Part shown: positions 1-64,000 of the stretch, in pieces
Position numbering within the stretch: position 1 is the stretch's first letter
How the letters are laid out: each line of letters opens with the position of its first letter
NCBI GenBank assembly: GCA_038245295.1
Contig: JBBRSP010000026.1
Span: forward strand, 1-64,000
Direction of reading: 5' to 3'
Origin: Candidatus Binatia bacterium
Lineage (GTDB): Bacteria > Desulfobacterota > Binatia > HRBIN30
Length of the DNA stretch: 64,000 bases
Position numbers and translations under genes: made by a program
Notes under the pieces: generated by a model
Database searches by the model: none
Told to the model about the DNA's origin: nothing
Seen by the model: only the letters and a program-made list of their open reading frames with translations

Positions 1-147
1 AACTAAAGTGGAGCAACGTCATCCCGGTGAACACCGGGATCTCCCCCTGGTGGAAGCCTCGAAAGCCGGCGAGATACCGGCTTTCGCCGGTATGACGGAT
101 AGGTCTGCTCGGTTTCAAATATGCTTTCCGAGTAAATCGACACACTC
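1..147 (+). mobile_element. Hairpin-targeting MITE, copy A (5' end cut by the window edge)
   Basis: Colinear without gaps with 9346-9492. Contains the inverted CGTC-REP pair at 17-43 and 71-97 and ends in TCGACACACTC (137-147), matching the right terminal repeat TCGACAGTCTC. Confidence 0.75.
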
Positions 148-200
148 GAAAGCCGGGATCTCCTCGAGTGGAGGGCCAGAAATGCTGGGGAGATACCGCC
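148..200 (+). repeat. Internal fragment of a host MITE copy, interrupted on both sides
   Basis: GAAAGCCGGGATCTCCTCGAGTGGAGGGCCAGAAATGCTGGGGAGATACCG matches the middle of copies B and C. It begins at the GAAA loop of hairpin 1 and stops just before the loop of hairpin 2. Confidence 0.75.
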
Positions 201-370
201 CATACTGTCGATAAACTGAAATGAAGCAACGTCATCCCGGCGAAAGCCGGGATCTCCTCGAGTGGAAGGCCACAAATGCTGGGGAGATATCGGCTTTCGC
301 AGGTATGACGGGGATCCGCCGGGGTGACGGCACCTCCACAAACTCTGCTCCAACGAGAATCGACAGTCTC
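201..370 (+). mobile_element. Hairpin-targeting MITE, copy B
   Basis: Ends are CATACTGTCGA and TCGACAGTCTC. 205-310 matches 9337-9442 at 102/106 nt; the 3' 60 nt differ. Confidence 0.8.
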
Positions 371-387
371 GTGCGCCGGTGCGTGTC

Positions 388-942
388 TCACAGGGCGTTG
401 TAATGGATCGCCAGGATCTCCAGTTCCTCGTCGCCGCGCGGTGTCCGCAGGGTGACGACATCACCCACTGAAGCTTTAAAGAGCGCTGTCGCCATCGGCG
501 AGATCCAGGAGACGCGACCCTGGCGTGTATCAATCTCGTCGACACCGACGATACTTACGGTTCGTTCGTCGCCGTTTTCGTCGGCGAAGGTTACGGTCGC
601 GCCGAAATAGACCCGCTCGTGCTTCTTCCCGGCATTGTCGACGACGACCGCGCTGTCGATCCGTTGGTTCAAGAAGCGGATGCGGCGATCGATCTCGCGC
701 AGCTTACGTTTGCCGTAGATGTAGTCGCCGTTCTCCGAGCGATCACCGTTGCTGGCCGCCCACGCGATCGTCTCGACGAGCTTCGGGCGATCCACTTTCC
801 AGATCTGCGCAAGCTCGTCGTTGAGACGCTGATAGCCGCTGGGTGTGATGTAGTTCTTGAAGTCGGCCGGCACAGCGACGGCCGCACCAACGTCGCTGTC
901 TTCGTCGTCGCCGTCAGGTTCCTTGGTAAATGCTTTGCTCAT
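388..942 (-). CDS. greB: Transcription elongation factor GreB
   Basis: NYITPSGY, WAASNGDRSENGDYIYGKRKLREIDRRIRFL and ISPMA motifs; the MSKAFTKE N-terminus is typical of GreB. Confidence 0.95.
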   Translation of the reverse strand: MSKAFTKEPDGDDEDSDVGAAVAVPADFKNYITPSGYQRLNDELAQIWKVDRPKLVETIAWAASNGDRSENGDYIYGKRKLREIDRRIRFLNQRIDSAVVVDNAGKKHERVYFGATVTFADENGDERTVSIVGVDEIDTRQGRVSWISPMATALFKASVGDVVTLRTPRGDEELEILAIHYNAL

Positions 943-1007
943 GGATGGGTCGCCTGAGGCATCCAGTGTCTAACACCAGTCCGCCTCCACCTCTACTCAT
1001 CGCCGCG

Positions 1008-1156
1008 CGGGTTTGCACGGCAATTTGGATTGGAGCGCACCGCAGGCTGAAGCCTGCGCCTACGATGCTGATTACACCGGTGAATTGAAACCGGTAGGCG
1101 CAGGCTTCAGCCTGCGGAGTGCTGAGCGGTTGATCGTCGAATTTACCTGGAAGCTT
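1008..1156. repeat. GTAG-type REP doublet (REPIN-like) with conserved flanks
   Basis: CCGCAGGCTGAAGCCTGCGCCTAC (1040-1063) and its inverse GTAGGCGCAGGCTTCAGCCTGCGG (1094-1117). The flank at 1008-1039 resembles the reverse complement of 58445-58479. Confidence 0.8.
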
Positions 1157-1157
1157 T

Positions 1158-1210
1158 CTCACCCGACCCTCTCCCACGCTGCGAGATTCCGCTCGAGGTG
1201 AGAGAGGGGG
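1158..1210. repeat. CCCTCTCCC...GAGAGGG-type palindromic element
   Basis: CTCACCCGACCCTCTCCCAC...GTGAGAGAGGGG stem-loop just downstream of the DUF4142 ORF; may also act as a terminator. Confidence 0.5.
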
Positions 1211-1225
1211 CGCCGGCCGACCATG

Positions 1226-1663
1226 TCAACGGCGCGACTGGGTTGCGGCGATACTCAACTGGGCTTGCAGCTCCTCGGCCGTATCCTGGTGCTGTTTCAG
1301 GGCGGGAACGGCTTTCTCCGCAAAGTAGCGTAGATCGTGATCGAGGGACTTCTGCTGCGCCGCGCGCTCGAAGAAGTCGACGGCGCGGCGGTGCTCCAAG
1401 ACCATGCGCTCGATGTAGGCGCGGTCGAAGTCGCTGCCCGATTCGGCGAGAACACGTTCAGCGCCTTTCTTCTGCTCCGCGTCAACCGCCGTGGCGACGG
1501 GCAACCGCTTGTCGCGCGCCAACGTCGCGAGACGATCGTTCATACTCTTGTGATCGTCGACTATCCTTTGCGCAAAGCCGCGCACATCACCCGAAACCGC
1601 CTTGCTCGCGGCGATACGGCTGAGTTCGACGTCGGCGATCGCGGCGGCCGTAGCGTTGCGCAT
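1226..1663 (-). CDS. DUF4142 (ferritin-like fold) protein, probably 5'-truncated
   Basis: ADVELSRIA..VRGFAQRIVDDH..FDRAYIERMVLEH..LRYFAEKAVPALKQH pattern. The usual signal peptide is missing, and upstream sequence codes on the opposite strand. Confidence 0.7.
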   Translation of the reverse strand: MRNATAAAIADVELSRIAASKAVSGDVRGFAQRIVDDHKSMNDRLATLARDKRLPVATAVDAEQKKGAERVLAESGSDFDRAYIERMVLEHRRAVDFFERAAQQKSLDHDLRYFAEKAVPALKQHQDTAEELQAQLSIAATQSRR

Positions 1664-1679
1664 AAATGCCCCCGAGGCG

Positions 1680-2021
1680 GTGAATGCTGCTCGCTGTTTG
1701 TCGCAAACCAGCAAGGAGACCGCCGACAAGGCCGAGGCGGTGGCGCTGCAGGTCGACACCGCACAGGCCGAGCTCGAGTCGCACAACATCGCCGTCGATG
1801 TGGCGCGGCAGATGCGTGATCCGCTCGAGCACCCCTGGGACACCGCCTACGCGATCCTGCGCACAGCCACACGCGCCGTCGCCAAGGGCGAAACACCAGG
1901 CCTCGACCATGCCCTCTTCGGTGGCACACGTGCGCCGAAGCGGGTCAGCGTGACAACCCGGTCGGCAAAAGCACCAGCCCCGCCGCCCGAGCCCGCCACA
2001 CCCAGCGCGCCATCGACGTAA
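1680..2021 (+). CDS. Hypothetical protein (helical, Pro-rich tail), possibly a 3' gene fragment
   Basis: Strong GC3 codon bias from about 1710 to 2021; no convincing start codon or RBS. Confidence 0.5.
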   Translation: MNAARCLSQTSKETADKAEAVALQVDTAQAELESHNIAVDVARQMRDPLEHPWDTAYAILRTATRAVAKGETPGLDHALFGGTRAPKRVSVTTRSAKAPAPPPEPATPSAPST

Positions 2022-2057
2022 TCACGGGATAAAGATCCCCACCGACGACGGCAGGAA

Positions 2058-2089
2058 AGACGCCGCCCAGGATATCCTGGGCGGCGTCT
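2058..2089. terminator. Perfect 32-bp palindrome, likely terminator between convergent genes
   Basis: AGACGCCGCCCAGGAT|ATCCTGGGCGGCGTCT; only a short T-run on the minus strand. Confidence 0.55.
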
Positions 2090-2261
2090 GTGCTTGTGCA
2101 GTCGCGGCCGGCTTTGCACGCAAATTCGAGAATGCCCTTCGAGACGGCCACTGAGAAGACGCGGCCTCCTCAGTGCGAACGGACATTATGCATAGAACTC
2201 AACAATGTACCCGTTCGGCCTGAGTGGCGAGGATGCTGGTATTCGCCGCTGAGCTGCGCCG

Positions 2262-3983
2262 TCAGCCGGGGATGGGAAGATCGGTGCGTTTGGCGAGTTC
2301 ATCCGCCGGGATCGCCGGCGGGCGTGTGGCTCGATCGTATTGGCGCTCGCTCTCCGGCTTGGGCAGCTCGCGCGCCAGCGCCGTGAGGCGTGTTTGGAAT
2401 GCCGCCAGGGTCCACTGGCCAAAGATGGTGTGGCCGCCTTCGTAGGACTGCTCCTGGTACTCCTCGTTGGTGGTTACGTAGCCCATGTAATCGTTGCTGT
2501 AGGTGCAGATGAGCACTCGGCCAATTCCGTGCGGCTGCAGCATGTCGCCGAGCGACTGGATCAGGCGCGCGCCGGCTGTGGTGGTGAATTCGCCCGGGCA
2601 GCAGACGATCGCCAACGTGCCGATCCGGACGATCTGCAGCGGCAGTACGGTTGGTACCAGCGGACTATCCTTGATCGCGCCGACGCGTGCCTGACGTTTC
2701 ATCTCGGCGATCGTCGGGTCGACGAAGCCGGGCAGGGCGAGCTTGGCCAAGGGTTGGCCGAGAATCGTCTTACGCCCCGCCTCGAGCAGAATCGGCTTTG
2801 CGCCTTGAGCGGCATAGATGCGGCGATAGTAGTCCTGGTCTTGCTTCGGCATTTGCGCGAGACCGGCCAGTCGACGCTTCTTGAGGAAGCCGGCAATCAC
2901 CCGCGCCAACGTGCCGAGAAATGGAGGCATGCCGCGACCGTCCACCGGTGTGCCCGTGAAGAAGCTGACACCATGGCAAGGTTCGCTGGTGTGGGCGTCC
3001 GTGTTGCCGTTGGCAAAACGTGGCTCGGCGTCGACGGTCGTGAAATCAACGTAGCTAAAGATCGCATCGAGCCCTCCGTCGATCGACTCGCCGGCCTGTT
3101 CTTCCAACATGCTTAGGGCACGAAGGCTCTGCGTCTCGCCGTTCTGCTTGGCGTATTCGTATTCCAGGTTTCCCTTGATCTTCTTGCGGCGCTCCCAATC
3201 TCCCGGCCCGTGATAGTGCGGCGAAATGTCGCCCGCGGTGGCCTGGGCGAAAATCGCCACGGGCTCGTTCGCCCCGGCATCGCGCAACCTCTGCTCCGCG
3301 TGCACCGCCGCGTAGCCCTTGTTGTCGGCGTCGTACTTGTCGAGCGAATTGCCGATGCAGGTTGCGTGTACCCCGAACAGCGAAATCAGCGCCTGCACCT
3401 TGCCGTCGCGATGAAAGCCGAGAACATGCATGGTCCGATTCAACGCCAGATGCCGCTCGGTGTCGCTGCGCTTGGTGACATCGGGGTTGCGATTGTAGGC
3501 GGGCAGGGAGCGGTTCCAGGCCACCGCAGCCTGATCGTCGAACGCCGCCTGGTAGAGCTTCAACTGCGTCGGCGCGGCGCTACGCCAGGCGCTGACAACA
3601 GCCTCGGTAACGGCGGCCACCACAGCGTTCAGATGTGGCGTGACGAAACCCGGCGTGACGATGTTGTACAGGGCTTCATGGGAACAGCCGCCGGGACCGG
3701 AGTGTGTATGTGTGCAGGTGAGCACGAGCGCGGCCTCGTCGAACTCGTTGCCGAGTCGTTGCCGCAGGGAGGCGCAGACGGCGGCCCGGGCGGCATGACT
3801 GATCGACCCGAGATCGGTACAACAGAAGATGAGTCGACGCACACGGTCGCCAACCACAAACGCGCGCGCGAACAGCGCGGTCTGCTTGCCGCGGGCCCGA
3901 TGTTGCCAGAGACCGTAGCCAAACATCGCGTACCCACGCGGCTCGACCGCAATCTCCGCCTTACCCCATCCCGCTTGATGCAT
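2262..3983 (-). CDS. Neutral/alkaline ceramidase family protein
   Basis: THTHSGPGG, FGVHATC, DNKGYA, GDISP, PGEFTT and YEGGHTIFG motifs. Start set at ATG 3983; no signal peptide. Confidence 0.9.
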   Translation of the reverse strand: MHQAGWGKAEIAVEPRGYAMFGYGLWQHRARGKQTALFARAFVVGDRVRRLIFCCTDLGSISHAARAAVCASLRQRLGNEFDEAALVLTCTHTHSGPGGCSHEALYNIVTPGFVTPHLNAVVAAVTEAVVSAWRSAAPTQLKLYQAAFDDQAAVAWNRSLPAYNRNPDVTKRSDTERHLALNRTMHVLGFHRDGKVQALISLFGVHATCIGNSLDKYDADNKGYAAVHAEQRLRDAGANEPVAIFAQATAGDISPHYHGPGDWERRKKIKGNLEYEYAKQNGETQSLRALSMLEEQAGESIDGGLDAIFSYVDFTTVDAEPRFANGNTDAHTSEPCHGVSFFTGTPVDGRGMPPFLGTLARVIAGFLKKRRLAGLAQMPKQDQDYYRRIYAAQGAKPILLEAGRKTILGQPLAKLALPGFVDPTIAEMKRQARVGAIKDSPLVPTVLPLQIVRIGTLAIVCCPGEFTTTAGARLIQSLGDMLQPHGIGRVLICTYSNDYMGYVTTNEEYQEQSYEGGHTIFGQWTLAAFQTRLTALARELPKPESERQYDRATRPPAIPADELAKRTDLPIPG

Positions 3984-4064
3984 AGTTCGAAACCTCCGCT
4001 CGCGGCGGCCCTTAGCGCGTTTCACCGCGGGGCTGAAGTGACAGCGCCTGGACGTAGGCCTCGT

Positions 4065-5357
4065 CTAGCGGGAGATGACAACCTCGATCGGTGCGAAGCC
4101 GACATCGATGGCTTGCGGGACGGCGCGCTCGCCCGTGTGGGCGTGGAATGGTTGCACTCCCGTGTGGCAGGTTGGAAAACGGTCGGGGTTACAGGGATCA
4201 GGGAAGAACAGCAGGTCTTCTTGGCGATCCAGGGCCAGATCGTCCACGTGTTCGCTGGCAAACGTGTTGTAGGTCTCACTCGTCGCGCCGCCGATGATGT
4301 TGAGATGCGAGGACGGGGCTGGTCCAGTGGTCGTATGAGTGATCAGCCAGAACACCCCCTGTTCGACATATTCGAACCCGCCGACCTCAGCACCTGTGTC
4401 GATCGGTAGCTCGCTCGCGGTGAAAGTCGCGAGGTCCACTTGTTCGTACGAGCCGCCACCCTTCATCAACAGGTCCGGCTCGGCGATGTGCAGAATGCCG
4501 CGGCGACAGTCCACCGGCATGTCGAAGTTCGGCTTGCCCGCCAGAACAATTGCCTGCGTCCCGGGAGTCTGCGGGTCGGTATCGACAACCCGCTCGCTGC
4601 CGCTGCGATCCAGATCGATGACAGCAATCGCCGACTTCAAGGGAGATGCCTCGCCGCTATCGTGATCGACCCGCAGGAGCTGAACAAAGATGCGGCGACC
4701 GCAGGTGGCCATACGCAAAGCTTCGGGTAGGCCGTCCTCGTCCGCGACGGCCGTCAGATCGATCGCTGTGCGTGTGGCATGGTCGATATCGATCTCCAGC
4801 AAGTCGGCGCTGCCATACTGGCTCACGATCACGGTGTGATCGTCGACGAAGGCGACGTCACGCGGGTCTGACTTGCGCTCCAGCTGGATCGAGTCGGCGA
4901 ATGACAGGGTGGTACTGTCGACGACGGAGATAACATCAGTGGCGGGGCGAACGACAAGGCAGCGACCGGCTCGGCATCGGGCGCTCGCGATGGTGTCCTT
5001 CAGATCTGCCGTGGCGCGCACGGTCCACGGCGCGGCTACATCCAAAGACGCGATCGCACCCTCACGGCTCAAGGCGAGGAGCCTCGGCTCAACCGCCGGG
5101 CAACCAACCAGAGCGGCGTTCACCGCGCTGACGATCTCGTCGATGGTAACGTCGCGGTCTTGATTGGCATCAATCGGCGTACACGTCTCGACGGTGGCGC
5201 TGCCGAGCGCGATGTTGACCCCGACAATCAGCTCGTCGACGGTCACTTCGCCATCGGCGCTGCAGTCACCGACACACACCGCAGCACCAACGGACAGCGG
5301 CCGGCACAGTCCGACGGCCAGAACCATCACAGCGGCAGAGATTCGCAACAACGTCAT
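4065..5357 (-). CDS. Secreted protein: N-terminal four-Cys dockerin-like module plus beta-propeller-like domain
   Basis: Signal peptide, then CVGDCSADGEVTVDEL...DANQDRDVTIDEI...GC, then beta-rich repeats (SDPRDVAFV, DVGFAPIEV). Confidence 0.75.
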   Translation of the reverse strand: MTLLRISAAVMVLAVGLCRPLSVGAAVCVGDCSADGEVTVDELIVGVNIALGSATVETCTPIDANQDRDVTIDEIVSAVNAALVGCPAVEPRLLALSREGAIASLDVAAPWTVRATADLKDTIASARCRAGRCLVVRPATDVISVVDSTTLSFADSIQLERKSDPRDVAFVDDHTVIVSQYGSADLLEIDIDHATRTAIDLTAVADEDGLPEALRMATCGRRIFVQLLRVDHDSGEASPLKSAIAVIDLDRSGSERVVDTDPQTPGTQAIVLAGKPNFDMPVDCRRGILHIAEPDLLMKGGGSYEQVDLATFTASELPIDTGAEVGGFEYVEQGVFWLITHTTTGPAPSSHLNIIGGATSETYNTFASEHVDDLALDRQEDLLFFPDPCNPDRFPTCHTGVQPFHAHTGERAVPQAIDVGFAPIEVVISR

Positions 5358-5438
5358 CTGATCCTCGCTACTTCAGTTCTAGAGCGGACTGCGTCGGTAA
5401 CGGTCCAGGCGGCCGGAGCCCCTCTGGTGTGACGATGC

Positions 5439-6095
5439 TCAAGGTTCGAAGGTGGCCATCTGGTCGGCCAGCGCCTTGACGAACGCCGGACGGGCTTCAC
5501 AGCGTTCCTTGTAGGCGACCAGTTGAGGCTGTTCCTCGAGCAGGTCGGTGTGGCGCAGAATGCGCAGCACGGAAGTCATAAGAATATCCGCGGCGGAAAA
5601 GGATCCCACGAGATGTTGGCGGCCATTCAGCGCACCCGCCAATTGCGCCAGGCGCCGGCGCGTAGCTTCGACCACGATCGGCCGGCGCTCCTTGGCCCAA
5701 GCCTCGTTGGGATAAAACAGATCGATCTCGGCCAGCAGCTGAATCGGGATCTCGAGGGTGTTGAGCGCGGCGAACATCCACTGCGTAACGTGGGCACGAG
5801 CCGTCGCATCTTTCGGCAACAGTGTGTCGCTGCGCTCGGCGATGTGCAGAACGATCGCTCCAGATTCGAATAGGGTGATGTCGCCGTCCTCGATCGCCGG
5901 CACCTGACCGAAGGGTTGGATGGCGCCATAGTCGGACGGTGAAATGCCATCGTCACGGCCGATCAGCGTGACGCGATAGGGAAGTCCCGCCTCTTCGAGA
6001 GCCCAGCGCACGCGTAGATCGCGCACCAACCCTTGCGCGAATGGCGGGACGAAGCCGAATGCGTAGCAAGTGATCTCACCAGTATTTCGCTTCAT
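5439..6095 (-). CDS. Glutathione S-transferase family protein
   Basis: RVRWALEEAGLPY, QPFGQVP, LFESGAI and FSAADI motifs; RBS AAGGAGG. Confidence 0.95.
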   Translation of the reverse strand: MKRNTGEITCYAFGFVPPFAQGLVRDLRVRWALEEAGLPYRVTLIGRDDGISPSDYGAIQPFGQVPAIEDGDITLFESGAIVLHIAERSDTLLPKDATARAHVTQWMFAALNTLEIPIQLLAEIDLFYPNEAWAKERRPIVVEATRRRLAQLAGALNGRQHLVGSFSAADILMTSVLRILRHTDLLEEQPQLVAYKERCEARPAFVKALADQMATFEP

Positions 6096-6198
6096 CAGTG
6101 CCTCCTTCTGCGGTGTAGACGCACCGGGGCGCGTGAGATCGACATCCAGGGCTGATCAATTCCGGACCGAGCGGCGCAGCTCACCGCAGGCTGAAGGA

Positions 6199-7791
6199 TC
6201 ATCCGGCGACGCGGGCTTCGGCCAGTTTGCGCAACGTTGGTTTCTCGATCTTACCCGAGCCGGTACGTGGCACGTCTTCTTCCCCGATATAGAGGAAATG
6301 CTTCGGAACTTTGTAACTCGCGAGGTTCTGTTTGCAGAACTCCAGCAATTCTTCCGAGCTCGCCGTCGTACCGTCACGTGCAACGATGAGCGCCGCGATG
6401 TTCTCGCCGCGCACGGCGTGGCTGACGCCCACGACATAAACCGCCTTGACGCTCGGGTGGCGTGCCAGGGCTTCTTCGACCTCGACGGCGGCGACGTTGA
6501 CGCCCGCGGTCTTGATCACGTCTTTCAGGCGCGCGGCAAAGTGCAGGTATCCCTTGTCGTCGAGATAGCCGAGGTCGCCGGTTTTGAAGAACCCGTCGGC
6601 ATCGAAGGTCTGGGCGCGCGGCACCTTATAGTAGCCTTCCATCAGCGTCGGGCCTTTGACGTGGATCTCGCCGATCTCGCCGGCAGGCATCGTCTCACGC
6701 GTCTCGGGATTTACGATGCGAACCACCATTCCATCGAGCGGGCGGCCGAAGGTCTCGCAGCGTGTCGCCTCGTCGTCGTCCCAGCGGGCGCAAGCGACGC
6801 AGGTAGCGGTCTCACTCATGCCGTACATGCCGACAGCCTGGTGTGTCGGGCCGAGCAGCCGCGAGGCGAGCGGATGATAGGAGCCCTTCCTGAGATGAAT
6901 GCGACGCGCGCCGAAGTCTGGGTGGTCGAGCAGCGGCCCCGCCTGATGCCAGCCGGCCATCAAGGTGCAGTGCTCGCGACCGAGAAGTTTCAGCGCGCTT
7001 CCGGCATCGACCGTTTCGTGCAACACGGCTCGGCCCCCTCCCGCCAGCGTCGTCAGGGCGCCGAGGATGAAACCGCCGCTCCAGAAGAGGGGCATATGCC
7101 CCCACCAGGCGTCGTCGGGTGTGATGCCGAGACACGGGGCGATGCGCCGACCGGAAGCGACGAGGGCGGCGTGTGAATGAACGACGGCTTTGGCTTGCGC
7201 CGTGGTCCCGGAGGTGAAGAAGATGGTTGCCCAATCACTCGGGGAAACATTGGCGCTCAAAGCATCGAGAAAGGAATCGTCGCCGACCTCAGGCAGTTCG
7301 TCCCACGTTTCCAACCCTGGCTCGCGGCCGTTCAACACGACCACCCGCCGCAGGTACGGCGCTGCTTCGGAGTACATCGTGCCCGGGGCAGCGGTCGCCA
7401 ACTCGGGGACGATGCTCTTCAGGGTCGACAGGTAGTCGTGTTTCAGAAAGCCGGGCAGGGTGAGAAGGGTTTCTACATCCCCGTGGCGCAAACCATAGGC
7501 GATCTCCTCGCGCTTCCAGAGTGTCGAGAACGGGACAAGGACGGCACCCAGGCGTAGCGCCCCGAAGGCGATCGGTAGCCATTCGATGCGGTTGGAACAG
7601 AGGAAGCCGAAACGTGTGCCCTTGCCGACGCCGAGTCCGAGCAAGCGCTTGGCGGCGCGCCGGCTCGCCCGGCGTAGCTCCTCGCGGCTGAGGCGCTGTG
7701 TCACCTCGTCGCGGGGCGCGTAGGCCACCGCCTCGCGAGATGGGTCGTCTGCTGTGACCGAATCGAGGAAGGCGCCGAGTGTTTCGCTCAT
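6199..7791 (-). CDS. Acyl-CoA synthetase (AMP-forming)
   Basis: FFTSGTT, YGMSET, FKTGDLG and PRTGSGKI adenylation motifs. Confidence 0.92.
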   Translation of the reverse strand: MSETLGAFLDSVTADDPSREAVAYAPRDEVTQRLSREELRRASRRAAKRLLGLGVGKGTRFGFLCSNRIEWLPIAFGALRLGAVLVPFSTLWKREEIAYGLRHGDVETLLTLPGFLKHDYLSTLKSIVPELATAAPGTMYSEAAPYLRRVVVLNGREPGLETWDELPEVGDDSFLDALSANVSPSDWATIFFTSGTTAQAKAVVHSHAALVASGRRIAPCLGITPDDAWWGHMPLFWSGGFILGALTTLAGGGRAVLHETVDAGSALKLLGREHCTLMAGWHQAGPLLDHPDFGARRIHLRKGSYHPLASRLLGPTHQAVGMYGMSETATCVACARWDDDEATRCETFGRPLDGMVVRIVNPETRETMPAGEIGEIHVKGPTLMEGYYKVPRAQTFDADGFFKTGDLGYLDDKGYLHFAARLKDVIKTAGVNVAAVEVEEALARHPSVKAVYVVGVSHAVRGENIAALIVARDGTTASSEELLEFCKQNLASYKVPKHFLYIGEEDVPRTGSGKIEKPTLRKLAEARVAG

Positions 7792-7795
7792 GGTC

Positions 7796-8992
7796 TCAGC
7801 CGCAGGCTCCCGACGCCTTCAACGCCGCGATCTCTGCCTCGCTTTTGCCGAGCTCGCGCAGACACTCGTCGGTATGGCCGGCCAACTCGGCCGGCGGGAT
7901 GCGCAGCGAGCCAGGTGTTTCACTCATCTGGAAGACGACGTTCATTGTCTTGAAACGGCCGTGTTTCGGATGCGCCCAGTCGGCCACCGAACCGTTCACC
8001 TTCAACTGCGGCATCGCGAACATCTCTTTGAGGTTATTGACTCGACACGACGGCACATCGGCCTTGGCGCATAAGTCGATCCAGTGGTCGCAGGTATTGG
8101 TCAGGAAGATGTCGTGGAGGATGCCGACGATTTCGTCGCGGTTCTGACAGCGGACCGTGTTGCTGACGAACTTGGGATTCTCTTGAAGATCGGCGCGCCC
8201 GAGGGCTTCGACCAGCCGCTTGTAAAAGGCGTTGGTCAGGCAGGCGACGATGAAATACCCATCGCTCGCCTGGAACGCCTGGTAGGGGACCAGATCGGGA
8301 TGGCCGTTACCGAACTTGGCGTAGTCGAAACCGGTGTTGAGGTGCGCCGTCGAGATGTCGGCAAGCAGCGAGATGACGGCATCGAGCATTGCCAGATCGA
8401 TGCGTTGGCCGACGCCCGTCTTCTCTCTGTGCAGCAGCGCCAGCGCGATTGCATAGGCGGCGTAGATGCCTGATGAAATGTCGGCCACCGGACCCGCCGC
8501 CTTCGCCGGCGGACCGCCAGGAAAACCCGTCAGCCCCATCATGCCGCCGGTCGCCTGAAGGATGAGATCCATCCCAGGGCTCTGCTGCATCGGGCCGGTC
8601 TTGCCGAAGGCGGTGATCGCCGCATAGATAATCTTCGGGTTGACCTTCCTGAGATCGTCGTAGCCAAGCCCGAGCCGATCGGTGACGCCGGGGCGGAAGT
8701 TCTCGACGACGACATCGGCGTGGCGCGCGATGTCGCGAATCAGGGCCGCGCCGTCCGGGTTCTTGATGTCGACACCGACGGAGCGCTTGTTACGGTTCAG
8801 CCCCCAGAAATTGTAACTACCGACCTTCGGATCGGCGCCGCGGGCGTAGCGGATGCTGTCGCCGCGACCAGGCTTTTCGATCTTCCAAACATCGGCACCC
8901 ATGTCGCCGAGAAGCGTGGTGCACCACGGGCCGGCCGCCTGATGGCTCAGATCAATGACGCGCACACCCTTGAGCGGGCCTTTGTTTTCCAC
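7796..8992 (-). CDS. CaiB/BaiF family III CoA-transferase
   Basis: PLKGVRVIDLS, AGPWC..LLGDMGADV, NRNKRS and VENFRPG motifs; GTG start at 8992 with AAGGAG RBS. Confidence 0.93.
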   Translation of the reverse strand: MENKGPLKGVRVIDLSHQAAGPWCTTLLGDMGADVWKIEKPGRGDSIRYARGADPKVGSYNFWGLNRNKRSVGVDIKNPDGAALIRDIARHADVVVENFRPGVTDRLGLGYDDLRKVNPKIIYAAITAFGKTGPMQQSPGMDLILQATGGMMGLTGFPGGPPAKAAGPVADISSGIYAAYAIALALLHREKTGVGQRIDLAMLDAVISLLADISTAHLNTGFDYAKFGNGHPDLVPYQAFQASDGYFIVACLTNAFYKRLVEALGRADLQENPKFVSNTVRCQNRDEIVGILHDIFLTNTCDHWIDLCAKADVPSCRVNNLKEMFAMPQLKVNGSVADWAHPKHGRFKTMNVVFQMSETPGSLRIPPAELAGHTDECLRELGKSEAEIAALKASGACG

Positions 8993-9038
8993 AGTGACTC
9001 CTTCTCGATTATGGCAGGTCCGGCGGCGATACGAACCC

Positions 9039-9060
9039 CATCCCGGCGAAGGCCGGGATG
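9039..9060. repeat. Intact REP-type hairpin related to the CGTC family
   Basis: CATCCCGGC-GAAG-GCCGGGATG; same stem as the hairpins carried inside the MITE. Confidence 0.7.
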
Positions 9061-9116
9061 CACTGATGGAACGCAAACGCACCCTGCGCGATTAGAGGCT
9101 GTACCGGGTGCCCGCC

Positions 9117-9319
9117 CAATGTCGTTAAGGTAAGCGTTCTCATCCTGGGTTCTCGATTCTGGGTTCGCGGTTCTCGATGCGTTCGCGCTCCTTGCGAGGA
9201 CCGCCGGGGCACCGGCTTCAACGCATCGAGAATGGAGGACCCAGAGCTCAGAATCGAGAATGAGAACTTGCCGGCTTTCATCAGAACTACTCGAGTCGAT
9301 CGCCAACTTAACGACACTG
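9117..9319. mobile_element. IS4-like MITE (203 bp) containing a heptamer-repeat palindrome
   Basis: Terminal inverted repeats CAATGTCGTTAAG / CAGTGTCGTTAAG (12/13). Flanking 10-bp direct repeats GGTGCCCGCC (9107-9116) and GGTTCCGGCC (9320-9329). Internal 48-bp inverted arms at 9136-9183 and 9220-9267. Confidence 0.65.
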
Positions 9320-9332
9320 GGTTCCGGCCTTC

Positions 9333-9492
9333 GAGCCTGTCGATAAACTGAAATGAAGCAACGTCATCCCGGCGAAAGCCGGGATCTCCTCGAGTGGAAG
9401 GCCAAAAATGCTGGGGAGATACCGGCGTTCGCCGGTATGACGGAAGTGTTTGCGCAGTTCCAGACGATGAATCGGAGAAAGTCGACAGTCTC
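9333..9492 (+). mobile_element. Hairpin-targeting MITE, copy C (complete, 160 bp)
   Basis: Terminal inverted repeats GAGCCTGTCGA / TCGACAGTCTC (10/11). 4-bp target duplication CTTC at 9329-9332 and 9493-9496. Internal inverted CGTC-REP pair at 9362-9388 and 9416-9442. Confidence 0.85.
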
Positions 9493-9522
9493 CTTCGCCG
9501 GAACGACGCTTACCGTCCGCAT

Positions 9523-11088
9523 TCATGCGAACTGTTCCTTGAGGACCGCCGTTTGCACCTTGTTGGCGGCATTGCGCGGCAGCGCTTCGACGAATTCGAC
9601 ACGCCGCGGCTTCTTGAAACCAGCCAGCCGCTTGGCGGCGAACTCGAGCAGCACTTCACGATCGAGCGCCGCACCGCTCTGAACCACGATGACGGCGGTG
9701 ACCTGCTCGCCCCACTTGGGATGCGGCGTGCCGATCACGGCGACGTCGGCAACAGAGGGATGAGTGCGCAGTACATCTTCCACTTCGACCGGCGATACGT
9801 TTTCACCACCAGTGATGATGAGATTCTTCACACGCCCCGTGATGTAGAAGAACCCCTCGGCGTCGCGGCGGCCAAGGTCGCCGGTATGCAGCCAACCATC
9901 GCGGATCGTCGCCGCGGTGGCAGCCTTGTCGCGGTAGTAGCCGGCCATCACGGTGGGGCCGCCAATCACCAACTCGCCGTCCGCGTCGACATCGGCGAGT
10001 TGTCCGTCGGAACGGCGCACCGCGACAATGACGTGCGGGTTCATGCAACCGACGGTACCCGGATGCTCGAAGACGCGGCCGGCGCGCGCCATAGCGACGC
10101 CGTTAGTCGACTCCGACTGTCCATACGCTTCAATGATCTCCGCGCCGCCGAAGATGTCGGCCAGCGCACGCTTCGCTTCCATTGGTGTCGCGGCGCCGCC
10201 GACGGAAACTTTCTGCACACAGTTGCGCACAAGGTCGGGAACTCGACGCAGGTTGACGACATCGAAGACCATGCCGGCGATGAGGGGCAGATCGGTGATG
10301 CGGTAGCGTTCGGTTGCTTCCAGGAGGCTCGCCGTATTGAAACCGTCGAACAGCACCGTGGTCGAGCCAAGCAGCAGGCGGCAGAGGAGATGCGAGACGA
10401 ACACCGGTGTATGGGTCAGTGGGCTGATCGATGCACCGACACTGGCCGCCGAATCGCCGCGCGCCGTTGCACAGGCAAGGGCGGACCACAGCAGATTGCG
10501 ATGGCGGATCATCACGCCCTTCGGAGCACCCGTCGTACCGGAGGTGTACGCGAGCACCGCAAGGTCATCGGGGTGCGGAAGAGCCGATCGACCGACGGAA
10601 GCTTTGGCCGCGTGGCGCGCGCGACGGGCGATGCGCGGCGTCAGGGGAAACGTTTGCTTCACCACATAGAGCGGCAGGCCGAGACGCTTCGTCGCTTCGG
10701 CCGCGAGTCCTTCTCGCGGCTCGTCGCAAACCATGGCGACGGCGCGCGAGTGACGCAACAGATTGGTCAGCTCGTCGACGGTGGAGCGAATCGAGATCGG
10801 CACCGTCACCGCGCCGACCTCCCAGAGAGCGTAACTCGTCGCCACGATGGCCGGGGAGTTGGCGATGCTGACGGCGACATGGTCACGCCGCCCGATCCCA
10901 CGGGCCGCTAGCCAAGCCGCAGCGGCATCCACCTCGCGCGCCAGTTCTCCAAAGGTGTGGCGACGATCGGCAAAGATCAGCCCGCCCTCATTGCCGCGCC
11001 GCAGCCCTTGTTGATGCAAAAACGCAGCGGACGTCGGCAGTAGAAGCGACTCCGGCGTTGGTGAAGGCGATGCAACACGACGCGACAT
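9523..11088 (-). CDS. Acyl-CoA synthetase (long-chain fatty acid/MenE-like)
   Basis: YTSGTTGAPKG, YGQSE, WLHTGDLG and LPRNAANKV motifs. Confidence 0.92.
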   Translation of the reverse strand: MSRRVASPSPTPESLLLPTSAAFLHQQGLRRGNEGGLIFADRRHTFGELAREVDAAAAWLAARGIGRRDHVAVSIANSPAIVATSYALWEVGAVTVPISIRSTVDELTNLLRHSRAVAMVCDEPREGLAAEATKRLGLPLYVVKQTFPLTPRIARRARHAAKASVGRSALPHPDDLAVLAYTSGTTGAPKGVMIRHRNLLWSALACATARGDSAASVGASISPLTHTPVFVSHLLCRLLLGSTTVLFDGFNTASLLEATERYRITDLPLIAGMVFDVVNLRRVPDLVRNCVQKVSVGGAATPMEAKRALADIFGGAEIIEAYGQSESTNGVAMARAGRVFEHPGTVGCMNPHVIVAVRRSDGQLADVDADGELVIGGPTVMAGYYRDKAATAATIRDGWLHTGDLGRRDAEGFFYITGRVKNLIITGGENVSPVEVEDVLRTHPSVADVAVIGTPHPKWGEQVTAVIVVQSGAALDREVLLEFAAKRLAGFKKPRRVEFVEALPRNAANKVQTAVLKEQFA

Positions 11089-11097
11089 GGAGCGCCC

Positions 11098-11127
11098 GAA
11101 CTAACGTTTGTTCAGGGCCGGTGTCAA
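11098..11127 (-). promoter_or_regulatory. Putative sigma70 promoter directly before the acyl-CoA ligase start
   Basis: TTGACA-N18-TAGTTC-N9-ATG; no SD. Confidence 0.5.
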
Positions 11128-11159
11128 CCGGCACCTCGAACGACGGCTCGCTGCTTCAC

Positions 11160-11750
11160 TCACCCCAGTTCGGCGGCCGTCGTGACAACGCGCGACACCA
11201 GACCGTACTCAACCGCTTCGTCGGGACCCATCCAGTAATTCTTCTCGGTATCCTTCTCGACGCGCTTGAGGGGCTGGCCGGTGCGTTCGGCGATGATCTG
11301 GTTCAAGCGCCCACGCATCTTAATGATCTCTTGCGCCTCGATGTGGATGTCGGTGGCGCGGCCACCGGCGCCGCCGGCCGGCTGGTGGATCATGAATCGG
11401 GTGTTCGGCAGGCAGAAGCGATCTTCCTTCTCGGCGGCAAGGAAGATGTGCGCCCCGGCGCTGGCGACCCAGCCCGTGCCGATCATCCGAATACGCGGCG
11501 GAACGAAACGTAGAATGTCGAAGATCGTATCGGCGGCCTCGACGTGTCCGCCAGGCGAGTGAACATAGACAGTGATCGGATCATTGCTCGCCGCGGCCAG
11601 AGCCAGGGCCTGGGCGGTGATCACTTGCGCCCCCATCATATTGATCTCGCCGCAGATCAGGATCGTGCGGCTCTCGAAGAGACGTTTGCCAACCGTGGAC
11701 AACAAACCGCGCGCCGCCGTGCTGCGCTCGGGATCTTCTTTCTTCTTCAT
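11160..11750 (-). CDS. clpP: ATP-dependent Clp protease proteolytic subunit (paralog type)
   Basis: HSPGGHV, GWVASAGA (catalytic Ser) and MIHQPAGG (His) motifs; ATG 11750 with GGAGGA RBS. Confidence 0.92.
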   Translation of the reverse strand: MKKKEDPERSTAARGLLSTVGKRLFESRTILICGEINMMGAQVITAQALALAAASNDPITVYVHSPGGHVEAADTIFDILRFVPPRIRMIGTGWVASAGAHIFLAAEKEDRFCLPNTRFMIHQPAGGAGGRATDIHIEAQEIIKMRGRLNQIIAERTGQPLKRVEKDTEKNYWMGPDEAVEYGLVSRVVTTAAELG

Positions 11751-11875
11751 GCATTCCTCCGCACAGGTGCGTGTAGAGAAGGGCAGGGGCAGTCGCAAGA
11801 CTGGTGAAGACGGGTGCGGGCTTCAGGGTCCAGGGTGCGCCTGAACCCCGCACCCCGTACCCAGTCCTCTGTTCG

Positions 11876-12973
11876 CTAGACCGGCTGGTACAACTCCACG
11901 AACACCGTTCGCCCACCGTCGATCTTGCGGACCAGCAACCAGTCGCCCTTGTATGCCTTGTGATCGAACGGGCCGAGGCTCATATGCGTCCGCGGCCCGC
12001 CATTCACGGCGGGGAGCATGCGAACCTTCTCCAGTCCTTCCTTGAGGCCGCGTGGTGTCAGCAAGTTCGCGCGGGCGATTGCTTCGCTGATGAGCGCCGC
12101 CGTATCCCAGCTCAAGGCCGTAACCGTATGGTCGCGACGCTTGCCGAGCTTCTCGGCGACGCGATCGAAGACCGGTTGCAGACGCGGATTGTCTTCACAC
12201 ATCTGATCGATGCCGTACCACCCCTCGAGCGCCGCCATCCATTCCGGCTTGGCGTAACAGAACTGGAACGCGGTGGTCATGATGCGCGGTGGGTTCCACG
12301 CCATCTTCTGGAAGATCGGCCCCATCAAGATCGTCGGGTAGCCGTAGCCGAGATAGGCGAGACAGTCGGGACCTTGCGCACGGATCTTGGTGAGGATGGC
12401 TTCGAGGTCGTCGGGAACCTGCGACGTGTAGGCTTCGATCAAGACGTCGAGACCCTGGCGCGCCGCGTAGTAGCGGAAGTTCGAGGCATACTCGACGCCG
12501 CCGGGACTGATCTCGTGAATCATGCCGACACTGCGGTAGCCCTGACCCTTGATCCACGCCGCCATGATGGCGGCCTCTTCGGCGAGCCCACCGTTGCCGA
12601 GATTGAAGCAGTACTCGCCCCAGTAGCGATCGGTGCCGGTCCACGTGACCGCCGGCACCTCGGTACGATTGATCACCGGCGCCAGAGCTAGCGAGTTGTC
12701 GGTGATCAGCGGGCCAATGGTGCACAGGACCCCCTGATCAACCAGATCGAGGTAGCCATCGATCGAGTTCTTCGCCTCGAGGCGAGGGAGGCCGATGGCT
12801 TCCTTGACCACCAGCTCGACGCGTCGTGTGATGACGCCGGTAGCGTGAAAGTGGTCGAACGCGATACGCAGCGTTGCCAGGAAGTCCTCTTTGGTCCCCA
12901 TATCGAGATCGATGAGGACACCGATCTTGATCGGGGCAAAGGCCAGGCCGTGGGGCGTCTTTGTGTCGGCCAT
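11876..12973 (-). CDS. LivK/type-I periplasmic-binding-fold ligand-binding protein without a signal peptide
   Basis: PIKIGVL, CTIGPLITDN, YCFNLG, VGMIHE and LSWDTA pattern. Confidence 0.8.
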   Translation of the reverse strand: MADTKTPHGLAFAPIKIGVLIDLDMGTKEDFLATLRIAFDHFHATGVITRRVELVVKEAIGLPRLEAKNSIDGYLDLVDQGVLCTIGPLITDNSLALAPVINRTEVPAVTWTGTDRYWGEYCFNLGNGGLAEEAAIMAAWIKGQGYRSVGMIHEISPGGVEYASNFRYYAARQGLDVLIEAYTSQVPDDLEAILTKIRAQGPDCLAYLGYGYPTILMGPIFQKMAWNPPRIMTTAFQFCYAKPEWMAALEGWYGIDQMCEDNPRLQPVFDRVAEKLGKRRDHTVTALSWDTAALISEAIARANLLTPRGLKEGLEKVRMLPAVNGGPRTHMSLGPFDHKAYKGDWLLVRKIDGGRTVFVELYQPV

Positions 12974-12991
12974 ACTCGTCCTCCGTAGGGC

Positions 12992-14719
12992 CTACTCTTC
13001 CCATCGATGCAGGTTGCCGGCGGCCTCAAAACGCTTGCGCATTGTTGCGAGTTCCGCGACCATTAGCCGCTGGTAGGCTCCATCCTTGGTCGGCCGCCAA
13101 TAGATCGGATCGTCGAGGCGATCGATCAGGAACTTCTCGCGGCGGAGTTGCCGTTTGAGTACCTTGTTGGTGTGTGTCACCGCCAACTGATCGGCGATGC
13201 GCACAAAACGCGGACGCCAGCGCAGCGGCAACTGGGCCGGGCCATCAACAAAATGAGCCAGTGCGACGGGGTCGAAGGGCACGGCGCTCTGCATCTTCAA
13301 GGTGGCCATCACCTGGTCGCCCGCTTCCGGATCGGGGACACCGTAGACACTGGCCAGCATCACTCCGTCGAAGCGCGACAGGGCTTCTTCAATCGGACGC
13401 GCTAGAAAGTTTTCGCCACCGACGCGGATCCATTCGGCGTCGCGCCCGGCGAAGTAGATGAAGCCTTCGGAATCGCGGTAACCGAGATCGCCCGTACGGA
13501 ACCAGCCGCCGCGCGTGCGTTCGGCGGTCGAGTCGGGATCCTTGTAGTAGCCCTCGAACATCAGCACACCGCCGGTGTTGACGATCTCGCCAACCGCTGC
13601 GTCCGGGTTGAGCAGATGCCCGGTAGCATCGAGCTGCGCCACCGCGCACTCGGTGCCCGCTTCGTTGAGGATCTTGACGTCGGCGGAGCGTCCGAGTGCT
13701 TTGGCTGGATCTCCCGCAGCCCGCGAGAACCCGACGCCGACTTCACTCGCTCCATACCCGTCGACAACCTGGCAGCCGAAGCGCTCGGCAAAGGCCTCGA
13801 TGTACTGACGCGGCGCCTCGTTGCCGTAGGCAAGGCGCAGTGTGTTGTCGGCGTCGTCCGGCTGCGCCGGTGTGTCCATGATGTAGGCGAACGGTGTGCC
13901 GACATAGTTGAACAGGGTCGCGCTGAAGCGCCGCACATCGGGCAAAAAGCCGCTCTTGCTAAACCGCCGCGCCAGGGCGAGGCAGGCTCCGGATGTAAGA
14001 GCCGTTGCCACGGCGAGGATCTGCGCATTGGCGTGAAACAGCGGCATGGCGCAGTACACGGTGTCGGCGGAGGTGCAGTGGCACATGGTCAGGCACGCCC
14101 CGAAGCCGGTCATCATGAGACGCCCCTGGCTGTTGAGCACGCCCTTTGGCGCCTTCGTCGTGCCGGAGGTGAAGATCAGTACCAGCAAGTCAGAGGCTTC
14201 GACTTCGAGAGCCGGATCGCTGACTGGCACAGTGAGCAGTGCGTCGCGCAAGTGCTCCCAATGCGGGAACGAACGCTCGGCTTCCGTGTCCTCGCTATCC
14301 GTGAGCCAGATGCGCGCCCGGATACTACCGTCCGACTCCATCGCCTCTTGCAGTTGCCGGGCGTAGCGTGGTTCGACGATGATGAGCTCACAGTCAGAGT
14401 AGGCAATGTCGCGAGCGAGAAACTCGCCGGTGCGTGTTGGGTTGAGGCCGATGAGCGCGGCACGGGCGAGGGCGCAGCCGTATTCGACGAACAAGAATTC
14501 CGGCGTGTTGTCCATGAGGACGCCGACGTGAAAGGGTCGCCCCGGATCGTGGTGCTTCAGAAGCAGGTTTGCGCGTTGCGCCGCCGCGTCGAATTGGGCG
14601 CCGAAGGTCCATGTGCGATCTTCGAATTTTAGAGCGATCCTGTCACGGCTATCGTCGCGTCGTTGTCGCAGTGCCGCCGCCACCGTCGGGAACGGACCAC
14701 CATTGATCTCATTACTCAA
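12992..14719 (-). CDS. Acyl-CoA synthetase, FadD17/FadD1-like
   Basis: IFTSGTTKAPKG, AMPLFHANA, FAERFGCQVVDGYGASE and FRTGDLGY motifs; TTG start with GAGGAG RBS. Confidence 0.9.
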   Translation of the reverse strand: MSNEINGGPFPTVAAALRQRRDDSRDRIALKFEDRTWTFGAQFDAAAQRANLLLKHHDPGRPFHVGVLMDNTPEFLFVEYGCALARAALIGLNPTRTGEFLARDIAYSDCELIIVEPRYARQLQEAMESDGSIRARIWLTDSEDTEAERSFPHWEHLRDALLTVPVSDPALEVEASDLLVLIFTSGTTKAPKGVLNSQGRLMMTGFGACLTMCHCTSADTVYCAMPLFHANAQILAVATALTSGACLALARRFSKSGFLPDVRRFSATLFNYVGTPFAYIMDTPAQPDDADNTLRLAYGNEAPRQYIEAFAERFGCQVVDGYGASEVGVGFSRAAGDPAKALGRSADVKILNEAGTECAVAQLDATGHLLNPDAAVGEIVNTGGVLMFEGYYKDPDSTAERTRGGWFRTGDLGYRDSEGFIYFAGRDAEWIRVGGENFLARPIEEALSRFDGVMLASVYGVPDPEAGDQVMATLKMQSAVPFDPVALAHFVDGPAQLPLRWRPRFVRIADQLAVTHTNKVLKRQLRREKFLIDRLDDPIYWRPTKDGAYQRLMVAELATMRKRFEAAGNLHRWEE

Positions 14720-14747
14720 GACTTCGTCTCCTCACGCTTCATCTGAT

Positions 14748-14982
14748 TCATGATTCCTTCGAAGGGAGAGTTTGCCGCCCGAGCAGTCCGGCCGCAAACG
14801 TGCGGCGATCGGCAAGCGCCAAAGAACGCTGCATGGCGGACGTCAGCGCGCCGCGGTGAGCGACAGGATTTGCCGACGACATCGTAGTCGATCTCGTCGA
14901 GGAATCGCTGGCTGCGCCGTTCCGGAGTCAGGCGCCGCAAGAACGCGGCGTCGCGGGCCGTGAAGCCGAAGTCTTTGAGCAC
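14748..14982 (-). pseudogene. Internally deleted remnant of a conserved hypothetical protein
   Basis: N-terminal piece FLRRLTPERRSQRFLDEIDY...CRSPRR joined out of frame to LTSAMQRSLALADRRTFAAGLLG...stop. Both resemble the two ends of a roughly 200-aa family I recall; not verified. Confidence 0.45.
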
Positions 14983-15013
14983 GGGCGCGCGTATATCAGT
15001 CAGGGCGGGGAAG

Positions 15014-15043
15014 TCGACAGTGGGCCCGACGCGGTGGCATAAG
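15014..15043 (+). promoter_or_regulatory. Putative leaderless promoter of the NIPSNAP gene
   Basis: TCGACA-N18-CATAAG (TG-extended)-N6-ATG. Confidence 0.45.
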
Positions 15044-15049
15044 TGCTCG

Positions 15050-15742
15050 ATGCTTTATCTCCACGAGATGATCGACATTGTCGGCGAAGGATCGCCGGCG
15101 TACATGGACACGGCGGTCGAGCGCTCGCGTCATTCCGAGAGCCAGGGTATCTCGCGCCTGTTTGGCGTGTGGCGCGTCATCGGCAGTACCAATCGCTGGC
15201 CGCGTGTCGTCAATCTTTGGGAGATGGATAGCTGGGAGCACTGGGCCGCAACCCTGGAACGTCAGTTTCTACCCGACAAACAGGACGCCGCCTTGGCGCC
15301 GTGGTGGAAGCAGGCTCTGCAGTGGCGCAGCGGTGGTTTCGATCGCATTCTGGAGCCGGCCCCGTACTCACCGAGTCGCGATGCGCTGCGCGCCAGTGGT
15401 TTGAAGTCATGGGTGACGGAACAGACGATCCTACGAACGCAGCCAGGCATGCGCGCCGACTTTCTGCTCGCCGTCGAGAAGCATCTCCTACCAATCCTTT
15501 CCAAGGAGAAGCTATCCCTCCTGGGGGCGCATAGCGCGCCGATGCGTAGCGACGAAGTGGTACTGCTCTGGTGTGCTAGCGACTTTGCCGCTCTGTGTGC
15601 CTCGGCCGCCGGTCGCGGCACCGATCGCGCCTGGCAGGATTGGCAGCAGCTGCTGGCCATGACGTGTTTGGAAAGTGAAACGATGTGGCTGGTGCCATCG
15701 GCGAAATGCTTCTTCCACCCGCTCTTCAAGGCGCAGGAATAA
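15050..15742 (+). CDS. NIPSNAP-like dimeric alpha/beta barrel protein
   Basis: LFGVWRVIGSTNRWPRVVNLWE and WRSGGFDRILEP; duplicated domain layout. Confidence 0.7.
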   Translation: MLYLHEMIDIVGEGSPAYMDTAVERSRHSESQGISRLFGVWRVIGSTNRWPRVVNLWEMDSWEHWAATLERQFLPDKQDAALAPWWKQALQWRSGGFDRILEPAPYSPSRDALRASGLKSWVTEQTILRTQPGMRADFLLAVEKHLLPILSKEKLSLLGAHSAPMRSDEVVLLWCASDFAALCASAAGRGTDRAWQDWQQLLAMTCLESETMWLVPSAKCFFHPLFKAQE

Positions 15743-16685
15743 GGGTCCCGGTTGCGGGAACAACTTCATCCCCCGCCGGTGCCGCCGGTCTGGCGGCTGG
15801 CTTCGGCTTGGGTTTGGCAACCTTCTTCTGTTGCTGTTCCATGCGGAAGATTAGATCGGCGAGACGGTTGGCGACTTGCAACTTCGCTTCCAGATCCTCG
15901 GTGCGGCGTTTTTCCGCGTCGAGGCGCTGACGCAATTCCGTATTCTCGGCGTGAGCGGTGGCAACGTCGCTGAGGGCGGCGGTGGCGGCGGGATCACCCT
16001 TGGCGGCCATGCCCGCTTCGAGCTCTTTGGTGCGCGCCTGACTGGCCGCCAGCGATTGGTTCAGTTCGCGAACAATCTTGTCTTTCTCTTGCTGCAAACC
16101 CTGCACGCGAGCTTCCCATTCCATGTCCGATGTCGACGGCGCCGGCGCGGGCTGAGCGATGGCGGCGACGCCATTGGCGAGCCTCTGATGGGTCTGTCGT
16201 TCCACTTCCAGCGTCCGCCGAAGCTCGACCAGCTCTTCCTTGACGGCATACAGCTCGGACTCGGGGACCTGATGGCCGACACCGAGCGGTGATGCGGTCT
16301 CGGCCTTGAATCGCGCCAACTCTTGTTCGACCGCGAGGCGACGTGTCCGCTCCTGTTCCAGCTCCGCCTGCAGTGAGTTCATCCTTTCGGCCGCCGCGGC
16401 CGCCGCTGGCCCGGTCACCGCGCCGGGGGCGGCAGCAGCCGGCTCTCCTTTGCCGGTGATTTGCGCCGTGGTCGCTCCTGTCGCCGCCAACTGGGTCCGC
16501 AAACGTAGGATTTCCGCCCGTAGCGCCTCGACGTCGTCGGGCTTGGGGGTTCCAGGCGCCAGGTCACCGCCGTTGACCACCTCGGTCACTTCCTCGGTGC
16601 TAACGATGGTGGCGCGAGAACTGACGCAGCCGGCGGCAACCGCCGCGAGGACGAGGCAAGCAATACCGTGGTGGGGTCGCAGCAT
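15726..16685 (-). CDS. Coiled-coil lipoprotein
   Basis: Hydrophobic leader with lipobox AAGC, long E/Q/L/R heptads, Pro/Ala/Lys tail. Confidence 0.75.
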   Translation of the reverse strand: MLRPHHGIACLVLAAVAAGCVSSRATIVSTEEVTEVVNGGDLAPGTPKPDDVEALRAEILRLRTQLAATGATTAQITGKGEPAAAAPGAVTGPAAAAAAERMNSLQAELEQERTRRLAVEQELARFKAETASPLGVGHQVPESELYAVKEELVELRRTLEVERQTHQRLANGVAAIAQPAPAPSTSDMEWEARVQGLQQEKDKIVRELNQSLAASQARTKELEAGMAAKGDPAATAALSDVATAHAENTELRQRLDAEKRRTEDLEAKLQVANRLADLIFRMEQQQKKVAKPKPKPAARPAAPAGDEVVPATGTLIPAP

Positions 16686-16750
16686 GGCCGCGGAAAGTAG
16701 TGCCATGCAGCCTGCTTGTCCAGCGAGAGATCGGACCTCCCCTGTGATCG

Positions 16751-17515
16751 CTATGTGTTCGGCAGGACGACCTCCTGGAACGGGGTGCGACACGGGGGGC
16801 CGTCGGCGAACCACAAGCGACGCACATTCCCGGTCGCCGTCACGGTGTCGACCACCATGCAGGAGCTGCGCGTGCCGTAGCGGTCGGTGTGGACGCAAAG
16901 GTTGTTCGGCGGACCGGCACTGCGTGGGTCGAGAGGCGTCGAATGATCGGAGAGAATCTTCGGTAACTCCGCGAGTAGGGCAGGGAGGTCCTCGTGATCG
17001 AGATGATGCGCCGCCGCTTCGAAGAGGGCGAACGACTTGGCGATGCGCGGGCACTCCATGTCGTCGAGGTCGAGATTCGTCAGGAGGTGGACCCCGGGCG
17101 TTAGCCGTTGCACGACCATGTCACCGCTCATGTTGCCAATCACCGCGGCGCCCGAGCGCGACGCAACCAACAAGTTGAACGGATTGTAGGCGGTGGCTGG
17201 CTGTCGCGTTACCGCCGAAATGGCGGCCTCGACGCTCGCTGCGGCGAGAGCATCCATACAGAGCGCACCACGCGAGCGGCGCTGCGGGTCAATCGGACGC
17301 GCCGTGCGGCGGTTGAGAAGCCCGGCTACGAGGCCAGTCTGACTGACGCCGAACCAGGTGCCGCCCGCCAGCAGATCCTGGCCGGCGATGACCCACGGAT
17401 CTTGTCGCAGAGCGGTAGGCGGCGCCGCGGGGCGAGCGAGGAATTCGTCGCGGTTGGCGGCAACGACAAGCGGGTAGCGTTGGTTTACCTGGAACAGGAT
17501 GGCGAGAGTGCACAC
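16751..17515 (-). CDS. NRDE/TANGO2 family protein
   Basis: (M)CTL start, AANRDEF, GGTWFG, SRG, YNPFNL and YGTRSS motifs. Confidence 0.92.
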   Translation of the reverse strand: MCTLAILFQVNQRYPLVVAANRDEFLARPAAPPTALRQDPWVIAGQDLLAGGTWFGVSQTGLVAGLLNRRTARPIDPQRRSRGALCMDALAAASVEAAISAVTRQPATAYNPFNLLVASRSGAAVIGNMSGDMVVQRLTPGVHLLTNLDLDDMECPRIAKSFALFEAAAHHLDHEDLPALLAELPKILSDHSTPLDPRSAGPPNNLCVHTDRYGTRSSCMVVDTVTATGNVRRLWFADGPPCRTPFQEVVLPNT

Positions 17516-17583
17516 GTGGCGCACAGTATCGGAGGGGCAGGGGGCCGAGCAACGAGGGTGGAAAGGGTTGTGATCTAACCGAA

Positions 17584-17612
17584 TTGTCTGGGTAGTACCC
17601 CTGTGTTAGTCG
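17584..17612 (+). promoter_or_regulatory. Putative leaderless promoter of the MoxR gene
   Basis: TTGTCT-N17-TAGTCG (TG-extended)-N7-ATG; no SD. Confidence 0.55.
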
Positions 17613-17619
17613 TCGCCGA

Positions 17620-18603
17620 ATGGCAGCGTCTGAAACGGCAACCTTCTCATCAATCGACGACGTGATTCAGCGATTTGCGGCGCAGCAGTACATCTGCGAT
17701 CGCCGCATTGCCACCGTCGTCTATCTCGCGGCACACTTGCAGAAGCCGATCCTCGTCGAAGGACCTGCCGGCGTCGGCAAGACCGAATTGGCAAAGGTGT
17801 TGGCGGCGGCGCTCGGCAACGACCTCATCCGTCTGCAGTGTTACGAGGGCCTCGACGAGGCCAAGGCGCTGTACGAATGGGAGTACGCCAAGCAACTCCT
17901 GTACACGCAGATTCTCAAGGACAAGATCAGCGAGGTAATCGGGGGGGCAAAGAATCTCACCGAGGCGGTGGACCGCATCGCCAACGAAGACGACGTGTTC
18001 TTCTCAGACCGTTTCATCTTGCCGCGACCATTGCTGAGCGCCATTTCGTCGAATCGCCCGACGGTGCTGTTGATCGACGAGATCGACAAGTCGGATACCG
18101 AGTTCGAAGCCTTCCTCCTGGAGATCTTGAGCGATTTCCAGGTCAGCGTTCCCGAGCTCGGGACCCTCAAAGCAAAGCACATTCCGCTCGTGGTTCTCAC
18201 CAGTAACAACGCCCGTGAATTGTCGGACGCACTGAAGCGGCGCTGTCTCCATTTGTTCATCGACTTCCCGCCCTCGAGCCAGGAGCTCGAGATCGTCCGA
18301 CTCAAGGTTCCGGGCATTACGCAGACGTTGGCCGAGGAAGTCGTCAATGTCGTGCATCGCATCCGCAAGCTCGACCTGAAGAAAGCACCGAGCATCAGTG
18401 AGACGCTCGACTGGGCCAAGGCCCTGGTGTTGTTGAACGCCGACCGATTGGATGAAGCGTTGGTGAACGACACGCTGAGCACGATCCTTAAGTACGAGGG
18501 CGATATTCGCAAGGCGCAAGAGGAGCTCAAGGAGTATCTCGCCAAACAGCGCGCGGCGCTGCTGAGCGACAGCCCAGGAAGCGACAAAGAGCTGCTGAAC
18601 TAG
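17620..18603 (+). CDS. MoxR family AAA+ ATPase (CoxD-like)
   Basis: EGPAGVGKTELAK, RLQCYEGLD..ALYEW, LLIDEIDK and LSDALKRRC motifs. Confidence 0.93.
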   Translation: MAASETATFSSIDDVIQRFAAQQYICDRRIATVVYLAAHLQKPILVEGPAGVGKTELAKVLAAALGNDLIRLQCYEGLDEAKALYEWEYAKQLLYTQILKDKISEVIGGAKNLTEAVDRIANEDDVFFSDRFILPRPLLSAISSNRPTVLLIDEIDKSDTEFEAFLLEILSDFQVSVPELGTLKAKHIPLVVLTSNNARELSDALKRRCLHLFIDFPPSSQELEIVRLKVPGITQTLAEEVVNVVHRIRKLDLKKAPSISETLDWAKALVLLNADRLDEALVNDTLSTILKYEGDIRKAQEELKEYLAKQRAALLSDSPGSDKELLN

Positions 18604-18618
18604 AGAGCGGCCGACGGC

Positions 18619-20028
18619 ATGGACGAGCGGATCATCGATTTCATCGCCTTGTTACGCCAGAACGGCGTACGAGTGTCGATGGCGGAGAACATGGACGGCT
18701 TTGCGGCGATTCGGCTGCTCGGCCTCTCCAACCGTGATGCGTTTAAAGATGCCTTGCGGGCCTCGCTGATCAAACGTGAGGTCGAGCGGCCGACGTTCGA
18801 CGAGCTCTTCGAGCTCTATTTCGGTGGCCTCGGTTCGATGGTTAAAGGCGCCGCCGATTCGCTGATGGCATCGATGGATCTCGAGGGGGCGGACTTCCAA
18901 CAACTGATGGATCAGCTGGCCGAGATCCTCAAGCAGATGAACATCGACCTATCGCAGCTGGCGCAGCACATGTTGGCGAACAACACCGGCCAGATCGAGA
19001 AGATGCTCCGCGAGGCGGCGGCGCAGGCGCAACTGCCGAACATCCAGCGCTCGTTTCAGGAGGGTCGTTACAGCCACGCGATGGCGCAGCAGCTTGGCCT
19101 GACCGGTATGGCGGCGGAGTTCGATCAGCTGAAGGATCAGCTCGGTTCGGCCGATCTCGCGCCGGAGTTGCTCGAGAAGTTGCGACGGCTGATCGACCAG
19201 CGCCTGCAGGATCTTACCGACATGATCAAGCGCGCCGTGCGCATGGAGTTGGAGAAACACGACCAGTCTTTGCGTGAGAATCAGCGGCTGCAGACCTTGG
19301 CGGAGAAGAGCTTCTATTATCTTTCCGAAGACGAGATGCGACGCATGAAGGAAGCGGTCACCAAGTTGGCCGAGCGCTTGAAGAATGTCGTGTCGATCCG
19401 TCGTAAGAAGGGCAAGCGCGGTAAGTTCGATATCAAGGCGACGTTACGCAAGAACCTGCAGTACGGCGGTGTACCGTTCCGCATCCAGTTCGATCGTCGA
19501 GTCAAGGACAAGCCGCAGGTCATGGTGCTGTGCGACGTCTCCGATTCGGTGCGCAACGTGTCGCGTTTCATGTTGCAGTTCGTCTATTCGTTACAGGATC
19601 TCTACTCGAAGGTGCGCAGTTTCATTTTCGTCAGCGAATTGGGCGAGGTGACGCGCCTCTTTGACGACAAGGATATCCAGAAAGCGATCGACGAGGCCTT
19701 GTCGGGGAGCATCATCAACGTCTTCGCGCACTCCGACTTCGGCCGCGCCTTCCGTTCGTTCCACCGCGACTTCTTACCGTCGGTGAACAACCGTACGACG
19801 GTGATCGTGCTGGGTGACGCGCGCAACAACTACAACCTGGCGCACGAATGGGTCCTCAAGGAGGTCCAGCAGCGCGCCAAGCAGGTAATCTGGCTGAATC
19901 CGGAAAATCGTCTGACGTGGGGCTTTGGCGACAGCGAGATGGATCGCTACCTTCCGTACTGTGATGTCGTTGAAGAGTGCCGCAATCTCAACCAACTGTA
20001 TCGCGTCATCGATCACATGGTGCGCTGA
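18619..20028 (+). CDS. VWA-domain CoxE-like protein
   Basis: MIDAS motif LCDVSDSV, plus VLGDARNN and WLNPE; adjacent to the MoxR gene. Confidence 0.9.
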   Translation: MDERIIDFIALLRQNGVRVSMAENMDGFAAIRLLGLSNRDAFKDALRASLIKREVERPTFDELFELYFGGLGSMVKGAADSLMASMDLEGADFQQLMDQLAEILKQMNIDLSQLAQHMLANNTGQIEKMLREAAAQAQLPNIQRSFQEGRYSHAMAQQLGLTGMAAEFDQLKDQLGSADLAPELLEKLRRLIDQRLQDLTDMIKRAVRMELEKHDQSLRENQRLQTLAEKSFYYLSEDEMRRMKEAVTKLAERLKNVVSIRRKKGKRGKFDIKATLRKNLQYGGVPFRIQFDRRVKDKPQVMVLCDVSDSVRNVSRFMLQFVYSLQDLYSKVRSFIFVSELGEVTRLFDDKDIQKAIDEALSGSIINVFAHSDFGRAFRSFHRDFLPSVNNRTTVIVLGDARNNYNLAHEWVLKEVQQRAKQVIWLNPENRLTWGFGDSEMDRYLPYCDVVEECRNLNQLYRVIDHMVR

Positions 20029-20102
20029 GTTGGCTCAAGCTGGCGCAAGCTGGGTTGACGCCTCATGGCTATTCTGGGCACAATGCCGCGAAGGACGAGC
20101 CT

Positions 20103-20618
20103 ATGAGTCGTGAGAACGCCCTCAAGATGACAGTGAGTGGACTCACCTTGGATCCGGTCACCAAGACACCGATTGTGATCCTCAAGGACCCTGACAACCG
20201 ACTCAATCTGCCGATCTGGATCGGGCTCCTCGAAGCAACGGCGATGGCCACCGAGCTCGAGGGCATCAAGATGGCCCGTCCGATGACGCACGATTTGTTG
20301 CGTAATGTGCTCGACGAGATGGGTGCTACCGTCGAATGCATCGAAATCACCGATCTGCGTGACAACACCTATTTCGCCCTGATCTATTTGCTGGTGAACG
20401 GCGAGCAACGGACCCTCGATGCGCGGCCGAGCGATGCAATTTCGCTGGCGTTGCGCACCAAGAGCCCGATCTACGTCGACAAACGCGTGATCGAGAGCTC
20501 GAGTATCGTGCCGCAGGACGAAGCGGGGGCAGCTGGCAATTTGTCGAACGTCTCGCGCGATAAGTGGTCGGAGATCCTCGACAAGATGTCGCCAGACGAC
20601 TTCAAGTACAAGATGTAA
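20103..20618 (+). CDS. Bifunctional nuclease family protein (DUF151)
   Basis: LPIWIG..EA, RPMTHDL and DARPSDAISLALR motifs. Confidence 0.93.
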   Translation: MSRENALKMTVSGLTLDPVTKTPIVILKDPDNRLNLPIWIGLLEATAMATELEGIKMARPMTHDLLRNVLDEMGATVECIEITDLRDNTYFALIYLLVNGEQRTLDARPSDAISLALRTKSPIYVDKRVIESSSIVPQDEAGAAGNLSNVSRDKWSEILDKMSPDDFKYKM

Positions 20619-20671
20619 CCAAAACGGTGCGCCCGAACGGTGCGCCGCCAATCATTCTAAGGGGAGTATTC

Positions 20672-21328
20672 ATGTCGAGTGAGCATGCGCGTCAGCGCGA
20701 ATTGAAGGCGCCGGACGAATTCACGGTTGTGGGCAATTCGGCAATCGACTGGGCGCGGAACAACTCCCGCTTGTTGATGCAGATCGGCCTCGCGGCGCTG
20801 GCGGTCGTGGTTGGCATCGGATTGTTCCTAAATAGCCGGGTAACGCGGAACCGCGAGGCCAATTTCGATCTGGCGCAGGGGCTCAAGGAGCTCGGCGACG
20901 GTCATTATAAGGAGGCAGCGACGCGCCTGAGTGACGTCGCCATGCGTTGGGACTCGACCTCGGCCGGTACCTTGGCCGGGCTGTTCGCGGCGCAAGCGCA
21001 GCTGCGCAACAACGAACCGGCTGCGGCCATACCGGCGCTACAGACGGCGGCGCAGCGTGCCGATCTACCGCCGTACCTCAAACAGCAAGCGGTCTACGGA
21101 TTGGCGCAGGCCCAGGAGCGCAGCGGCGATCTCAACGGCGCGGCGGGCCACTTTGCGGAGGCCGCGGCAATGTCGGGGCCCTACACATCGCTGGCCGTGT
21201 TCGCCGAGGCGCGCACGCGAGAGAAGTTGGGCGACGCGGCAGCGGCAAAGAAGTTGTACGAGCGCGTCGTCAACGAGTTCTCCACGTCGCCGGACGTCGA
21301 GATCGCGCGCGTCAAGATAAGCGCCTGA
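20672..21328 (+). CDS. Membrane-anchored TPR protein (YfgM-like)
   Basis: RELKAPDEF N-terminus, one TM helix, TPR-like helices; GGGGAG RBS. Confidence 0.8.
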   Translation: MSSEHARQRELKAPDEFTVVGNSAIDWARNNSRLLMQIGLAALAVVVGIGLFLNSRVTRNREANFDLAQGLKELGDGHYKEAATRLSDVAMRWDSTSAGTLAGLFAAQAQLRNNEPAAAIPALQTAAQRADLPPYLKQQAVYGLAQAQERSGDLNGAAGHFAEAAAMSGPYTSLAVFAEARTREKLGDAAAAKKLYERVVNEFSTSPDVEIARVKISA

Positions 21329-21436
21329 AAAAGCGCGGGAAGAAGAACGCAGCGAAGGCCCGGTCACCCCTAAGCCTTGCACCCCATAACATATCTTATC
21401 GGACGTTTTGGAGATTAGTCGCCGCTGGCCACCAAC

Positions 21437-23284
21437 ATGCCGCCGAGTCGCCTCGGAGCTGAAGACCTCGGGGAGTTCAACCACTGGCTGTGGCTGACAC
21501 GGGTGCGCGCGCTCATTGTGGTCACCGTCGTTCTCGGCGTACAGCAAGTCGTTTCCGAGTTCTTCCATCTGCAAGCCGCCGCCGCGTCGGCCACAGCGCG
21601 TGGCGATGCACAATTGATCCTGGGGATTGTCGGTCTCGATCTCGCCGCGTCCCTGGGATACCACCGCTGGTGGCAACGCGGTTGGCGCCCACGCCTGCTC
21701 CTATATGTTCAGTTGGCCAACGATACGCTGGCCATCGGCATGGGTCTCTGCCTACTCACCGTCCCCCTCCCGCCCCTCTTCCATTTGATCCTGCTGCTGC
21801 CGCTGATTCCGGCGAGCCTCATCGAGTGGCAATGCGGCATGTTCATCGCTTCGCTTGGCTCGGCCTTACACGTGCTGACGCTGAGCCACCACGGTATGCC
21901 GCTGCTCACCGTCGACGGCCTGCTACCGCCGATCGGTCTTTTCCTGATAGCGCAGCAATCGGCTTTCTACTCGGAGCATCTGGCGCGCAAAAACGCGGCC
22001 CTCGCACAAGCCGCTGCATCCCTCAAGATGTCGAAGGAGCGCCTCGAAGAGGAAGTCGCGGTATCGAGCGCCCTGGTGCAGACCGCACGTGCCCTGACGA
22101 CATCCCTCGATCCGTACGAGATTCTCCAGCGCTTCAATGAGGTCCTGCGCGACAACCTCGGCTGTGATTTTAGCGTCACCCTGTTGCACGACGCTAATCG
22201 TGACGCGTTCCGCATCGCCGCCGGCGCCGGACAACATCCCGACGTGCTCGAGGCGCTCCGGCATCAGGAGTTCAAGCGTTCTGATTTCCCGCTCTTGACT
22301 GCCGTCAGCGAACACGAAGTGGCGACGGTGGAAGACAACCGCACCAGCTTGATTCCGTCCGAATTGTTGCGGACCTGGCGGATCGGGTCGTTCTTGTGCA
22401 TCGACCTCCGCCGCGCCGGCCATTCCGTTGGGCTCCTGGTTGCTGGGTTCAACGAACGCCAGGGACCGTTTGCCGAGCGCGAGGTGCGTCTCCTTCGTGC
22501 CAGCGCCCAGCAGGCTGCTGTGGCCCTGGAGAATGCCAGACTCGTGGAAAGCCTCCGCGCTGCCAGCCGGCTGAAGTCTGAATTCATCGGCACGATGTCG
22601 CATGAGCTCCGTTCGCCGCTCAACGTGGTCATCGGCTATGTCGACTTGATTCTCGAAGGCGATATGGGAGCCATTAACGCCGTGCAGACGGAGGCGCTGC
22701 AGAAAGTCCAGCAGAACGCACTGCAGCTCCTCGATCTGATCCAGGAAACGCTCGACGTGAACCGTCTCGAAGCGGGCATGCTGCCGTTGGATTTCGAGAC
22801 GTTTACGCTGGCGGACTTCATGGCGGAGCTACGCGGCGGGATCCCGGCGACGTGGACCAAGCCGGCGGTCCAGCTAGTGTGGCAAGTGCCCAACGGCGTC
22901 GCGGTACTTCATTCCGATCGCGCCAAACTGCGCAAGGTCCTGCGCAACCTGATTCATAATGCCATCAAGTTCACCGAGACCGGCGCGGTGACGATCTCCG
23001 CGATAGACGGCAGCGATTGGGTCGAGTTCGTGGTCGCCGACACCGGAATCGGCATCAGCGACGACATCGTCCCGATCATCTTCGAGATGTTCCGCCAGGG
23101 GGATGGTTCGACGACACGCCGTCATGGGGGAGTCGGTCTGGGCCTCTACATTGTAAAGCAGTTGGTGCGCGGCCTCGGTGGCGATATCAACGTCGCGAGC
23201 ACGCCGGGCAGCGGGTCGACATTCCGGATTCGACTCGGTCGCGGAACCATGGCTCACAGCCAGACCGACGCTGTGGCAATCTGA
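21437..23284 (+). CDS. Membrane sensor histidine kinase with GAF domain
   Basis: N-terminal TM helices, GAF ending AAVALENARL, H-box MSHELRSPL, NLIHNAIKFT, DTGIGI and GVGLGL. Confidence 0.93.
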   Translation: MPPSRLGAEDLGEFNHWLWLTRVRALIVVTVVLGVQQVVSEFFHLQAAAASATARGDAQLILGIVGLDLAASLGYHRWWQRGWRPRLLLYVQLANDTLAIGMGLCLLTVPLPPLFHLILLLPLIPASLIEWQCGMFIASLGSALHVLTLSHHGMPLLTVDGLLPPIGLFLIAQQSAFYSEHLARKNAALAQAAASLKMSKERLEEEVAVSSALVQTARALTTSLDPYEILQRFNEVLRDNLGCDFSVTLLHDANRDAFRIAAGAGQHPDVLEALRHQEFKRSDFPLLTAVSEHEVATVEDNRTSLIPSELLRTWRIGSFLCIDLRRAGHSVGLLVAGFNERQGPFAEREVRLLRASAQQAAVALENARLVESLRAASRLKSEFIGTMSHELRSPLNVVIGYVDLILEGDMGAINAVQTEALQKVQQNALQLLDLIQETLDVNRLEAGMLPLDFETFTLADFMAELRGGIPATWTKPAVQLVWQVPNGVAVLHSDRAKLRKVLRNLIHNAIKFTETGAVTISAIDGSDWVEFVVADTGIGISDDIVPIIFEMFRQGDGSTTRRHGGVGLGLYIVKQLVRGLGGDINVASTPGSGSTFRIRLGRGTMAHSQTDAVAI

Positions 23285-23293
23285 GCGGCCTAC

Positions 23294-24154
23294 CTAGGAT
23301 GCCTGACGGTCGAATTGGGCCTGCAGGCGCCACTCGGCCGCATAGAGGGCGGTGCGCATGCCGACGCGCATCAGCAAGACGCCTTCGGCCAGCAGCAACG
23401 ACAGAGCACTCCCTGCACTCGATGTTGTTGGCAGGTACACACTCGCCTGGACCTGGCAAAACGACAAAAGCAGGCCAAAGGCTAAGAACAGCGCCAGCAG
23501 GGTGGCCGCTCGTGCGCCCTGACGCCGCAGGAAATGCAGCGCCCAACGGAACGAGGCGGCGGCGCCGCGTTCGCTATGAAGGACCGACAGCCGCGCATGA
23601 TCGTGGACTAACATTAATATCGACACCACTACCAGCGTTGCACCGCCGGCAGTGATCCAGATCCCGAGCACGGCAAACTCTCCTGCCCCGTCGCCCAGGT
23701 GATGTTTCGTCCATCGAGCAATCACCAACGCCGCCGCCACAGTCACCGCCTGAGCCAGCCACACACCCGCCGCCAAACCAATCAACCGCGGGAGCGCCCG
23801 AAGCGCCGCGCGCGCATGCGGGCGTACCAGCCCATCGTGTTGCGCGACGGCCGAGGCAATCAACCCGTTTGCCCAGATCGACAGCACCAAGCCCATTCCT
23901 GCCAGCACGACCAGTTCGCGTACCCCAGCCATGACACGCGCCGATTGATTTGCGAGGAGGTCGAGCCATACCTGTGGGTCGGCGTCGACCAGCAAGCTTC
24001 GCGTCGCCAACGCATCGTCGAGAGCCGCGCCAAACCACATCCATAAGAAGGCCAGGCAGACCAGCCCGAGCGTCGCGTTGAAGGCGAAGCAGCCAAGCAC
24101 CAATGGCCGCGAATGCAACGCGAAGCGCCAACCGTACCGAAATGCCCCGCGCAT
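23294..24154 (-). CDS. Integral membrane hypothetical protein
   Basis: About six hydrophobic segments; directly downstream of the M1 peptidase gene. Confidence 0.7.
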   Translation of the reverse strand: MRGAFRYGWRFALHSRPLVLGCFAFNATLGLVCLAFLWMWFGAALDDALATRSLLVDADPQVWLDLLANQSARVMAGVRELVVLAGMGLVLSIWANGLIASAVAQHDGLVRPHARAALRALPRLIGLAAGVWLAQAVTVAAALVIARWTKHHLGDGAGEFAVLGIWITAGGATLVVVSILMLVHDHARLSVLHSERGAAASFRWALHFLRRQGARAATLLALFLAFGLLLSFCQVQASVYLPTTSSAGSALSLLLAEGVLLMRVGMRTALYAAEWRLQAQFDRQAS

Positions 24155-24159
24155 GGAGT

Positions 24160-26133
24160 TTAGAGCCCACCCAGGAAGTGCAGGACAGTCTGAAACCAGA
24201 GCGCCCCGCGGCCGCTGACGCGGATGATGCCGCGCGTCCCAGCCTCCCGCATGCGTGAATTGTTGAGCCAATTGATGTCCGTCATCAAGACATGCGACGG
24301 ATCCACCACCGCCCACTCGACCCGTTGGGAGCCCGAGTATTCGAAACGCCGCCAGCGTTCCTGGCCGTCCCAGTGCTCGTGCGTCGTCGTTCCGTCTTCG
24401 AAAGTCACTTCCACGTCTACGGGCAAGCGAACGTCTCCGAGTCGCTCGATGACGACTTCGCTGGCATAACGCTTCTCAGCGTCAGGGGCCGCCGCCGTCA
24501 ACGGTTCCACCACGCCGTTCGCCCCGATGCCGCGCCCGGCAAATGACGGCTCTTGATGCGAGTCGACGCGGGTGACCGCAAAATCGACCGTGCCACTGCC
24601 CTGAATCAGTTGGTCGATCCACGGGCTGAGATCCTTGCCTCCCGCCCGGTTCAGGTGTGCCAATAAGTTCTGCCGTGTCGGGTGCCGGAAGCGCCAGGTG
24701 TTCGCATATTCCGCGAGCGTGGTGCGTAACACATCCGGCCCGACGACGCGGGCAAGTGTCTCCAACACCAATGCGGTTTTCGCGTAGGAGACGGCTGCGT
24801 AGCTTTGGCGATCGATGAACTGCCAGCCCATGCGCACCATCGGATCGCGACTCGCGGACTGCAAAAATAAGGCACGACGAAACAGCAATCGATCGAAGCG
24901 CAACCCGAAGAAATCAGCATAACTGCCCGGTCCGTAGGTCTCGTCCATGATCAGGCCTTCGACGTATGAGTTTATCCCCTCGTCGAGCCACGCCTCTTCA
25001 AACTCATTGTTGGCAACCAATCCGTACCAATACTGGTGTCCGAACTCGTGAACCGTCACGTATTCCGGGAGCCGTATCCGCGCCGGCATCGCCCAACTCG
25101 TTCCCGCGGTGATCAGCGTTGGATATTCCATTCCCCCCGCTTCGCGGCCATCGTATGGCGGATCGATGATCGTCAACTGGGCGTAGGGGTACTCCCCAAA
25201 CCATTTTTCATAGTATCGCAGCGCTGCCGAGGCGGCATGTAGGTAGCGATCGCGTTGGCGGACATGTGCCGGTTGCACCAGCAGGCGGATGCGGGTCGAG
25301 CCGACGTTGTGATCGACCGTGACGAAGCGCGGATCAATCGCCCAGGCAAAGTCGTGGACCGGCTCAGCGCGAAAAGTAAGTGTCTTTGTACCGTCCCCGT
25401 TGACCTTCTCGTCGGTCAACGAGCCGGTTGCACCGACGACGCCTTCGCTAGGAACCGTGAGGCGCACATCATAACGTCCAAAATCGGAGAAAAATTCCGT
25501 GGTCGAATGATATTGGTGGCAGTTCCAACCGGGACCGTCGAAGACAGCCAACTTCGGGAACCACTGCCCCATCATGGTGAATGGCCCGACGTGCCCTGCC
25601 CTCGCCTGGACGCGCGGGACATGCCCGGTAAAGCCGATATCGAGGGAAACGCTCTCACCCGGTTCGATGGGTCGCGGCAGGCGAACCTCGACTACAGTTC
25701 GGTCATCGACATTGTTGTCGTCGGGATGCAGAAAGCGCAGGGAATCAATGATCGATACTTCACCGACCGCGATACTTTCGATGGCCATCGAGCCCCACGC
25801 GTCGGCGTGCTCTTGGTCTTCCTGCCAATCGTCGGTTGTCCGGTGAGTCTCACGAAAGAAGGTCGATCGGGTGTTAGCGAAGGCGTTCCAATAGAGGTGC
25901 AAACAAGCGGTCGTCGCCTGCACCGGCGTACCGTTCGTCCACGTGATGCGCTCGGTTCCACGAATCGTCTGCGCCGACTGATCGTAGCGTGCTTCGATTC
26001 CGTAGTCGGCGGTGGATTCAAGGGCCATCGCACGGGCGCCGGCGAGTGCGACGACGAACACGGCGGTCGAAACCGCTATCAGCGGATGCCCCGGCTTGCG
26101 TCGAAAAGCACCCATCGCCACTTGCCGGCTCAA
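24160..26133 (-). CDS. M1 family zinc aminopeptidase, secreted
   Basis: GGMEYP and HEFGH-x18-E (WLDEG); signal-like N-terminus. Start uncertain (TTG 26133 or ATG 26115). Confidence 0.92.
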   Translation of the reverse strand: MSRQVAMGAFRRKPGHPLIAVSTAVFVVALAGARAMALESTADYGIEARYDQSAQTIRGTERITWTNGTPVQATTACLHLYWNAFANTRSTFFRETHRTTDDWQEDQEHADAWGSMAIESIAVGEVSIIDSLRFLHPDDNNVDDRTVVEVRLPRPIEPGESVSLDIGFTGHVPRVQARAGHVGPFTMMGQWFPKLAVFDGPGWNCHQYHSTTEFFSDFGRYDVRLTVPSEGVVGATGSLTDEKVNGDGTKTLTFRAEPVHDFAWAIDPRFVTVDHNVGSTRIRLLVQPAHVRQRDRYLHAASAALRYYEKWFGEYPYAQLTIIDPPYDGREAGGMEYPTLITAGTSWAMPARIRLPEYVTVHEFGHQYWYGLVANNEFEEAWLDEGINSYVEGLIMDETYGPGSYADFFGLRFDRLLFRRALFLQSASRDPMVRMGWQFIDRQSYAAVSYAKTALVLETLARVVGPDVLRTTLAEYANTWRFRHPTRQNLLAHLNRAGGKDLSPWIDQLIQGSGTVDFAVTRVDSHQEPSFAGRGIGANGVVEPLTAAAPDAEKRYASEVVIERLGDVRLPVDVEVTFEDGTTTHEHWDGQERWRRFEYSGSQRVEWAVVDPSHVLMTDINWLNNSRMREAGTRGIIRVSGRGALWFQTVLHFLGGL

Positions 26134-27572
26134 ACGTCTAGCTTGGCCCGCAGAAGCTCGTTTACTTTCTGCGGATTAGCTTTTCCTTGTGTTGCCTTCA
26201 TAACGAGGCCGACGAAGAAGCCGAACGACTTGCTGTTGCCGCCGCGGTAATCGGCCACCTTCGCTTCATTGGCGGCGATCACCTGTTCGATGGCTGCCAG
26301 AATTGGACCTTCGTCCGAAATCTGCTTGAGGCCGCTAGCGGCGACGATAGCCTCCGCCGACTTGCCCGATTCCACCATCGTCTCGAAGACGCCCTTGGCA
26401 ATCTTGCCGCTGATTTCGGCGCTGTCGATCAACGCGACCAAGCCGGCAAGATGTGCTGCCGTCACGGGCCACTCGTGAATCACCTGTGCATCGTCAAGTC
26501 GGCGCTCGCGAATCACGCGCTGCAGATCGCCCATTACCCAGTTGCTGATCCCCTTGGGGTTCGCGTGGGCTTGCACGGCCGCCTCATAGTAGTCGGCAAC
26601 GTCCTTGCGGGCGGTCAGAACCTCGGCATCGTACTCGGGCAAACTGTACTGCGTCACGAAGCGGGCCCGCCGCGCGTCAGGCAACTCAGGGAGTGTGGCG
26701 CGCACTGACTCAACCCACGCCGCGTCGACACGCACCGGGAGAAGGTCGGGCTCCGGAAAATATCGATAGTCGTCCGCCTGTTCCTTGCTCCGCATGGAGC
26801 GGGTGACGGCGCGATCCGGGTCCCACAAACGCGTCTCCTGGACGAGTTTGCCGCCTTCCCCAAGCACGCTGCGCTGCCGTGCCAGCTCATGGTCGATGGC
26901 GCGTTCGACGTTGCGGAACGAGTTCATATTCTTGATCTCGACCTTGGTGCCCAGCTTGGTTTCACCGACCGGGCGAATCGACACGTTGGCGTCGCAACGG
27001 AAGCTGCCCTCCTCCATGTTGCCGTCGCAGATCTCCAGGTATTGCAGGATGGCGCGCAACTTCCGTAGGTAGGCGCCGGCTTCCTCGGCAGCCGTCATGT
27101 CGGGCTCGCTAACGATCTCGAGCAACGGCACGCCGCAACGATTGAAGTCTACGAGGCTGGCGTCGCTGTGTGCATCGTGGATGTTCTTGCCCGTGTCCTC
27201 TTCCATGTGAATGCGCGTCAGACGCACGCGCTTCGGACCCGCCTCGGTGCGGATATCGATGAAGCCGGCCAGGCAGATCGGCAGCTCGTACTGGCTCACC
27301 TGATAGCCCTTCGGCAGATCGGGATAGAAGTAGTTCTTGCGGGCCCAACGGCTCTCCGGCGCAATGCTGCAGCCGGTGGCCAGGCCAGCGCGGATCGCGA
27401 ATTCAACGACGCGTCGGTTCAATACCGGCAGAGCACCCGGGAGCCCGAGGCACACCGGGCACGTGTTTTCATTCGGTGCAGAGCCGAATTTTGCCGAGCA
27501 GCCACAGAAGACTTTCGATTTCGTCTGCAACTCGGCGTGGACCTCGAGTCCGATGACCGCTTCGTACTCCAT
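26130..27572 (-). CDS. gatB: Asp/Glu-tRNA amidotransferase subunit B
   Basis: IGLEVHAEL, RKNYFYPDLPKGYQ and DYRYFPEPDL motifs. Confidence 0.98.
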   Translation of the reverse strand: MEYEAVIGLEVHAELQTKSKVFCGCSAKFGSAPNENTCPVCLGLPGALPVLNRRVVEFAIRAGLATGCSIAPESRWARKNYFYPDLPKGYQVSQYELPICLAGFIDIRTEAGPKRVRLTRIHMEEDTGKNIHDAHSDASLVDFNRCGVPLLEIVSEPDMTAAEEAGAYLRKLRAILQYLEICDGNMEEGSFRCDANVSIRPVGETKLGTKVEIKNMNSFRNVERAIDHELARQRSVLGEGGKLVQETRLWDPDRAVTRSMRSKEQADDYRYFPEPDLLPVRVDAAWVESVRATLPELPDARRARFVTQYSLPEYDAEVLTARKDVADYYEAAVQAHANPKGISNWVMGDLQRVIRERRLDDAQVIHEWPVTAAHLAGLVALIDSAEISGKIAKGVFETMVESGKSAEAIVAASGLKQISDEGPILAAIEQVIAANEAKVADYRGGNSKSFGFFVGLVMKATQGKANPQKVNELLRAKLDV

Positions 27573-27573
27573 C

Positions 27574-29040
27574 TCAACGCTCCGCAATCCGCTCGTGCCA
27601 GGCCGTTGCTTGTTCGTAGCCGTAGGCAACGTCGAGCACACGCTGCTCTTCAAGCGCCCGCCCAATGATCTGCAGCCCGATCGGCATGCCCGCGGAATCG
27701 AAGCCGCACGGCAGCGACACACCGGGCAGACCCGCCAGATTCACCGAGATGGTGAAGATGTCCGACAGGTACATCTGCAACGGGTCGTCCACTTTCTCGC
27801 CCAACCGGAACGCCGTCGTCGGCGCCGTCGGTGTCACCAGCACATCCACGGACTCGAAGGCGCGGTCAAAGTCGCGCCGAATCAGCGTGCGTACTTTCTG
27901 GCCTTTCGAGTAATACGCATCGTAGTAGCCGGCCGATAGGGCGTACGTTCCCAACATGATTCGACGCTTCACCTCGGGTCCGAAACCGACCTCGCGGGTT
28001 TGTCGGTACATGGCGAGGAGGCCCTTATCTTCGGCGACACGCAGGCCGTATTTGATGCCGTCGTAACGCGCCAGGTTCGAACTCGCCTCGGCCGTCGCCA
28101 CCATGTAGTAGGTCGGCACGGCGTACTCGGTGTGCGGCAGCGAGACATCGACAATCTGCGCACCCATCGAGCGGAACTGCTCGATGGCTGCCCGGACCGC
28201 CGTTTCCACCTCCGGCTGGATTCCTTCGACGAAGAATTCGCGCGGGATGCCGATCCGCAATCCTTTGATATCGCCGCGCAGGGCCGCGGCGTAGTCGGGA
28301 ACCGGAACGGGTATCGAGGTCGAATCAAAGCCGTCCTTGCCCGCGATCGCCTGCAGCATGTAAGCGCAGCCCTTCACCGTGCGCGCAAACGGACCGACCT
28401 GGTCGAGCGACGACGCGTAGGCGATGACCCCGTAGCGACTGACGCGACCATACGTCGGCTTCAAGCCGACGACGCCACAACACGCCGCCGGTTGGCGAAT
28501 GGAACCACCGGTATCGGTGCCGAGTGTGGCGAAACACTGCAGCGCCGCCACCGCCGCCGCCGAGCCACCGGAGGACCCGCCCGGAACGCGTTCGATATCC
28601 CACGGATTGCGGGTCACGCCGAAGGCCGAGTTCTCCGTCGACGACCCCATGGCGAACTCATCACAGTTGAGCTTTCCCAGGATGACCGCCCCGGCGGCGC
28701 GCAGACGCGCCGTCACCGTCGCATCATACGGCGCGATGAACGTCTCGAGAATCTTCGAGCCGGCCGTGGCGCGAACCCCGGCGGACAGGATCATATCTTT
28801 GAGGGCCACCGGCACACCGAGAAGCGCCCCGCCTTCCCCTTTGGCGCGCCTTGCGTCGGCGTCACGCGCCTGCTCGAGGGCCAGCTCCGGCGTCACCGTC
28901 AAGAAGGCGTGGATCGCACCATCCGTCTGGTCGATGCGGGCGAGCGCGGCGCGAGTGACTTCTTCACTCGACACGTCGCGCTTCGCGAGGCGATCCGCCA
29001 AAGCATCGATGGACAACGACAAGAGGGTTTGCGACGACAT
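27574..29040 (-). CDS. gatA: Asp/Glu-tRNA amidotransferase subunit A
   Basis: Amidase signature GGSSGGS and [10 protein letters not shown], plus [11 protein letters not shown]. Confidence 0.98.
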
Positions 29041-29064
29041 AAGCTTACCGAACGAGAACGCGCC

Positions 29065-29352
29065 TCACTCGATGATCTTCGGCACTTTGAACAGGTTACC
29101 GTCGCGCGCCGGAGCGTTGGCGCGGTAGGCTTCGGGAGCCAACGGGTTGGTTACGACATCGTCGCGATAGGCATCGCGCAAGTCGACCGCGTGTGATGTG
29201 GGTTCAACTCCCGTAGTGTCGACCGCCGCCAGACGTTCGAAGTGATTCAGCACAGACCCAAGTTGTTCGGCAATCTGCTCTTCTTCTTTCGGGCTCAGAT
29301 CCAAGCGAGCGAGCAGTGCCACACGATGAACCGTGGCGCGGTCGAGAGACAT
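29065..29352 (-). CDS. gatC: Asp/Glu-tRNA amidotransferase subunit C
   Basis: VALLARL, DTTGVEPTSH and FKVPKII motifs. Confidence 0.95.
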   Translation of the reverse strand: MSLDRATVHRVALLARLDLSPKEEEQIAEQLGSVLNHFERLAAVDTTGVEPTSHAVDLRDAYRDDVVTNPLAPEAYRANAPARDGNLFKVPKIIE

Positions 29353-29358
29353 GGGGCG

Positions 29359-29387
29359 CGACTAACACAGCGCATATATGCCTTCAA
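29359..29387 (-). promoter_or_regulatory. Putative leaderless promoter of gatCAB
   Basis: TTGAAG-N17-TAGTCG (TG-extended)-N6-ATG; no SD. Confidence 0.6.
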
Positions 29388-29427
29388 CCGATTGCCACGC
29401 TCGTCGCGACGCGGCAGCCTGGTCGCC

Positions 29428-29790
29428 ATGGCCACGACACGCGAGATCGGGATGACCGGCGAGGCGGTTGCCGCCGCCTTCCTGCGGGCCCAACGTTACG
29501 TGATTCTGGAACAGAACTATCGCTGTCCGACGGGCGAGATCGATTTGATCGCTCTGCACGAGCACACCCTGGTGTTCATCGAGGTAAAAGCGCGTCACGG
29601 GGATGACCACGGCTCGCCTCTGGCGGCCGTCGACCGCCACAAACAACGGCGGATCCAGCGTGCCGCTCTCTATTACATGAGCCGTAAGCGGCTGACCGAG
29701 CGCAACGCCCGATTCGACGTCGTCGGTGTTTCGTGGGAGGCCGGCAAACCTCGCTGCGAGCTTGTTCGCGACGCCTTCGAAGTGAGCTGA
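29428..29790 (+). CDS. yraN: YraN family (UPF0102) endonuclease-like protein
   Basis: GE..AA.FL, GEIDLIA, LVFIEVKAR and RFDVV motifs. Confidence 0.92.
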   Translation: MATTREIGMTGEAVAAAFLRAQRYVILEQNYRCPTGEIDLIALHEHTLVFIEVKARHGDDHGSPLAAVDRHKQRRIQRAALYYMSRKRLTERNARFDVVGVSWEAGKPRCELVRDAFEVS

Positions 29791-29815
29791 CGGCTCTGCG
29801 TCGCCGTCCACCAAC

Positions 29816-29844
29816 TTGAGGCCAGAAAATGCCAATGCTAACGC
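29816..29844 (+). promoter_or_regulatory. Putative leaderless promoter of serS
   Basis: TTGAGG-N17-TAACGC (TG-extended)-N6-ATG; no SD. Confidence 0.6.
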
Positions 29845-29850
29845 CGCCGC

Positions 29851-31128
29851 ATGCTCGACATCCGACTCATCCGCGACCGGCCCGACTTCGTAAAGGCTGA
29901 GCTGGCAAAGCTCGGCGTCGACGGTTCCGCAATCGATCGCATCGTGACGATCGATACGCGGCGCCGCAGCTTGATCCAGGAGAGCGAGTCGCTGCGCGCC
30001 AAACGCGCCGAAGTATCGAAGACGATCGGCAAGCAAGAGCCGGCGCAACGCGAGCAGTTGAAGGCGGACATGCGGATCGTCGGCGATCGCATCACCGCGC
30101 TGGAAGCGGAACTCGCCACTACCGAAGCCGATCTACAAACCGAGATGATGAATGTTCCCAACCTGCCCGATCCGAGTGTGCCGCTCGGCGCCGACGACAG
30201 CGACAATCGCGTATCGCGATCATGGGGCGAACCGAAGCAGTTCTCCTTCACACCCAAACCACATTGGGAAATCGGCCCGGCCCTAGGCATCCTCGACTTC
30301 GAACGCGGCGTGAAGATCTCGGGGTCGCGTTTCTACATTCTGAGCGGCGCCGGGGCCCGTTTACAACGCGCCCTGATCGCCTGGATGCTCGATCTGCATA
30401 CGCGCCAGCACGGCTACACGGAGATCTACCCGCCCTACATCGTCAAGCGGGAGTGCATCGTCGGGGCCGGGCAGTTGCCGAAGTTCGACGACAATATCTA
30501 TCGCGACGTCGAGGAAGACTTTTGGCTGATCGGTACGGCGGAAATTCCCATCACTAATCTGCATCGGGATGAGATCCTCGAGGCCGAGCAACTGCCGCTT
30601 TCGTACGTCGCCCATACGCCGTGTTTCCGGCGCGAAAAGATGTCCGCAGGCCGGGACGTACGCGGCATCAAACGCGGCCATCAATTCGACAAGGTGGAGA
30701 TGTACAAGCTGACGACGCCGGCCGACTCCGCAGCGGCCCTCGAGCAGATCGTCCGTGACGCGGAGGAGGTGGCGCGCCAGCTGCAAATCCCGTATCGAGT
30801 CATCGACATCTGCACCGGTGATCTCGGGTTCGTCGCCGCCAAGAAGTACGATATCGAGTTGTGGGCGCCCGGCTGTGCCGAGTGGTTGGAAGTCAGCTCG
30901 TGCAGCAATTGCACCGATTTCCAGGCGCGGCGCACGAATCTGCGTTACCGGCCGGCCGGAAGCAAGAAACCCGAATTCGTCCACACCCTGAACGGCTCCG
31001 GACTGGCACTGCCGCGGGTGATGATTGCCGTCCTGGAGACCTACCAGCAAAAAGACGGCAGTGTGGTCGTGCCCGAGGTATTGCGTCCCTTCATGGGCGG
31101 CATCGAGCGCTTGGCGCCGGTTGCCTGA
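29851..31128 (+). CDS. serS: Serine--tRNA ligase
   Basis: MLDIRLIR, GTAE, CFRRE, HQFDKVE, EVSSCSNCTDFQARR and HTLNGSGLA motifs. Confidence 0.98.
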   Translation: MLDIRLIRDRPDFVKAELAKLGVDGSAIDRIVTIDTRRRSLIQESESLRAKRAEVSKTIGKQEPAQREQLKADMRIVGDRITALEAELATTEADLQTEMMNVPNLPDPSVPLGADDSDNRVSRSWGEPKQFSFTPKPHWEIGPALGILDFERGVKISGSRFYILSGAGARLQRALIAWMLDLHTRQHGYTEIYPPYIVKRECIVGAGQLPKFDDNIYRDVEEDFWLIGTAEIPITNLHRDEILEAEQLPLSYVAHTPCFRREKMSAGRDVRGIKRGHQFDKVEMYKLTTPADSAAALEQIVRDAEEVARQLQIPYRVIDICTGDLGFVAAKKYDIELWAPGCAEWLEVSSCSNCTDFQARRTNLRYRPAGSKKPEFVHTLNGSGLALPRVMIAVLETYQQKDGSVVVPEVLRPFMGGIERLAPVA

Positions 31129-31200
31129 ATCGCCAACGTTCGGACTACCGGTCGAGCGATCAAACCATGCGTGATCGCTCGACCGGCGTTGCGCTGTTGC

Positions 31201-31563
31201 TTACTTGTCCAGGACCAGAAGCTGGCCACCGATGTGGGCCGGATGGAGCTGGCAGTTGATTGGGAAGACCCCTGCCTTGTCGGCGGTGAATTCGACTTCC
31301 TTCGGCTCGCCGCGCGTGACTACCGCTTCGACGCCAAAGGCCTCGATCTTGTACCCGTGTTGGTTCGGATCCGCCTTTACGTTGTTGATCAGCTTGATCT
31401 TCACCTTGTCGCCCTTGTGGACGACGAGCGTCGAAGGCACCCAGATTTTGCTGCCCTCGTATTCGACGTTGACGACGGTGAACGACTGATCGTCGGCGCG
31501 TACCGCGCGACTGCCTATCACGACGGCGGCAGCGGCCAGAGCCACCAGAGTTGCCTTACGCAT
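31201..31563 (-). CDS. Secreted cupredoxin, nitrosocyanin-like
   Basis: Signal peptide; TLVVHKGDKVKI, HGYKIEAFGV and FTADKAGVFPINCQLHPAH; AAGGAGG RBS. Confidence 0.85.
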   Translation of the reverse strand: MRKATLVALAAAAVVIGSRAVRADDQSFTVVNVEYEGSKIWVPSTLVVHKGDKVKIKLINNVKADPNQHGYKIEAFGVEAVVTRGEPKEVEFTADKAGVFPINCQLHPAHIGGQLLVLDK

Positions 31564-31706
31564 TAGACTCTCCTCCTTTTGAACTGAGACGAAAACCGAT
31601 GACTCCACTTTCGCCACATCAGGCGAACGAATTCAACTAACCAAGTTCTAGCCGGCTTCTCGCCCCACCCTGGCAGACCCGACGATTCCTGTGTACATCG
31701 CCGCAC

Positions 31707-32573
31707 ATGTCGACGGAGAAGGCGAATACCGCAACGTTGCTGGTGGCGTGCCGTGATCGCAAAGGGCTGGTGGCCGCCCTGGCGCAAATGCTTTACGGAC
31801 ACGGCGCGAACATCCTCGCGGCGGCACAACATACGGATCGCGCCGAGGGGCAGTTTTTCCAGCGCATCCACTTCGACCTCAGCGAGCTGCATACCGATCG
31901 CGTCGCCCTCGAAAGCGGTATCCGCGAGGTCGCGCAGCGTTTCGATATGCGCTCATCGCTGCACTACGGTAGTGCGCGCAAGCGCATGGCGATCTTCGTC
32001 TCGCGCTACGATCATTGCCTATATGATCTCGTCCTGCGGCACCGGGCCGGCGAACTTTCAGGCGACATCGCCCTGATCGTCAGCAACCATGACGACCTTC
32101 GACCGATTGCCGACCACTTCGCTCTCCCTTTCCAGCTCTTTCCGATCGACAAAACCAACAAGGCTCAACAAGAGGAAGCTGAGCTAAGGCTATTGGAAAA
32201 GCACAGGATCGACCTCGTCGTGCTGGCTCGCTACATGCAAATTCTCAGCGCTGAATTCATCAACCACTTCGCGGCGCGGATCATCAACATCCATCACTCG
32301 TTCTTGCCGGCCTTCGTGGGGGGCAAACCGTACCATCAAGCCGCCGAACGTGGCGTCAAACTCATCGGCGCGACGGCGCATTACGCAACGACGGATCTCG
32401 ACGAGGGCCCAATCATCGAACAGGACGTCATTCGCACCTCGCATCGCGACTCGATCGACGATCTTATCCGCAAGGGCCGAGATGTCGAGCGCGCCGTCCT
32501 CTCTCGCGCTGTCCGCTGGCACCTCGACGACCGCGTCATCGTCCACGGCAACAAGACAGTCGTCTTCGAATAG
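31707..32573 (+). CDS. purU: Formyltetrahydrofolate deformylase
   Basis: ACT domain, HCLYDL, LARYMQILS, INIHHSFLPAF and DLDEGPIIEQ. Confidence 0.97.
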   Translation: MSTEKANTATLLVACRDRKGLVAALAQMLYGHGANILAAAQHTDRAEGQFFQRIHFDLSELHTDRVALESGIREVAQRFDMRSSLHYGSARKRMAIFVSRYDHCLYDLVLRHRAGELSGDIALIVSNHDDLRPIADHFALPFQLFPIDKTNKAQQEEAELRLLEKHRIDLVVLARYMQILSAEFINHFAARIINIHHSFLPAFVGGKPYHQAAERGVKLIGATAHYATTDLDEGPIIEQDVIRTSHRDSIDDLIRKGRDVERAVLSRAVRWHLDDRVIVHGNKTVVFE

Positions 32574-32740
32574 CGGCGGGCACCGGACGCGGCATCGCCG
32601 CCAGATTCTGGTTTTGTCGCATTCGGCGTCCATGCTACGTTCTCCCGACCTCGATCCCCGCATCCGATCGATCGTCCACGCGCGCCGCGCGGCGCCGAGC
32701 ACGGGGCAAGCCTCACCGTCCCCGAAGAGAGGGAGATCCA

Positions 32741-33019
32741 ATGAATAAGACGTGGATGAAGCGTAGCATCGCCATCGGCCTCCTGTTGGGAATGTTCAGC
32801 CTCGGTTTTCTGGTCGGATCCGTGCAGCGCAATCGCGCCGAAGCGCAAAACCTGAAGGACCTTGGCGCCGCGGCGATGGAAAAGGCGGGGGAATCCGGCG
32901 GAGCCATGGGGTCGGCGGTTCAGCTAGGCACCTCGATCGTTGACATGCAGAAGCACGTGGATGGCCTGCAGAAGAACCTCGAGGCGCTCAAGAAGGTTAA
33001 GGAAGCACTCGGCGGCTGA
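32741..33019 (+). CDS. Small secreted/membrane hypothetical protein
   Basis: GGGAGA RBS, hydrophobic N-terminus, helical C-terminus, coding-like GC3. Confidence 0.75.
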   Translation: MNKTWMKRSIAIGLLLGMFSLGFLVGSVQRNRAEAQNLKDLGAAAMEKAGESGGAMGSAVQLGTSIVDMQKHVDGLQKNLEALKKVKEALGG

Positions 33020-33072
33020 GGCCGACGTCGTAATACTTACGTTCGTCTTTGCCGCAGGACACGCAATTTAAT

Positions 33073-33154
33073 AACACGATGGGCAGGATATACACGATGA
33101 CCACGACAAGAACGCGTTCCCTGCCCCCATTTTGTTTATCCTGGCCATCCTGTT
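33073..33154. repeat. Nonamer-periodic imperfect palindrome between convergent genes
   Basis: AACACGATG-GGCAGGATA-TACACGATG (33073-33099) pairs with 33128-33154, whose reverse complement is AACAGGATG-GCCAGGATA-AACAAAATG. Confidence 0.6.
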
Positions 33155-33209
33155 GAGTTCGTTCTGCGGGGTGGGTTGGGTTGCGGGCGAAGCCAGCGTC
33201 GGGTTTCTT

Positions 33210-34415
33210 TCAGAGACGTTTCGCCCGCGTCTCGAGGTGCTCGATCTGGCCGTCGTCGCGCTGGTGCAGGACGTCATTGTAACTGGCTTCACCACGATGA
33301 TGGTGTGCCGCCGGATGTGCGAAGGAAACGATGGCGCTGATGCGATAGCCGTCGCGCCCCGCCTGGGTTGGCGGTGGCGCGGCGTGGACCGTGTCGCTGT
33401 GGTGCAAGGACACGTCACCGGCTCGGGCTCGAAAATGAGCCGCATGGTGGTTGGCGTCCGTGCGGCGATCGTGTGCATTGAACGAGGTTTTGTGTGATCC
33501 CGGCAGCATCGCCAGCTCGCCACTCTCGGGGGTTGCTGCGGTCAAGAAAATCGAAGCAACGAGGATGGGGCACATCGTTGCGTGCCCTCCCATCCCGCAG
33601 TCGCGGTGCCAAGGTAGGTCGCCAAGACCTTCGGTCATACCGGGTCGCTTGAAGATCACCGTCACGCCCTCCCCTTCGCCACGTTTGTGCACGAATTGGG
33701 CATCACCGAGCGCCTTGAGCTGTTGCAGACGCGTGTCGCCTGGCAGAGTCGCCAAGCGGGGTTTGGACGATCCGCGCGTGACTCGACACAAGAGATCGGT
33801 TCCCCGCGCATCTCTGCCCCACCAGGACAGCTTGTCGCCCGGACGCGCTTCGCGAGCCAACTCATCAGCCTCGTCCCGAAAAGCCGCTACCTCGTCGTCG
33901 GCAAACACACCGCGTACGAAGAGGTATCCGGTTGTGTCGAGGAAATGGGCCATCGTCCGGCGCTCTGCCGTGAAAGAAAATATCGTCTCCAGCTTGAGTG
34001 CACCCCCGTCACGATCGATGAGTGAGCGGCGGGCCGGATCGAACGGCGGCCGGCCGTTGTACAAGGCTCGCAAACCTGACTCCCAAGCCATGAAATCCAT
34101 GGCGTTGCCTCGCAAACAGCGCACGCGGCCGGCGTAAAGTAATCCGGCGGCCGCTTCGACCTCCTCGACGAGCCCCTGCCAGCTCTCGTGGTCCATCTCG
34201 ATAATTGTGCCTGCCGTCGCATCGCCTGGTCGGATGGCGAGCCCAACGGCGGTGCGTTCGTACGTGAAGGCCGTGCCATCCGAGAGACGCAGCGCCAGGC
34301 TTCCCAGGCCCGCCGTCGCCTCCGCGGTTGCCCCGCATCGCGTCGGCGTCATCAGCTGCGGCAGCATACGTTGGTGGAACTCGACGAAGTCGACCGTCGG
34401 ACCGCGCATTCCCAT
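33210..34415 (-). CDS. Phytanoyl-CoA dioxygenase (PhyH) family protein with extra N-terminal domain
   Basis: LPWHRDC (HxD), LPGSH, GDVSLH..TVHAA; start at ATG 34415. Confidence 0.85.
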
Positions 34416-34510
34416 GGCCGCTGGGTAGCAGTTTTCGGTGGTGGGACGGTAGTACTTTTGACGCCACACCCTGCAGCGTCGGGGCGTTCTTGTGCTACGC
34501 ACCCACCCGC

Positions 34511-36535
34511 ATGAACCGTGAAGGTCAATTTCGTTTGGTCTCCGAATACACGCCGCAAGGCGACCAGCCCCAGGCGATCGACGAGCTGACACATGGACTC
34601 GAAAACGAGCGGCGGCATCAGGTACTGCTGGGCGTCACCGGGTCTGGGAAAACCTTCACCATGGCGCACGTGATCGCGCGGGTGCAGAAGCCGAGCCTGA
34701 TCCTGGCGCCAAACAAGACGTTGGCGGCGCAGCTCTACAACGAGTTCAAGGTTCTCTTCCCGGAGAACGCCGTTCGCTATTTCGTCAGCTACTACGACTA
34801 CTACCAGCCGGAGGCGTACGTCCCGAGTTCGGACACGTACATTGAGAAGGACTCGTCGATCAACGACGAGATCGACAAGATGCGCCATTCGGCGACCAAG
34901 GCGTTGCTGGAACGCAACGACGTCATCATCGTCGCCAGCGTCTCTTGTATCTACGGTCTTGGTTCTCCCGAGGCGTACTTCGACATGCTGGTGTTTCTGG
35001 AGAAGAACGCCGAGGCCGATCGCGACGCGATCTTGCGCAAATTGGTCGACATCCAATACGAGCGCAACGATGTCGACTTCCATCGCGGTACCTTCCGTGT
35101 GCGTGGCGACGTCGTCGAAGTATTTCCAATTTCCGAGGACTCCCGAGCCATCCGCATCGAATTCTTCGGTGACACAGTCGAGGCAATCTCCGAGATCGAT
35201 CCGCTGCGCGGTCAGGTCGTGCGCTCCCTCGAAAAGATCGCCCTCTATCCGGCCAGTCACTACGTGACGCAGCCGGAGCGCATGGAACAAGCCGTACGCA
35301 ACATCCGCCTCGAGCTCACCGAGCGGCTCAAGCAGCTGCACAGCGAGAACAAACTGCTCGAGGCGCAGCGCCTCGAGCAACGCACGTTGTACGACCTGGA
35401 GATGCTGCACGAGATGGGATTCTGCAATGGCATCGAAAACTACTCGCGCCATCTGACCGGTCGCATTCCGGGTGAGCCACCGCCGACACTGCTCGACTAC
35501 TTCCCCGACGATTGGCTGCTCTTCATCGATGAGAGCCACGTCAGCGTTTCGCAGGTCGGCGGTATGTACCGCGGCGATCGGGCCCGTAAGGAAACACTCG
35601 TCGAGTATGGGTTCCGTCTGCCGTCGGCGCTCGACAATCGCCCTCTCAACTTCCAGGAGTTCGAGGCGTTGACGCGCTACGTCGTTTACGTGTCCGCCAC
35701 ACCGGGCGAGTACGAACTGCGGCGCAGCGAAGGCGTGGTTGTCGAACAAATTATTCGGCCGACGGGGCTTACCGAGCCCGAGATCGAAGTACGGCCGGCC
35801 GGCACGCAAGTGGACGATCTGCTCGAAACGATCCGGCAGATCATCGAAAAACACGAGCGGGTGCTGGTTACGACGTTGACCAAGAAGATGGCCGAGGACC
35901 TGACCGATTATCTTCAGGAGCTCGGCGTGCGGGTGCGCTATCTGCACTCCGACATCGAAACTCTCGAGCGCATCGAGATCATTCGCGACCTGCGACGCGG
36001 CATCTTCGACGTCCTGATCGGGATCAACCTGCTACGTGAAGGGTTGGACATCCCGGAGGTGTCCCTGGTGGCCATCCTGGATGCGGACAAGGAAGGATTC
36101 TTGCGTTCCGAGCGATCCTTGATCCAGACCATCGGCCGGGCGGCGCGTAATGTGAACGGCCGGGTCATTCTCTACGCCGACAGGATCACCGATTCGATGC
36201 GTCGGGCAATCGATGAGACGGATCGCCGACGCGCCATTCAGGAGCGCTACAACCAGGAGCATGGCATCACACCGCAGACCATCCAGAAGGCCATCGCGTC
36301 GTCGTGGTCCGAGATGATGGATGCCGACTATGTCGACCTGACCAAGGTGGCCGAAAGCGAGGGTGAATACACCAGCCTGGCGGCCCTCACCAAACGTATC
36401 GCGGCGCTGCAGAAAGAAATGCGCGATGCCGCGGGTAAACTCGAATTTGAACGCGCCGCTACGGCGCGCGACGAAATGCGGCGCCTCCAGGAGCGCGAGT
36501 TAGCACTGCGCGAAGCGCGTGGTCTGGCCGAATGA
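34511..36535 (+). CDS. uvrB: Excinuclease ABC subunit B
   Basis: [28 protein letters not shown] and C-terminal UVR motif; start at ATG 34511. Confidence 0.98.
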
Positions 36536-38685
36536 CGTTGAACCGATCCCGCTTCGGCGGCGTCGCCTTTCTGCTCGGCGGTGTGCTGTTCGTCTGCGGC
36601 TATGTCGCCTTGAATCTCCCCGAGCAGGTAACGTCTGTTCTGAACGGCTGGCGCGCTTCGGGCCTCGCCGCGGTTTACGTCAACCTGCAAAACGCGATGC
36701 CGCTGCGGCTGCTCGCCGCGTTGCCGCTTTGCCTTCCCGGCTGCCTGTTGATGGCGTTCGCCCTGCGCTCGACGGCCGACGAGGACCGAACAGCCGACCG
36801 AACGATAGTCGAGGCGAATCCTCCCGGGGCATCGCCCTGGTCGTGGGGCTCGATCATGACGCTGGTATGCGGTGTTGGCCTCGGGTTGGTGACGGCGTGG
36901 CTGATGACCCGTGAGCCAGCTCACCCGGCTGCGACATACACGTGGGCCGCAACCCTCGTCGCCATCCTTTTAGTCGCCCTGCAGATGGACCTATCGGCGC
37001 AGGTTCGCTGGCCCGCGGCCGCGCTAACACGCCGCGACCAGGCGATCAGCGCGGCCCTCGTGCTGGGAACGATGCTGGTTGTCGGACACGATGTCGGGCA
37101 TTGGCGTTGGTCCGGCACGCCCGATGAATTCTCGTTCTTCGCTGCCGCCAAGGGATTCTACGACGGTATCATCCCGACGCATCCCCTCTCCGAGCAGGGG
37201 GTATTCGGCTACCATCCGATTCTGAGCTCATACTACCAGGTTGCCTTCCTATGGCTGGGCGGCGCCAACGTCGTGGCCTGGAGACTGTCTTCCGTGTTCT
37301 CCCTGGCCGTTGCCGTCGCGGCCACGTATCAACTCATGCTCCGTCTTTATGATCGTCGCCGCGCTCTTGCCGCCGCCGTTCTGTTGGCGACGTCGGAAAT
37401 CGCCATGGGATACTCGCATCTCGGTTACAACAACGCGCAAGTGTACGGCGCCGTGATGATCCCGCTCGCCCTCGCCGCCTGGGCGGCGGGTGGTGTGGCG
37501 GCTCTTCCGTTCGCCTTGACGAGCGTTTTTTGCGGCCTCGCGTTCTACACTTACTTCACGGCGCGCTTGGCGCCCGTCCTGGTGCTCTTCTTCTGGTGGC
37601 GAGCCGGCGCCCTGTCCACACTCTGGCGGCGGCGCCACCTGGCAATCGTCGTTGTGATTGCCTTCGTGCTGACGCTCATTCCAACCTTGATGCAATTGCC
37701 CACCACCCTGGCGCAGATGATCCGACTCACCGGGGCAACGGCGAACCAGACCCTGGGCGCCACCGAGGCAATCGGCTTCCTGCCGCGCATCCTGTCGGCC
37801 GACAATGTAGGCCACATCTTGAGTCACTGGCTCCTGTCCATCTTCTATCCGCTGACCTCGGAGTCTGGGCATTTTCTGCTTTCACCAGTCACCGAGTTCG
37901 GCACCTCGCTGTTCTGGCTACTCGGCCTCTGTTCTGGGCTGTTGGCGTTGCAACGCAAGCACCTGGACTTTCTCACGCTCGCCTATCTAGGCAGTGCCTT
38001 TGCGGTCGGCGCCATCAGCCCCTACCCCCACCCTGCATTGACGCGTGTCATGTTCCTGGCGCCGTTTACGGCCATGCTCGCCGCCGTCGGGATCGAACGA
38101 CTCCTGCGGGCGCTGCCGTCACGAGGCGCGGCGGCAGACCGGCGAGCGTGGGTATTGACTTCGATCCTCGTCACCACCATTGCGGCGGCCAACCTCTACA
38201 GGCTGTATTCCAACGTGTACGAACGATTCTATGGCTACGGCGACGGCACCACGACCGAGGTCGTACGCTTGGCGCTGGCGCTTGGCCAACCGGCGACGAT
38301 CGTGTACGTCCAGCGCGATCCGACCTACATGTCGGGCACTGTCCCTGATGTCCTGAAAGCCTACGCCCCCGCGGACGACGTCGTTTACGTGCGACCGCCA
38401 TTCACCGATGCTTCTCTCTCCGGCCTCGAAAAGGTCGCACCGCCGGTTCTGTTTGCCTACGACCTGACAAAGCCCGAGGAACGGCGGACCATCGAAGAAC
38501 TGGTGCGGCGTCGCTTCCCCCAGGCCACGTGGCACGACTCCGCCCCGGGGCGGACCTGGAATATCCCGCATGTCTTCGTTGCCGACGCGCTTGACCGATC
38601 CGCCGCGCCTTCGATACATGAACCTTTCCTTGCGACGTCGACGCCTGGCAATACCGCCGCCGCGGGCGGGAAGGATGAGGGATGA
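36532..38685 (+). CDS. GT-C fold membrane glycosyltransferase (ArnT/PMT-like)
   Basis: Many TM helices, TPDE loop motif, HP...AWRL.S pattern and [13 protein letters not shown] overlap with uvrB. Confidence 0.8.
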
Positions 38686-40028
38686 ACGGGAAATGGGCGC
38701 TCGGGTTCGGGGTGGCTTTGGTGTTTTGCACCGCCACAGCGTTCGGCTCTCCGACCCAATCCGGTGAAACGGGACTGGCCACGGTGCCGACAACCGACGT
38801 GCTGGATGCTTGGCGTCCATCGGCCGGTGTACATCTCAACGGCCTAGCCGGCTCCACGGGTTCGGGCAGTCATGAACTGTGGCGCACGCAATTCACCCTT
38901 GGACTCGGACTTATCGAGGACCTCGAGCTGACGGCCCAGGTGCCCTACATCCAGTTCAGCCGCGATGTCGCGGGTCGCCGACATACCGACGACGTCGGTG
39001 GCGTGCGACTCGGAGGAAAGTATCGTCTGCTCAATGAGGAGTATGGCGATTGGTTGAGCGGTGCTCTCCTCGCGGCTGTGGTCATTGGGAACGGTCGCGA
39101 CAGCTTTCCGGCAATTCTCGATCGCGAAAGTGCCTGGGGGCGACGCGAAGCCTACGAGGTCATGGCCATTGCCGACAAGAAGCTGTTCAGCGCCGCTCAC
39201 GACGATGCGGTGCTCACTCTAAACGCCGGCGGCCTGTTCTTCGATCAGCCGGAACACTTTGCCTTGAGCAACCAATCACCCTCGTTCCAACGCCGCTTTC
39301 GTGGCAGGCGCGCCTCTTTCAGCAACCCCTTTGAGTTCGCAACGGCATTGCGTCTGCCGATTTATGCGACGGAGAACTTCAGGATCCAGCTCCTAGAGGA
39401 GCTCCGTGGCAACACGGGAACCGTCGATAATCTGAAAGGCTCGGTGCCGACGCGACTATTCAGCGGTGTGCGATTTGCGGCGGCGAATGGAATGGCACTC
39501 CAAGGGGGCGCCGATTTCGGCCTTAGCGGCTTCTTGGAGCCGTACCGCTTCATGGCAAGCTTTTCGTACGCCATGCCCGAACAGGCGGAACCTCCGGTGC
39601 CGGTCGCCCGAGCCATCCCGGCCCCTGTTGCATTGCCAACCCCGGCTACCGCGGCGGCGTCGCCGGCCGAGGTGTTGCCGCCACCGGTCAAACGAAAGGT
39701 CGTGTTGCGCGGTGTAAAATTCGACTTCGCCCAATCGACGATCCGTCCGGATTCAGACGCCATCCTCGGTGAGGCAGCCGCCGCGCTGAAGGCAAACCCG
39801 GACGTCAAGGTAGCGGTCGAAGGGCACACGGACTCGGTCGGTAGCGACGAATACAATCTGCGCCTGTCGATTCACCGCGGACTGGCGGTGCGTGAGCGCC
39901 TCGAACACCTCGGCATATTACACGAGCGCTTGTCGGTTCGGGCGCGGGGCGAGTCGCAACCTGTCGCCTCGAATGATACGGAGTCTGGCCGCGCCGAGAA
40001 CCGGCGCGTCGAATTGCTGGTCGAGTAA
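38682..40028 (+). CDS. OmpA-domain outer membrane protein
   Basis: Signal peptide, beta-strand-rich N-domain, Pro/Ala/Thr linker, then FDFAQS, EGHTDS and NRRVE. Confidence 0.9.
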   Translation: MNGKWALGFGVALVFCTATAFGSPTQSGETGLATVPTTDVLDAWRPSAGVHLNGLAGSTGSGSHELWRTQFTLGLGLIEDLELTAQVPYIQFSRDVAGRRHTDDVGGVRLGGKYRLLNEEYGDWLSGALLAAVVIGNGRDSFPAILDRESAWGRREAYEVMAIADKKLFSAAHDDAVLTLNAGGLFFDQPEHFALSNQSPSFQRRFRGRRASFSNPFEFATALRLPIYATENFRIQLLEELRGNTGTVDNLKGSVPTRLFSGVRFAAANGMALQGGADFGLSGFLEPYRFMASFSYAMPEQAEPPVPVARAIPAPVALPTPATAAASPAEVLPPPVKRKVVLRGVKFDFAQSTIRPDSDAILGEAAAALKANPDVKVAVEGHTDSVGSDEYNLRLSIHRGLAVRERLEHLGILHERLSVRARGESQPVASNDTESGRAENRRVELLVE

Positions 40029-40051
40029 CCAAGAGAGAACGGAGTCGTCGA

Positions 40052-40447
40052 ATGAAGTCTCGTCTACTTGCCATCACGCTCTTGCTGTTGTCCGCCTCCC
40101 CGGCGCTCGCCGAGGACGCCGCGGCGGCCTTCGGGAAGTTCTGCGAAGAGTGGATGCAGAAGCTCGAAGCGCGCGAACGGCGCAACACCACCATCATCAA
40201 ATGGGAAGACAAGGGGACGACAGTCCTCGGCAGCTACGTCGGCTACAGCAAGCAGCACACCTGCGAGTTGAAGGAAAACAAGGAGAACAAGCCGCCCGTG
40301 CCGGTCGGCAAGATCACCTATCTCGAGGTGCGCTACGAGAAGGCCGGTGCAACCCAGGAGGAAGCCGAGCGCAGCCAGGCGCGGCCGGTCGAGACCACCG
40401 AGGTCACCGAGATTTTCCGCTACGCCAAAGGCGTCTGGGTGTACTAG
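40052..40447 (+). CDS. Secreted hypothetical protein
   Basis: Signal peptide ending ALA; strong GC3; GGAG RBS. Confidence 0.8.
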   Translation: MKSRLLAITLLLLSASPALAEDAAAAFGKFCEEWMQKLEARERRNTTIIKWEDKGTTVLGSYVGYSKQHTCELKENKENKPPVPVGKITYLEVRYEKAGATQEEAERSQARPVETTEVTEIFRYAKGVWVY

Positions 40448-40482
40448 GACGCCGCCGTCCCTGTTCTTTCCGGGTGAGTTGC

Positions 40483-41868
40483 ATGCCGCGCGCAAAGCAT
40501 AAGGCGTGGGCTGGTCGTATGGACCAGCCCACGCATCCGTTAGTCGAAGCCTTCACGACTTCCTTCCCGTTCGATCAGCGCTTGTATGCCCATGATATCG
40601 CCGGCAGCGTTGCCCACGTCGAGATGCTGGGCAAACAGGGCATCATCCCCAGCGGCGAAGCGCGGAAGATCGCGCGTGCCCTCCGACAGATCAAGCTCGA
40701 GTTCGATGTCGACAAGTTTCGCTCGTCGGCCGCCGACGAAGATGTGCACATGGCGATCGAGCGTCGTCTCATCGAAATCGTTGGGCCGATTGGCGGTAAG
40801 CTACATACCGCCCGCAGTCGCAACGATCAGGTGGCCTTAGATCTGCGGCTCTTCCTGCGCGCCGAGATCAACGCGATCGTCGATGACCTGCGGGCGATGC
40901 AGAGTGCTCTGGCGACTCTGGCGCGGCGTTATCCGGACCTGCCCATGCCCGGCTATACGCACCTCCAGCCGGCACAGCCGGTGCTTTTCGGGCACCATCT
41001 GATGGCCTACGCCGCGATGTTGGAGCGCGACGCCGGGCGCATGGGCGACACCCTCAAACGACTCGACGTCTTGCCTCTCGGATCTGGTGCCTTGGCCGGC
41101 ACAACCTTCCCAATCGATCGCGCCTATGTCGCCAAACGGCTTGGATTCGGTGCGGTCAGCAGCAACAGCATGGATGCGGTGAGCGATCGCGACTTCGCCC
41201 TCGAGTTTCTTGCGGCGGCAGCCATTCTCGGCATGCACCTCAGCCGCCTGAGCGAAGATTTGATCTTGTGGAACTCGAGCGAGTTCGGGTTCATCACGTT
41301 GCCGGACGCCTTCGCCACCGGCAGCTCGATCATGCCCCAGAAGAAGAATCCGGATGTGGCCGAGCTCGTTCGCGGCAAGACCGGTCGCCTCTACGGGAAC
41401 CTCTTGTCGCTACTGACGACGATGAAGGGCCTGCCGATGACGTACAACCGCGATCTGCAGGAAGACAAGGAACCGGTCTTCGACACCGTCGACACCATCC
41501 GTGGCTCACTGCAAGTTCTGAGCGCCATGTTGCCGCGGGTCATCGTGCGCCGCGAACACGTGGAGGAGGCGGCGACGCGTGGGTTCACACTTGCCACCGA
41601 GCTTGCCGACTACCTCAGCACCAAGGGCCTACCGTTTCGCGAGGCGCATGCGGTGGTGGGAGCGATTGTCCGCCGTTGCATCGAAGACACGCGCCGCCTC
41701 GAGGACCTCTCGGTCGCCGAACTGAAATCGTTTTCCCCGCTGTTCGCGGGCGATGTCCGACGCTGGCTCAGTGCCACCGCGGCCGTACGTCGTCGCCGCA
41801 CCGTCGGGGGCACCTCGCCCGAAAGTGTGCGGCGCCAGCTCGATGCGCTCGATGACTCGGAGGACTAG
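40483..41868 (+). CDS. argH: Argininosuccinate lyase
   Basis: WAGR, LHTARSRNDQ, PGYTHLQ and GSSIMPQKKNPD motifs. Confidence 0.98.
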   Translation: MPRAKHKAWAGRMDQPTHPLVEAFTTSFPFDQRLYAHDIAGSVAHVEMLGKQGIIPSGEARKIARALRQIKLEFDVDKFRSSAADEDVHMAIERRLIEIVGPIGGKLHTARSRNDQVALDLRLFLRAEINAIVDDLRAMQSALATLARRYPDLPMPGYTHLQPAQPVLFGHHLMAYAAMLERDAGRMGDTLKRLDVLPLGSGALAGTTFPIDRAYVAKRLGFGAVSSNSMDAVSDRDFALEFLAAAAILGMHLSRLSEDLILWNSSEFGFITLPDAFATGSSIMPQKKNPDVAELVRGKTGRLYGNLLSLLTTMKGLPMTYNRDLQEDKEPVFDTVDTIRGSLQVLSAMLPRVIVRREHVEEAATRGFTLATELADYLSTKGLPFREAHAVVGAIVRRCIEDTRRLEDLSVAELKSFSPLFAGDVRRWLSATAAVRRRRTVGGTSPESVRRQLDALDDSED

Positions 41869-42307
41869 CCGCGGGCCGTCGGCAGGCTGCGTCGTGCGGC
41901 GTGTCTGCCTCGTCCTGCTCCTCACCGCCGCCGCCTGTGCGCGACGGTCGCCCGTGCGGCCCCCCGAAGATGTCATCCCGACGATGATCGACAATCTCAG
42001 CGCCAAACGCGAGCCGGATGGCATCAGCCTGAGTTGGAGTCGTCCGACGGAGTATGCCGGCGGCGGTCGGATGAGCGACCTCGGCGGCTTCGAGGTGCAG
42101 CGGGCCGTTGATGCCGCAACCGAGTTCGAAACCATCGCTACCGTCGGGGTCGACGATCTGGCCCGCTTCCGTCAACGCAAGCGATTTACGTACGTCGATC
42201 GTGGAATCGCCGGCGGCTCGACCGGGCGCTATCGGGTTGTGTCGTTTACGCTCGATCGGTACGTTAGCGAGCCCTCGAACGAAGTGGTGATAAGGCCGAC
42301 GGACTAA
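41852..42307 (+). CDS. Lipoprotein with fibronectin-III-like domain
   Basis: Lipobox TAAAC followed by ARRSPVRPPE, ISLSWSRP, YRVVS and SEPSNEV; start uncertain. Confidence 0.75.
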   Translation: MTRRTSRGPSAGCVVRRVCLVLLLTAAACARRSPVRPPEDVIPTMIDNLSAKREPDGISLSWSRPTEYAGGGRMSDLGGFEVQRAVDAATEFETIATVGVDDLARFRQRKRFTYVDRGIAGGSTGRYRVVSFTLDRYVSEPSNEVVIRPTD

Positions 42308-42311
42308 GACA

Positions 42312-43151
42312 ATGGCAAAGCTACGATTCACCAAAATGCATGGAATCGGCAACGACTATGTCTACGTCGATTGCTTTCGCGAGACGGTTGCGGATCCGGC
42401 GCGCGTTGCCGAGTTGGTCAGCCCGCGGCGCACCGGAATCGGTAGCGACGGATTGATTCTCATCCAACCGTCGGACCGCGCCGATTGCCGCATGGAGATG
42501 TACAACGCCGACGGCAGTAACGGTGGCATGTGTGGCAACGGAATTCGCTGTGTCGCCAAATATGTCTACGATCACGGCATCGCGCCGCGTCCCAAGCTGC
42601 GCATCGATACGGACGCGGGTATCAAGACTCTGTCTCTCGACATTGCCGACGGTCGCGTTGCGTCGGTAAACGTCGATATGGGGGAACCACTTCTCGATGG
42701 ACCACAGATTCCGGTGGTGGCGGCGGGGCGCGTCGTGGATGCACCGTTGCGCGTCGCGGGCGACGAGTATCGCGTCACCTGTGTGTCGATGGGCAATCCG
42801 CATTGCGTCATCTTCGTGCCTGAGGTGGAGCGCCTCGATCTGGAGACGATCGGCCCGCTATTCGAGCACCATGCGTTTTTCCCGAAGCGAGTAAATACCG
42901 AGTTCGTACAGGTAATCGGCCCGCGTGAGTTGCGCATGCGTGTCTGGGAGCGTGGCTCGGGCGAGACCGCGGCTTGCGGTACCGGCGCGTGCGCCGTGCT
43001 CGTGGCCGCCGTCCTCAATCGCAAAGCCGAGCGCAGTGCCGTCATCCACTTAAACGGTGGCGACCTGCAAATCGAGTGGCGCGAATCCGATAGCCACGTC
43101 TTGATGAGTGGTCCGGCAACCGAAGTGTTTTCGGGTGAGATCGAAATCTGA
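42312..43151 (+). CDS. dapF: Diaminopimelate epimerase
   Basis: KMHGIGNDY, MCGNGIRC, GNPHC and ERGSGETAACGTGA motifs. Confidence 0.97.
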   Translation: MAKLRFTKMHGIGNDYVYVDCFRETVADPARVAELVSPRRTGIGSDGLILIQPSDRADCRMEMYNADGSNGGMCGNGIRCVAKYVYDHGIAPRPKLRIDTDAGIKTLSLDIADGRVASVNVDMGEPLLDGPQIPVVAAGRVVDAPLRVAGDEYRVTCVSMGNPHCVIFVPEVERLDLETIGPLFEHHAFFPKRVNTEFVQVIGPRELRMRVWERGSGETAACGTGACAVLVAAVLNRKAERSAVIHLNGGDLQIEWRESDSHVLMSGPATEVFSGEIEI

Positions 43152-43169
43152 TCCGTAGTGAGGGACGCA

Positions 43170-44056
43170 TGGCACGCAATGTAATGTTTCAGGGTTCGAT
43201 GACCGCGCTGATCACGCCGTTCCGTGACGGCAAGGTCGATGCCATAGCGTTCGAGAAAATCATCGAAGATCAGATTGCCGGCGGTACGACCGCTGTGGTG
43301 CCATGTGGTAGCACCGGCGAATCGGCGACGTTGTCGCATGCCGAGCATCTCGAAGTCGTGCGGCTGGTCATGGACATCGTCGACCGGCGTATTCCAGTCA
43401 TTGCTGGCACCGGCTCGAATTCAACGGCCGAAGCAATCTCCCTGACCAAGCATGCCAAGGAAGCTGGCGCGGCGGCCGCTCTGCTCATCTCGCCCTACTA
43501 CAATCGGCCAACCCAGGAAGGCATCTACCAGCACTACCACGCCGTGGCCGAGGCCGGTGGATTGCCGATCATTCTCTACAACATCCCGGGGCGCACCGGA
43601 TCGAAGATCGAAGCGACGACGATCGCGCGTCTCGCCGAGGTCGATAACGTCATCGGGCTCAAGGAAGCCACCGGCTCACTCGACGAGGTGCAGGAGGTCA
43701 TTCGTCTGTGCGGTGATGGCCTGGAGGTCTACAGTGGGGATGATTCTCTCACTCTGCCGGTGATGGCGGTCGGAGGCCTGGGGGTCATCTCGGTGACCTC
43801 GAATGTCGCACCGAAGGCATGCGCCGATATGACCGCGGCGGCCCAGGCGGGCGATTGGGACTTGGCGCGCCGCCTGCACTACGGCTTGTTGCCGCTGATC
43901 CGTGCGCTGTTTCAAGAAACCAATCCGACGCCGGTGAAAGCAGCGATGGCCATGCTGGGATACTGCGGCGACGAGTTGCGCCTGCCTCTTCTGAAGCTCA
44001 GCGACGGACCGCGGACGAAGCTACGCAACGAATTGCAGAACCTTGGGCTGCTGTAG
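43170..44056 (+). CDS. dapA: 4-hydroxy-tetrahydrodipicolinate synthase (ORF track start 43169)
   Basis: GSTGES, PYYNRP, YNIPGRT, GLKEA and ETNP motifs. Confidence 0.97.
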
Positions 44057-44101
44057 TCCTGGCCTCGCCGGCTCGCCGACCCCGAACGCAGGGAGCAATC
44101 C

Positions 44102-44908
44102 ATGGAAACACCGATTGTCGTGTGTGGTGCCGCCGGTCGCATGGGCCGGATGATCGTCAGCTTGATCCCCCAACCCCCGGGGGCTCGCCTGGCGGCGGCA
44201 ATCGAAATGAGTGGGCACACGTTGCTCGGCAAGGATGCCGGCGAAATCGCTGGGGTCGGCGAGCTGGGCGTGGCGCTCAGCGACGATTTCGCCGCCGCGG
44301 CGGTTGCCGGGACGGTGACGCTCGACTTCACCAACGCCAAGGTGGCCCTCGAGCACCTGCAGACGGTTGTGGATCAGCAAGCGGCCATGGTTGTCGGTGC
44401 GACGGGCTTCACTGCCGCCGAGCAAGTGCAGCTCGACAAGCTGGCGCCAAAGGCGCGCACCGTGGTTGCCTCCAACATGAGTGTCGGGATTGCGGTACTT
44501 CAGCGTCTCGCCGCCGATGCTGCCCGCCTACTGGGCCCGTCGTTCGACGTCGAAATTGTCGAGATGCATCACAAGATGAAAATCGATGCGCCTAGCGGCA
44601 CCGCCCTGACCCTCGCCAATGCGGTCGCAGCGGCGACCAATCGGAATGTCGCCACCGACGCGGTTTTCGGCCGCGAGGGGATAGTCGGGGCACGCCCAGC
44701 CAACGAGATCGGCGTCATCGCGCTGCGTGGGGGTGACGTCATCGGCGACCACACCGTGATTTTCGCCGGCATGGGCGAACGGATCGAGCTTACGCACCGC
44801 GCTCAGAGTCGCGACTCTCTGGCGCGCGGCGCGTTGCGCGCGGCGCTGTGGCTCAGCGGCAAACCGGTCGGCCGCTACAGTATGTCCCAGGTGCTTGGCC
44901 TGGACTGA
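44102..44908 (+). CDS. dapB: 4-hydroxy-tetrahydrodipicolinate reductase
   Basis: GAAGRMG, EMHHKMKIDAPSGTA and GDVIGDH motifs. Confidence 0.97.
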   Translation: METPIVVCGAAGRMGRMIVSLIPQPPGARLAAAIEMSGHTLLGKDAGEIAGVGELGVALSDDFAAAAVAGTVTLDFTNAKVALEHLQTVVDQQAAMVVGATGFTAAEQVQLDKLAPKARTVVASNMSVGIAVLQRLAADAARLLGPSFDVEIVEMHHKMKIDAPSGTALTLANAVAAATNRNVATDAVFGREGIVGARPANEIGVIALRGGDVIGDHTVIFAGMGERIELTHRAQSRDSLARGALRAALWLSGKPVGRYSMSQVLGLD

Positions 44909-44913
44909 CGTCG

Positions 44914-45948
44914 CTATGCGGCGGCGTTACGCGCCACCCAATCATCGACCCGCTGCCACTGCCGGTAGAGCCACTCCGCCTGTGCCCCGCGTTCCACCGG
45001 GATCTCCGCGTAGGGCACGCGCCAGAACGTCACGCGGATCGTCGCATCGATCAGCGTGCCCTTGAGCAGATCGTGGAAGGTTCCGGCTCCGTCGAATCCC
45101 GTGTGAGCGCAGAAGACAACGTCGGCCCCCGGGTTTTTCTCCAGCAGCCCGAGCGGTCCCCCGAGTCGCGGCGGCAGCGTGTGGCGCAGCGTCTGCGCCA
45201 ACGACAGGAGGCCTGTCTCGCCGCCATGGCGCATCTTCTCCAGGGCCCGCTGACGCTTCTGCGGTGTGAAGCGCGTCCCCTCGGGATAGATCAGTACGCC
45301 GTCGTCACGACCAAGGTTCAGCAATAGACTCTGCACGGCGCCGATCTCGCGCTGACTGGCGCCGGAGCCGCGGCGCGCGAAGTAGTTTGGTAGCCGCTGC
45401 CCGACGATGTCGAGGCAGGGGTCCCAAAGCAATTCCCGCTTCAGCACGTAGCGAAAGATAATGTGAAAGCGTTCGGCCAGAAACACCGAGGGGAGTAGCG
45501 TGTCGCCGACGCCGGTATGCCGCAAGAACAGCAGCATGGGCCCATGACCAATCTCCGGCCCCATCTCGACAGCGAACTTCAGACCAAAGATCTCTGTTGC
45601 ACCACGCAAGAGCGTACGTGCCCACCAACACTGCAGTCTAAAATTGCGCTCCACGTACTCGCGTTCTTGGCCGCCGAGCCACGGCCCCGTCGTAAGCCAG
45701 ACCATCAGGCTGATGGCCACACCCGCAACTTCGCAGCATAGGTAAAAGACAAAAAAGGAAAGGCAGCGGCTGAGCACCCAGCGGCGCCGACGAACCAGGT
45801 CGACCGCCGCCGCGATCGGCAGAACGACAGGAAAGATCGTCAGTGCGGCCAGGCAGAGGACAAGATAGGCCGGCACCGAAACGACTCGCCGTTGCCAACG
45901 CTCGCGCGTGGTTTCGTCGGCCGGGCCGACCATGCAACGGTCGTTCAC
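44914..45948 (-). CDS. Lysophospholipid acyltransferase family protein
   Basis: HxxxxD (HTGVGD), YVLKREL and IYPEGTR; N-terminal TM helices. Confidence 0.88.
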   Translation of the reverse strand: MNDRCMVGPADETTRERWQRRVVSVPAYLVLCLAALTIFPVVLPIAAAVDLVRRRRWVLSRCLSFFVFYLCCEVAGVAISLMVWLTTGPWLGGQEREYVERNFRLQCWWARTLLRGATEIFGLKFAVEMGPEIGHGPMLLFLRHTGVGDTLLPSVFLAERFHIIFRYVLKRELLWDPCLDIVGQRLPNYFARRGSGASQREIGAVQSLLLNLGRDDGVLIYPEGTRFTPQKRQRALEKMRHGGETGLLSLAQTLRHTLPPRLGGPLGLLEKNPGADVVFCAHTGFDGAGTFHDLLKGTLIDATIRVTFWRVPYAEIPVERGAQAEWLYRQWQRVDDWVARNAAA

Positions 45949-46841
45949 GCAGCTGGCGTCCGCTGGCGAATGAACTCACCAGCCCGGTCGATCGCCGCCT
46001 GCCCTTCCGGCAGCATTGATGCAAAGGCGTGCCAGACGTGGATCATCTCTTCCCAGACATCCAGCGTAACGTCCACACCGGCGTCCTTGGCGGCCTTGGC
46101 CAACCGCGTCGAGTCATCCAGCAGTGTTTCGGCGGTTCCAACATGGATGAGCAAGGGTGGCAGGCGCGACAGATCGGCGAACAGCGGCGAGGCGAGCGGA
46201 CGGCGCGCCTCCTGACCGTTGAGATACCAGACTGCCATTTGTGTAAGCCCGTCACGCTGAACCATTGGGTCGGCGGCGGCCTTACTGGTCATCGACTCGC
46301 CGCTCTGCGTCAGATCGACCCAGGGCGAGATGCAGAATCCCGCCGCCGGCAGCGGTCGCCCCTGATCACGCAGCGCCAGCAAGGTCGCCACGGTCAGGCC
46401 GCCTCCGGCGGAGTCACCCGCTACGACGATGCGCCGCGGATCGACGTGTTGGGACAGAAGAAACTCATAGGCAGCCGTGGCGTCGTCGACCGCGGCCGGG
46501 TGCGGGTGCTCCGGAGCCAACCGATAGTCCAGCATCAACACGCGCGCTTGCGCCGCCCGGGACAGGCGTTGGCCGAGATCGCGATGGGTGTTGATGGAGC
46601 CGCAAGCATACCCGCCGCCGTGGAGGTACAAGATAACCCGCCCGGCATCACAACCTGGGGTACTCAGCCATTCGGCCGGGACGCTGCCAATTTTGACCGG
46701 GCTGCGTACGACATCGTCCGGGATGACCATCATCTGCGTCATCGCTTCGAGGCCGGCCCGTATCTCCTGAACATCCGGAACGCCGACACGGTTCTGCGCC
46801 CGCATCATCTCGACGATCATCTTGAGTGCTTCACTGGCCAT
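45945..46841 (-). CDS. Alpha/beta hydrolase (HSL-type esterase)
   Basis: HGGG, YRLAPEHP, GDSAGG and HVWH; ATG 46841 with GGAGG RBS. Confidence 0.93.
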   Translation of the reverse strand: MASEALKMIVEMMRAQNRVGVPDVQEIRAGLEAMTQMMVIPDDVVRSPVKIGSVPAEWLSTPGCDAGRVILYLHGGGYACGSINTHRDLGQRLSRAAQARVLMLDYRLAPEHPHPAAVDDATAAYEFLLSQHVDPRRIVVAGDSAGGGLTVATLLALRDQGRPLPAAGFCISPWVDLTQSGESMTSKAAADPMVQRDGLTQMAVWYLNGQEARRPLASPLFADLSRLPPLLIHVGTAETLLDDSTRLAKAAKDAGVDVTLDVWEEMIHVWHAFASMLPEGQAAIDRAGEFIRQRTPAA

Positions 46842-47029
46842 GGTTCCTCCCTCGTGCGACGCAGATCTACGCCGTCGATCCCGATCCGGCAAGAATAGGA
46901 ATACGACAGGGGCTGAGCCGCTCAATCGCAGCCGCCTGATCTTGCCAGAGAATCGCAGCGACTCCAGCACTAGACCGTGGAATCTCCACGTCCTGACGCA
47001 AGTGCTCTCTTTCGTGTCTGGGGCTTGGC

Positions 47030-48070
47030 TCAGCCGGCGTCGGCGTCGAGGGATGCCCGCGTCTTGGAGTTGGCGATCAACTCCTCGTAGCGATCGCGGT
47101 GGTGCAAGATCTCGATCAGTCCACGCATGACGCACAGGAGTGGCTCATCGGTGACACGAATCTTTAGCCCCATCGCCTCATGGAGGCGCTGCTCCCAGCC
47201 GCGCAGAAGCGCCCCGCCTCCTACCATGGCCGCCCCGTCGGTAAAGACGTCGGCCGCAAGTTCAGGGGAAAGGCGTTCGACGCAACGGCGGACCGCATCC
47301 GTTATATGGCGAGCTACGGTTTCCAGTGCCTCTTGTACTTCAGCGACGCGCACGGAGATGCGCTCGGGTTTTCCCGTTCGTTGGCTGAGCCCCTTCACCT
47401 CGAACGTCGCATCGCCGATGCCATTGGCGAACACTGCTCCGTAGCGGATCTTGATTTGTTCGGCGGTGTTTTCCCCGATGAAGAAGTTGTAGCGATTGCG
47501 AAAAAACGCCTGTACCGCTTGATCCATGGCGTTGCCGGCCATCCGGAGAGACTCGCAGTGCACGACATCGTTGAGGGCCAGCGAGGTTACCTCGGTCGTA
47601 CCGCCGCCGATATCGATCACTAGGTTGCCGCGTGGTTCCTGGATCGGCAAGCCGGCGCCGAGCGCCGCCACGAAGGGCTCGCGGACCAGATCGACGCGGC
47701 TGCCGCCCGCCGCCTCGGCCTCGCGGATCAACGAATCCATTTCCACCTGGGTTGCGCCGAACGGCACGCAAACGATGATGTGCTTGCGGCTGAACGGGTG
47801 CCCCTTCGACGCTTCGCGAATGAAATGAGCTAGCAGGGCCCGCGCCGCGTCGAAATCGGCGATGACGCCGTCGCTGAGCGGGCGAGCTACTTCGATGAAC
47901 TCGGGGGCACGTCCCAGCATCGTCCGGGCCCGCTCGCCGAACGCAATTGCCTCGCGCGTCTGACGCTGAATCGCCACCGCCGACGGCTCACGCAGGACGA
48001 GCCCTCTCTCCTGCGTGTAAACCAGGGAATACGTGGTTCCTAGATCGATGGCGATACGATGCCAAAACAT
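47030..48070 (-). CDS. MreB/Mbl family actin-like protein (divergent paralog)
   Basis: IDLGT, RPLSDGVIADF, EP..AALGAGLP, DIGGGTTEV and GGGALL motifs. Confidence 0.9.
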   Translation of the reverse strand: MFWHRIAIDLGTTYSLVYTQERGLVLREPSAVAIQRQTREAIAFGERARTMLGRAPEFIEVARPLSDGVIADFDAARALLAHFIREASKGHPFSRKHIIVCVPFGATQVEMDSLIREAEAAGGSRVDLVREPFVAALGAGLPIQEPRGNLVIDIGGGTTEVTSLALNDVVHCESLRMAGNAMDQAVQAFFRNRYNFFIGENTAEQIKIRYGAVFANGIGDATFEVKGLSQRTGKPERISVRVAEVQEALETVARHITDAVRRCVERLSPELAADVFTDGAAMVGGGALLRGWEQRLHEAMGLKIRVTDEPLLCVMRGLIEILHHRDRYEELIANSKTRASLDADAG

Positions 48071-48179
48071 GCGGTCATCTCCTATCGCATCGCACTCTGC
48101 GGGGAGCAACACGCTCATCGCGCCACGTTGGTTTATTTCCAATCTCTTTCGCCGATGATTCGTGGCGTGCCTTCGCCAA

Positions 48180-48209
48180 TTGACAGAATGCTCGTGGCTC
48201 GGTTAGCTG
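48180..48209 (+). promoter_or_regulatory. Putative promoter directly before the FG-GAP gene start
   Basis: TTGACA-N18-TAGCTG-N8-ATG; no SD. Confidence 0.5.
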
Positions 48210-48217
48210 ACCGACTC

Positions 48218-50257
48218 ATGTCTTGGCGATTCTGCATCGGCCTCGCGCTGCTGGTTGGCGCGCACTCTTCGGCTATGGCGGCAGTGGTCCTGCAAACCAG
48301 GAACGATCTCCCGGCCGGCACCGCCCCCACGGCCGCCGTGGGGGCGCGGGTGGATGCCGATTCGTTCCCCGATCTGATTGTCGCCGGCGGCCGCGGCTGT
48401 TCGGTACTTCTCGGGCTTGGCGACGGGCAATATGGCCCACCCTTGGCCGTGCGCCTTCAACCGGTGCCTGATGTTCTCGCCGCCGCGGATTTTACCGGCG
48501 ATGGCATCATCGACATCGCTGTCGCGACTCGCCTGGTCCCCGAGGTGCGTGTGCTCGCCGGCGATGGGCGGGGCGGCTTCGAACTGCGCTGGACCATTCC
48601 CTTGAGTGGTCACCCTTCCCTGCTGCAAGCCCGCGACCTCGATGGCGACCGGGTGCCCGACCTCATCGTCTCCCATAGCCACGGTCTGAGCGTCTTCCTG
48701 AACGAGGCTGGGCACCGTCTAGAACCCACCGTGTCCCTGGCCGGCACCGCGGTGCGTAGTCTGAGTGTAAGCGATGTCGATGGCGACGGCACCTTGGATT
48801 TCGTGTTCCCGGAAACGGAAGGCGATCGCGTACGAGTTGTTCGCAACGCGCTCGCCAGCCCGCCGACCGCCGACGCCCACTTCAAAGCCGGTCTGCATCC
48901 GCGCGCCGTCGCCAACGCCAGCGATCTCAACGGAGACTTCCTGATCGATATCGCCTTCGCCGATGAGTCGGGCGTCTGGGTTCTGGCAGGCGACGGGCGG
49001 GGCCAATACGGCGCGCCGCAACGGGTCCTGGCTGCGGATGATATCGAGCAAATCGTCGCGGTCGACGTCGATCGCGACGGCGATATGGATATCGCGGCGC
49101 TCGACACCCGACTGCAAGCGGTCCGCCTTCTGATCAATGATGGGCACGGGTCGTTTCAGTTGATGCGCACCTACGGTACTGGCAACGCGCCGGTGGCGCT
49201 GCTGGCTACCGAAGCGACAGCCGACAGCCTTCCGGATCTCGTTACCGTCAATCGGCTGGGCGACAGCGTAACCCTGTTCACCGGCGACGGTACTGGGCAT
49301 TTCGATGCGCCGCAGCTCCTCGATGCCGGACGCGACCCTGTTGCCGCGGTGGCCGCCGACTTCGACGGTGACTCGCAGCTCGATCTAGCGGTCGCCAATG
49401 CCGAGACCGACTCCGTCGCCGTGCTCACAAACATGGGGCGTGGTGACTTCCGGCTGCAGGCCTCCGTTCACGTCGGACGTGAGCCGCGGGCAATCGTCGC
49501 CGGGCACTTCGATCCGGGGGTAAATGCCGATCTTGCCGTCGCCGACTTCGGATCCGACGACATCGCCGTCGTGCAAGGTCTTGGTGAGGGCAAATTCGCC
49601 GCACCCGTGTTTATCCAGGTCGGCATCGGCCCCAGCGCCTTGGCGATCGGCGACTTCAACCGCGACCGCATCGCCGATCTCGCCGTCGCCAACACGCTTT
49701 CGAATAGCGCTTCAATTCTCTACGGCGACGGAACCGGACGATTCCCGCTGATCGAGAACTTTCCGGTTGTACCGCGACCGAGCTTCTTGATGCCGGGCGG
49801 ACTCAATGCCGATGGGTACCTCGACCTGGTGGTCGGCAACCCCCAAGGCGACAAGGTTTCGATCCTCAAAGGTGGCCCACGCGGCTTGGGCTCGCCCACC
49901 GCTGGTGACCTCGGTGGGCGGGTACGCCCCTTGGTTTCGGAAGACTTCGACGGCGACGGCCTGAGCGACCTTGCCGTCGCCAACGAATCCGACGACAGTA
50001 TCTCGATCTTGCTCGCGACATCGCCCAATCAATTCGCTGCGCCAGTAAGGTTTCCCGTCGGGCGTCGGCCCGTCGCGCTCGCCGCCGGCGATTTCGATGG
50101 TGACCACCGCGTCGATCTGGCGGTGATTCACCGCGGCTCGCGCAGCGTCATGTTGCTTCTCAATGGCAGCCGGCGTGGGACAAGTGCCGCGCCGCGCCAA
50201 CCCCCGCTACCACAGCAACCGCTCGACCCGTGGAAACATGGGCTCAAGGGCTGGTAG
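48218..50257 (+). CDS. Secreted FG-GAP/VCBS repeat beta-propeller protein
   Basis: Signal peptide and more than 10 repeats of DFDGDGxxDLAVAN...G.G.F. Confidence 0.9.
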   Translation: MSWRFCIGLALLVGAHSSAMAAVVLQTRNDLPAGTAPTAAVGARVDADSFPDLIVAGGRGCSVLLGLGDGQYGPPLAVRLQPVPDVLAAADFTGDGIIDIAVATRLVPEVRVLAGDGRGGFELRWTIPLSGHPSLLQARDLDGDRVPDLIVSHSHGLSVFLNEAGHRLEPTVSLAGTAVRSLSVSDVDGDGTLDFVFPETEGDRVRVVRNALASPPTADAHFKAGLHPRAVANASDLNGDFLIDIAFADESGVWVLAGDGRGQYGAPQRVLAADDIEQIVAVDVDRDGDMDIAALDTRLQAVRLLINDGHGSFQLMRTYGTGNAPVALLATEATADSLPDLVTVNRLGDSVTLFTGDGTGHFDAPQLLDAGRDPVAAVAADFDGDSQLDLAVANAETDSVAVLTNMGRGDFRLQASVHVGREPRAIVAGHFDPGVNADLAVADFGSDDIAVVQGLGEGKFAAPVFIQVGIGPSALAIGDFNRDRIADLAVANTLSNSASILYGDGTGRFPLIENFPVVPRPSFLMPGGLNADGYLDLVVGNPQGDKVSILKGGPRGLGSPTAGDLGGRVRPLVSEDFDGDGLSDLAVANESDDSISILLATSPNQFAAPVRFPVGRRPVALAAGDFDGDHRVDLAVIHRGSRSVMLLLNGSRRGTSAAPRQPPLPQQPLDPWKHGLKGW

Positions 50258-50263
50258 GAATCT

Positions 50264-50292
50264 TTGCCTTCGTCGCCCGGCTTCGACATAAT
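50264..50292 (+). promoter_or_regulatory. Putative leaderless promoter of the SRPBCC gene
   Basis: TTGCCT-N17-CATAAT-N6-ATG; no SD. Confidence 0.6.
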
Positions 50293-50298
50293 CAAAAC

Positions 50299-50781
50299 AT
50301 GTCAATTAGTGGCGAGCAGGAAGTTACGGCCGAGGTCAATGCGTCGGTCGACGCATGTTTTGCAACCATCACGACGTTCGAACGTTACCCGGAGTGGTTT
50401 TCCGGGATCGTCCACTCCAAGGTGATCGACCGTTATCCAGACGGCCTGGGAAAAACAGTCGAGTTCAAAATGAGCATGCCGCTGAAGACACTGCGGTACG
50501 TGCTGGAGTACTCCTACAAGGCGCCGAAACGGCTCGATTGGAAATCCGTCGACGGCGACATCGAGGCCATCGAAGGTAGCTACGACTTGAAGCCCGACGG
50601 GACCAAGAAGACATTGGTGGCCTGTCGGCAGGCGATTTCGATCGGCTTCTGGGTGCCCGGACCGCTGCGGAAGCTCCTCGAGCAGACCGCCTTGCGCACC
50701 TCGGTGGTGGAGTTCAAGGCCGCCGCGGAAGCCGACGCGGTGGCCAACGCCGGGGCACGCCGCAAGAAGAAGACGTCATGA
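50299..50781 (+). CDS. SRPBCC/START-fold (polyketide cyclase-like) protein
   Basis: FERYPEW, YVLEYSY and LDWKSVDGD..IEGSY motifs. Confidence 0.85.
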   Translation: MSISGEQEVTAEVNASVDACFATITTFERYPEWFSGIVHSKVIDRYPDGLGKTVEFKMSMPLKTLRYVLEYSYKAPKRLDWKSVDGDIEAIEGSYDLKPDGTKKTLVACRQAISIGFWVPGPLRKLLEQTALRTSVVEFKAAAEADAVANAGARRKKKTS

Positions 50782-51629
50782 ACTACGAACAGATACTTCT
50801 CGACGTCGAGGCCGGCGTCGCCACTGTCACCCTCAACCGGCCCGAACGCTTGAACGCCTACACTACCGTGATGCGCCAAGAGCTGGCGCGAGCCTTTGCG
50901 GCGCTTGATGCCGATGACGACGTGCGCGTCGTCATTGTCACCGGCGCCGGACGCGGCTTTTGCGCCGGTGCCGATATGGGTCCGTCCGGCACGACATTCG
51001 AACGGCCCGATCCAGAGATGTATCTGGCGCAACTCGCCGCCGAACGCGGCCGCAGTGTCCGACCGTGGGAGATGAGGAAACCCGTCATCGCAGCGATCAA
51101 CGGCGCGGCGGTGGGCGTCGGGATTACCATGACGCTGCAATGGGACATTCGCATCGCCGCCGAGAGTGCCAAGATCGCCTTCGCCTTCGTCCGCCGCGGC
51201 CTGATTCCCGAAGCCAGCAGCACTTGGTTGCTGCCGCGGCTTATTGGCGTCAGCCGCGCCGCCGAGCTGCTCTATTCCGGCCGCACGCTGAGTGCGCGCG
51301 AGGCCCTCGAATTCGGCGTTGTCGGGCGAGTGGTTGCCGATAGCGAGCTGCGGCCGACCGTCCGCGCCCTCGCCGCCGATATTGTTGCCAATGCCGCGCC
51401 CGTCTCAGTCGCACTGACCAAGCGCCTGGTTTGGACCAACCTCATGGAACCTGACCTCTACGCCGCCGAGCCGGTCGAGCAGCGGCTGTTCACCTGGGTC
51501 GGGGCGCAACCGGACGCACGTGAAGGTGTGCAGTCCTTCCTCGAAAAGCGGGCGCCGCAATGGACGATGCGCCCGAGCACCGATCTGCCGCCCTTCACAC
51601 CGCTGCCGCCACGCCGCAAGGACACTTGA
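50778..51629 (+). CDS. Enoyl-CoA hydratase/isomerase family protein
   Basis: LNRPERLNA, FCAGAD and KPVIAAINGAAVGVG motifs. Confidence 0.93.
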   Translation: MNYEQILLDVEAGVATVTLNRPERLNAYTTVMRQELARAFAALDADDDVRVVIVTGAGRGFCAGADMGPSGTTFERPDPEMYLAQLAAERGRSVRPWEMRKPVIAAINGAAVGVGITMTLQWDIRIAAESAKIAFAFVRRGLIPEASSTWLLPRLIGVSRAAELLYSGRTLSAREALEFGVVGRVVADSELRPTVRALAADIVANAAPVSVALTKRLVWTNLMEPDLYAAEPVEQRLFTWVGAQPDAREGVQSFLEKRAPQWTMRPSTDLPPFTPLPPRRKDT

Positions 51630-51675
51630 ACCGATTGGTCTGGCTCGTCCCCGGAGATTGCGTTAGCGTTCTCCA

Positions 51676-52896
51676 ATGGCCTGGTACCAGAGAGTCGCCA
51701 ATGGCATCGTCCATTGGTTCTTTGCTTACTTTTTCCGTTTGCTGATCGGCGCCATCAGCGCCGCTGAATGGTATGTCGGCTGGTGGATTTGCCGGCGACC
51801 GGCGGCGCTGCCCTGGCTCGGGCACGTCGCTGGGATTGCGCTGGTCTACGGAATCAATCGCTGGCTTGTCATGCGCACCCGCACGCCCGGGCTCGCCCAA
51901 GCGGGTATCCAGAGATTGCCACGGCTGTATTACGCCACCGCCTTCACCTGTTTGTTCGCGACACTGTTCCTCCTCCTTGATAATACGGCGTGGGCTTTCG
52001 CACGGGCCCTTTCTGCATCGATTTCGGGTCCCGTGATGGCGGCCCAGGGCAGCTCGGTCGACCGCGCCTTTGTTGGGCTCGGTGACCTCGGCGTTTTCGG
52101 AATCGCTGTCGCGTTTGCCTATGGCTACACCTACGGGCAGCGGCGTCTTGTGGTGCGCGCCATGGACGTCGAGTGTAACGACCCGGCTCTGCGCGGCGTT
52201 CGGATGACGCAGCTGAGCGATATCCATATCGGGCAAAACCTCAACGTTCCGCAGCTCGAAGAGTTCGTCGAACGGGCCAACCAGGTAGGGGCCGAGATCA
52301 TCTGCATTACCGGTGACGTGATCGATTCTCCGGCGGCCGACCTCGAAAAGTATTTGCCGATTCTCGGGCGGCTGCGTGCAAACCACGGCATCTATGTCAT
52401 CCTCGGGAACCACGATCACTATGCCGGCGCCGACCGTGTCGCCGCGGCCCTGGCCGCCCTACCCGGCTTCACCGTGCTGCGCGACGCGCAGACGACCGTA
52501 ACACTACCCACTGGTTCGGTTCATATCATCGGGCTCGACGATCGCGGCCGCGATTGGGCGCGAGGCTTGACCCACGTTCCGGAGCTCGAGCCTCTCCTGG
52601 CACAGGCACCATCGGGGGTGCCGATGGTTCTATTGAGCCATCGCCCCGATGTGTTTCCGCAGGCTGCCGATGCCGGTGTCGTCTTGACGCTCGCCGGCCA
52701 TACGCATGGCGGGCAGCTCGGTATCGGCTGGCCCGGAGGGCGCATCCGTAACCTGGCGGAATTCATCACCGCCTATGACCGCGGCCTGTTCCGCCAGTCC
52801 AACTCGTATCTCTATGTGAACTGCGGGCTTGGCGTAACCGGCCAACGTATCCGCCTTTGCACGCCACGCGAAATCAGCGTGTTCCGCTTTGCATGA
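51676..52896 (+). CDS. Membrane-anchored metallophosphoesterase (YkuE-like)
   Basis: DIH, GDVID, GNHD, SHRPD and GHTHGGQ motifs; N-terminal TMs. Confidence 0.92.
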   Translation: MAWYQRVANGIVHWFFAYFFRLLIGAISAAEWYVGWWICRRPAALPWLGHVAGIALVYGINRWLVMRTRTPGLAQAGIQRLPRLYYATAFTCLFATLFLLLDNTAWAFARALSASISGPVMAAQGSSVDRAFVGLGDLGVFGIAVAFAYGYTYGQRRLVVRAMDVECNDPALRGVRMTQLSDIHIGQNLNVPQLEEFVERANQVGAEIICITGDVIDSPAADLEKYLPILGRLRANHGIYVILGNHDHYAGADRVAAALAALPGFTVLRDAQTTVTLPTGSVHIIGLDDRGRDWARGLTHVPELEPLLAQAPSGVPMVLLSHRPDVFPQAADAGVVLTLAGHTHGGQLGIGWPGGRIRNLAEFITAYDRGLFRQSNSYLYVNCGLGVTGQRIRLCTPREISVFRFA

Positions 52897-53078
52897 GCCC
52901 GGCACTTGATCCGTTTGTCGGGCTGTGTAGCGTTTGCTGCCAGGCGCAGCGCATCGTCAGCGCCCGCGGCTCGAGTTTCTACCTGTGTCGGATGGCCAGT
53001 CGCGATGAGACGTTTCTACGTTATCCCCGACTGCCAGTCATGAGCTGCCGTGGCTTCGAGGATTTAGAGGAGGCGTAG
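52893..53078 (+). CDS. Small Cys-rich hypothetical protein
   Basis: GLCSVC...RGSSFYLC...YPRLPV.SC.GF; ATGA-coupled to the upstream gene. Confidence 0.7.
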   Translation: MSPALDPFVGLCSVCCQAQRIVSARGSSFYLCRMASRDETFLRYPRLPVMSCRGFEDLEEA

Positions 53079-53080
53079 GT

Positions 53081-53761
53081 TCAGACGCTGACCGCGTGAG
53101 CGTGACGTGCTAAGACCGAAGAGGGACAGAAATAGGTAAATGCCCGGCCCACCAACACGGCGATGACGATGTCGTCGATGAACCCCGGCAGGTATGGATC
53201 GTCCAGGATGAGATCCCCCGGTGCCAACCAATAGGCCAAGCCCAACAGAATGATGATCCGCGCGACCCACGGGGTGCGGCGATCCGCGGCCATTCGCAGG
53301 AACAGCCGCATGCCGCGCAGCAAGTCGCCCGGCAGACGCGCGATCCGTCGTATGGCCAGCATGCGCGGGTCGGCCACCGAGGCAGTTGCGGTGACCAGCA
53401 CGAACGTTGCTGCCGACAACAACACCCAAAGCCACAACTCTGCGGCTTGCAGAATGGCCCAGCCGAAGCGCTCGAAAGAGCGGCTGCCGCGTGCTTGTAG
53501 TCGCTGAACGAAGCCGGATACACCGGGGCTGGAAAGCGCAGCCGAAATGACGCCGGCCGACGGTTCGAGGTGCCACGCCGTGGGGGCTCCTGAAATCCAA
53601 GCGTCGGACGCAGCGCCCATGGACGGCAGTGTGACAAGGAATATCGCGCTCAACAGCAGGCCACAGAGCCAATGTCCACGACGATACCTTGTCTCCGTCG
53701 AGTCTTTTTGAGTGTATCGTGCTTTGCGCATGCTTCGCCCAGCGAGAATGTTGTCTACCAC
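53081..53761 (-). CDS. YkvA/DUF1232 domain membrane protein
   Basis: DRRTPWVAR...LAYWLAPGDLI.D...GFIDD; start uncertain. Confidence 0.8.
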   Translation of the reverse strand: MVDNILAGRSMRKARYTQKDSTETRYRRGHWLCGLLLSAIFLVTLPSMGAASDAWISGAPTAWHLEPSAGVISAALSSPGVSGFVQRLQARGSRSFERFGWAILQAAELWLWVLLSAATFVLVTATASVADPRMLAIRRIARLPGDLLRGMRLFLRMAADRRTPWVARIIILLGLAYWLAPGDLILDDPYLPGFIDDIVIAVLVGRAFTYFCPSSVLARHAHAVSV

Positions 53762-53894
53762 TACGCCAACGGTGAATCAAAACAATCACGCGCCACCTCC
53801 TCACCTCTTGCTTTGTTCCGTTGCACCACGAGGCGCTGGGATTGCAGCCGCGCTGGCGCGCACGTAAGGATGATTGCCCGAGAAGGAGTTTTCC

Positions 53895-54632
53895 ATGATC
53901 CGACACTTGAGCTTCGCGGCTGTCCCCATCTTGCTGTCAGCCTGCGTCCTGGCCCGCGCCAACGCCGAGAGCGGAGGCAGCGAGCGTCGCACGATCACGG
54001 TAAACGCCTCGAGTGAAATCCGCGCCACGCCGAACCTGGCCCTCGTCTCCTTTGCCGTCGTCACCGAAGGCAAGAAGGCCGCCGACGCGGCCGCCGAGAA
54101 TGCCAAGCAATCGACCGCCGTGAGCGAAGCCCTCAAGAATGCAGTCGCCGGCAACGGCAAGGTCACGAGCGCCGGCTATTCGGTTCAGCCAAAGTACGCC
54201 TACGACAGTCCCGCCGGCGGGCCACGCAGTGCGCCGCGCATCGAGGGCTATACGGTAAACAACCAGATTACGGTTGAAACCTCGAACATTTCTACGGTCG
54301 GAAGTCTCATCGATCGCGGCTTGGCCGGCGGCGCAAATCAGGTAAACAGCGTGTCGTTCACCCTTTCGGAGCGTAGCGCGCCATTGCGCGAGGCTCTGGC
54401 CAAAGCAGGGGCCGAGGCGAAGGCACAGGCCGAGAGCATCGCTCAAGCGCTCTCCGTGCGTCTCAAGGGTGTCATCGCCGCGTCCACGCAAGGCGGTGTG
54501 CGACCGCAGCCGCGCGTCTACGAAATGAAGATGGTGCGAGCCCAGATGGCCGACGCGGCGGCCAGCACTCCGATCGATGCGGGGGATGTCACCGTCAGTG
54601 CCGAGCTCACGGTAACCTACGAGATTGAATAA
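53895..54632 (+). CDS. SIMPL (DUF541) domain periplasmic protein
   Basis: RTITV, YSVQPKY, GY.V.N, GANQVNSVSF and VTYEIE; AAGGAG RBS. Confidence 0.92.
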   Translation: MIRHLSFAAVPILLSACVLARANAESGGSERRTITVNASSEIRATPNLALVSFAVVTEGKKAADAAAENAKQSTAVSEALKNAVAGNGKVTSAGYSVQPKYAYDSPAGGPRSAPRIEGYTVNNQITVETSNISTVGSLIDRGLAGGANQVNSVSFTLSERSAPLREALAKAGAEAKAQAESIAQALSVRLKGVIAASTQGGVRPQPRVYEMKMVRAQMADAAASTPIDAGDVTVSAELTVTYEIE

Positions 54633-54641
54633 TCCGCACGG

Positions 54642-55187
54642 ATGCCCAGCTACCGTAGTCGACTGTCGCGCCCGCAACAGCGCGTGTACGACCGCAGCGA
54701 CGCCATTACGTCGATCGCCATCAAGCCGTCGCCGAAGTTGATCGCGGCGGTGGCGGCTCTGTCCGAAATCTTACCGGCCGGCCAACCGGCGCGTGTGCAA
54801 TTCGCGGCGCAGGCCATCGTCGACGAAATCTGCGTGTCGTTGCGCGTGCCGCGCCTGCGGGTTCTCGTGCACGAGACGCGTCCCTCCAATGATCGCGGCG
54901 AGCTCCACGGTCTATATACACCGCTGGCGGACGGCACGGCGACCATCAAGGTGTGGATGCTGACGGCCAAACGCGGGCAAGTGGTTGCCTTCCGGACCTT
55001 CCTGCGGACCCTCTTACACGAGGTTTGTCATCACCTGGACTATGCCTTGCTGAGACTCAGCAACTCGCTGCATACGAGCGGGTTCTACAAGCGCGAGTCG
55101 AGTCTTTTCTATCAGGTGGGTGGGGCCCGAGCGACGGTCGAGCCCAAGGGGCGCGCCGTAGCGCGCCCCTTGCCTAGTGCGGATTAG
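54642..55187 (+). CDS. Hypothetical protein with HExxH zincin motif
   Basis: TLLHEVCHHLD...HTSGFYKRE. Confidence 0.75.
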   Translation: MPSYRSRLSRPQQRVYDRSDAITSIAIKPSPKLIAAVAALSEILPAGQPARVQFAAQAIVDEICVSLRVPRLRVLVHETRPSNDRGELHGLYTPLADGTATIKVWMLTAKRGQVVAFRTFLRTLLHEVCHHLDYALLRLSNSLHTSGFYKRESSLFYQVGGARATVEPKGRAVARPLPSAD

Positions 55188-55197
55188 CGAGGCGTGC

Positions 55198-56385
55198 TTA
55201 CAGCGCCGCTTCAAACAGTCCGGCGGCGCCCATGCCGCCACCGATGCACATCGTAACGATGCCCCAGCGCTTCTTGCGACGCTGCAGCTCGAGCATCAGG
55301 CTGCCGACCAGACGGGCGCCGGTCATTCCATACGGGTGGCCGATCGAAATGGCGCCACCGTTCGGATTCAACTTCGCGGGATCGATGCCGAGTTTGTCGC
55401 GGCAGTAAACGGCCTGCGACGCAAACGCCTCGTTCAGCTCGACGATATCGATATCTTCGATCTTGAGACCGTGGCGCTTGAGCAGCTTCGGCACCGCGAA
55501 CACCGGGCCAATGCCCATCTCATCGGGCTCGCAGCCGGCGTAGACACAGCCGCGGAAGTATCCAAGCGGCTTGATGTTCAGCTGCTTTGCCTTTTCCGCC
55601 GACAGCATCAGCACGGCCGCCGCGCCATCGGAGAACTGCGAGGAATTACCGGCCGTCACGCTGCCGCCTTCCTTGAACGCACCCTTCAACTTCGTGAGGC
55701 CTTCGGCCGTGGTATCGGGGCGGTTACACTCGTCTCGATCCGCCGTTACCGTCTTGGTGCTCGTCGTGCCGGTCGCCTTGTCGGTAACTTCCATCTCGAC
55801 CGTCATCGGCGCCAGCTCCTCGGCCATGCGGCCGGACGACTGGAAGTCAGCTGTGCGCTTCTGCGACGCCAGGGCGAACTCGTCCTGCTTCTCGCGGCTC
55901 ACCTTGTAGCGGTCGGCAACAATCTCGGCGGTGACGCCCATCGGCATGTAGATTTCGCGCTTCACGTCCATGAGGCGCGGATTGAACAGGTTCACCTTGT
56001 TGAAGTCGTTCTGCAACATCGTGATCGACTCCAGGCCACCGCCGATGACGGCATCGGCGCCCTCGGCCTGGATCATATGGGCCGCGACCGCAATGGCGTT
56101 GAGGCCAGAGGAGCAAAAACGGCTGACGGTCGAGCCCGGCACCGTGATCGGCAAGCCGGCCAGGACGGCGACGTTGCGGCCGACGTTGAAGCCCTGCGGA
56201 CCTTCCGGGAACCCTGTGCCCATAACGACATCATCGATTTCCGCCGGATCGAAGGCCGGCGTTTTCTTCATCAGGTCCTTGACGACGTGGGCCGCCATGT
56301 CATCAGGCCGAGTCTTGTTGAACGAACCGCGGAACGACTTGGCCAACGCCGTTCGCGAGGTCGCGACGATTACTGCTTCACGCAT
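55198..56385 (-). CDS. Acetyl-CoA C-acyltransferase (thiolase)
   Basis: [20 protein letters not shown] and [10 protein letters not shown] 56385 with GGAGG RBS. Confidence 0.96.
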
Positions 56386-56515
56386 AGTTCCTCCGTGTGG
56401 ATCGAAAAGATTGGTTCGTCTTCTCTCAGGAGTGCAGGCTAGATTCAAGCTGGGTCGGCGGCCATCTCATTGACCGCTCCGTCGCCCTCAGCCATGAACC
56501 GCTTAGGACCTTCCC

Positions 56516-58357
56516 ATGCGATATTCGATCCTCGCCCTACTCGTCGTCGTGGCTGCTGCTTCGGCAGCCACCGCCCGGCCCATCGATGTCCCCCTGCAGT
56601 TGGACCATGCCTTCCTGCGCGAGGCGCTGGTCAGCAAGCTCTACACAACGGCAAGCGGCAAAGCTGTGCTGTGGGATGACGGCAGCGGTTGCGGCTTCCT
56701 CAAGCTCCGTGATCCGCAGATCACCACCGTCGGCTCGCGCGTCCGCATCGTCAGTCGTGGCGAAGGGCGCATTGGACAAGCTGTCGGTAGCCAGTGCATC
56801 GCGCCCATCCAGTGGGATGGCTTCATCGAGGTCTTGGAAGAGGTTTGGCTGCCGAGCGACGATCGCCAACTGCGTTTCCGAGTCGTCGAGTCCAACCTCT
56901 ACGACAGCAAAATGAAGAAGGGACTGCTGTCGGCGCAGGTGTGGGATCGCGTCAAGGACAACGTGCAGCCGACCTTCGAGAACGTCAGCATCGATCTCGC
57001 CGACGTCACCAAAGATCTGCGCGATATGCTGCCCCTGGTTTTGACCGGGCACGAGGCGCTCCGCGTCTCACGTGCGGTCGATTCCCTCCGTTTCGTCACC
57101 GCGGCGGCCGCCGAATCCGGCGTGCACCTGCTGCTTCGCTTTGACCTCGAGCCAAACTCCAGCGCCGGCGGTCCGACGCCGGAGCCAACCTTTTCCAGTG
57201 ATGAGCTCGCCCGCTGGGAGGCCGGTTGGGAGCGCTGGGACGGTTTCCTGACCTTTGTCATCAAACACGTCTGGAACGATACGTTGTTCCCCGACCTGCG
57301 CCAGCCGTTAGTCGATGTACTGCTTGACGGTCGCTACGACATCCTCGAGGCCTTGGCGCCAACCGGCGACGGTGCCGCAGACCCGGTGCGCGCCCTCTTC
57401 CTGCGCAGCTGGGAGCGTCTGGCCCCGGTCTTGCGCCAGTCCGCGGCGCGCCAGCCCGGCAGCACCGCGCTGCGCTACTTCAGCTTCGCAACCGCCGCCG
57501 ACGCGTTGGTTGCACTCGATGCCGCCGGCCCGGACATCGGCCTCGACATTTCGGCGGACGGCCTGCGTCGTTTGGCGCGCATCCTGGCGCCGGAGATGGC
57601 GTCGGATCCCCTCGACTACACCACCGGAGTCGATCCCGCCCTGCGTACCCTCTTCGGCTTCGGCCCACCGCTCGATCCACCCGATCTATCCGCCATGCCC
57701 ACCGATGACGTCTCCTGGTGGCGCGGCTGGCTCTCGCCCACCACGGCCTGGGCCGGCGACGACAGCCCACCGGCAGCAACCCTACGAACCTGGCTCGCCG
57801 ACCGCGATAACATCACCGAGTATCTCAACGGCGTCCAAGGGATCTTGAACGAGGCCGCCGCCGCCGTCCTGGCGCGTTCCGGTCTGCCCGACAAGCACCA
57901 GTCGATGTATCGAATGCTCGTCTTGGCAACGGCGTGGAAGGAAAGCTGCTGGCGGCAGTTTGTCGAGCGCTCCGGGAAGATCACCTTCCTGCGTTCGCCC
58001 GTTGGTGCCGCCGGCATGATGCAGATCAACGAGAAAGTCTGGCGCGGCCTCTACGACCTGCGTGGTTTGCGCTGGGACATTCGATACAACGCCCGTGCCG
58101 GGGCCGAGATCGTCCTGCGCTACCTGTCAGACTACGCCATTGCCAAGCGCGAGGACTCGTTCCCCGGAGGCGCCGACAACCTGCCGCGCGCCACCTATGC
58201 CGTGTACAACGGCGGCCCCGGGCATCTAACGCGTTACCGCAAGCCGGGCACCAAGCCGTTGCTGCGCCGGATCGACGAAGGGTTCTACGAAAAGTTCCAG
58301 GCGGTCCGCCGCGGCAAGGTGATGGATGTCGCCAAGTGCATCATTGGTGGCGACTGA
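56516..58357 (+). CDS. Secreted protein with C-terminal lytic transglycosylase (SLT) domain
   Basis: Signal peptide; AWKESCW, GMMQIN and YAVYNGGP motifs. Confidence 0.85.
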   Translation: MRYSILALLVVVAAASAATARPIDVPLQLDHAFLREALVSKLYTTASGKAVLWDDGSGCGFLKLRDPQITTVGSRVRIVSRGEGRIGQAVGSQCIAPIQWDGFIEVLEEVWLPSDDRQLRFRVVESNLYDSKMKKGLLSAQVWDRVKDNVQPTFENVSIDLADVTKDLRDMLPLVLTGHEALRVSRAVDSLRFVTAAAAESGVHLLLRFDLEPNSSAGGPTPEPTFSSDELARWEAGWERWDGFLTFVIKHVWNDTLFPDLRQPLVDVLLDGRYDILEALAPTGDGAADPVRALFLRSWERLAPVLRQSAARQPGSTALRYFSFATAADALVALDAAGPDIGLDISADGLRRLARILAPEMASDPLDYTTGVDPALRTLFGFGPPLDPPDLSAMPTDDVSWWRGWLSPTTAWAGDDSPPAATLRTWLADRDNITEYLNGVQGILNEAAAAVLARSGLPDKHQSMYRMLVLATAWKESCWRQFVERSGKITFLRSPVGAAGMMQINEKVWRGLYDLRGLRWDIRYNARAGAEIVLRYLSDYAIAKREDSFPGGADNLPRATYAVYNGGPGHLTRYRKPGTKPLLRRIDEGFYEKFQAVRRGKVMDVAKCIIGGD

Positions 58358-58366
58358 CCACCTTCA

Positions 58367-58532
58367 CCGCAGGCTGAAGCCTGCGCCTACCCCGCGGAAT
58401 CAAGGGCGAAGGAAAGACCGGTAGGCGCAGGTTTTAGCCTGCGGAGTGCTCCGAATGCGAATTACCGTGCGAAGGCCCGGTAGGCGCAGGCTTCAGCCTG
58501 CGGAGTGCTCCGAATTACCGTGCGAAGGCCCG
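58367..58532. repeat. GTAG-type REP cluster (three copies) with tandem duplication
   Basis: REP copies at 58367-58390 (-), 58421-58444 (+) and 58480-58503 (+). The tail GAATTACCGTGCGAAGGCCCG occurs twice. Lies between convergent genes. Confidence 0.85.
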
Positions 58533-59879
58533 CTAGCCATTGCTGGCAGCGGCCGATTCGATGCACTGCTCGAAGACCCGGCGCCAGTTGGTGACCGTAC
58601 CCAGTTGCTGCAGATACGCGTCGAGGCCCATGAGGGCGCGAAACAGGAAGACGCGATGGCCCGGGTCTTTGAAGTTGCGGCTCTCGAACGCGATGGAAGC
58701 GACCTGCAGGCCGCGCTCGACAGAGTTGTATTCCTTCGGATTGAACTGGCCGTCGCGCGTCACCGGCTCGAAGATGATGTTCATGATGCGGATCATCGGC
58801 GCCGGGTCGTCGTCTGGATCGATATACTCGAGCGTCACCAGGCATTCCGCCATCGTCTTCTTGTCGCCCGCCAGGATCGCCCGCGCCAGCCGCCAGTAGG
58901 CGCGTCGCGTCGCGTCTGGGAAAACGCGGATCGAGCCGAAATCGAGAATGACCAGCTTCGGATGAAACGTGATCAGGTAGTTGCCGGGATTCGGGTCGGT
59001 GTGCAGGACACCAAACTCGAACACCTGACGCCACAGCACACGAAAGTACTTCAGCGCCACCCAGTCCTTGGTCGACTGATCGACGCCCGGGCCGAGAATT
59101 GTCGGGAACGGGTACCCCTCGATATATTCCATCGTCAGGACGCGGCGCGATGAGTACTTCCGAAAGACGTTCGGAATGATCACCTCGTCGTCATCGCTGA
59201 ACATCTTCCGGAAGCGCACGATGTTGTTGGCTTCGCCGAGATAGTCGAGTTCTTCATTGAGACGCTCTTCGAGCTCGCGGGCGACCTCGGATTGATCGAT
59301 CTTCTGGCGCATCACATCGCGGCCGAGGCGCGTGAACGCCTGCAACAGGGCCTTGATGTTCTGGAGATCTTGTTTGACGGTTTCCTCGACCCCCGGATAC
59401 TGCACCTTGACGACGACGTCTTCGCCGGAAGGGAGTTGGGCGCGATGCACCTGACCGAGCGAGGCCGCGGCAAACGCTTCTTTATCGAACGCGGCGAAGA
59501 GCTCTTCGGGAGGTTTGCCGAGCTCGGAAACAATTTGCTTGCGAATCAACTTGTAGTCCATCGGCGGGACCGATGACTGTACCGAGGAGAGCACACCGAG
59601 CACTTCGGTTGGCAGGATGTCGTCGCGCATCGACAGCAACTGGATGAGCTTGGTGAACGCCCCGCGCAGTTCCTTCGAGCCCTCGACGACTTTCACGGCA
59701 CTCTTGATGTGTGTGTCGAGCATCGCCTGCTGGCGCTTGTCGGCAGACTGAAATGGCGCCCGCAGGGCGTTCATCAGGTAACTGGAACCAACCGAGGTCG
59801 CGAGCTCGCCCACCTTGAATACACGCTTGGCGCGTCCCTTCGTGATCTCCCCCGTGGGCTTCTTGCGCGACGTGGCCAT
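58533..59879 (-). CDS. ABC1/UbiB/AarF family atypical kinase
   Basis: KLIQ, AAASLGQVH, VKVQYPG, ELDY..EA, HTDPNPGN and LDFG motifs. Confidence 0.93.
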   Translation of the reverse strand: MATSRKKPTGEITKGRAKRVFKVGELATSVGSSYLMNALRAPFQSADKRQQAMLDTHIKSAVKVVEGSKELRGAFTKLIQLLSMRDDILPTEVLGVLSSVQSSVPPMDYKLIRKQIVSELGKPPEELFAAFDKEAFAAASLGQVHRAQLPSGEDVVVKVQYPGVEETVKQDLQNIKALLQAFTRLGRDVMRQKIDQSEVARELEERLNEELDYLGEANNIVRFRKMFSDDDEVIIPNVFRKYSSRRVLTMEYIEGYPFPTILGPGVDQSTKDWVALKYFRVLWRQVFEFGVLHTDPNPGNYLITFHPKLVILDFGSIRVFPDATRRAYWRLARAILAGDKKTMAECLVTLEYIDPDDDPAPMIRIMNIIFEPVTRDGQFNPKEYNSVERGLQVASIAFESRNFKDPGHRVFLFRALMGLDAYLQQLGTVTNWRRVFEQCIESAAASNG

Positions 59880-59884
59880 CGGCC

Positions 59885-61303
59885 TCAGCGCTTTCGACTC
59901 GCGCGCGTCGCGGCCGCGGCCATCTCACGCCGCTTGCGGATGGTCCAGCCGGCGCGTTCCTCCTGAGGTTTTGGATTGAACACGAGAGCCCCCGCTTCCA
60001 CATCGCGGCGCACGGTGGTTCCCGTGGCGATGTACACATCGTCGCCGATGCGAATCGGTGCGATGAGCTGCGAATCACTGCCGACCTGCACCCGCGCGCC
60101 AATGATGGTGCGCGACTTGCGGAAGCCGTCGTAGTTGCACGTAATCGTGCCGGCGCCGATGTTGCTGCCGGCGCCAATCTCCGTGTCGCCGAGATAGGCG
60201 AGATGATTGGCCTTCGTGCCACGCGCGAGCTGGGCATTCTTCGTTTCGACGAAGTTGCCGATATGCACGGCATCACCGAGGGTGGTTGCCGGTCGCAGCT
60301 GGGCAAACGGACCGACCAGCACGTCGGAGCCGACGGTGGCCTGGGTCATCACAACACCGAACTTGATGTGGGTACGATCGGCGATACGGCTGTCGGTGAT
60401 GTGCGCGCTGCCGTCGATCCGGCAACCCGTGCCAATGGTGGTGACGCCGCGGATGACGGTGCACGGGCCGATGATGGTGTCGCGGCCAATCGTGACGTCG
60501 GGGCCGATGAACGTCGACTCCGGATCCTCGATCGTCACGCCGGCGACCATCCAGTCGTGATTGATACGATCGCGCAGCGTCCGTTCGCGGGCTGCCAGAT
60601 CAACGCGATCGCTGATCTGCACCCCCTCCCCGGCCTGCGCTGCCGAATCGCCGACGCGCAGCCCGTCGCGTTGCGCCAGGGCGATGATATCCGTCAGGTA
60701 CATCTCACGTTGCGCGTTGTTCGGCCGCAGGCGTTTGAGCGCGGCGCCCAGAAACTCCGAGCGCACGCAGTAGACACCGACATTGACCTCGGCGATCAAG
60801 CGCTGTTCAGGCGAGCAGTCGCGATCCTCGACGATGCCCGTCACCTGGCCGTGTTGGTCGCGCAGTATGCGCCCAAAGCTCCGCGGATCGTCGATTGTTT
60901 CGGTCAAGAGAGAGACCGCGGCGTTGCTCTTGCGGTGCGCCGCCAATAGCCGTTTGAAACTTTGCGCCTCGAGGAATGGCAGGTCGCCATAGACCAGGAA
61001 CACGTCACCGGTGAAACCGCGCAACGCCGGCATGGCGCAGCGAACGGCGTGGCCGGTTCCCTTCTGTTCCTTTTGCAAAGCGAAGCGTGCGCCGAACGGA
61101 CCGCACACGGTGCGCACCGCATCGGCCTGATGCCCGACGACGACGACCAGCGGATCGGCGCCGGCTTTGCGCAACGCGCCAAGAGCGTAGGTGATCAGCG
61201 GCTTACCGCCGAGGGCGTGGAGCACCTTGGCCAGCGATGACTTCATCCGCGTGCCGAGACCGGCGGCGAGGACTATGGCGGCGACGCGGCGTTTGGCTGT
61301 CAA
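59885..61303 (-). CDS. glmU: Bifunctional UDP-GlcNAc pyrophosphorylase/glucosamine-1-P acetyltransferase
   Basis: LAAGLGTRMKS, GTGHAV, hexapeptide repeats, HLAYLGD and ITCNYDG. Confidence 0.97.
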   Translation of the reverse strand: MTAKRRVAAIVLAAGLGTRMKSSLAKVLHALGGKPLITYALGALRKAGADPLVVVVGHQADAVRTVCGPFGARFALQKEQKGTGHAVRCAMPALRGFTGDVFLVYGDLPFLEAQSFKRLLAAHRKSNAAVSLLTETIDDPRSFGRILRDQHGQVTGIVEDRDCSPEQRLIAEVNVGVYCVRSEFLGAALKRLRPNNAQREMYLTDIIALAQRDGLRVGDSAAQAGEGVQISDRVDLAARERTLRDRINHDWMVAGVTIEDPESTFIGPDVTIGRDTIIGPCTVIRGVTTIGTGCRIDGSAHITDSRIADRTHIKFGVVMTQATVGSDVLVGPFAQLRPATTLGDAVHIGNFVETKNAQLARGTKANHLAYLGDTEIGAGSNIGAGTITCNYDGFRKSRTIIGARVQVGSDSQLIAPIRIGDDVYIATGTTVRRDVEAGALVFNPKPQEERAGWTIRKRREMAAAATRASRKR

Positions 61304-61392
61304 AACATGATCCTTATAGCTGCGAAGAATTGCAGAGCAAACGCGGGTCGTCGCTCTTACAACGTCGTCGACGGTTTTCTATGCTGTGCCAG

Positions 61393-62619
61393 ATGTATCG
61401 CGCGCTGTGCCGTTGGGCTGCGGTTGCTCTCATCGTCCTCAGTGTTCGTCCGGCCCTGGCCTGCTCCGGCGATTGCAACGGCGACGGTGAGGTTACCATC
61501 GATGAACTGATCCTTGGGGTGAATATCGCGCTCGAGAACGCGCCGACCCTCAGCTGCGCGGCTTTTGATGGCGACCACAGCGGCACGGTGACGATCGACG
61601 AGATTGTCGGGGCGGTGAACGTCGCCCTCACCGGCTGCCCGGCTACCGCCACACCGTCGCCGGCTCGATCCGCAACGCCGACACCCACGGCAACCTTACA
61701 GGCCACGGCAACCGCCACGCCTTCGCCAACGATCAACCACGCGCCCGTGGTAACGCCGAAGCCGATCTACCGCACCTATCCCGATTACCCGATTCATTAC
61801 ACTTTGCCGGTCGGTGATCCGGACAACGATCCACTGACCTGTTCGGTCGGCTCTCTGCCGGAGGGCGCCGTCTACGACGCGTCGGCCCGCGCGCTGGTCT
61901 GGGCTCCGTCGTCGACCCAGGTCGGCCCCGCTTACGTCGACTTCCAATGCGAGGACGATGCATCGCCGCCCGCCGAGGTGGTCGGTAGGCTCGCGATCAA
62001 GGTACAGCGCCCGAGTGCCTGCGTCGTGCCAACATGCGATCCCGCCACTGGTTGCGTCGATGAACTCATCGGCCTGGATCATCGCTGCTGCGATCAAGGC
62101 CCCGTTGCGCCGGTCGAGGAGCCCTTGGCCGGATGCCCGGAAGGGCTGGTCCTCTTCGCCGGAGGCGATCTCAGCGGCTTCGGTGAGCTAGGACAGTGTT
62201 ACACCAAATCGGTCCTCAACTCTGCACAGTCAGCCGCCAGCATCCGCTTCAACCTACGTACCAGCTGTATCTACACCGACGACTTGCCGCGTTTCAGAAT
62301 TGTGGTCGAAACCGCCTCGCGGATCGCGGTCCGCGACAAAGAAGTTGCGGCGTCGGTCAAACGAACCCCTGAGGGGTGGTACGAGAAGAACCAGGTCCCG
62401 TGGGCCATCGATGGCGGCGGACCGTTCTTCGATCTCGAGGGAGCCGAGGCCAATGTCACCTTGTCGATCCGTGACGCACAGAACCAACGTTACACCCAAA
62501 AGCTGCGCGTCCGCCTGACCTTCACACCCATCCCAGACGTCGGCGACCCGGGCGAGCCGCGGCCGACGATCACGGCGACGTTGCCGCGCCCAACCGCTAC
62601 GCCAACGCCCCATCCCTAG
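61393..62619 (+). CDS. Secreted protein: four-Cys dockerin-like module, Thr/Pro linker, Ig/cadherin-like domain
   Basis: Signal peptide ending ALA, CSGDCNGDGEVTIDEL...GC, PT-rich linker, NHAPV..DPDNDPL..LPEGA..LVWAP. Confidence 0.8.
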   Translation: MYRALCRWAAVALIVLSVRPALACSGDCNGDGEVTIDELILGVNIALENAPTLSCAAFDGDHSGTVTIDEIVGAVNVALTGCPATATPSPARSATPTPTATLQATATATPSPTINHAPVVTPKPIYRTYPDYPIHYTLPVGDPDNDPLTCSVGSLPEGAVYDASARALVWAPSSTQVGPAYVDFQCEDDASPPAEVVGRLAIKVQRPSACVVPTCDPATGCVDELIGLDHRCCDQGPVAPVEEPLAGCPEGLVLFAGGDLSGFGELGQCYTKSVLNSAQSAASIRFNLRTSCIYTDDLPRFRIVVETASRIAVRDKEVAASVKRTPEGWYEKNQVPWAIDGGGPFFDLEGAEANVTLSIRDAQNQRYTQKLRVRLTFTPIPDVGDPGEPRPTITATLPRPTATPTPHP

Positions 62620-62703
62620 CTTTGCGAAGCGCGCAAATGCCTCCGCACCAATTGACCAAGGGCTTTTTCAGTTGCTATTGCGCCCGTGGGAGGAACTGAG
62701 CTG

Positions 62704-63054
62704 ATGCCGGTGGTGTACTTCGTCAAGCAACAGAAGTCGGTCGAATGTGCGGTCGGTGAAACGCTGCGCGATGTGGCGCGGGCCAACGGCGTGTCGGTCT
62801 ACGTCTTCCCAAACAACCTTGCCAACTGCCGTGGCTTCGGCCTGTGCGGCACGTGCCGTATCCATGTCGACAATCCGAATGCGGTGAGCGCGCGCACACC
62901 GGCCGACCAGCGCAAGACCGGTTTCGAGGGCGACAACATTCGGCTCGCCTGCCAAACCAAGGTGCTCGGCGATGTTGAGGTCGTGACCAATCCGCGCCGC
63001 CAGCTGGCGTGGATGAACCACCCCACCTACGAGTGGATGCAAAATCTCGAGTAG
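62704..63054 (+). CDS. 2Fe-2S ferredoxin
   Basis: C-x5-C-x2-C (NCRGFGLCGTC) and RLACQ; GGAGGA RBS; upstream TTGACC-N18-TATTGC. Confidence 0.9.
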   Translation: MPVVYFVKQQKSVECAVGETLRDVARANGVSVYVFPNNLANCRGFGLCGTCRIHVDNPNAVSARTPADQRKTGFEGDNIRLACQTKVLGDVEVVTNPRRQLAWMNHPTYEWMQNLE

Positions 63055-63085
63055 ATCCGAACGCAACTTCAGAAACCAACGACCG

Positions 63086-63568
63086 ATGATTGAGAAGCAC
63101 GATTTCCGCCGTGTCCTCGGTAGCTTCGCCGCCGGGGTTACCATCGTCACGACCCGCACAAGCGATGGTGCTCTCTACGGACTGACCGCCACTGCGTTCA
63201 CCTCGGTGTCCCTCAACCCGCCCTTGGTTTTGGTGTGCGTCGACAAACGCTCAGAGAGCCACCCTCACTTGCCCGACTCGAAGATCTTTGCGGTCAACTT
63301 GCTGGCGGCGGATCAGGTAGAGTTGTCGAATCGGTTTGCCGTCTCGGGGGCCGACAAGTTTGCCGGGCTGGAGACGACAACAAAGATCACCGGAGCCCCA
63401 ATCCTCAAGGGCGTGCTCGGCTATCTCGACTGCAAGACGACACAGATCGTCGATGCCGGCGACCACACCATCTTCATCGGTGAGATCCAGGCTCTCGACG
63501 CGTTCGACGGCGAGCCGCTGGTGCATTTCCGCGGCGCTTACCGAAGCGTGACGGAGGCGATCAAGTAG
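63086..63568 (+). CDS. Flavin reductase family protein (HpaC/RutF-like)
   Basis: FRRVLGSFAAGVTIVT, SVSLNPPL and GDHTIFIGE motifs. Confidence 0.93.
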   Translation: MIEKHDFRRVLGSFAAGVTIVTTRTSDGALYGLTATAFTSVSLNPPLVLVCVDKRSESHPHLPDSKIFAVNLLAADQVELSNRFAVSGADKFAGLETTTKITGAPILKGVLGYLDCKTTQIVDAGDHTIFIGEIQALDAFDGEPLVHFRGAYRSVTEAIK

Positions 63569-63617
63569 GGGGCACGCGCCACGTGCCCGGGTGCAGGGTG
63601 CGGGGTCGGTCAACCCA

Positions 63618-64000
63618 TTACTTGGCGAAGGCCAGCAGGCCGATCAGGTCAACAGCGAAGTACGCGGCGATGACCGCGGCACCGGCGTAATCCTTGGCGA
63701 GTCGCTGTCCCGTCAGCAGACCGAGGAGCGCGATTCCCGACACGGCGAGCCCGGCGGCGCTGACACCCATCCCCGGCGTCACGAAGTCGAAGAAGATCAA
63801 TCCGGTGGCACACAGCAAACCGGCGGCGCCCTCGATGCCGGTGATGACGAGCAGCAGCCACGGGATGTATTCAGTCGGAATCGGGCTGCTCTTGAAGTGG
63901 TCTTTGAAGAACGCGGCGTTGCCTTGTGCATCCATCAACTTGTCGACCGCCGACTGCAGAAAGACGACGGCGAAGAAGGCGGTCACCAGAAAGCGGGCCA
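63618..64000 (-). CDS. DoxX-like membrane protein (5' end outside the window)
   Basis: FLQSAVDK, HF..SP and GQRLAKDYAGA; frame is open to the window edge. Confidence 0.8.
   Translation of the reverse strand, partial: ARFLVTAFFAVVFLQSAVDKLMDAQGNAAFFKDHFKSSPIPTEYIPWLLLVITGIEGAAGLLCATGLIFFDFVTPGMGVSAAGLAVSGIALLGLLTGQRLAKDYAGAAVIAAYFAVDLIGLLAFAK

Follow-up and report, generated by a model that had tools for sequence, protein, structure and literature searches.

The window analysed here, a stretch of 64,000 nucleotides (G000:C26:1-64000) from genome G000, an assembly of 129 contigs that is 96.6% complete, carries a gene-less 160-bp element between two co-directional minus-strand genes, which encode an AMP-binding enzyme and a family III CoA-transferase. 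The true start of the CoA-transferase gene is probably later, because its Pfam match begins at residue 37, and the long open reading frames across the element are taken as antisense shadows. The features of the locus, together with those of a further family locus within the window, are the following.

1..370 (no strand): further locus of the family; the contig start truncates a subfamily B copy (T:A hairpin), which is nested in a hairpin and adjoined by a decayed subfamily A copy
7796..9082 (minus): downstream gene, CoA-transferase family III (Pfam match)
9036..9059 (plus): degenerate partner hairpin ATCCCGGC-GAAG-GCCGGGAT with a decayed tag, seen in the sequence
9117..9319 (no strand): second, unrelated miniature element of 203 bp with ends CA(A/G)TGTCGTTAAG, placed at the foot of the hairpin targeted by the 160-bp element, with flanks that agree at 8/10 bases
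9321..9328 (minus): tail-side stem arm of the split target REP, GTTCCGGC; the CCA tail is next on the minus strand
9329..9332 (plus): left CTTC of the 4-bp target duplication, equal to the loop of the target hairpin (printed sequence)
9333..9492 (no strand): non-autonomous 160-bp MITE of subfamily A, of which 19 copies share both end types
9333..9343 (plus): left terminal inverted repeat, corresponding in most autonomous relatives to the end downstream of the transposase gene
9362..9389 (plus): carried hairpin REP1; 8-bp stem 9366-9373/9378-9385, loop GAAA, C:G closing pair; an often-used self-target in subfamily A
9415..9442 (minus): carried hairpin REP2; stem 9419-9426/9431-9438; seldom used as a target in subfamily A
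9482..9492 (minus): right terminal inverted repeat; 17/19 bases equal the upstream end of the autonomous elements L051 and L058, read inward
9493..9496 (plus): right CTTC of the 4-bp target duplication (printed sequence)
9497..9508 (minus): head-side stem arm GCCGGAAC (9497-9504) and CGTC tag (GACG, 9505-9508) of the split target REP
9523..11088 (minus): upstream gene, AMP-binding (acyl-CoA ligase-like) enzyme (Pfam match)

The first-pass annotation had described an insertion into a hairpin loop with CTTC duplicated, and the order arm-CTTC-element-CTTC-arm-GACG was confirmed at 9321-9508, the CGTC tag of the split target lying 15 bp past the stop codon of the upstream gene. The 11-bp terminal inverted repeats it had named are present but imperfect, agreeing at 10/11 positions (GAGCCTGTCGA vs. 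GAGACTGTCGA). Two hairpins of the same REP family do lie inside the element in inverted orientation, as claimed; their 28-nt arms are 89% complementary with the CGTC tags outside, and the whole element has a predicted fold of -40.3 kcal/mol (z -6.2 against 200 shuffles). The hairpin at 9036..9059, a presumed partner of the target REP, likely once formed a head-to-head dimer with it.

The neighbouring 203-bp element belongs to a type with 10 end pairs in the genome, most of them with a 9-10 bp duplication. CGTC hairpins are carried by 8/10 of these, and the usual insertion site is another GC-rich hairpin family. This type may be IS4-like. Its interior (9140-9280) contains short degenerate repeats, namely ATCGAGAATG twice and TTCTCGAT-like units.

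Loop placement and self-nesting across the genome

A sensitive end scan of G000 identified 326 family ends at 139 loci, and 79 copies of 150-166 bp possess both ends. There are four main end types, with GAGAC as the commonest start in all four; they combine in pairs as subfamilies A and B. The 79 copies comprise 19 pure subfamily A copies (mean identity, 0.918), 33 subfamily B copies (0.929), 15+3 mosaics of the main ends, and 9 others. Pairwise likeness among copies ranges from 79 to 99%, so there is no sign of current activity.

The placement of the family ends in loops is far beyond chance. The stem arm CC(G/C)GC lies exactly 4 nt outside 289 of the 326 ends, the weaker of which are partly seeded by hairpin context, compared with counts of 2-10 at offsets 0-3 and 6-8 and a random background of 6%; offset 5 gives 182 matches because the one-mismatch pattern overlaps itself. 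The arm is also present for 121 of the 142 strict, context-free end matches. Among the 99 outermost end pairs, an exact 4-bp duplication was found in 40 (10,000 permutations: mean, 8.1; maximum, 20) and a duplication within one mismatch in 61 (mean, 25.1; maximum, 41). The flanks are inverted rather than duplicated in 23/99 loci within one mismatch (14 exact), and 15/99 pairs fit neither class with one mismatch allowed. The limited share of exact duplications and the pairs in neither class count against the reading of loop insertion with duplication.

Insertion of the family into its own carried hairpins, which had been expected, is real. An inner copy lies between two outer ends at 16 loci, and 11 of these give back a parent of 159-162 bp after removal of the inner copy plus 4 bp, with an inner 4-bp duplication within one mismatch in 10/11; the remaining 5/16 are rearranged. 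The 11 balanced nests are in effect internal pairs of filled and empty sites within one genome. Tandem arrays of a 45-bp unit (an element end plus half a hairpin) were also seen at C9:157621-158167, C10:212928-213177, and C11:67310-67400, and are likely collapsed repeated nests.

A 150-bp host element with ends TAGTGGGTCC(A/G)TTTGA bears a similar CGTC hairpin dimer (e.g., C5:63982-64131, C7:26076-26225, and C13:33673-33822). Three of its copies are empty, and two occur as 150+4 bp around an insert. The other forms are seven copies that lost approximately 50 bp from loop to loop, one solo end, and one 66-bp form without the dimer (C38:18278-18343), which may represent either the ancestral state without insert or the outcome of a deletion between 2-bp microhomologies. 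The approximately 50 bp between the two loops was therefore removed in 7/9 complete insertions into this host, and a single family thus both duplicates a loop and replaces the spacer between two hairpins. The 4-bp loop duplication claimed in the first pass holds for the exact duplications and for 10/11 balanced nests, but not for the inverted flanks or for most insertions into the 150-bp host.

These products would be explained by an attack of each transposon end, on its own strand, at the 5' side of a hairpin tip. Both tips taken from one hairpin would give a duplicated loop. Tips taken from the two hairpins of a dimer would remove the spacer in one step, as modelled for IS1272 in the accessible text of PMC5678879, or the same product might arise in two steps, by two insertions and recombination; an unresolved double insertion was seen at none of the 139 loci. 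Recombination between nested direct repeats would yield the mosaic, solo-end, and 45-bp tandem forms. Mosaic copies were not significantly enriched among non-duplicated flanks (5/11 vs. 6/28; p 0.23), a result compatible with both the one-step and the two-step origin of the deletions.

Autonomous IS1182 relatives

The ends of the 160-bp element are common to full-length IS1182 elements of related genomes, in agreement with the earlier assignment to a non-autonomous element with IS1182-type ends. In L051 (G001:C570:5-1762), two family ends enclose 1758 bp with a 544-aa open reading frame, whose protein scores 311.6 bits on the IS1182 model NF033551 (cut-off, 270) and contains PF05598, PF01609, and PF13751; the element adjoins the same kind of hairpin arm as the G000 elements. 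Relatives of this protein are encoded in 10/52 genomes of the order (E 1e-30 or better). Fourteen full-length copies of 1725-1758 bp with ends G(A/G)GACTGTCG were recovered from 6 relatives (8 of them from G013), and the commonest subfamily A ends equal those of L062 over 15 and 18 bases. The end pattern occurs at least once in 49/251 genomes of the class, with counts of 120 in G015, 93 in G037, 25 in G038, and 18 each in G001 and G013. The G000 copies share these terminal repeats, are short, lack a transposase gene, are numerous and dispersed, and are accompanied by 4-bp duplications, as is usual for an IS1182-family MITE.

An exact 4-bp duplication flanks 9/14 full-length copies, mostly at the tips of GC-rich hairpins of other families, and CGTC-type arms adjoin L058 and L061, both at a contig start. 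The 4 bp at the hairpin tip often straddle the stem and a 3- or 5-nt loop, and the enzyme therefore appears to seek hairpin tips in general; the equality of duplication and loop in G000 would follow from the 4-nt loop of the CGTC REP. Miniature elements with the same ends and unrelated, low-complexity palindromic cargo were seen in relatives (L016, L018, L028, L029, and L034), inserted at CGTC or other hairpin tips. In L063 (G006:C59), a full-length IS1182 copy lies within nested miniature elements with the same ends.

The full-length transposase with these ends that had been sought is thus found in relatives (L051 and others) but not in the G000 assembly, where none was recovered among 6 PF13751 hits, 16 NF033551 matches, and an end-pair scan. 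The best G000 match to the L051 protein reaches 29% only. The cognate element may be missing from the assembly, because this consists of 129 contigs and is 96.6% complete. A metagenome scan found 48 relatives, 5 of them at 56-78% identity, and none of the fetched flanks contained both ends; a plasmid search returned distant IS1182-annotated proteins only, at most 35% among the matches listed. The empty sites expected in related genomes did not materialize: the 160-bp query gave only short matches in 9/40 relatives, none of the same genus, and no contigs joined across the element were found in 4 runs, a result that carries no weight. Runs X3 and X4 contain the genome at a small share only and are not informative on habitat.

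G000 also harbors a second family with IS1182-like ends, GAGGCTGTCTCAAAAC, represented by 83 ends and copies of approximately 130 bp (e.g., C5:147597-147726 and C17:102111-102240). It is placed in the loop of a GTAG-tagged hairpin, and its cargo is a third hairpin family, not its own target. The 1454-bp segment C17:102109-103562, considered as a candidate IS, is actually a host gene enclosed by two copies of a different MITE.

Hairpin use, repeat cargo, and competing explanations

The carried hairpins are used unequally as targets. REP1 with a C:G closing pair was entered in 32/64 cases and REP1 with a T:A closing pair in 2/70 (Fisher p 6e-11, with copies that are not independent), and the REP1 insertions fall on 29 distinct loci. 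B-type ends alone gave 4/9 for C-closed and 1/67 for T-closed hairpins (p 0.0005). Age is a confounder, as 22/26 children within subfamily A REP1 are subfamily B; the two subfamilies overlapped, however, because A entered REP2 of B four times. REP2 was used in 1/67 cases in subfamily A and 6/48 in subfamily B. The T:A form is a two-sided change, found as T-GAAA-A in 61 intact copies, and retains its predicted fold (-8.6 vs. -9.8 kcal/mol). T-closed hairpins are avoided but not immune, as CCGGT precedes 8 ends. GCGAAAGC is an unusually stable DNA mini-hairpin. The claim that each insertion delivers two targets is too simple in view of these counts, and the larger subfamily B delivers mostly poor targets, because its T:A REP1 and its REP2 are rarely entered.

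A large share of the REPs of the genome is nonetheless carried as cargo, as had been proposed. The MITE copies contain 181/300 intact Ssn-related-motif matches in G000 (reversed-genome control, 29) and, under a looser pattern, 288/606 hairpin heads; more than half of the hairpin repeats of the genome were likely multiplied in this way. G000 has 173 exact repeat 20-mers, the most among 52 genomes of the order (next, 59), a count that depends on a single genome and on an exact pattern fitted to that genome. In G037, where the MITEs in four loci carry other cargo, there are 72 junctions and 19 intact repeats. These two genomes, G000 and G037, fit a net gain of repeats with REP cargo and a net loss without it. 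G025 and G028 have 59 exact repeats and 19 repeats, respectively, and 0 insertion junctions.

The carried hairpins have the CGTC tag, 8-bp stem, 4-nt loop, and head-to-head arrangement that PMC3733652 gives, in its accessible part, for CGTC-1 REPs. They begin with AT and end with CTC, and the split target begins with G and ends with CCA (CGTC-1 pattern: A, T first and a CCA-like tail). The published degenerate SRM pattern fits each of the two carried hairpins and does not fit the restored target. In the text available of Chenal et al. (PMC11893778), a small GIY-YIG gene flanked by SRMs constitutes the Ssn system, characterized by assignment to CDD cd10448 and single-strand cleavage next to the motif, and mobility of a repeat-ssnA-repeat unit is put forward as a hypothesis only. 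An Ssn-like GIY-YIG gene is found at G000:C22:5435-5722 (95 aa; PF01541, 56.3 bits); the 600 bp to either side of it contain 4 and 2 motif matches, respectively. Its homologues in G025 and G028, at 69-70% identity, are likewise bordered by the repeats, and three others (in G023, in G013, and a second one in G028) are not. Two further GIY-YIG genes of G000, C12:172419-172634 and C43:25299-25514, are flanked by the cargo hairpin family of the ~130-bp MITE.

The first-pass annotation had also suggested that the REPs spread without a RAYT. None of 5 Y1 hits (PF01797) has the motif within 600 bp, four of them lying near a contig end with the flank partly missing, and the two tested Y1 hits score below the NF047646 cut-off; this much agrees with the suggestion, but the Ssn-like GIY-YIG gene is another candidate partner. 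Since the repeats flank that gene and are abundant in G025 without insertions, the MITE is probably a secondary amplifier and is best read as captor and local amplifier of an older repeat.

Several other explanations have to be weighed. Were each insertion to spend one target and yield two usable ones, a chain reaction could account for most of the spread of CGTC REPs in the absence of a dedicated enzyme, and the element-borne share of split hairpin heads (54/182), the 60% of intact motif matches inside the element, and the repeat richness of G000 among the 52 genomes all point that way. We nevertheless regard this as unlikely in view of the uneven use of the hairpins (REP2, 1/67 and 6/48; T:A REP1, 2/70), the repeats with 0 junctions in G025 and G028, both with a repeat-flanked Ssn-like gene, and the presence of the same dimer as cargo in at least two other miniature families. 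It is very improbable that the Ssn-like GIY-YIG nuclease, or some other enzyme specific to the repeats, mobilizes a REPIN-like repeat as the unit of movement, with the IS1182-like ends as passive relics. Such a unit would agree with the motifs on both sides of the C22 gene, with the existence of free head-to-head dimers with a similar spacer, and with the mobility hypothesized in the part of Chenal et al. cited above (PMC11893778), yet the duplicated bases adjoin the IS ends and not the repeats, elements with the same ends and unrelated cargo enter the same loops in other genomes, and autonomous IS1182 copies bear the same 4-bp, tip-centered signature.

A technical origin of the nests and inverted flanks, as assembly artefacts of a repeat-rich metagenome bin or as gene conversion products, is hardly credible. 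The assembly does comprise 129 contigs with repeats at many contig ends, but in the nests copies of two different subfamilies meet precisely at loop positions, the outer duplications of rare 4-mers being intact (GGAG, AAAG, and GAAG), the junction of a REP1 loop with a subfamily B end also occurs as loose contig ends in X1 and X2, the 45-bp step back recurs in X3 from a second study, and the copies differ by 1-21%.

The ends shared with the IS1182 elements of relatives, the loop position, the 4-bp duplications, the self-nesting, and the uneven use of the hairpins are direct observations. We consider it quite probable that the gene-less 160-bp element with IS1182-type ends occupies the 4-nt loops of CGTC REP hairpins, the hairpins of its own copies among them, that an IS1182 transposase which the assembly no longer contains likely mobilized it, and that it likely multiplied its REP pair as cargo. 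A pre-existing REP dimer would have been captured by the element, the older partner of the REP would likely be the Ssn-like nuclease gene, and the element would be a secondary, lineage-specific amplifier instead of the origin of the repeats. A bolder proposal is possible but remains tentative: the larger subfamily may have evolved an escape, in which the change from C:G to T:A at the REP1 closing pair sheds most self-insertion, keeps the hairpin, and still permits invasion of the older form; one tip-seeking chemistry might unite duplicating and hairpin-deleting IS1182 elements; and MITE cargo could be a second, DDE-driven engine of CGTC REPs beside the Ssn nuclease.

Comparison with known systems

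In REPIN/RAYT systems, inverted REP pairs multiply within the genome as non-autonomous units, and in this respect the carried pair resembles them. The moving unit here, by contrast, has the ends and duplications of a DDE transposon, and the repeats do not flank any Y1 gene. The individual repeats share the 8-bp stem, 4-nt loop, CGTC tag, and head-to-head dimers with the CGTC-1 REPs and SRMs as far as these are described in the accessible text (PMC3733652 and PMC11893778).

The staphylococcal IS1272/TnSha1 elements share IS1182-family ends and a transposase (here in relatives), hairpin targets, and deletion of target DNA, and a tandem duplication of the left end has been reported there, comparable to the 45-bp arrays found here. 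In the accessible parts of PMC5678879 and PMC4923244, the hairpin target of IS1272 is deleted, and duplication of the loop is found only as one of the alternatives in a model (pathway c of Wan et al.). The first-pass annotation had treated loop duplication by IS1182 members as established; hairpin targeting is indeed in print, but in these sources the duplication is only modelled. In those descriptions, IS1272 insertions lack both a duplication and a target consensus; here, in contrast, most events duplicate 4 bp at the tip, one repeat family is targeted, and the element is gene-less, carries its target, and is self-nested. Target deletion of the IS1272 type without duplication is absent at 9333-9492 and in most copies, but 7/9 complete insertions into the 150-bp host show the loop-to-loop loss.

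MITEPye1 of Paracoccus yeei is, like the present element, a gene-less, intergenic MITE (159 bp) with IS1182-like terminal repeats, 4-bp direct repeats, and a long stem-loop fold (PMC11578231). It differs in occurring in 1-3 copies per chromosome, and the accessible text of that paper reports no hairpin target, carried REP, or nesting. Insertion at a fixed REP point is shared with ISPsy8, ISRm22, ISPpu9/10, ISPa11, and ISRm19, and insertion at the REP symmetry axis with a short direct repeat is shared with ISPsy8 and ISRm22; hybrids formed by recombination or adjacent deletion have been discussed for such elements, which, in the part of PMC1525189 available, belong to IS families other than IS1182, are autonomous, and carry no REP cargo.

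Hairpin targeting by IS1182 members, a 159-bp IS1182-type MITE with 4-bp repeats, REP-axis insertion by other ISs, and the CGTC/SRM repeats are thus already in print in the sources named. We found no description of a REP-carrying, self-nesting IS1182 MITE in the open-access literature, including the accessible text of PMC3184786. New here are the closing-pair and position bias in self-targeting, the contrast between duplication and replacement within a single host dimer, and a competing driver in the form of the Ssn-like gene. How CGTC-tagged REPs multiply has been a standing question since 2013, according to the accessible text of PMC3733652, and hitch-hiking in a DDE-type miniature element, with approximately 60% of the intact motif copies aboard, offers one concrete route. 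Moreover, more than 100 natural insertion events define the target of an IS1182 transposase at the single-base level (tip position, closing pair, and context), and in the accessible parts of the IS1272 papers that targeting mechanism was only modelled. Each of the parts is known, and the gain is therefore a testable system and not a new class of element.
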